A stretch of 25,501 bases of DNA, taken from a virus (Duplodnaviria; Caudoviricetes). A program made the position numbers and the translations under genes. The stretch's first letter is position 1. Every line of letters starts with the position of its first letter. Shown here piece after piece: positions 1-25,501 of this stretch. The stretch covers positions 1 to 25,501 of IMG/VR virus record IMGVR_UViG_3300032335_000803, one strand, 5' to 3'. The notes below the pieces were generated by a model. It worked only from the letters and a program-made list of their open reading frames with translations. It was not told where the DNA came from and did no database searches.

Positions 1-240
1 CTGCTTGACGAGTCGCACCTGGGCCTTGCCACCGGTGCGGGGCGACGATACCAGACCCCGGCGTTGAAGGACGACGAGATCAGCATGGAAGCCCTCGGCA
101 CCTCAACCGTGGCCGTTGGCACTAGCGGCAATCTGGTGTTTGCCAGCACAACCTACACCGCCATCTGTGCGAGCTCGAGCGTGGCCTACGCCGTCGGCGA
201 GCTGGTCAAGCAGTCACTGACCTTTAAGGTCCGCACCTAA
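1..240 (+). CDS. 5'-truncated tail tube-like protein (paralog of the next gene)
   Basis: Frame 1 is open from base 1 to TAA at 238-240 (LLDESHLGLATGAGRRYQTP...YAVGELVKQSLTFKVRT). The C-terminus resembles ASVGELQEYSLTLKL of 255..641. Lies upstream of the chaperone and tape measure genes. Not in the ORF track. Confidence 0.6.
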   Translation: MLDESHLGLATGAGRRYQTPALKDDEISMEALGTSTVAVGTSGNLVFASTTYTAICASSSVAYAVGELVKQSLTFKVRT

Positions 241-254
241 GTCTGGGGTGCGTC

Positions 255-641
255 GTGGCAAAGAGTTCGCAGGGCATCTCCATACAGATTGATGACGCTG
301 GTTCAGCGGGTGACGTAAACGTCACCGAAGTCATCAGCGTTTCTATCGACGGCATTCAGTCTGACACCGTCGAGGTTACGGCTCGTTCGCATACGGGCCG
401 GAACAAGTCGTTCAGCCCGGCGGACACAGACTATGGCACCGTGTCCATCGTCATGCGTTCGCAGAACTACATCACTGAAAGCGCCGTCGGCGAGCCGTGC
501 TCGCTGACTATTGCAGACTCTAGTGCGGCACAGACGTACTGGAGCGGTCCAGCAATCATTCAATCGCTTGCATGGCGGGCTAGTGTGGGGGAACTGCAGG
601 AATACTCTCTGACCCTCAAACTAGGATCAAGGACATCGTAA
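255..641 (+). CDS. Putative major tail (tube) protein
   Basis: 128-aa beta-rich ORF with a tail-tube-like pattern (DTVEVT...FSP..DYGTVSI), directly before the frameshifted chaperone and tape measure gene. Confidence 0.6.
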   Translation: MAKSSQGISIQIDDAGSAGDVNVTEVISVSIDGIQSDTVEVTARSHTGRNKSFSPADTDYGTVSIVMRSQNYITESAVGEPCSLTIADSSAAQTYWSGPAIIQSLAWRASVGELQEYSLTLKLGSRTS

Positions 642-973
642 TGGGACTTGCCGAGACAATACTTGCGGCGGACCAGGCCAAGAGCATCAAGGTTGCTGTC
701 CCTGAGTGGCAGTGTGACGTGTGGATCCGCACGCTGCCGCTGGGCGAGTTGCAGTCGTGGGAGTTGGCGTGCCTTCGCAGTAAGGGCGAAGGCGTGGACG
801 ACTACCGCACCGCATATCTGTCTAAGTGCTTAGTCGATGCCGAAAGCAAGCAGATTTTCACGAGCGAGCAACTCAAGAAGGTGAGCGGCACGGTCGGTGC
901 CAGGCTGTTCAAGATCGCTCAACGACACAACGACCTAGACGAAACGGAAATCGAGGAGATAGGAAAAAACTGA
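641..973 (+). CDS. Tail assembly chaperone (lambda gpG-like)
   Basis: Lies between tail tube and tape measure genes. Ends ...EIEEIGKN with GGA AAA AAC TGA, a slippery site. Confidence 0.85.
   Translation: MGLAETILAADQAKSIKVAVPEWQCDVWIRTLPLGELQSWELACLRSKGEGVDDYRTAYLSKCLVDAESKQIFTSEQLKKVSGTVGARLFKIAQRHNDLDETEIEEIGKN
964..970 (+). promoter_or_regulatory. -1 programmed ribosomal frameshift heptamer A AAA AAC
   Basis: X XXY YYZ heptamer in the correct frame immediately before the stop of 641..973. The -1 frame is open to 1266. Confidence 0.8.
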
Positions 974-1266
974 TTGACCGGCCGCTGGACGCATTCCCGC
1001 TGCTGCTGGCCGGTCACCTGGGAATGACAGTGCGGGAACTTGGCGAACGAATGGACGTGGCCGAGTACCGACAGTGGTTGGCATTGCATAGATACGTGAA
1101 TCCTTTGGGAGGCGAGTGGCGGCAGACGGCACGGGTAGTGGCGGCAACGCTGGCACCGCATTGCGGGCGAGGCAGTCCACCACGAGAAGACACATTCATG
1201 CCGATTGAAAAACTGCCGATGACGCCGGAGCAAATCGCAGCGGAACTTAGCAAGATCAGACGGTGA
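970..1266 (+). CDS. Frameshift extension of the tail assembly chaperone (gpGT-like C-terminal part)
   Basis: The -1 frame reads LIDRPLDAFPLLLAGHLGMTVRELGERMDVAEYRQWLAL..., a typical gpT-like pattern, and ends 3 nt before the tape measure gene. Confidence 0.75.
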   Translation: MIDRPLDAFPLLLAGHLGMTVRELGERMDVAEYRQWLALHRYVNPLGGEWRQTARVVAATLAPHCGRGSPPREDTFMPIEKLPMTPEQIAAELSKIRR

Positions 1267-1269
1267 CGT

Positions 1270-2961
1270 ATGGCAACAACTCTAGCACTGGCGATGCGGG
1301 CTTCGATGTCCGCCAGCGGAGTTGTGTCTGGTGCTAGCGACGCCAGCCGTGCAATGGACCGCATGGGCAAGCAGGCGAAGCAGACGGCCCGAGACGTTTC
1401 GACGCTCAAGAACATTGCCATCGGTGCCGTGCTAGCCAAAGGCGTCAGCATGGCGGCCAATGCGTTCATGAGTGCCAGCCGTGCTGCCCTTTCGTATGCC
1501 GCCAGTGCGGCCAACGCCGTCGATCAGACCAACGACCTGGCACAGCGTCTCGGCATGAGCGTTGAGTCTCTGCAAGCGTTGCAGATGGCGGCCAAGTTGT
1601 CTGGCGTCGATGATGCCACGGGTGCATTGCAGAAACTTACTGTGGCCATTGGGAACGCTGCCGAAAGCGGCAAGACCGAAGCATTCACCAATCTCGGGCT
1701 GGACTTTCAAGCCCTGCAGTCAATGTCGCCCGAGGAGCAGTTTAAGGCTATCCAAACTGCCATTGCCGGCCTGGCGACTCCGGCTGAGCAGGCAGCTGCT
1801 GCCGTTGCGATTTTTGGCAGGGCCGGCGTAGAGCTGCTGCCGCTCATGAGCCAGAACCTTGCCGAAGTTGAAGAGCGAATGCGGCGGCTCGGGGCAATTG
1901 TAGGCGACGACCAAGTGGAAGCCATCGGCGGCATGAATGACGCCCTAGACATGGTCAAGGGCACGTTCAACGGCATCATCGGCAACGTGGTGGGCAACCT
2001 TGCGCCGGTTGTTGAAAGTCTAGCGAACGAGATTCTCTCCATGGTGGAGTCGTTCAACAGCGTTAGCGGATCTGGTGGCGAAGGGATTGCCAATACCATC
2101 ACTGATGCCTTGCTTGACATCGCCGACTATTTCGCTGGCATCTTCGACAACGCGGTGGCATCGTTTGACGGGTTTGGCATCACGATGCAGGAAGTCGGCT
2201 CGGTGTTTGAGTTTGTGGGCAACGTGTTTACTGCCGTCGCTGAGATTTTGCGGGCAGGGTTCAACCTGTTTCAGATTGCCGGCAACGTGCTGGCTATGGG
2301 GCTCGGTAAGTTCCTTGAGGGAATCGGCTCGTGGGTTTCAAAAGACCTCGAGCAGTTTGGAAAAGACTTAACGGCCAACGCCCAAAAGCAAGCAAATCAA
2401 AACTCCCGAGAAATGGAGGGTGCCGCATCTAACGCCGGTGCAGCAGCTAGCCGTGCTGTGTTTGGCGGCAACGCCTCGCAAGGCGGCGAAGAGGGCCCGG
2501 CCCGCCGTGCTGTACGGTCTGCTCGTGAACGCATGACGCCTGAGGCTAAGGCCGAACGAGACGCAGCACGCAAGGCTAGGGATGCAGACGCGAAGGCTGC
2601 CAGAGAAGCGGCTGCCGCTGACGCCAAAGCAAAGAAGGACGCAGAGGCTGCCAAGAAGCGGCAAGAAGACGCCGCAAAGAAGGCCGAGCCCATTCAATCC
2701 AAGATAGAAGACAAACAGAAGGAAGCTATTGACATAATTTCCGAGCGTGCTGACGCCCTTCGTGGCAAGTCCAACGAAGCCCTCAAGGCGAACGACCTCC
2801 GCTCTGGCGAAGGCATGGCTCAGTTCTTGGCCTTAGCGTCTGGCCGCGAAGATCCCGCCATCGCTGAGTACCGCAAGCAGACGCAAAAGCTAGACGAGAT
2901 CCGCGCTGAGCTCCAGGCGTTGCAGCAGGACAAGGTAGACATCCTGGGAGCTGCTGCCTAA
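1270..2961 (+). CDS. Tail tape measure protein
   Basis: 563-aa Ala/Gly-rich helical ORF (LAQRLGMSVESLQAL, AIFGRAGVELLPL, F/W-periodic middle, charged coiled C-terminus) after the frameshifted chaperone. Confidence 0.9.
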   Translation: MATTLALAMRASMSASGVVSGASDASRAMDRMGKQAKQTARDVSTLKNIAIGAVLAKGVSMAANAFMSASRAALSYAASAANAVDQTNDLAQRLGMSVESLQALQMAAKLSGVDDATGALQKLTVAIGNAAESGKTEAFTNLGLDFQALQSMSPEEQFKAIQTAIAGLATPAEQAAAAVAIFGRAGVELLPLMSQNLAEVEERMRRLGAIVGDDQVEAIGGMNDALDMVKGTFNGIIGNVVGNLAPVVESLANEILSMVESFNSVSGSGGEGIANTITDALLDIADYFAGIFDNAVASFDGFGITMQEVGSVFEFVGNVFTAVAEILRAGFNLFQIAGNVLAMGLGKFLEGIGSWVSKDLEQFGKDLTANAQKQANQNSREMEGAASNAGAAASRAVFGGNASQGGEEGPARRAVRSARERMTPEAKAERDAARKARDADAKAAREAAAADAKAKKDAEAAKKRQEDAAKKAEPIQSKIEDKQKEAIDIISERADALRGKSNEALKANDLRSGEGMAQFLALASGREDPAIAEYRKQTQKLDEIRAELQALQQDKVDILGAAA

Positions 2962-3836
2962 TGGGCATTGTCAACGTCACAGAGCTCGCGCAGGTGTCGG
3001 CCAGCCGAAAGTTCGGCGAGGCTCCGGTGTTTCAGCGGCAGTTCGTCGTTGAGGTGGACACCCCGACAACGACTCAGTCGGCAGTACTCGTCGCCTCTGG
3101 CGTCCCGTTTCTCGCGCCCCACCCAGAGGCCAGCTACTGCAAGGCTCTGAACGCCAGCGTCTCAAACTACAACGGCAGCCGCTGGCACTACCTAGTCACC
3201 TGGGATTACGAACTGCCGAAGCAGCAGAACGTTGACCCCAACCCGCTGGCTCGAGCAGATATCTGGAAGTGGAGCACGGGCGGCCTGCAAGTGCCGTCGC
3301 TCTACTACTACGAGGGTGAGACGCTTGCACCGCTTCAGAACTCGGCCAACGACTTTTTTGAGGGCGTGACCACAGACATCAGCACGCTGCAGGCGTCCAT
3401 CAGCGGCAACCGTGCCACGTTCGACTACGGGCTGGCCACGACGGTGACGAACGCCATCAACTCGGCTCCGTACCTCGGAGCCCCTCCCTACACGTGGAAG
3501 TGCAGCGGCATTGCTGCCAACCCGGCCGTTGAGGTGGTCAACGAACTTGAAGTGAGGTACTGGCAGGTAGAGGTGACGCTGGAGTATCGCCCGGACGGGT
3601 GGCCGCTCCAGCTGCCCAACATTGGCTGGAACTACCTAGACGGCAGCACTAAGAAGCGTGTCACCGTGTCTTACGACCCCGGCGGCGGGCAACCTGTTCA
3701 GCAAGTGCCATCTAGCAACCCGCAGCCACTTAACGCCAATGGCACGCTGGCGACCGGAGCCCCAACGATTCTGGTTCGCCGCGTTCACAAAGCCGTCAAC
3801 TTCGCACAATATTTTGGCACACCCACACAACAGTAG
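2961..3836 (+). CDS. Putative minor tail / tail-tip protein
   Basis: 291-aa aromatic, beta-rich ORF coupled to the tape measure gene by a TAATG overlap. Function assigned by position only. Confidence 0.55.
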   Translation: MGIVNVTELAQVSASRKFGEAPVFQRQFVVEVDTPTTTQSAVLVASGVPFLAPHPEASYCKALNASVSNYNGSRWHYLVTWDYELPKQQNVDPNPLARADIWKWSTGGLQVPSLYYYEGETLAPLQNSANDFFEGVTTDISTLQASISGNRATFDYGLATTVTNAINSAPYLGAPPYTWKCSGIAANPAVEVVNELEVRYWQVEVTLEYRPDGWPLQLPNIGWNYLDGSTKKRVTVSYDPGGGQPVQQVPSSNPQPLNANGTLATGAPTILVRRVHKAVNFAQYFGTPTQQ

Positions 3837-3845
3837 GAGACTCCC

Positions 3846-4223
3846 ATGGCAGATCTGACGTGGTCAATCAACGCACAGGTCGCACGCGGCAACCTGTACC
3901 AGGCGTTTGTAGCGTCTGGCGTCACTGCAGACTGCTCGGCCAGCGGCATTACCACGCTGACGCTGACGCCCGGCACGAACGCCGCAGGCACCGCAGCCAT
4001 CAGCACGGCCACGCTGTCGAGCGTAGGGCTGTTCTTCGCCCGCAACCTCTCCACGATCGCCACGGCGGCTGTATCGTTCGGGCAGCTGTCCGCAGGCGTC
4101 CTAGTCCCGTGCGTGTCGCTCCAAGGCGGTGAGGCTGCCGTGGGGCGTCTCGCTGCTGGCAGCTACGCGGCACAGTCAAACCGCACCGGCACGCAGCTGG
4201 TCATCAGCATCGTTGAGGGCTGA
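3846..4223 (+). CDS. Putative virion structural protein (Ala/Thr/Ser-rich)
   Basis: 125-aa ORF with an AGGAG RBS in the tail operon. Confidence 0.55.
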   Translation: MADLTWSINAQVARGNLYQAFVASGVTADCSASGITTLTLTPGTNAAGTAAISTATLSSVGLFFARNLSTIATAAVSFGQLSAGVLVPCVSLQGGEAAVGRLAAGSYAAQSNRTGTQLVISIVEG

Positions 4224-4226
4224 CGC

Positions 4227-4727
4227 ATGAGCCAGGGTGCGTCTAACGGTGCGGGGCAGGGGGCTGGCAAGAGCTTTGTGTCGTTCTCCCGGCCGGCAGC
4301 CCAGCGGATCGCTAAGGCAGTTCGTGTCGTCGAGGGTGGCAACCGCACCCAGCCGGGGCTGACGTATGACCACCCGATGCCGGGCGCCGTGGCGGGCAAT
4401 ATGTTTCGCGTCTGCACTTTCACGGGTGCGTGGTCTATCAGCAGCAGCAAGAACGTCACGTTCAAATACCAGACAGCAACGCCCAACACGGCGACTGTGC
4501 AAAACGACCTTATCAACTTGCCGTCTGCGGGTACAAGAAACTGCGTCATCGGCCGCGAAGGCACGGCCTGGCATCTCATCAACTGGCAGTGGGACATCGT
4601 CAACGCTGCAACGGCGGCCACGCTCACTACGACTTCGCTGCGGTTTGACACGTTGCCTGTCGGTGCTGTGTCAACGTCTTCTACGGTGACGTTCTCGGTT
4701 GCCGTCGCCACGTGCAGCACGACGTGA
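4227..4727 (+). CDS. Putative minor tail protein
   Basis: 166-aa ORF with a Thr-rich C-terminus, in the tail operon. Confidence 0.5.
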   Translation: MSQGASNGAGQGAGKSFVSFSRPAAQRIAKAVRVVEGGNRTQPGLTYDHPMPGAVAGNMFRVCTFTGAWSISSSKNVTFKYQTATPNTATVQNDLINLPSAGTRNCVIGREGTAWHLINWQWDIVNAATAATLTTTSLRFDTLPVGAVSTSSTVTFSVAVATCSTT

Positions 4728-4734
4728 GGTAGCC

Positions 4735-5340
4735 ATGCTGCTGTACGTGCAGAACGGCAACCTGCTGAATAAGAATGCGACGCTAGGCACCAGCGTAGGG
4801 TGTTGCTGCGACCCGCCGGTGCCGCCGCCTGAGCCTGAGCCTGAGGAGTTGTGCTGCTGCGAAGAAAACTCAACAAGGGAAGTTACGTCTGCTGGGGATT
4901 GCAGCGGCACTACGTCCCCGGTTCCTGATCCGCCCGTTGACGTTGAGGACATAAGTATCGTCGTTGACTGGGACGGACTGACGGTGGTTTGCGAAGAGCC
5001 TTTTTTCTCCGCGTCTGCGTCTGAGGCAGTGGATTTTTCGTGCGACAGGGGCGGCGGCTCAGAGCCATTCGACGCAACCCAACGCACGCTCACCGCTAAC
5101 TTTTCTCCCGGCAACACTCGGTTGGGCAATACAGGCTGCTGGTATTTTAGTAGCAACGTCACAGGGACATTCATCGGCACGACACCTTCCAACGGATTCG
5201 ATGCTTCGTCTTCTCGCACCGTCACGCCATTCGTTGCCGATTGCAAAAAAGAAGTCTCTGTGGATCTGAGTGCTGCCGCCTTTTGGTGCGATGACAACCC
5301 ATATGGCCCCATCAGCGTCACGCTGATTTTTGCCCCATGA
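4735..5340 (+). CDS. Cys-rich hypothetical protein at the end of the tail module
   Basis: ATG at 4735 after GAGGT. Contains GCCCD and LCCCEE clusters and a PPVPPPEPEPE linker. Confidence 0.6.
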   Translation: MLLYVQNGNLLNKNATLGTSVGCCCDPPVPPPEPEPEELCCCEENSTREVTSAGDCSGTTSPVPDPPVDVEDISIVVDWDGLTVVCEEPFFSASASEAVDFSCDRGGGSEPFDATQRTLTANFSPGNTRLGNTGCWYFSSNVTGTFIGTTPSNGFDASSSRTVTPFVADCKKEVSVDLSAAAFWCDDNPYGPISVTLIFAP

Positions 5341-5846
5341 AACTTCGAGCCTTCGACGTGTGTTTTCGCGCCGCCCAGCGTGGCTATACCGCAGAGGAGA
5401 TACGCCCGGTGCTGTCGGTGGCCCTGGGCAACGGCTTCTTTGACGTGGACGTTGAGCACCAGGCGTACCCCAAGACCGCACGCGAGGGGCATAAGGTGCC
5501 GCCAGGACTGCGAGACGCGGCCACGGCGATGCTTGCCGAGTTGGGCATCGAGGACTCGCTAGCGAAGCCGCCGGCCTATCGCTGCGGCACAGAACTCCAG
5601 GCACTACTCAAGGACTGGCTCGGCATCGAGTCCACGCCCACCTGCTCATGCAACGCAATGGCCCGCAAGATGGACACGCTCGGCCCTGAGTGGTGCGAGG
5701 GCGAAGGCATGGCGTCCATCCTCGACGTGATGCGTGCCGAGCATGGCAAGCGGTGGGCAGACGGCCGCACGATCCTGCCGTGGACCGATCTCGGTGCGAG
5801 GCAACTTGTGCTGCTGGCGTGCCGTAGGGCCAGGGCTAACGGTTGA
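5337..5846 (+). CDS. Hypothetical protein with a C-x-C motif (PTCSCNAMARKMD)
   Basis: ATGA overlap with the previous gene; 169-aa ORF. Confidence 0.65.
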   Translation: MKLRAFDVCFRAAQRGYTAEEIRPVLSVALGNGFFDVDVEHQAYPKTAREGHKVPPGLRDAATAMLAELGIEDSLAKPPAYRCGTELQALLKDWLGIESTPTCSCNAMARKMDTLGPEWCEGEGMASILDVMRAEHGKRWADGRTILPWTDLGARQLVLLACRRARANG

Positions 5847-5882
5847 CGCCCCCGCTACGGTGGTAAGCGAAAGGGCCAGCCC

Positions 5883-6167
5883 GTGGAAGATCACCACTTC
5901 ACGTTGAATGGGGACGAGCGATGGCTTGTCCGATTCACTCGCCTCGAGGGTGGTGCCTACGGCTACACGTTTAGCCAGAAGTCAAAGCGGCCCAGGATCT
6001 TGATCCACAACGGACTGCGTGGGCGGCACAAGCTCACCATAATCGTGCATGAACTTCTGCACGCCCTGTACCCAACGGGCAGCGAAGAGCATACGGAGCA
6101 GGCGGGCAAGGACATCAGCAAGGTTCTCTGGGCTCTTGGGTACAGGGAGGTGATTGATGGGTCGTAG
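5883..6167 (+). CDS. Small HExxH zinc metallopeptidase-like protein
   Basis: 94 aa with IIVHELLHAL and a downstream E-E, resembling a minimal zincin (ImmA/IrrE-like). Confidence 0.65.
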   Translation: MEDHHFTLNGDERWLVRFTRLEGGAYGYTFSQKSKRPRILIHNGLRGRHKLTIIVHELLHALYPTGSEEHTEQAGKDISKVLWALGYREVIDGS

Positions 6168-7062
6168 TGCAGGCACGTTCCGCCGCAAGAACGCCAGCGA
6201 CCCGTGGCTGTCCACGAGCCTTGCCGGTGGCGTGACTCGCATCGACTTTCAGCAACGTCTGTGGGTGCTGCTCTCCAGCGACTGGCACTGGGATAGCGTG
6301 AAGTGCGACCGGGAGAAACTCGCAGCCGATCTTCAGAAGGCGAAGGAGTTGAACGCGGCGGTCTTAAGTATTGGCGACCACTTCGACGCGATGGGTGGCA
6401 AGTACGATCCCAGGTCGAACGGCAAGTGGGACGTGAGGCCAGAGTTTCAAAAAGGCAACTACTACGACGACATCGTGACGCAGTGTGCCGAGTGGCTAGA
6501 GCCCTACCGTGAGCAGATGGCACTCATCACGCCAGGCAATCATGAGACGGCAGTGCGGAAACGCATGGAGACGTGCCTGACTACGCGGCTCGTCGAACGC
6601 CTGCGAGAGCGTGGCTCGAAATGTCGCCACGCGGGCTACTCAGGATGGGTGCTGTTCCGGGCGAAGTCAGGCAAGACAGCGACCGCCCTGTACCGTCTGT
6701 GGTACCACCACGGCTACGGTGGCGGCGGACCTGTGACTCGCGGCGTCATCGATTACAGCCGCTACCTCGTGGACGTTGACGCCGACTGCATCCACGCCGG
6801 CCACGTGCATCAACGCACCATGATCGAGGCCAGCCGTCAGCGGCTGAGCCCCAGCGGCGTGGCAAGGATTCGCCCTATCCACTTGATTCGCTCTGCGGCC
6901 TACAAGCAAGAGTGCTTGACCGATGGCTGGGCCGTTGAGAAGGGCATGTCATCACGACCGCTTGGCGGCTGGTGGATGTTGTTGCGGTGGAACGTAGAAC
7001 ACACCGAGTTGCGAGCCTCGTTCCACGATTCACCAAGGGATGACAATGACGACAGCAATTGA
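6157..7062 (+). CDS. Calcineurin-like metallophosphoesterase
   Basis: All five motifs present: SDWH, IGDHFD, PGNHE, YHHG, AGHVH. GGAGGT RBS upstream. Confidence 0.85.
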   Translation: MGRSAGTFRRKNASDPWLSTSLAGGVTRIDFQQRLWVLLSSDWHWDSVKCDREKLAADLQKAKELNAAVLSIGDHFDAMGGKYDPRSNGKWDVRPEFQKGNYYDDIVTQCAEWLEPYREQMALITPGNHETAVRKRMETCLTTRLVERLRERGSKCRHAGYSGWVLFRAKSGKTATALYRLWYHHGYGGGGPVTRGVIDYSRYLVDVDADCIHAGHVHQRTMIEASRQRLSPSGVARIRPIHLIRSAAYKQECLTDGWAVEKGMSSRPLGGWWMLLRWNVEHTELRASFHDSPRDDNDDSN

Positions 7063-7600
7063 AGACGCCAACGACCTAGTCCGGGCCGCCGTCGCCACGA
7101 GACGTGAGCGGCAGGCCGCAGGCAAGCCACACGAAGAGTGGTACGACGTGTCGATGCCTGTGACGGAACCTATGCCCGAAGTTGCAAAGGCAGAGGAAAT
7201 GCAACACGTTGAGTGGGACCGGCTGGCGGACGGGCCGTACATCGAGCACCTGCTGGAGCAGCACCGCTTGCGTGGCGACGGCATCACGCACGAGCAGCCC
7301 ACTACCTCGCAGCGGTTCATCGACCTGCTTGACGAGATGCGGCGGCTCCACGAGTCCAAGTCCGCCGACTACGGCAGCGAGACTGACCCGCTGGCCAACA
7401 TCCGCCAGGGTGCCGAGTTCGTCGGCATCGAGCCCTGGCGTGGCTGCATGGTTCGCATCGCGGACAAGGTGCAGCGACTGAGGACGTATTGCCGCACCGG
7501 GCGGCTCGTTCACGAGGGCGTGAGGGATACGCTGCTTGACCTGTCGGCGTATAGCCTGCTGGCCATCGTGCTCTTTGACGAGGGGAACGTAGATGGCTGA
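7040..7600 (+). CDS. DUF1599 / nucleotide-modification-associated domain 1-like protein
   Basis: C-terminal half shows KSADYG...N...G..VRIADKVQRL...E.VRDTLLDLSAY, the pattern of this family. Confidence 0.75.
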   Translation: MTMTTAIEDANDLVRAAVATRRERQAAGKPHEEWYDVSMPVTEPMPEVAKAEEMQHVEWDRLADGPYIEHLLEQHRLRGDGITHEQPTTSQRFIDLLDEMRRLHESKSADYGSETDPLANIRQGAEFVGIEPWRGCMVRIADKVQRLRTYCRTGRLVHEGVRDTLLDLSAYSLLAIVLFDEGNVDG

Positions 7601-7760
7601 GCCGCTGACAGAGGACGATCTGGTGCGCATGGAGCATCGAGCCCGCCGGTTCCAAGGTGCATGGACGGGCACCAGCGGCACGCTGGCTGCCGACGTGATG
7701 CGGCTCCTGCAGGAGCGGCAGCGGCTGCTTGTGCTGCTGGCTATGAAAGAGAACGCCTAG
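7593..7760 (+). CDS. Small hypothetical protein (55 aa)
   Basis: MAEPLTEDDLVRMEHRARRFQGAWTGTSGTLAADVMRLLQERQRLLVLLAMKENA*. GAGGGG RBS, overlaps the previous stop. Not in the ORF track. Confidence 0.65.
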   Translation: MAEPLTEDDLVRMEHRARRFQGAWTGTSGTLAADVMRLLQERQRLLVLLAMKENA

Positions 7761-7822
7761 GCCAGGGCTTGAGCGGCGACGAGTTTTCTACCTTTCCTCG
7801 TCGTCGCTCGCCCTGTGCCTGG
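7757..7822. terminator. Long imperfect hairpin between convergent genes (terminator or RNase III-type site)
   Basis: CAGGGC..GAGCGGCGACGAG (7763-7783) pairs with CTCGTCGTCGCTC.GCCCTG (7797-7815) around a 13-nt loop. It fills the whole convergent gap. Confidence 0.6.
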
Positions 7823-8734
7823 TCACCCAGCCGGCCGGTTGATGTCGGGCAGGTAGCCCAGGTTTGACTCCCGTCCGGTGATGTCCTCATCGTAATAGTG
7901 ATCCTCGGCCATCTGTTCGCTGCTGTGCCCCAGCTGCTTCTTGGCTGAGATCCCAGCCTTTTTCAGGTAACTGGCCGTTGCCTTGCGAATCGAATGAAAA
8001 GGGTGGTACGGGACGCCTGCCGACCGGCACAGAACCCTGAGGCTGGGGTAAATCGACAACGCCTGGCGATCATCAAGCCAGGGCCACACACGCTCGCCAG
8101 GAGCCCCTCGCTGCGTGGCTAGGCACTTGGCTAGGGCGGGCGTGATCTCCCGTGTAATCGTCTCCCTGTGGCCTTTGCGGGTGGCCGCCAAGAACGTCAG
8201 GGTGTGCCGCTCCAGATCCACCTGCTCCCAGCGGAGCTCGAGCACCGCACCGATACGCTCGCCCGTTTGAAACATCGCCTGAATTTTGGTGGTCCAGTAC
8301 CAGGCGGCGGGCTTGCCGCAGATGTAGCCCCTGCGGTGGCGGGCAGCCTCGACCAGCTTGGCGAGCTCGGCAGCGTTGAACGCTTTGGGCACCGGTTTGG
8401 GCACCCTCGGCCTGGCGTAATCGGGGAACTCCAGCAGTTCGCCGTCTGACCGCTTCCAGCGTTTTCTGGCCAGCCAGGTCCACAGGCTCCGCAGGTGGGC
8501 GGAATCCTTGGCTAGGCTGGCCGGCGAGATCAGGCCACGCTTGATGTCGTGGACTGTGGTGCTACGCCACCGGATGAACTTGGCGGCCGTAAGGTCTTCT
8601 AGATCGTCCACGGTTGGCTCGTGGCCGAGGAAGTCTCGGAACCTGTCGAGCGTGCTCAGGTACATCGACACCGACCTGTCGCTCAGGTTCTTCAGCGGCG
8701 CGACACGGTCAATCAGCAGTTCTCTCAGAGTCAT
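7823..8734 (-). CDS. int: Tyrosine recombinase / phage integrase
   Basis: Catalytic set present: TGERIGAV (R), TRKG (K), FHSIRK (HxxR), LGHS (H), DHYY (Y). N-terminal core-binding domain. Probable ATG at 8734. Confidence 0.92.
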   Translation of the reverse strand: MTLRELLIDRVAPLKNLSDRSVSMYLSTLDRFRDFLGHEPTVDDLEDLTAAKFIRWRSTTVHDIKRGLISPASLAKDSAHLRSLWTWLARKRWKRSDGELLEFPDYARPRVPKPVPKAFNAAELAKLVEAARHRRGYICGKPAAWYWTTKIQAMFQTGERIGAVLELRWEQVDLERHTLTFLAATRKGHRETITREITPALAKCLATQRGAPGERVWPWLDDRQALSIYPSLRVLCRSAGVPYHPFHSIRKATASYLKKAGISAKKQLGHSSEQMAEDHYYDEDITGRESNLGYLPDINRPAG

Positions 8735-8776
8735 AGCCAGCCCCTTTTTTGCCAACGTCTGCGGTCACAGGTTTTC

Positions 8777-8844
8777 AGTGTACGAAGTGTACAACTGTAC
8801 CCCATCCGCTAAAAAGATCGGCATGAAAGTAGTGTACGCAGTTT
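8777..8844. repeat. Cluster of (A/T)GTAC-core repeats upstream of int (operator or attP arm sites)
   Basis: AGTGTAC 8777-8783, AGTGTAC 8786-8792, ACTGTAC 8794-8800, AGTGTAC 8831-8837. TGTACGCAGTTT 8833-8844 recurs exactly at 9774-9785. Confidence 0.6.
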
Positions 8845-8875
8845 CTAGTATGCGGGACAAGGCGAGGATGCCGAT

Positions 8876-8903
8876 TTGACTAAGTACCAGATAGCGTTAG
8901 CAT
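8876..8903 (+). promoter_or_regulatory. Sigma70-type promoter, probably giving a leaderless transcript of the HTH gene
   Basis: TTGACT-16 nt-TAGCAT. The ATG at 8911 lies 7 nt past the -10 box, with no RBS. Confidence 0.55.
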
Positions 8904-8910
8904 CCAACGG

Positions 8911-9183
8911 ATGGTTGCCATGACACCGCAGGAACTCGACAGTGGCGAATACCTCACGGTTCTTGAGGCCGTAGAGCTCATGGGCTGCTCTGAAGCGTGG
9001 GTTCGCACGCTCTTGGGCCGTGGCCTGCTGCCCGGTTCTAGGCGGATTGGCCAGCGTGTCTGGCTGATCCCAAAGACCGCCGCCACAGAAGCCAAGGACG
9101 GCTTGAGCACCAGGGCGACCGGCAAGCGGCACCTCGCCAAGCGTCCCGCCGCCAAGCGTAAAAAGGCGAAGCGGAAGAAGTAG
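8911..9183 (+). CDS. Excisionase-type (HTH_17/MerR-like) DNA-binding protein with a basic tail
   Basis: YLTVLEAVELMGCSEAWVRTLLGRGLLPGSRRIGQRVWLIP is an Xis-type winged HTH. Divergent from int; K/R-rich C-terminus. Confidence 0.8.
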   Translation: MVAMTPQELDSGEYLTVLEAVELMGCSEAWVRTLLGRGLLPGSRRIGQRVWLIPKTAATEAKDGLSTRATGKRHLAKRPAAKRKKAKRKK

Positions 9184-9203
9184 CGTTTCCCCGCTGGAAA
9201 CGC
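9183..9203. terminator. Perfect 8-bp hairpin after the HTH gene
   Basis: GCGTTTCC-CCGCT-GGAAACGC. No clear U-tract on the + strand. Confidence 0.45.
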
Positions 9204-9229
9204 ACCACAAAAAATCTTTCCTCTCCCCC

Positions 9230-9258
9230 TTGACGCCTAAGTGACGATAGCCTAAACT
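9230..9258 (+). promoter_or_regulatory. Sigma70-type promoter with an operator-like repeat in the spacer
   Basis: TTGACG-17 nt-TAAACT. The spacer contains AAGTGACGATAGCC. Confidence 0.7.
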
Positions 9259-9309
9259 ACACCCATGCGAGCGAATGAGACTCGCAAGTCAAAAACTGGA
9301 AACGAAACG

Positions 9310-9480
9310 ATGAACGCTCTGATTAGCAACGACCGTGTGGTGGCCATCGAGGTTCGCGGCGAGACTCGCTACTTCATCTCGATGGGCCGCCCCGGATTCA
9401 ATCTTCCCGCGAACAACCGAAAGGGCTACGCCACGGCCAAGGCGGCCGAGGCCGCTAGCCTCCGCTGTGAGCGGGCCTGA
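9310..9480 (+). CDS. Small hypothetical early protein
   Basis: MNALISNDRVVAIEVRGETRYFISMGRPGFN... The start could instead be the ATG at 9265. Confidence 0.6.
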   Translation: MNALISNDRVVAIEVRGETRYFISMGRPGFNLPANNRKGYATAKAAEAASLRCERA

Positions 9481-9556
9481 GACACCACAAGGTGGGGCCA
9501 CCCGGCCTGCCGACAGCTGCGAAACGGGTGGCAATCGCACACAGGATTCTCAGGCC
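9474..9556 (+). ncRNA. Candidate three-way-junction RNA element
   Basis: P1 GGCCTGAGA/TCTCAGGCC encloses CACC-ACAA-GGTG and GCCACCCG/CGGGTGGC stems. It ends immediately before an AAGGAGG RBS. Confidence 0.4.
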
Positions 9557-9571
9557 AAGGAGGGCCACGCT

Positions 9572-9715
9572 ATGAAACGCAACTGGAACGCTGCCCTGCA
9601 ATCGCTCGTTCTCGTCCGCCTGGGCCAGGAGCTCGGGTGCGACTCGCCGGCTACTCGAGCCCTGCACGACCTGCTGGACCTTCTCGCCAGCGTGGCCGGC
9701 ATACTTGCAAAGTGA
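9572..9715 (+). CDS. Small hypothetical protein (47 aa)
   Basis: AAGGAGG RBS then MKRNWNAALQSLVLVRLGQELGCDSP... Confidence 0.6.
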   Translation: MKRNWNAALQSLVLVRLGQELGCDSPATRALHDLLDLLASVAGILAK

Positions 9716-9753
9716 CCAACTGACGCTACCCTTACGCCGAAGTGACGGTAGCC
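9705..9753 (+). promoter_or_regulatory. Possible promoter with two operator-like repeats
   Basis: TTGCAA-16-TACCCT. AACTGACGCTACC (9718-9730) and AAGTGACGGTAGCC (9740-9753) match the 9239-9252 motif. Confidence 0.45.
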
Positions 9754-9815
9754 ACACCCAGGAACACGACTCATGTACGCAGTTTTCAATCCCCTCATTT
9801 TGTTGGCTTGCTCGG

Positions 9816-9845
9816 TTGACTCTGGACTATACGGCTGTACACTAC
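9816..9845 (+). promoter_or_regulatory. Sigma70-type early promoter overlapped by a GTAC-core site
   Basis: TTGACT-16-TACACT. ATAC-GGCT-GTAC (9829-9840) overlaps the -10 box. GTACACTAC is the reverse complement of 8829-8837. Confidence 0.55.
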
Positions 9846-9868
9846 CGCACCACACGAAAGGAAATCGC

Positions 9869-10096
9869 ATGACCACGACTGACCCGCACAACAACGAGTA
9901 CCTCGCAGCCATCGCCAACCTGCACGAGCAGACGCAGAGCCCCGCACCCCGCACCTTCGCTGTTGGCGACTTCGTCAGCGGCATTAGCGGCGGCAAGCGT
10001 TGGAGCGGCCGGATTTTCGCCCTCGACGGTGACCGGCTCAGCATCGAGATGCCAGGGGCATGGCTTTCGGTATCGGCCAAGGACATCACGCACTGA
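9869..10096 (+). CDS. Small hypothetical protein with an SH3/KOW-like C-terminus
   Basis: GAAAGGA RBS, ATG at 9869. FAVGDFV...WSGRI...LSIE...WLSVSAKDI is a beta-barrel-like pattern. Confidence 0.7.
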   Translation: MTTTDPHNNEYLAAIANLHEQTQSPAPRTFAVGDFVSGISGGKRWSGRIFALDGDRLSIEMPGAWLSVSAKDITH

Positions 10097-10233
10097 ACAA
10101 GGGACCGCCAACGGCAGGACGCCGTGAAGCGGAAGGAATGGGCGGAGCCCCGTAAGCAAGGACGCACGAACCACCCGCCGAGCAGGACGCAGAGCGGGCT
10201 TTCCAGATTCCAGAACCACGAAAGGAACTCGAC
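10097..10233 (+). ncRNA. Candidate CsrB/RsmZ-like GGA-repeat RNA, or CsrA-binding leader
   Basis: Eight GGA motifs in ~130 nt of non-coding sequence, several in hairpin loops (ACGGC-AGGAC-GCCGT, GGGC-GGA-GCCC). GCA(A)GGACGC occurs three times. Confidence 0.5.
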
Positions 10234-11079
10234 ATGAGCACAGAAATCAGCACTAGAGCCGCTGGCGGATTGGCCCTGGCGACATTCGATGACGCCTTCC
10301 GGTTTGCCAAGATGGTGAGCCAGTCGGACTTCGCCCCCAAAGACTTTAGGGGCAAGCCGGAGAGCTGCTTGTTGGCCATCCAGCACGGCTCGGAGGTGGG
10401 CCTGAGCCCCATGCAGTCGCTCCAGTCGATTGCCTGCATTAACGGGCGGCCGAGCGTCTGGGGCGACGCGGCCCTGGCTCTCGTCATTGGCTCGCCCGTC
10501 TGCGAGTACGTGCGGGAGACGGTGGATGGCGAAGGCGAAGCCATGGTCGCCACGTGCGAAGCCAAGCGACGTGGCTACGAAAAGGCCAGCGTCGTGCGGT
10601 TCAGCGTGGCCGACGCCAAGAAAGCCGGGCTGTGGGGCAAGCAAGGCCCGTGGGTCCAGTACAGCCGGAGAATGCTCCAGATGCGGGCGAGGGGCTTCGC
10701 TCTGCGAGATGCGTTTCCTGACGTTCTGCGTGGCCTCGTCACGGCCGAGGAGGCCCAGGACTACCCGCAGGGCGAACCCGCCAAACCAACGGCCAGGGAG
10801 CCCGTGGTAATCGGACCAGCCGCACCGGCACTCACGCTGAGCGTGAGCAAGGATGACCCGATGACCAAGGCTCGGCACGCCGTGCAACTGGCCAAGAGCG
10901 TGCCCGAGCTCAACAAGCTGCGGTCTCTCGTTCAGAAGAGACGCAACGAGGGGACGTTCAGCGAGGAGCAACACCACGAGTTGGTCGAGCTCATGATCGG
11001 CAAGGCGGAGTTGCTGCCCGACGATGACACGGGCCTGGCGTTTGAGCACGAAGCCGCCGAGCACGAGGTGACGGCATGA
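10234..11079 (+). CDS. RecT-like single-strand annealing recombinase
   Basis: GLSPMQSLQSIACINGRPSVWG and LWGKQGPWVQYSRRMLQMRARGFALRDAFPDVLRGL..EE are typical of phage RecT-like annealases. AAAGGA RBS. Confidence 0.75.
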   Translation: MSTEISTRAAGGLALATFDDAFRFAKMVSQSDFAPKDFRGKPESCLLAIQHGSEVGLSPMQSLQSIACINGRPSVWGDAALALVIGSPVCEYVRETVDGEGEAMVATCEAKRRGYEKASVVRFSVADAKKAGLWGKQGPWVQYSRRMLQMRARGFALRDAFPDVLRGLVTAEEAQDYPQGEPAKPTAREPVVIGPAAPALTLSVSKDDPMTKARHAVQLAKSVPELNKLRSLVQKRRNEGTFSEEQHHELVELMIGKAELLPDDDTGLAFEHEAAEHEVTA

Positions 11080-11312
11080 GCCCGGCCGCGTGGATCAGCG
11101 AGCGTCGCTATCGGCTGCTGGATCTGGTGCGTCACCAGTGGGGCGAGGACTCAGCGGAGCAGCTGCGTTACGCCATCGATGACTACCTCAGAACCGCTCC
11201 AGAAAACGCTGAACTTGTGCTGAAGGTCAGGGCGTTGTCGGCACGGCTGCGTGAGCTTGACCCGCCACCACCCGTGTGTCGTGACTTTGGCGTGAGATTC
11301 ACAGGAGATTGA
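11076..11312 (+). CDS. Hypothetical protein
   Basis: ATGA overlap and GAGGT RBS; 78 aa. Confidence 0.6.
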   Translation: MSPAAWISERRYRLLDLVRHQWGEDSAEQLRYAIDDYLRTAPENAELVLKVRALSARLRELDPPPPVCRDFGVRFTGD

Positions 11313-11319
11313 CCAACAC

Positions 11320-11449
11320 ACGCTGGGCTCGCAGCGTCAACCGGCGATTAGCCGGCGAGCAGCCACCGCACTCAAGAGGCGTCGTATCAGTGCAGTTGAG
11401 GCCGGTATCCGTTGTCGGTGACTTGACCGTACGCCACACGTCACGTGGC
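11320..11449 (+). ncRNA. Candidate multi-hairpin intergenic RNA
   Basis: Five consecutive stem-loops in a ~160-nt intergenic gap (detailed in findings). Confidence 0.35.
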
Positions 11450-11470
11450 ACATACACAAGGAGGTGAAAG

Positions 11471-11608
11471 ATGCCATCAGGAAAGCCAGCCGACGCCCTT
11501 CGCATAGCGGAGCTGCTACGGCAGGGACTCACCCAGACGCAAGTCGCTCTGCGGCTCGGAGTCTCCAAGTCGGTGGTCAACCGGATCGCCAAAGAGGTGG
11601 CGGCATGA
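11471..11608 (+). CDS. Small HTH DNA-binding protein (45 aa)
   Basis: AAGGAGGT RBS; MPSGKPADALRIAELLRQGLTQTQVALRLGVSKSVVNRIAKEVAA*. Not in the ORF track. Confidence 0.75.
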   Translation: MPSGKPADALRIAELLRQGLTQTQVALRLGVSKSVVNRIAKEVAA

Positions 11609-11931
11609 ACCACTACGGCATCGAAGACTCAGCCGGCCCACTCTTCGCCGCACCTGCTCGAGCACCTGCGGTGCAGTCCAGCCCGACCAGCATGGCTGCC
11701 GCCGACGCTATGGGCTCGCGGCTTAACACGCTACAGCGTTCGGTTGTGGCGTTCCTGCGGGCTCGCGGTGACCACGGGGCCACAGACGAGGAGATTGCCA
11801 CGGGGCTGGCGATGAATCCCAGCACGGCGAGGCCGAGGCGGATCGAGTTGGTGCGGCGCGGCCTGGTGGTCGAGGCCGGGACGAGACGGGCGATGAGCGG
11901 ACGGTACGCGACGGCGTGGAGGTTGGCGTGA
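11605..11931 (+). CDS. Winged-helix DNA-binding protein
   Basis: ATGA overlap. GATDEEIATGLAMNPSTARPRRIELVRRGLVVEAGTRR is a winged-HTH pattern. Confidence 0.75.
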   Translation: MNHYGIEDSAGPLFAAPARAPAVQSSPTSMAAADAMGSRLNTLQRSVVAFLRARGDHGATDEEIATGLAMNPSTARPRRIELVRRGLVVEAGTRRAMSGRYATAWRLA

Positions 11932-12428
11932 GCGAGCACGATCAGTTTGTATGGGAAGACGCAGGCCGCATTTTTTTCAAGATGCTCAGTCACGCAGAGG
12001 ACGACGTTCTTGGGCCCGACATGTTTGTTCTGTACTCGCCAAAAGACCTAGACCGGCTGCCTCCTTGCCCTGGCGTTTACATCGGCTTTAACGAGCACGG
12101 GCGTTGCCAATACGTAGGAGAATCAGCCTGTGTCGGCAGGCGCATTGGGGCATTCGGCTCTCGTGATGAACTTCGTTACTGCAAATACATAGCCGTGATC
12201 TTGGCAGATGACGAACGGCAGATGCGAAGGCTTGAGCTTTATTTTATCGGCCTACTTGATCCAGTTTTCAATAAACAGATACGGCCGACTGGAAAGCGCC
12301 ACATATGCAATGCCGACCAGCTGACATGGAATCCAGAGCGACGCATGTGGTCATTGAATGGAAGCTCTGCATTGATAGACCGAAGCGGAAATGTCCGGGA
12401 CGCTAAAGGTCGCAAGCAGCCACGCTAA
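11928..12428 (+). CDS. GIY-YIG family nuclease
   Basis: LPPCPGVYIG...QYVGES...RR...LE...I..L.P.FN. GTGA overlap; visibly more A/T-rich than its flanks. Confidence 0.75.
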   Translation: MSEHDQFVWEDAGRIFFKMLSHAEDDVLGPDMFVLYSPKDLDRLPPCPGVYIGFNEHGRCQYVGESACVGRRIGAFGSRDELRYCKYIAVILADDERQMRRLELYFIGLLDPVFNKQIRPTGKRHICNADQLTWNPERRMWSLNGSSALIDRSGNVRDAKGRKQPR

Positions 12429-12464
12429 ATTCGGCGTGGCGTAATTAAAAGGAGGCAACCGAGC

Positions 12465-13304
12465 ATGAGCAATCGGAAATCAGTTGGAAGTCGCGTTCGT
12501 TTTGAGGTGCTTAAGAGGGACTCTTTTACGTGCCAATACTGCGGAGTGAAGGCTCCTGAAGTGATACTTGAAGTTGATCACATAACGCCCGTTGCAGATT
12601 GCGGATCAAACGACCTTCTGAACCTTGTTACATCCTGCCGAGAGTGCAACTCTGGAAAGTCAGACAAGCGGTTATCTGACGAGTCTGCTGTTCAGAAGTC
12701 GCGTGCTCAGGCAGATGAACTCCAAGCTCGAAGGCAGCAAGTTGCGATGATTTCTAAGTGGCACCTTGGCTTATCAGAAATCGACTCAGATGCAGCTGGT
12801 GCGCTTGAGTCACTATGCCTTCGTGCTTTTGGGCTAGATGACGGCACGGTTTTGTTTGATCACGCCAAGCAAGAACTAGCGCGGCTGGCAAAGAGATATG
12901 GCCACGAGATTGCTTGTAAAGCCATTACGGCAGCTGCCGGAAAGCTGCTTATGTCTGGTGAATCGAGCGATTACGTTGCCCAGCTGGAGGCGTTTAATTC
13001 GATTGGCCGGATCTGCGGCGTGATGAAAGCAGCTGAAAAAGATCCTGGAGTTGAGCGTCTTTTTTACATTCGCGGCATTCTTCGCCGCCGGCTCTCTTAT
13101 GTAAATGACAAACACTGCATCGTTTTGCTGAAAGACGCTAGGGATGCAGGCATCGCAATCGATTGGCTTGAAAAGCTATCAAAGGAAGTCACTAGCTGGA
13201 CTCAATTTCGTCTTTCTGTTGAGGCAGCGATGATTGGCGATGAGTGCCAAGAGCAAGACGACATGTTGAAGCTTGAGGAGGCCACGGATGGCACGAGCCC
13301 GTAG
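12465..13304 (+). CDS. HNH endonuclease with a helical C-terminal domain
   Basis: RFEVLKRDSFTCQYCG...EVDHITPV...NLVTSCRECNSGK. AAAGGAGG RBS; A/T-richer than its flanks. Confidence 0.85.
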   Translation: MSNRKSVGSRVRFEVLKRDSFTCQYCGVKAPEVILEVDHITPVADCGSNDLLNLVTSCRECNSGKSDKRLSDESAVQKSRAQADELQARRQQVAMISKWHLGLSEIDSDAAGALESLCLRAFGLDDGTVLFDHAKQELARLAKRYGHEIACKAITAAAGKLLMSGESSDYVAQLEAFNSIGRICGVMKAAEKDPGVERLFYIRGILRRRLSYVNDKHCIVLLKDARDAGIAIDWLEKLSKEVTSWTQFRLSVEAAMIGDECQEQDDMLKLEEATDGTSP

Positions 13305-14139
13305 TATCAAACCCGCGTTCTTCAAGAACGAGTTCCTTGCTGAGTGCGAGCCCATGGCCCGCCTTCTGTTCGTAGGGCTCTGGACCCTGGCCGACCGTAA
13401 TGGCCGGCTGGAGTACCGCCCGTTGCGGATCAAGGCGGAGCTGTTCCCGTACGAGAACTGCGACATGGCCGCCATGCTTAAGCAGCTGGAGGACCGTGGC
13501 TTCGTTCGTGCCTACGAAGTCCAGGGGGTGCGGGTGCTCGAGATTCCCAAGTTCTGCGACCATCAGCGGTGCCACCCGGACGAGCGTGCCGAACAACTTC
13601 CCCCGTGTGAAGATGGGCAAGCCGGACTTTCCGGCGCACCAGCCGGGAAATTTCCCGGCTCCTCCGAATCTGCGGCGCACGAGCCGGGAAATTTCCCGTC
13701 GAATTGCGCCTCTTATCCTTCTTCCTTTAATCCTTCTACCTCTAGTCCTTCGGTAGCCACGAGCGAGCCGCCGAAGCGGCGGACACGCTCCCGGCCCGAT
13801 GCCGCCATCTCGTGGACTGCTGACGCAGGGTGGCAGGGGATCACCGAGGCCGACCGCCAGGAGTGGCGTCTGGCGTACCCAGCGTGCGACCTAGCGGGCG
13901 AACTGGCTCGGGCCACGTCGTGGCTAAGGGCAAACCCCACCAAGGCTCACAAGTCCAACTGGCGGAAGTTTGTGGTTGGCTGGCTAACCCGGTCGCAGGA
14001 CCGTGGTGGCACGAACCGGACGCCAGGCGTGAGGCCAGACGAGAAGCCGCCACCCAAGGCGTTCGCTGGCCGAGACGCTGAACGATTCGCCGCAACGCTT
14101 GCCAAGGCTGTGACACTCACCGAGGAGGATTTGAGATGA
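13288..14139 (+). CDS. Phage replication initiator (replisome organiser-type)
   Basis: MARARSIKPAFFKNE...ARLLFVGLWTLADRNGR N-terminal winged helix, low-complexity linker containing iterons, C-terminal NW.KF...WL.R. GAGGAGG RBS. Confidence 0.75.
   Translation: MARARSIKPAFFKNEFLAECEPMARLLFVGLWTLADRNGRLEYRPLRIKAELFPYENCDMAAMLKQLEDRGFVRAYEVQGVRVLEIPKFCDHQRCHPDERAEQLPPCEDGQAGLSGAPAGKFPGSSESAAHEPGNFPSNCASYPSSFNPSTSSPSVATSEPPKRRTRSRPDAAISWTADAGWQGITEADRQEWRLAYPACDLAGELARATSWLRANPTKAHKSNWRKFVVGWLTRSQDRGGTNRTPGVRPDEKPPPKAFAGRDAERFAATLAKAVTLTEEDLR
13620..13751. repeat. Putative replication origin: palindromic iterons plus a pyrimidine-rich tract
   Basis: CGGCGCAC(C/G)AGCCGGGAAATTTCCCG at 13632-13657 and 13673-13698. 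Perfect 20-bp palindrome at 13641-13660. TCCTTC-rich tract at 13708-13751. Confidence 0.65.
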
Positions 14140-14360
14140 CCCTAGACGCAGACCCGAAACCGTTGACCGCACGCCAGGCGGAGGTGCTCGCCTTCATCCG
14201 AGCGAACATGGCGTACTACTCGCCCACTGTGCGGCAGATCGCCGTGGAGATGGGCATCAAAAATCACAACGCGGTGTTCCACCACTTGAATGCCCTGGAG
14301 AAGAAGGGTGCGATCCGCCGCATCGCTGGCAAGTCCCGCAACATCGAGGTGATTGCATGA
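14136..14360 (+). CDS. Stand-alone LexA-type DNA-binding domain (no peptidase domain)
   Basis: LTARQAEVLAFI...YSPTVRQIA..MGI...NAVFHHLNALEKKGAIRR..GKSRNIEV matches the LexA N-terminal domain. The ORF stops before any Ala-Gly cleavage site or S24 domain. Confidence 0.85.
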   Translation: MTLDADPKPLTARQAEVLAFIRANMAYYSPTVRQIAVEMGIKNHNAVFHHLNALEKKGAIRRIAGKSRNIEVIA

Positions 14361-14632
14361 GCACCGAGGCAATCGTGAAGAAGCTCCGGTCGCTGGCCCG
14401 CTGGCACACCGAGGCTGCCGAGCAGGCCGAGACGATAGAGATGGCCGAGCTCATCATGGAGCAACGCCGCTGGATCGTCACGGCACGCAAGCACGTCGAG
14501 GAGTTGGCCACCGTCAACGACGAGTTGCGTCAGCGGCTCGTGCGGCAGGCGTGCTACTTCGAGCGGATTGAAGCGACGAACGAGCCACGCTGGCCGCTTA
14601 TGGAAGGCGACGATCCGGGGGCCGCACTATGA
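14357..14632 (+). CDS. Hypothetical coiled-coil protein
   Basis: ATGA overlaps at both ends; 91 aa. Confidence 0.65.
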   Translation: MSTEAIVKKLRSLARWHTEAAEQAETIEMAELIMEQRRWIVTARKHVEELATVNDELRQRLVRQACYFERIEATNEPRWPLMEGDDPGAAL

Positions 14633-14880
14633 CGCTCACCGATTTTGTCTGGATCGCAGTTGGCGAAACACTTCTCGCGGCCACGTTTGGCCTTGGGATT
14701 TTGGTGGGGATTTCAATCACGAAAAGGATTTCAAATGACAACCGCAACGAAAGAAAGACGCCGGACAGCTACTGGCACAACGCTGACCACGCAAACGCTT
14801 CGAGCCGCCCTGGCGGTAGTGCTGCGGGCGGTGCCGACACGGGGCACCAAGCCAATCATGCAAAACGTCCGACTCGGTGA
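14629..14880 (+). CDS. Small single-pass membrane protein overlapping the dnaN-like gene
   Basis: ATGA-coupled start, hydrophobic N-terminus (FVWIAVGETLLAATFGLGILVGISI). The 3' 146 nt overlap the next gene. Confidence 0.45.
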   Translation: MTLTDFVWIAVGETLLAATFGLGILVGISITKRISNDNRNERKTPDSYWHNADHANASSRPGGSAAGGADTGHQANHAKRPTR

Positions 14881-15862
14881 CGGCCTGCTGACGGGATCTG
14901 ACCTTGAGGTTCGCATTGACCGCGAGATCGAATATCACGGCGAGCCCATGCTGTTGCCGGCCCATAGGCTCTCGGCCATCCTGCGTGCCGCCACGGGCGA
15001 CGAGGTGTACCTGACCGCCAAGGATGCCACCGTCACGGTTCGCTGCGGTGCGGGCTCGTGGACGCTGCCCACTGAGGACGTTGCCGAGTACCCGCACTGG
15101 GAGCCTGAGGATCTGAAGGCCTTGTGTCGTCTGCCGGCGGACCAGTTCGGGCGTGCCGCCAAGGCCACGACGTACGCCGCAGACAGCGAGTCGAGTCGTT
15201 ACGCCCTGGGTGGCGTGCTGTTGGACGTGACGCCGACCGACGATGGCTCGATGCAAAAATGGGTGGCCACTGACGGCCGCCGCCTGGCGTGCGTGGAGAC
15301 TGAGTCCGACCAGGCGGTGGACGCCTCGCAGACCATCGTGCCTGGTCGGCTCATGTCTGCCGTTGCGAGCCTGGCCATGGGTGACGGCTCTGTGCAGATC
15401 GAGGCCAACGCCAAAGAGATCCGATTTACCCTGGACGGCTGCACCGTCACGGGCCGGCTGTTGGAAGGACGCTTCCCTCGGTGGCGTGACGTTGTGGGCG
15501 AGCCGGAGGGTGAGCCATCGGTGATCGACTGCGTGGAGTTGCTCCAGGCCGTCAACGCTGCGGCCATCGTCACCAGTGAGCAGTCGAAGGGCGTCACTCT
15601 GGATTGGACCAGCGGCACGCTGGTGCTGGCTGGCCGCTCGAGCGAGTACGGCGAGAGCCTTTGCCACTGCCCGACGATTGCGGCCGGCACGACGGCGAGC
15701 ACCAGGCTGGATCCGCAGTACATGGCCCAGTTCTTGTCGCACCTGCCGGCGGACGAAGAGCCGCACGTCGATGTGTACGTCAAGGACGCTCAGAGCCGTG
15801 TACTGCTGCGTTGCGGCACCTACACGGGCGTCATCATGCCACTCGCAGCGGATGGTGGCTGA
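14735..15862 (+). CDS. dnaN: DNA polymerase III beta sliding clamp homolog
   Basis: 375 aa. GSDLEV, SRYALGGVLL, VATDGRRLA, GRLLEGRFPRWRDVV and terminal VIMPL are DnaN hallmarks. AAAGGA RBS before the ATG at 14735. Confidence 0.9.
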   Translation: MTTATKERRRTATGTTLTTQTLRAALAVVLRAVPTRGTKPIMQNVRLGDGLLTGSDLEVRIDREIEYHGEPMLLPAHRLSAILRAATGDEVYLTAKDATVTVRCGAGSWTLPTEDVAEYPHWEPEDLKALCRLPADQFGRAAKATTYAADSESSRYALGGVLLDVTPTDDGSMQKWVATDGRRLACVETESDQAVDASQTIVPGRLMSAVASLAMGDGSVQIEANAKEIRFTLDGCTVTGRLLEGRFPRWRDVVGEPEGEPSVIDCVELLQAVNAAAIVTSEQSKGVTLDWTSGTLVLAGRSSEYGESLCHCPTIAAGTTASTRLDPQYMAQFLSHLPADEEPHVDVYVKDAQSRVLLRCGTYTGVIMPLAADGG

Positions 15863-16302
15863 TGGCGAAGCGCAAGATTCTGGACTTCGCTGCGATCAAG
15901 AGGCTGCGGGATCTGGGCGTGACCAACGGTCAGATCGCCAAGCAGTTGGGCTGCGGCGAGACAGCGGTGACTGATGCGGTGCGTCGTTTTGGGTGGCCAC
16001 GAAAGACGACAGGCCAGCGGGTGGATGTGGACGTGCCAAAGCTGTTTTTGCTGTGGCACACCCAGGCGACGCTTGCGGAGATTGCCGAGCAGCTGGGGTG
16101 CAAGGTCACGACGTTGTGGACGTTGAAGAAGCGGCACAAGTTGCCACCCAAGCGGCGGCCAGACGGGTCGAGCATCAGCGATCCGACGCCGCAGCAGATT
16201 GAGGAACGTGCAAGGGACTGTAGAGAGCTGCACTACGCAAAGCGACGAGGCGAAAGTGACTCGACTACCAAGGGCCGGCTGTGGAAAGGGGATGTAGCAT
16301 GA
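15862..16302 (+). CDS. Tandem-HTH protein with a DPTPxxI motif
   Basis: TGATG coupling. Two HTH units (VTNGQIAKQLGCGETAV; TLAEIAEQLGCKVTTL). Confidence 0.7.
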   Translation: MAKRKILDFAAIKRLRDLGVTNGQIAKQLGCGETAVTDAVRRFGWPRKTTGQRVDVDVPKLFLLWHTQATLAEIAEQLGCKVTTLWTLKKRHKLPPKRRPDGSSISDPTPQQIEERARDCRELHYAKRRGESDSTTKGRLWKGDVA

Positions 16303-16745
16303 CCTTGCCCGAGCAGAGCGACCGTGCGGTGGCCCAGACGCGGGAGTTCCTTGTTCGCTTGGCCTCGCCGTATGGCGAAGGTGCGATCAAGGGGATTCGC
16401 AGGGAGGTGCGGGCCGAGGCATCGCGGTTGCTTCGGCACTATCCGTATGCAACAAGCGACGAAAAGCGTGGTGTTGGTGATATGAGTGGGGCGAGCGACA
16501 TCGTGACCCGGTTGAGAAACTGGCGAACTGTGCATCTGGCGAGGCTGCACCTACTCATGGACGAGGCTGCTGACGAGATGGAGCGGCTGTGTCAAGTTTT
16601 GTCCGAGAAAAACCATTATCCGGATCTGGACAATGCGGCGGCACAGGACATTCTTACCGACGAGGAGCGGGAGGCGATTGCGTTTTTCGCCCGTGACAAC
16701 TGGGCGATGTCCCCCGTGCTTCGCTCGCTGCTGGAGAGACTTTAG
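16299..16745 (+). CDS. Hypothetical protein (apparent mosaic of small phage modules)
   Basis: ATGA overlap at 16299; 148 aa with three distinct segments. Confidence 0.55.
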   Translation: MTLPEQSDRAVAQTREFLVRLASPYGEGAIKGIRREVRAEASRLLRHYPYATSDEKRGVGDMSGASDIVTRLRNWRTVHLARLHLLMDEAADEMERLCQVLSEKNHYPDLDNAAAQDILTDEEREAIAFFARDNWAMSPVLRSLLERL

Positions 16746-16752
16746 TTTCGTT

Positions 16753-16803
16753 GCGCCCGCTATGCCGTGGGTATATCGGCGGAGCGCACGGCAAAGCGGA
16801 CGC
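16753..16803. terminator. Imperfect long hairpin ending the early operon
   Basis: GCG.CCGCT / AGCGG.CGC outer stem and TGCCGTG / CACGGCA inner stem. No U-tract. Confidence 0.4.
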
Positions 16804-16837
16804 CCTGTCGCCTTGACAGGGTTGCCACCATGCGTGC

Positions 16838-17236
16838 ATGGCTATCACGTTCACCGTGCCGGGCAACCCTGTGCCGCAGCCACGAGTGCGAGTCTCTACC
16901 CGTGGCGGCTTCGCTCGTGCGTACGTGCCGAGCAAACACCCCGTGCATGACTACCGCACGCAGCTGGCTGTCGCTGCTCGTCTCGCTGGCCTGACGCCAA
17001 CGGGCGAGCCGCTCGATGTCGTGATTGACGCCGTCTTTCAGCGTCCCAAGTCGCACATGCGGAAGGCCGGCGTTAAGCCGACGGCACCGCGCTTGCCACG
17101 CCCGGACGTGGACAACGTCGCCAAGGCGGTACTCGACTCGCTGCAAGACGTGATTGGCGATGACACCATGGTCGCCCGCCTGGTTGTGGAAAAGTCATGG
17201 GGAGCGGAGGCACGAACGACCGTGCGGATCACGTGA
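16838..17236 (+). CDS. rusA: RusA-family Holliday junction resolvase
   Basis: FTVPGNPVPQPR...RPDVDNVAKAVLDSL...DD..V..L.VEK, the canonical RusA DxDN/DD motifs. Confidence 0.9.
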   Translation: MAITFTVPGNPVPQPRVRVSTRGGFARAYVPSKHPVHDYRTQLAVAARLAGLTPTGEPLDVVIDAVFQRPKSHMRKAGVKPTAPRLPRPDVDNVAKAVLDSLQDVIGDDTMVARLVVEKSWGAEARTTVRIT

Positions 17237-17901
17237 ACGAAACGCAGTACGACGTGTTTGCGGATTACGAGCGGCACAGCCTTGGGCTGATGAGTTCGCA
17301 CACCTACGAGGTGGACGCCAAGCGGCTCGGGTTTACGCTGGCCCGCTACAAGTTTGCGGCCCGTGTTCTCACCGGCTGCGATTGGGTGCTCGAGGTGGGC
17401 TGTGGCGATGCGTTCGCAACCCGTGTCGTTGCCCAGGCCGTCGGGCACGTAATGGCGACTGACTTTGACGTTGCGTTTATTCACGAAGCCTGCAGCCGAC
17501 AGCAGCCATCCAGCGTCTTGTTCATGCAGCATGACATGGTGGCCGGGCCACGCTACGTGCCTGATCGCCTGCCCAAGACGTTTGACGCCGCCTATGCACT
17601 TGACGTGCTTGAGCACATCCGCCCAGAGCATGAGGGTGCGTTTCTTGGCAACGTCGCCATGAGCATTGGCGAGCACGGCACGTTTGTGTGTGGCATGCCG
17701 TCCCTTGAGTCGCAGCCCCATGCGTCAGAGTTGAGCCGGGCCGGGCATGTGAACTGCAAGACCGAGGACGATCTGCGGGCAACGCTCAAGCGGTGCTGGC
17801 GCAACGTCTTCGTGTTTGGCATGAACGACGAGACGCTACACACCGGCTATGGCCCGATGTGCCACTACCGTTTGGCAGTCTGTACGGGGGCCAAGCTGTG
17901 A
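17233..17901 (+). CDS. Class I SAM-dependent methyltransferase (small-molecule/glycan type)
   Basis: ARYKFA...VLEVGCGDA...FDAAYALDVLEHI. GTGA overlap. No DPPY/NPPY or PC DNA-methyltransferase motif. Confidence 0.85.
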   Translation: MNETQYDVFADYERHSLGLMSSHTYEVDAKRLGFTLARYKFAARVLTGCDWVLEVGCGDAFATRVVAQAVGHVMATDFDVAFIHEACSRQQPSSVLFMQHDMVAGPRYVPDRLPKTFDAAYALDVLEHIRPEHEGAFLGNVAMSIGEHGTFVCGMPSLESQPHASELSRAGHVNCKTEDDLRATLKRCWRNVFVFGMNDETLHTGYGPMCHYRLAVCTGAKL

Positions 17902-18671
17902 GCGTGTCGGTCGTGATCCCGACGCACAACAGGGCGGCCACGCTCAGCCGTGCCATTGTTTCGGCAGCCATGCAGAATCCGGTGGAGGTGCTCGTCATTG
18001 ACGACGCCAGCACTGATGACACGCCCGGCATCGTAGAGCAGCTGCGTGGCGTGTATCCGTGCGTCCGCCTGCACCGTCACGAAACAAAGTCCGACGATTG
18101 GCAGCAGGCCGCATCGGCTCTTTACCCAACCCTCGTCGGCAACCAGGTCATCATGATGGGGGCCGACGACACGTTGGCTGTTGGCGTCGTGGACAGCGTC
18201 TGCCGTCACGAAGATGCCGCCGTGGTGTTCCATGACTACAACGTCGCTGACGCCAGCGGAACGCTCACGGGCTCAGTGACGCAAGGCTACGACACTGCCG
18301 TAGGCACTCGGCTCACGCCGGAGCAAATGCGTCACCGGCTGCGAGAGCGTCCCCATGCTACAGAGACGGGCATTGGCTCGGGCATCCGCCGTGATTGCCT
18401 GCTGTGGCTCAACAGCCTGCAGTGGTGGCGTATGGGGCCGTGGAGTGATGCCATTGGCTATGCAGCTGTTGGCGTACGGCATGGTGCCGTATACGTCGCT
18501 GGCTCTGGGGCCACATTCACCGTTGACGATGGCGGCTACGGACACCAACACCGCACCGGGCCTCGTGCCGCCGAGTACCACGTTGCCATCTGGGAGTTTC
18601 TAGGAAAGGCCGGCATCCCGTTTAGCGTCGCCGCTGCGATCTGCACCAAGCGTGGAGTGCCATATGCCTAG
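17898..18671 (+). CDS. Glycosyltransferase family 2
   Basis: VSVVIPTHNRAATLSRAIVS...EVLVIDDASTDDT...GADD. Confidence 0.85.
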   Translation: MSVSVVIPTHNRAATLSRAIVSAAMQNPVEVLVIDDASTDDTPGIVEQLRGVYPCVRLHRHETKSDDWQQAASALYPTLVGNQVIMMGADDTLAVGVVDSVCRHEDAAVVFHDYNVADASGTLTGSVTQGYDTAVGTRLTPEQMRHRLRERPHATETGIGSGIRRDCLLWLNSLQWWRMGPWSDAIGYAAVGVRHGAVYVAGSGATFTVDDGGYGHQHRTGPRAAEYHVAIWEFLGKAGIPFSVAAAICTKRGVPYA

Positions 18672-19578
18672 CGTCGGACTGCCTGCCAACCTGTGGTATC
18701 CGCACCATGCGTTTGGCGAGGCGTTTGATGAGCGGCACGCCGAGGGCCTTGAGCGGCTGCGGCATTCGTCCATCGCTGTCGTTGGGCTTGCCCGCAACTG
18801 CGGGCCACAACTTGCCGACAACCTACAGAGACTTCACGGGCTCGCCAGCATGTGCAAGTCGTGGCAGCTGCACATTGAGAGCAACGACTGCGACGATGAC
18901 ACGCTAGACGTGCTGGCGAAGTTCTCGCGGGAGCACCGGCAGGCGACGTTTCACTACCAGATGCTAGGGCGTGGCCATCACCCAGGAGAGTTTGGAGGCC
19001 GCCGCACGATCGCCCTGGCTGAGTATCGTGCTGCCTGCCAGCGGTGGGTGCGGGCTTGTGCTGCCGATGCCGACTATGTCGTGGTCATGGACTTTGACTC
19101 TTGGGGCGGCTTCTCACTACACGGCCTAGTTAACGGCATCGGCTGGCTCGTTGAGTTGCACGGTGCCTACGCCATGTCGAGCGTGTCCCTGTTTCAGCAC
19201 AACTTTGGCAACGGCATTGACTGGTATCACTACGACCTCTGGGCCTTGCGTGGCGTAGGCCAGGCCGAGTGCTATTTCGACACGTACCAAAATGGGTACG
19301 GCGGGTTTGGCTACACGTGGCTGCCGCCTATTGGCTCACCGCCCGTGCTGGTCTCGTCGGCGTTCGGCGGCATGACGATCTACCGCACTGATGCGTTTCT
19401 GGCAGGCACCTACGACGGCACTGCCGACTGTGAGCACGTGCCGTTTCACAAGTCCATTGCCAAGGCCACGGGCCAGCACCTGTTCCTAAATCCCTCTCAG
19501 CGGTGCGTCATGCACTGGATGGAGGCGAGCGATGGGCACTGTATCGACGGCGTGCCAGACGCTGCAAGCAACGCTTAG
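18664..19578 (+). CDS. GT-A fold glycosyltransferase (Cap59/Anp1-like pattern)
   Basis: VVGLARNC, ESND..DDT, LAEYR, DYVVVMDFD (DxD), YDLWALR, VSSAFGGMTIY, CEHVPFH. Confidence 0.7.
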   Translation: MPSVGLPANLWYPHHAFGEAFDERHAEGLERLRHSSIAVVGLARNCGPQLADNLQRLHGLASMCKSWQLHIESNDCDDDTLDVLAKFSREHRQATFHYQMLGRGHHPGEFGGRRTIALAEYRAACQRWVRACAADADYVVVMDFDSWGGFSLHGLVNGIGWLVELHGAYAMSSVSLFQHNFGNGIDWYHYDLWALRGVGQAECYFDTYQNGYGGFGYTWLPPIGSPPVLVSSAFGGMTIYRTDAFLAGTYDGTADCEHVPFHKSIAKATGQHLFLNPSQRCVMHWMEASDGHCIDGVPDAASNA

Positions 19579-19912
19579 GCAGATCTGGGCCACGGGCTCC
19601 ACGTACGCCGAGATGACGATGTTTCTGGGCGTGAGCAGGGACCAGATCACGCGGCTGCGTGATCGCCTCGGGCTTCCTGTGCGTCACGACCGTAGCCAAC
19701 GCAAGAAGGGGAAGAGACACGCTGACCCAACGCCCCAGGAGATTTCCGCCAGGGCTGCCGAGATGCGAGCCAAGCACATGGCGACCCGGATGGCAGAGCC
19801 GCCCAGGGCGTACCGCACCGTCACAGAGACGGTGATGTTCCGGGTTGAGCGTTCGCACGACCTGCGAAACGACCCGCTGGAGGAGCTGCTGGACAACTGC
19901 GGCGATCCATGA
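19532..19912 (+). CDS. HTH protein with a DPTPxxI motif (paralog of 15862..16302)
   Basis: LRQIWATGSTYAEMTMFLGVSRDQITRLRDRLGLP...DPTPQEISARA. GGAGG RBS. Confidence 0.65.
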   Translation: MGTVSTACQTLQATLRQIWATGSTYAEMTMFLGVSRDQITRLRDRLGLPVRHDRSQRKKGKRHADPTPQEISARAAEMRAKHMATRMAEPPRAYRTVTETVMFRVERSHDLRNDPLEELLDNCGDP

Positions 19913-19914
19913 CA

Positions 19915-19946
19915 ACTGCAAGAGACGCCTAGGGCAGTGATAGCGT
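19915..19946 (+). promoter_or_regulatory. Putative late promoter, copy 1 (ACTGCAAGAGA-N15-TAGCGT)
   Basis: Same 11-mer, same spacing and same downstream ACCAGAGG as 23660-23701. Confidence 0.55.
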
Positions 19947-19970
19947 GGAACTACCAGAGGAGAAATCGCC

Positions 19971-20273
19971 ATGCCAGCCTATGAAGCCACGCCCGCCGAG
20001 CTTGAGCAGTACGGCAACAAGTTGTCGATCTGGCAGCAGATCCAGCTACTTCAGGCATGGGCGCCGCTCATCGGCTATGGGCAGCGGTTCGTCGCTGAGC
20101 CGGACCCTTACAAGCGGGGCCTCGTCATTAGCGAAGCCGCAGAGTGGCTTGCATCCAAGACGAACGCTACGGCCGACGACCAGCTGGTGAAACTGCTGGC
20201 CGACCTGCTCAAGACGCCGCAGGGAGAAGCCATTGTGCGTTGGTGCCTGCTCCAAGTGGAGGCCGCCCGGTGA
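19971..20273 (+). CDS. Hypothetical helical protein
   Basis: GAGGAG RBS; 100 aa; first gene of the late cassette. Confidence 0.7.
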   Translation: MPAYEATPAELEQYGNKLSIWQQIQLLQAWAPLIGYGQRFVAEPDPYKRGLVISEAAEWLASKTNATADDQLVKLLADLLKTPQGEAIVRWCLLQVEAAR

Positions 20274-20878
20274 GCAATGACGCCATATTTCGCACCGTCG
20301 CCCTGGTGGCGGCAGCTGCTCTACTCGCTGCGCCGTATCGGCAGCACGTCATGGGCTGGCTCGCAAAGGCCGCCCAGGCCGCCAAGGCCCACCAAGCCCT
20401 CGCAGGCAGGATCGCAGCCGCCGCCCTCTTGATCGCCGCCGCGTGGGGCAAGATCCCCATGCCAACGCTGCCGACAGCCCCAGCCGTGACCGTAGTGGTG
20501 GAGACTCCAACCGTGGAGATGCAGACGTTGGTGCGTCCCGTGGCTGATGCCATGAAGTCCATGCCGCAGGGCGACCGCATGCTCTGGGCTTCGACGTGGA
20601 ACAAGTGTGCCGTAGTTGTGGCCGGCGACGCAGTTACCACCGAAGTCGTCTTCACTGACACCCGCAGCCTTCGCCTCTTCACCACGCTCGCCATCGACAT
20701 CGCTTGGCGTCGCATCGGCCAGAACACGCCCGGCAGCAATGAGTCGCTCAGGACCGCCGTGGAGGCCGCTTACGGGCAGGCAATCGGCACCGAGGTGGTG
20801 CCAGTCACTGCGGACGTGCGAGCCCGCTACGCGGCGTTTGCAAGGGCTGTGGCATGGGCCGGCGTCAACGGGGGCTGA
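20270..20878 (+). CDS. Membrane protein (two N-terminal hydrophobic helices plus a soluble domain)
   Basis: GTGA overlap. VALVAAAALLAAP and IAAAALLIAAAWG segments followed by a P/T linker. Confidence 0.65.
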   Translation: MSNDAIFRTVALVAAAALLAAPYRQHVMGWLAKAAQAAKAHQALAGRIAAAALLIAAAWGKIPMPTLPTAPAVTVVVETPTVEMQTLVRPVADAMKSMPQGDRMLWASTWNKCAVVVAGDAVTTEVVFTDTRSLRLFTTLAIDIAWRRIGQNTPGSNESLRTAVEAAYGQAIGTEVVPVTADVRARYAAFARAVAWAGVNGG

Positions 20879-20881
20879 CGC

Positions 20882-21799
20882 ATGGCTGCATTCGTACCGC
20901 TCTTCGGCTACAGCCCTGACCGGGCAGGCACGACAGCTTTTCTTTCGTCGCTTGCCAAGCCAACGCTGGCCCAGGCCGGGCCGGATCTTGCCCTAGACGA
21001 GTCGCGTGACGTGTTCCTGGGCTCTGCCCTGCTGAGCGTCGCGCCCGACTGGAAGCGTGGGGCCCAAAAGATTGGATCGTGCGTCGGCTGGGGCTGGGCT
21101 CTGTCGTGCGACATCCTGGCGGCCTGCGACATCCTGCTACGAAACGAGGCCGAGACGTACGGCGGGCGGGTGCTCGAGGCGAGCGTGTACGGTTTTAGCC
21201 GTGTTGAGGTGCGTGGCGGTCGCAACCTCGGGGGCGACGGCTCGTATGGCGGTGCTGCGGCCAAGGCCGTCACGAAGTACGGCACGCTCCACTACGGCCA
21301 GGACTACGGCGGCCAGCGATTCACTGACAACAACGGCACCCGTGAGAAAACTTGGGGCCGAGACGGTGTGCCCGACTCGCTGGAGAAGTACGCCGCAGAG
21401 CACAAGGTGGAGTCAGTCGCACTCGTCAAGTCTTTCGAGGATGCTGCCAAATCGATCCAGAACGGCTACCCGGTGGCCGTTTGCAGCGGGATGGGGTTCT
21501 CCATGACCCTGCGTGATGGCTACATGACGCCGATGGGCGGCTGGGCTCATTGCCAAATGGCAGCAGGCGTCCGCTGGAGTCCAGAGCCTGCCATCCTCGT
21601 CGTGAACTCTTGGGGCGACTGTTACCAAGGGTCGTTCGACAAGAACCTGCCGAAGCAGTTCCAGCGTTCTGCCGGATGGGTAAAGGCCAAGGACTTTACT
21701 CGGATGATTGGCCCTGGCGAGGACTCTTTTGCCTTGGCCGGCTACAGCGGATTTAAGCCCAGGACCATGCCCGACAACTGGCTAAGAGGTGTGCTGTGA
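20882..21799 (+). CDS. Papain-like (C1A-type) cysteine peptidase
   Basis: Q-x-x-GSCVGW (oxyanion Gln and catalytic Cys), GWAHCQ (His), VVNSWG (Asn). Confidence 0.8.
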   Translation: MAAFVPLFGYSPDRAGTTAFLSSLAKPTLAQAGPDLALDESRDVFLGSALLSVAPDWKRGAQKIGSCVGWGWALSCDILAACDILLRNEAETYGGRVLEASVYGFSRVEVRGGRNLGGDGSYGGAAAKAVTKYGTLHYGQDYGGQRFTDNNGTREKTWGRDGVPDSLEKYAAEHKVESVALVKSFEDAAKSIQNGYPVAVCSGMGFSMTLRDGYMTPMGGWAHCQMAAGVRWSPEPAILVVNSWGDCYQGSFDKNLPKQFQRSAGWVKAKDFTRMIGPGEDSFALAGYSGFKPRTMPDNWLRGVL

Positions 21800-22065
21800 G
21801 ATTCCTGCTGTGCCTCATGGTCGTGCTAATTGGCTGCGTTGTTTCGCTGCCCGAGGATCACACGCTCTCGGCTGACATCGCGTGCGAGACGGCCCGCATG
21901 GTCACGCAGCTGCGGCACGAGATCGCACCGACGCCGGCCAGCGACAAGTGCGAGAACTGCGACGGCACCGGCAAGATCGGAGACGGCAAGATCGTCATGA
22001 CGTGCCCCATCTGCAAAGGCACCGGGAAGAAGATGAAGAGCGTCTGCAAGGACTGCCCTAAATGA
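21796..22065 (+). CDS. Predicted lipoprotein with a DnaJ-type zinc finger
   Basis: Signal peptide with an LIGC lipobox at residues 11-14. CENCDGTG and CPICKGTG repeats and a terminal CKDC. Confidence 0.7.
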   Translation: MRFLLCLMVVLIGCVVSLPEDHTLSADIACETARMVTQLRHEIAPTPASDKCENCDGTGKIGDGKIVMTCPICKGTGKKMKSVCKDCPK

Positions 22066-22382
22066 CACGCGACAAGCTCATCGCAGCCGTCTGGGCAGAG
22101 CTGCCGGCCTCGAGGTACCTGATTGGCCGCAAGCGTGGCGAACGCATCATTGAGCGAACGCTGAAGCGGTGGCCTGTGCCTGTGCTGTGTCAGTGCGATG
22201 CCCAACAGACCGCCGTGGTAGGCGAGCACCTGGCCCGCACGATTGAGCGGCAAGAGCGGGCCGAGTACGGGATGGGATTCATAGCATCCATCCTGCTGGC
22301 TGCCATCATTGGCGAGATCGTCAAGATTCTCATTCGGCGCTGGCTGGAGAATCGCACAGAGATGCTGGAGGCCGTGCAGTGA
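22062..22382 (+). CDS. Hypothetical protein with a C-terminal hydrophobic helix
   Basis: ATGA overlap; GFIASILLAAIIGEIVKILI. Confidence 0.65.
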   Translation: MTRDKLIAAVWAELPASRYLIGRKRGERIIERTLKRWPVPVLCQCDAQQTAVVGEHLARTIERQERAEYGMGFIASILLAAIIGEIVKILIRRWLENRTEMLEAVQ

Positions 22383-22624
22383 CTGACGCCACGAAAGACA
22401 CCATGCTGTCTGTTCTCCGCGACTACGGCTTCAGCGTTGTCGTCGCCTTAGCCTGCGGCTGGGTGCTGAGGCAGGACGTGTTGCTGCCGCTGGTAGAAGA
22501 GCACAGGGAGTTTGTGAAGAGCCTCAGCGAGACGCAGCGAGAGATCAGCAGCGCGATCAGCGAGCAGACACGCCTGCTGTATGCACTGCAGCCACGAGCC
22601 GGCGAAATGCCGCAGGAGAACTGA
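22379..22624 (+). CDS. Single-TM plus coiled-coil protein (holin- or spanin-like)
   Basis: YGFSVVVALACGWVL followed by an amphipathic coiled segment. GTGA overlap. Confidence 0.55.
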   Translation: MTDATKDTMLSVLRDYGFSVVVALACGWVLRQDVLLPLVEEHREFVKSLSETQREISSAISEQTRLLYALQPRAGEMPQEN

Positions 22625-22627
22625 GCG

Positions 22628-23341
22628 ATGAGCATGTCCCCCCGCCTTCTGCGACCGCGAGACACGGGGTTCAGCCCGAAGAGCATCAGCGGGCTTTTTG
22701 CATGGTATGACGCAACGGCTGCGTCTACCCTGACAATGTCAGGCAGTAGCGTTACGGGTATCGCAGACCGTAGCGGAAACGGCCGCAATGCCGTGCAAGG
22801 CGTCGGGGTGTATCAACCGGTGATGTCAACGATTGGAACCAAGGCAGCGATTGCGTTTGCCCCGCAGAATCTTTTGGCAGCCGTCACGTCGTACACAATC
22901 ACGGCCCAAAGCGTGTTTGCTGTGGTGGCTATCGACGGCTTGGTTGCGTTTGCCCGGATTGTGGCCCAAGAGTCGGAAACCGAAAACGCTGTACACATCC
23001 CGCTACTGATTCCAAACCCAGCGACCTACACCGTCGGCACGTATAACGGTGGCGGGTTTCGCTCTGGGGTATCTGTAACGCAATCGGCCGGAACAATCGC
23101 AGAGTCGCACCATAGCGGCAGTTCGTTGACGTGCCGTGCGAATGGCGTGGCCGGTACGTCGTTTTCTTCTGCCCTAAACTTTTCCCCTACAAAGCTCCTG
23201 CTAGGCAATAGTGGTGGATTTTCTAACGGGCTCACTGGACGGATCGGCGAGGTGCTCGTCTGGAATCGGGCACTGACTGCTGCCGAGATCCTGGCCACGC
23301 GACTGTATCTTTCCAGTAAATGGGGGATCACAGTCGCATGA
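22628..23341 (+). CDS. LamG/concanavalin A-like beta-sandwich protein (putative virion adhesin)
   Basis: GLFAWYDA...IADRSGNGRNAVQ...LTGRIGEVLVWNRALTAAEI...YLSSKWG. Confidence 0.75.
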   Translation: MSMSPRLLRPRDTGFSPKSISGLFAWYDATAASTLTMSGSSVTGIADRSGNGRNAVQGVGVYQPVMSTIGTKAAIAFAPQNLLAAVTSYTITAQSVFAVVAIDGLVAFARIVAQESETENAVHIPLLIPNPATYTVGTYNGGGFRSGVSVTQSAGTIAESHHSGSSLTCRANGVAGTSFSSALNFSPTKLLLGNSGGFSNGLTGRIGEVLVWNRALTAAEILATRLYLSSKWGITVA

Positions 23342-23619
23342 GGTACTTCGTAGGACAGGATGACATCGGGTACGAGACCATACGCACCACGCTGGATGCT
23401 GCATGGGATCTGCCAAACAACCTCGGCACCGACACCTGCCTGCCACCCGCCAACGTGGCACCACGCAACCAGTCTGGGCTGATCACCCTAGCCCTCAGAG
23501 ACGAGTTCTGCGAGTGGCCGGCCGCGTCTGCAATGCTCCCAGAACTGCTGGGCATTGGCGTCATTTCAGAAATCACTGCCGATGAATACCGGGCAGGTAT
23601 CAGTAGGACAGGACCGTGA
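23338..23619 (+). CDS. Hypothetical protein coupled to the LamG-like gene
   Basis: ATGA overlap; 93 aa. Confidence 0.6.
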   Translation: MRYFVGQDDIGYETIRTTLDAAWDLPNNLGTDTCLPPANVAPRNQSGLITLALRDEFCEWPAASAMLPELLGIGVISEITADEYRAGISRTGP

Positions 23620-23659
23620 ACCTCCAGAGTCTCCTAGCCCTGTGAGCTAGGGCACTGCC

Positions 23660-23691
23660 ACTGCAAGAGAACCCCACACACCGCATACGAT
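23660..23691 (+). promoter_or_regulatory. Putative late promoter, copy 2 (ACTGCAAGAGA-N15-TACGAT)
   Basis: Matches 19915-19946. Preceded by the hairpin CCTAGC-N7-GCTAGG. Confidence 0.55.
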
Positions 23692-23744
23692 AAACCAGAG
23701 GCCACGTTGCGGGCTTGACCCGTGCCACCACCAGGAGAGATGCC

Positions 23745-24098
23745 ATGAGCCAAGTAAAGATCAAGCGTCAGTTTCGCGTTGTGTCGGCCACCGTCACCAC
23801 GGCCACGAGCACCAGCACCACGCTGCGGCTCGAGGACATGGCCGGTGCTGTAGTCGAGCTGCCCACCATCACCACCAACGCAGCAACGCTGCAGGTGTGG
23901 GGCAATGACGCAGCCGATGGCGACTTCGCCCGTCTTTACGGCTCAGACGGCTCGGCTTCGGATATCACCCTAGCTCCAAGCACGGTCAATAAAACCATCT
24001 ACAGCCTGCCTGACGCAGCGTTTGCCGTGCCGTTCCTCAAGTTGGTGGCGGCCAACACGAATGCCACGGCGACTGTCAGCGTTGTGATGAAGTCCTAG
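23745..24098 (+). CDS. Thr-rich beta-strand protein, putative virion decoration protein
   Basis: AGGAG RBS, ATG at 23745; 117 aa. Confidence 0.65.
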   Translation: MSQVKIKRQFRVVSATVTTATSTSTTLRLEDMAGAVVELPTITTNAATLQVWGNDAADGDFARLYGSDGSASDITLAPSTVNKTIYSLPDAAFAVPFLKLVAANTNATATVSVVMKS

Positions 24099-24099
24099 C

Positions 24100-24429
24100 G
24101 TGCCAACCCGAATCCCAATCCACAGGCCGCTGCGTCTGGTGTCCCGCCGAAAGCGAGACGATACCGCCAGGCCAAACGCGGCAGCCCGTGGATACTGCGA
24201 CAGAGCTCACAGAGCGTGGCGGCAGGCTGTGCTGACCAGAGACGCATGGACATGCCGCGATTGCGGCAGAGTTTGCAGTGATCGCAAGGAGGCCCAGGCT
24301 GACCACGTGCGGCCCATCAGCAAGGGTGGCGAACGCTACGACCTGGCGAACGGGCAGACGTTGTGCATCGTGTGCCACGGGCGAAAGACGGCCAGGGAAA
24401 ACGGTTGTAAGCGCACTGAACGGATGTAG
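24100..24429 (+). CDS. HNH endonuclease (HK97 gp74-like, packaging-associated)
   Basis: AAARGY...WR..VL.RD..TCRDCG...ADHVRP...NGQTLC..CHGRKTARE, in the pre-terminase position. Confidence 0.85.
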   Translation: MPTRIPIHRPLRLVSRRKRDDTARPNAAARGYCDRAHRAWRQAVLTRDAWTCRDCGRVCSDRKEAQADHVRPISKGGERYDLANGQTLCIVCHGRKTARENGCKRTERM

Positions 24430-24456
24430 ACTATGCACACCGCAAGGAGGTGGTGC

Positions 24457-25461
24457 ATGTGCGACAGCCAAAAGAGGCACGCAAGGACGTGTGTTTATTG
24501 CCAAAGCGAATGGCAAGCCAAATGCCCTACGGCACGTTATTGCAGCACTCGCTGCCAACATTTGGCGTCTGGTGGTCGTGTGATTTTGGCGTGTCCTCGC
24601 TGCGGCAGCGATTTTGAGTGCAAGGCAATGGAGGTGCGTGCCGGGCGTCGGTTCTGCTCAAAGGTGTGCATGCTGGATGCAAAAAGGCGGGCGGCCAAAC
24701 CGTGCCTTGAGTGCGGAGTGCTGTTTGCAACAAAGCCAAAGAAAGACCCACGTAAGGGTAAGGGGCTGTATTGCAGCAAGCGGTGCGCTGGTGCGGCTCG
24801 CCGTGCTGGCAAGCGTTGCGGACGCTGGAACGAAGCACAAGAACTTCGAGCGTGCCGCGCTAAGGTTAAGCCATCGCAGCGAATGTATGCGGCGATGCAG
24901 GAGGCAATGCGTAAGCATTTGCAATCAATAGCCAATCTCTACCAAGCACTACACGACTATCGCCCTTGCCTTAACTGCGGCGGGCCTCCAAAAGATCACG
25001 CAACAGAAAGCACTCGCTTTTGCTCAATCAAGTGTTCTGCGGAATATGAATGGGAGTGCCCGTGCAGTTCTTGCGGAACACTATTTAGCAAGACAGGAGT
25101 GCATGGTGGCGGCACGGCTCTGTGCATTGATTGCAGGGCAAAGGCAAGGCGGCAGTGCCGCAGGTACCGCAACATAGCTAGCAGAGCCAAGAAGCATGGA
25201 GTGGCTAGAGAGAGGTACGTAAGGGAAAGTTTGCTTGAACGGGATGGATGGCAATGCCAACTGTGCGGCGTAAAGCTGTTGCATAAGTGGACGTATCACA
25301 AGAGGACGTTGATTCCGCATCCCAAGAACGCAACGCTTGATCACATTATTGCGATGTCCTGCGGCGGCGCGGATGCACCGTGGAACATCCAAGCGCGTTG
25401 CTTTGCCTGCAACTCTAGGAAAAGCGCGTCTAGCAAAGGCCAGCTAAGGCTTCGTCTGTAG
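24457..25461 (+). CDS. Zinc-finger-repeat protein with a C-terminal HNH endonuclease
   Basis: AAGGAGG RBS before the ATG at 24457. Five CxxC...(Y/F/L)C(S)xxC units, then RDGWQCQLCG...TLDHII...NIQARCFACNSRK. Confidence 0.8.
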   Translation: MCDSQKRHARTCVYCQSEWQAKCPTARYCSTRCQHLASGGRVILACPRCGSDFECKAMEVRAGRRFCSKVCMLDAKRRAAKPCLECGVLFATKPKKDPRKGKGLYCSKRCAGAARRAGKRCGRWNEAQELRACRAKVKPSQRMYAAMQEAMRKHLQSIANLYQALHDYRPCLNCGGPPKDHATESTRFCSIKCSAEYEWECPCSSCGTLFSKTGVHGGGTALCIDCRAKARRQCRRYRNIASRAKKHGVARERYVRESLLERDGWQCQLCGVKLLHKWTYHKRTLIPHPKNATLDHIIAMSCGGADAPWNIQARCFACNSRKSASSKGQLRLRL

Positions 25462-25501
25462 TACTCCGGGTAAAAAATGCCCAACAAAAGGCCCCCGAAA
25501 C

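What the first reader, a model, noticed from the sequence alone, without database searches (positions are those of the whole stretch)
10097..10233. Phage-encoded CsrB/RsmZ-like GGA-hairpin array (candidate CsrA sponge)
Seen: a 137-nt non-coding gap in an otherwise tightly packed operon has GGA at 10102, 10117, 10131, 10135, 10144, 10160, 10185 and 10224. GCAGGACGC occurs at 10114-10122 and 10182-10190, and GCAAGGACGC at 10156-10165. GGA is displayed in loops (ACGGC-AGGAC-GCCGT; GGGC-GGA-GCCC; CCCGC...GCAGGACGC...GCGGG followed by CTTT). The last GGA is in the RBS of the RecT-like gene. Known: CsrA/RsmA binds ANGGA in hairpin loops and is titrated by CsrB/RsmY/RsmZ sRNAs built from such repeats. 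Inference: an early phage RNA that sequesters host CsrA to reprogram translation, or a CsrA-gated leader tying lytic recombination and replication to host carbon status. No csrA gene is visible in the window. I am not aware of this being described for such phages.
Basis: partly seen in the sequence, partly recalled or inferred. Interest (0 to 1): 0.8.

Follow-up and report, generated by a model that had tools for sequence, protein, structure and literature searches.

The report
Phage GGA-hairpin RNA, likely CsrA sponge
A group of temperate phages keeps a folded non-coding stretch that shows the GGA motif in its hairpin loops and linkers; it likely acts as an RNA that soaks up the host's global translation repressor CsrA, in a host that is probably a planctomycete, which would be an undescribed way for a phage to take over host gene control.

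Summary
Alone, the eight GGAs are marginal (shuffle p=0.056; fold z≈0). But 75 of 80 phage loci fetched by RecT homology carry the element (four-hairpin or three-hairpin form), with strongly covarying stems, GGA in loops and linkers, and a short U-tract after the last hairpin. It is non-coding, has no Rfam match, and sits at a fixed place in the early operon between a small Tudor/SH3-fold gene and the recombination gene; genes can be inserted on either side. No carrier phage searched encodes CsrA (0 of 54 records). The host is probably a planctomycete (integrase relatives; such genomes hold 7-9 csrA matches), but this is inferred. Two loops match RsmZ-type A(N)GGAX sites; against the reading, one is a non-canonical GGA triloop and the last loop loses GGA in 23 of 97 copies. 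Best reading: a phage-made CsrA sponge built like RsmW, possibly doubling as a leaky terminator. Binding and transcript are untested. The scan had not noted this element; it has noted similar chromosomal candidates in planctomycetes.

The parts
9816..9843 (+). Predicted sigma-70-type promoter (TTGACT, 16 nt, TACACT) that would drive the small gene and the array
   Evidence: one of 3 sites in 8700-11500; shuffles mean 0.5; a TTG-led hexamer and a TACACT-like hexamer are visible by eye at the same place in most of the 45 upstream regions printed (not counted)
9869..10096 (+). 75-aa gene, N-terminal helix plus Tudor/SH3/KOW-like beta-barrel; the array starts at its stop codon
   Evidence: conserved family; model, pLDDT 81; Tudor domains, best E=0.011, none <=0.001; uL24/Spt5 KOW, E>=0.11; no CsrA likeness (68, 87)
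10097..10104 (+). 5' single-stranded linker with GGA (10102)
   Evidence: (G9, A11 of alignment A1 >=90% conserved)
10105..10132 (+). Hairpin 1: outer stem 10105-10108/10129-10132, inner stem 10111-10115/10121-10125, AGGAC pentaloop (GGA triloop in many relatives); absent in the short form
   Evidence: pair probabilities 0.95-1.0; covariation; loop types
10133..10139 (+). Linker with AAGGA (GGA 10135)
   Evidence: invariant A41 G42 G43 A44 in 42 of 42 rows of A1
10140..10150 (+). Hairpin 2: GGA triloop on a stem whose pairs all covary
   Evidence: 6 of 6 pairs change on both sides; present in 59 of 60 distinct RecT-anchored elements; 8-15 parsimony switches per pair
10156..10165 (+). Hairpin 3: 2-bp GC/GC stem with ANGGAX hexaloop (AAGGAC), N variable
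   Evidence: pairs invariant, so no covariation support; pair probability 0.53
10174..10202 (+). Hairpin 4 (outer 10174-10178/10194-10198, inner 10182-10183/10189-10190, AGGAC loop) followed by three U (10200-10202): predicted weak intrinsic terminator carrying a GGA loop
   Evidence: U-run >=3 in 84 of 97, >=4 in 65, 6 in 3; mean -11.9 kcal/mol; T fraction 0.46 in the tail vs 0.06 in the array; not called by the terminator scan, which needs 5 T
10201..10215 (+). TTC-N4-TTC-N2-GAA repeat in the variable spacer, not part of the GGA array; possible DNA operator
   Evidence: also before ribosome-binding sites about 3 kb away in L008, L045, L052, L059
10222..10226 (+). Shine-Dalgarno (AAGGA) of the recT-like gene
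10234..11079 (+). RecT-like single-strand annealing protein gene (281 aa), the usual but not constant downstream gene
   Evidence: Pfam PF03837 E=1.4e-7; PHROG 561 E=2.3e-50

Best explanation
The gap is a conserved, covarying multi-hairpin element that shows GGA in its loops and linkers at a fixed place in the early operon of temperate phages in which no csrA was found, and it likely works as an RNA that binds and titrates the CsrA proteins of a host that is probably a planctomycete. Shown: anatomy, covariation, non-coding state, position, no csrA hit in carriers. Inferred: transcription from the predicted promoter at 9816-9843 through the 75-aa gene; part of the transcripts would stop at hairpin 4 plus its short U-tract (about 350 nt, perhaps trimmed to about 105 nt as with RsmW), the rest would read through into recT and the replication genes, so every early transcript carries about six sites, enough for up to three CsrA dimers. 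Sequestering CsrA would free GGA-containing ribosome-binding sites, which many early phage genes have, and shift host translation. Because the last hairpin is both a predicted terminator and a binding site, free CsrA may also tune read-through (most speculative step).
For: 75 of 80 RecT-anchored loci match the model (41 of them were in the training alignment; four of the five misses have under 500 nt upstream and the fifth, L023, shows the short form by eye). Covariation: 18 of 25 pairs change on both sides in 42 sequences, score 0.33 vs 0.13 shuffled and <=0.09 slid; 20 of 25 and 0.42 vs 0.12 in 96 model-fitted sequences. GGA kept in loops and in linkers while stems change, the layout of RsmZ (four stem-loops, linker sites, terminator, eight GGA, loops A(N)GGAX on C-G then U-A or G-C; passages of PMC4005645). 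In hairpin 3 only the N position varies freely (AAGGAC 54, AGGGAC 31, ACGGAC 9, other 3 of 97). Pentaloop and triloop forms replace each other at hairpin 1 and hairpin 4, so the GGA itself is what is kept. Gap length 92-175 nt in all three frames, antisense frame open in 5 of 42. Array displaced about 500 nt from recT by an inserted gene in L016, L036, L080, and from the Tudor gene in the L422 group. No csrA in own record, 49 or 5 carrier records (7 at least 90% complete) nor with a planctomycete CsrA profile. 8 of 9 mid-range integrase relatives in GTDB are Planctomycetota; 5 of 5 such genomes tested have 7-9 CsrA matches.
Against: Hairpin 2 (96 of 97 copies) and about two thirds of hairpin 1 copies present GGA as a triloop with no 5' A, unlike any loop in the RsmZ structures read. 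Hairpin 4 loses the first G in 23 of 97 copies (AUGAC, ACGAC and kin), although the cited paper says core bases cannot be substituted. The U-tract is short (6 U in only 3 of 97), so a discrete small RNA is uncertain. The host call rests on 29-33% identity; the three closest integrase hits (69-81%) lie on contigs of 3-5 kb in bins labelled Limnocylindrus, Micavibrio and Chitinophagales. No chromosomal homologue in 151 Pirellulales genomes. The G.U versus A.C strand test did not favour this strand (61 vs 76). The array is tightly linked to a phage Tudor/KOW-fold gene (66 of 89 distinct pattern hits), a fold that can bind nucleic acid.
Confidence: 0.57

Rival explanations
1. A cis-only CsrA switch: CsrA binds the array on the nascent early mRNA and controls termination at hairpin 4 or translation of the next gene, tying recombination and replication genes to host CsrA level, with no meaningful titration in trans.
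For: Always at the same place just ahead of the recombination module; no room for a promoter between U-tract and start codon, so recT must be reached by read-through; the terminator-like hairpin carries a GGA loop; in the window the UUCC-containing spacer is predicted to pair with the recT Shine-Dalgarno (unpaired probability 0.01-0.02). CsrA-promoted termination at pgaA is in print (PMC4052769, search listing and start of abstract only).
Against: Spacer length and sequence and the downstream gene vary; five to six sites lie upstream of the U-tract, far from the ribosome-binding site; no conserved alternative structure was seen.
Confidence: 0.18
2. The GGA loops are read by another protein, most simply the phage's own Tudor/SH3/KOW-fold protein encoded just upstream, forming a nut/put-like antitermination or autoregulatory module for the early operon.
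For: Gene and array are strongly linked; weak profile likeness to KOW domains of uL24 and Spt5 (E 0.11-0.17); triloop and ANGAX variants fit CsrA poorly; lambdoid antitermination sites lie ahead of recombination genes (recalled).
Against: The protein is very divergent (20-74% identity, 2 invariant columns in 37) while the loops are nearly fixed, which points to a conserved host reader; two genes separate them in the L422 group; best fold matches are Tudor domains without significance; linker plus loop layout and the free N of ANGGAX match the CsrA site.
Confidence: 0.14
3. A single-stranded DNA signal: GNA-triloop hairpins acting as a priming site, hairpin promoter or recombinase loading site next to recT.
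For: GC-GNA-GC triloops are known as very stable DNA mini-hairpins and as phage N4 promoter hairpins (both recalled, no call); strand test inconclusive.
Against: The loop is always GGA, never GAA/GCA/GTA; 37 of 97 are closed by T-A; triloop and AGGAC pentaloop interchange; with DNA energies hairpin 2 is not in the best fold of the + strand; the array begins at a stop codon and ends in a U-tract on the coding strand.
Confidence: 0.05
4. An mRNA stability or ribosome-decoy element (structured intercistronic spacer with Shine-Dalgarno-like repeats) with no specific protein reader.
For: The central linker is a perfect AAGGAG in most copies; structured intercistronic spacers are common.
Against: GGA held in 3-6 nt loops cannot pair well with 16S rRNA (inference); stability alone does not explain invariant loop letters on 2-bp stems.
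Confidence: 0.06

Closest known systems
RsmZ / RsmY / RsmX and CsrB / CsrC sponge RNAs of Gammaproteobacteria
   Same: About 105 nt, four stem-loops, GGA in loops and linkers, loops AGGAX and ANGGAX closed by C-G with G-C below (as RsmZ SL3), terminator-like end (passages of PMC4005645; section 6 of PMC7366521).
   Different: Phage-encoded; no Rfam match at E<=1; GGA triloops; a GGA loop on the terminator-like hairpin itself; short U-tract; embedded in an operon; probable host outside Gammaproteobacteria.
RsmW of Pseudomonas aeruginosa
   Same: GGA-rich RNA in the 3' UTR of a small hypothetical gene, seen as 400- and 120-base bands (abstract of PMC4950607); here about 350 and 105 nt are predicted.
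   Different: Chromosomal and shown to bind RsmA; its upstream gene is reported to resemble RsmA weakly, whereas the gene here is a Tudor/SH3-like barrel; no sequence match.
mRNA-borne CsrA antagonists: Salmonella fimAICDHF leader, Campylobacter flaA leader
   Same: CsrA sites carried on an mRNA titrate CsrA in trans (passages of PMC13501541, and PMC4894983), as read-through early transcripts would here.
   Different: Those are chromosomal 5' leaders; this is intercistronic, in a phage, with a terminator-like end.
Phage- and plasmid-borne csrA genes
   Same: Mobile elements interfering with the Csr network (30 of 2517 phage genomes carry csrA; passages of PMC7366521).
   Different: Those add the protein; this would remove it with an RNA, and carriers lack csrA.
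Unnamed candidate structured RNAs of Fremin et al. 2023 (PMC10690425)
   Same: Predicted from IMG/VR intergenic regions by covariation; DNAVirus_339 (58 nt, 91 sequences, 74 freshwater, once upstream of RecT) could overlap this element.
   Different: Could not be compared: alignments, diagrams and position file were too large to read. Main text has no CsrA or GGA, so no function of this kind is proposed there.

Membership tests
Csr/Rsm sponge RNAs (CsrB/C, RsmX/Y/Z/W) | Several GGA motifs displayed in hairpin loops and single-stranded linkers, kept in evolution | tested here: met
Csr/Rsm sponge RNAs (CsrB/C, RsmX/Y/Z/W) | Loops of the A(N)GGAX type on a C-G closing pair | tested here: inconclusive
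   Met for hairpin 3, for 74 of 97 hairpin 4 copies and for window hairpin 1; not met for hairpin 2 (triloop in 96 of 97) and 23 of 97 hairpin 4 copies (parser and pattern scans required A.GGA. and A.GA. loops); reference
Csr/Rsm sponge RNAs (CsrB/C, RsmX/Y/Z/W) | Match to an Rfam Csr/Rsm family model | tested here: not met
   0 matches at E<=1 in the whole window
Csr/Rsm sponge RNAs (CsrB/C, RsmX/Y/Z/W) | Non-coding | tested here: met
   gap lengths in all three frames, antisense frame open in 5 of 42
Csr/Rsm sponge RNAs (CsrB/C, RsmX/Y/Z/W) | Ends in an intrinsic terminator | tested here: inconclusive
   G+C hairpin (mean -11.9 kcal/mol) and T-rich tail conserved, but U-run mostly 3-5; not called
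Csr/Rsm sponge RNAs (CsrB/C, RsmX/Y/Z/W) | Accumulates as an abundant transcript | not testable with these tools
   no RNA holder listed
Csr/Rsm sponge RNAs (CsrB/C, RsmX/Y/Z/W) | Binds CsrA through GGA and relieves repression in trans | not testable with these tools
   needs binding and reporter assays
Csr/Rsm sponge RNAs (CsrB/C, RsmX/Y/Z/W) | Cell contains CsrA | tested here: inconclusive
   Planctomycete genomes with integrase relatives hold 7-9 CsrA matches, but the host itself is inferred
Csr/Rsm sponge RNAs (CsrB/C, RsmX/Y/Z) | Transcription driven by BarA-UvrY / GacS-GacA (not true of RsmV, RsmW) | not tested
   a sigma-70-type promoter is predicted instead
Phage antitermination RNAs (nut, put) | Suppresses downstream terminators through a phage protein or RNA polymerase | not testable with these tools
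   position fits; no Rfam match; family features recalled

The most novel reading that the evidence does not exclude
The first phage-encoded RNA sponge for CsrA, and a CsrA-antagonist RNA aimed at the 7-9 paralogues of Planctomycetota: it uses a new GGA-triloop site, doubles as a CsrA-sensing terminator that lets recombination and replication genes through only once host CsrA is titrated, and in some lineages is switched on and off by a poly-C promoter.
Probability: 0.3. Interest if true: 0.88.

Novelty: new variant of a known kind. Interest (0 to 1): 0.72.

Why it matters
CsrA-sponge RNAs are described in Gammaproteobacteria, and phages are reported to carry csrA genes, but my ten literature searches turned up no phage-made CsrA decoy RNA. 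If this is one, phages can disarm a global host translation regulator with RNA alone. It would also give the first handle on what planctomycete CsrA paralogues bind and how they are antagonised, with about a hundred natural variants (pentaloop, hexaloop, triloop, ANGAX) as a ready-made specificity test set.

Tried and rejected
Single-sequence statistics: marginal, not used as support. Rfam: no match. Coding explanation for the gap and the 504-aa antisense frame: rejected. Phage-encoded csrA: none. GTDB pattern scans: the first was too loose (about 4100 stretches); the second gave 24 stretches, and of 33 loci rescored none reached E<0.08; the best, L344, has no Rfam match at useful E. Model search of 151 Pirellulales genomes: one weak terminator-like hit without GGA. 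Triple-GGA pattern in 251 Planctomycetia genomes: 27 hits, 26 inside open frames of 163 codons or more and one a repeat array. Tudor-gene profile in 401 Planctomycetota genomes: no match, uninformative. mraZ region: the downstream spacer was inspected in only 1 of 3 loci and showed no comparable array. G.U versus A.C strand test: inconclusive; 50 of 76 A.C cells come from two poorly aligned hairpin-1 columns. RNA data: no RNA holder listed. Cultured phages: RecT relatives below 60% identity only. Homologue lists for integrase and sliding clamp gave almost no organism names. The wide profile search for the Tudor family did not return, so its range is unknown. Earlier scan notes by sequence and place: none. 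Weinberg 2017 (PMC5737381) main text: no CsrA, GGA or RecT.

Full report
Setting. The window is a 25.5-kb virus record, estimated 63% complete, of a temperate tailed phage: tape measure, integrase on the minus strand, excisionase-like gene, then a plus-strand early operon with a RecT-like gene, replication initiator, LexA-type DNA-binding gene, sliding clamp and RusA. The finding is the gap between a 75-aa gene (9869-10096) and recT (10234).

Observation. The stretch is the GGA-richest 137-nt window of the plus strand, but alone it is marginal: GGA p=0.056, AGGA p=0.011 against dinucleotide shuffles, folding z=0.05 and -0.12. No Rfam family matches anywhere in the window at E<=1.

Conservation. 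I fetched the best 80 of 119 viral stretches encoding RecT relatives, chosen by protein and not by the motif. A model built from the window and 41 of these loci matched 75 of 80: 56 long form (82-136 bits) and 19 short form lacking hairpin 1 (21-57 bits). Of the five misses, four have under 500 nt upstream of recT and one (L023) shows the short form by eye. Two DNA pattern scans added more copies: 119 loci shown of about 340 estimated stretches and 118, both including chance matches. A parser found 97 distinct long-form copies among the window and L001-L200.

Structure. On the plain MAFFT alignment of 42 distinct sequences, 18 of 25 named pairs change on both sides; covariation score 0.33 against 0.13 for shuffles and at most 0.09 for slid partners. 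On 96 model-fitted sequences it is 20 of 25 and 0.42 against 0.12 (fitted alignments lean to the model). All six pairs of hairpin 2 covary. A GGA triloop on at least four pairs is present in 59 of 60 distinct RecT-anchored elements, and its first four pairs switch type 15, 8, 10 and 14 times by parsimony on a RecT tree of 58 rows (quick tree of an unfinished search, L004 and L067 left out; phage mosaicism will inflate the counts). The 2-bp stems under the hairpin 3 and 4 loops never vary and so carry no covariation evidence. In the window transcript 9850-10240 hairpin 1 is firm (0.95-1.0) while hairpins 2-4 are at 0.36-0.55. The gap is non-coding: 92-175 nt, all three frames, antisense frame open in 5 of 42.

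Loop grammar. RsmZ has four stem-loops, linker sites, a terminator and eight GGA, with A(N)GGAX loops of 5-8 nt closed by C-G over U-A or G-C (passages of PMC4005645). Here hairpin 3 is GC-ANGGAX-GC with N free, hairpin 4 is GC-AGGAC-GC in 70 of 97, and the linkers carry AGGA (the parser and the first scan required loops of these shapes, but the same letters are invariant in the RecT-anchored alignment). Against a textbook site: hairpin 2 is a triloop (C-GGA-G 58, U-GGA-A 37, U-GGA-G 1, pentaloop 1) and hairpin 4 lacks the first G in 23 of 97. Distant CsrA homologues differ in tolerance to loop size and to a GGA-to-GAA change (passages of PMC13443453), so these forms are not excluded, but they are untested.

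Transcription unit. A sigma-70-type promoter is predicted at 9816-9843 and similar hexamers recur before the small gene in relatives (by eye). The array starts at that gene's stop codon and ends in a G+C hairpin (mean -11.9 kcal/mol) with a T-rich tail (0.46 vs 0.06 in the array; U-run >=3 in 84 of 97, >=4 in 65, 6 in 3): a weak terminator at best. recT has no room for its own promoter, so it must be reached by read-through (inference). The array is tied to neither neighbour: a gene is inserted before recT in L016, L036 and L080, an AAA-type protein replaces RecT in others, and two genes separate it from the Tudor gene in the L422 group. Among 89 distinct hits of the second scan, 66 have the Tudor gene within 480 nt upstream, 41 have recT downstream and 20 have neither. 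Several early genes of the window have AGGA-type ribosome-binding sites (9869, 10234, 11471, 12465, 14735), which host CsrA could repress (inference; no host baseline was computed).

Who reads it. No csrA was found in the window's record, in 49 or in 5 further carrier records (7 at least 90% complete), nor with a profile of ten planctomycete CsrAs. The upstream protein folds as a helix plus Tudor/SH3-like barrel (no match at E<=0.001) with weak KOW likeness; it is a possible reader, but it is far more variable than the loops. For the host, a scan of all GTDB genomes with the integrase gave 15 loci: three at 69-81% on 3-5 kb contigs in three unrelated bins (one carries the array; probably co-binned phage), nine at 29-33% of which eight are Planctomycetota including an isolate, and three marginal. 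All five planctomycete genomes tested have 7-9 CsrA matches. RecT relatives occur in 5 of 401 Pirellulales genomes; one has the Tudor gene, a single GGA-bearing hairpin with U-tract and recT in the same order (L376), another has a faintly CsrA-like gene (E=0.077) two genes ahead of recT and no array. So the host is probably, not certainly, a planctomycete. No chromosomal homologue of the array was found in 151 Pirellulales genomes.

Mechanism. I commit to a sponge (0.57): early transcripts, whether stopped at hairpin 4 or read through, each carry about six sites and would titrate host CsrA. The layout mirrors RsmW, cut from the 3' UTR of a small gene (abstract of PMC4950607; lead from an earlier scan note), and the mRNA-borne antagonists fimA and flaA (passages). 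Rivals: cis-only CsrA switch (0.18), another reader such as the phage Tudor protein (0.14), stability or ribosome decoy (0.06), ssDNA signal (0.05). Sponge and cis switch share the CsrA premise (0.75 together) and may both hold.

Novelty. Ten full-text searches (listings and abstract starts, with passages read for the papers cited) showed no phage-encoded CsrA decoy RNA and no GGA-triloop site; the library lacks most subscription journals. Phage-borne csrA genes are known. The element may be among the unnamed candidates of PMC10690425: DNAVirus_339 is plausible, but the alignments and position file could not be read. It is not a member of any Rfam Csr/Rsm family; it is built like one. Earlier scan notes list chromosomal GGA-hairpin candidates behind mraZ in planctomycetes; these are unchecked leads and I did not confirm them. 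Verdict: a real, conserved structured element, new variant of a known kind, interest 0.72.

Noticed in passing
L016:2291, L018:2074, L024:1441, L027:4597, L035:4842, L038:4799, L048:8, L061:45, L063:600, L065:4630, L073:4637, L075:3629; poly-G in L052:3466 and kin: Of 18 distinct C or G runs of 9 or more in the window and L001-L080, 17 lie within 322 nt upstream of the array, many as TTG-C(n)-...TACAxT, i.e. filling a promoter spacer (17 nt in L038 and L063): a likely phase-variable promoter for the Tudor gene or for the array alone. The window itself has none.
   Followed up: partly
window 10201-10215; L008:438, L045:2419, L052:281, L059:1718: A TTC-N4-TTC-N2-GAA repeat sits in the spacer before the recT ribosome-binding site in some carriers and before other genes about 3 kb away; possible operator for a phage regulator.
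   Followed up: partly
L375:1135-1386: A phage-like contig in a Pirellulales bin with RecT 69% identical has a divergent CsrA-like ORF (PF02599 E=0.077) two genes upstream of recT and no GGA array: related phages may use protein instead of RNA.
   Followed up: partly
window 9869-10096: Conserved stand-alone Tudor/SH3/KOW-like phage protein family with an N-terminal helix, first gene behind a conserved promoter; function unknown.
   Followed up: partly
window 9228-9252 and 9729-9753: A 25-nt direct repeat (84%), the first copy overlapping a predicted promoter; also TGTACGCAGTTT at 8833 and 9774: candidate operator sites in the immunity region.
   Followed up: no
window 14136-14360 and 14735-15862: Stand-alone LexA DNA-binding domain gene (E=1.6e-20) and a phage-encoded DNA polymerase III beta clamp with many close metagenomic relatives.
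   Followed up: no
window 13612-13788, minus strand: A second GGA-dense stretch (9 per 137 nt) on the minus strand, inside the replication initiator gene, where an origin might lie.
   Followed up: no
L344:4970-5059 (minus strand): A GGA-rich stretch in a bin labelled Rhodospirillales resembles the middle of the array weakly (15.5 bits, E=0.08), no Rfam match.
   Followed up: partly
PMC10690425 supplement, DNAVirus_1649: An unnamed 100-nt palindromic candidate RNA of mainly freshwater viruses lies upstream of csrA in 18 cases: freshwater phages with their own csrA and a structured leader exist.
   Followed up: no
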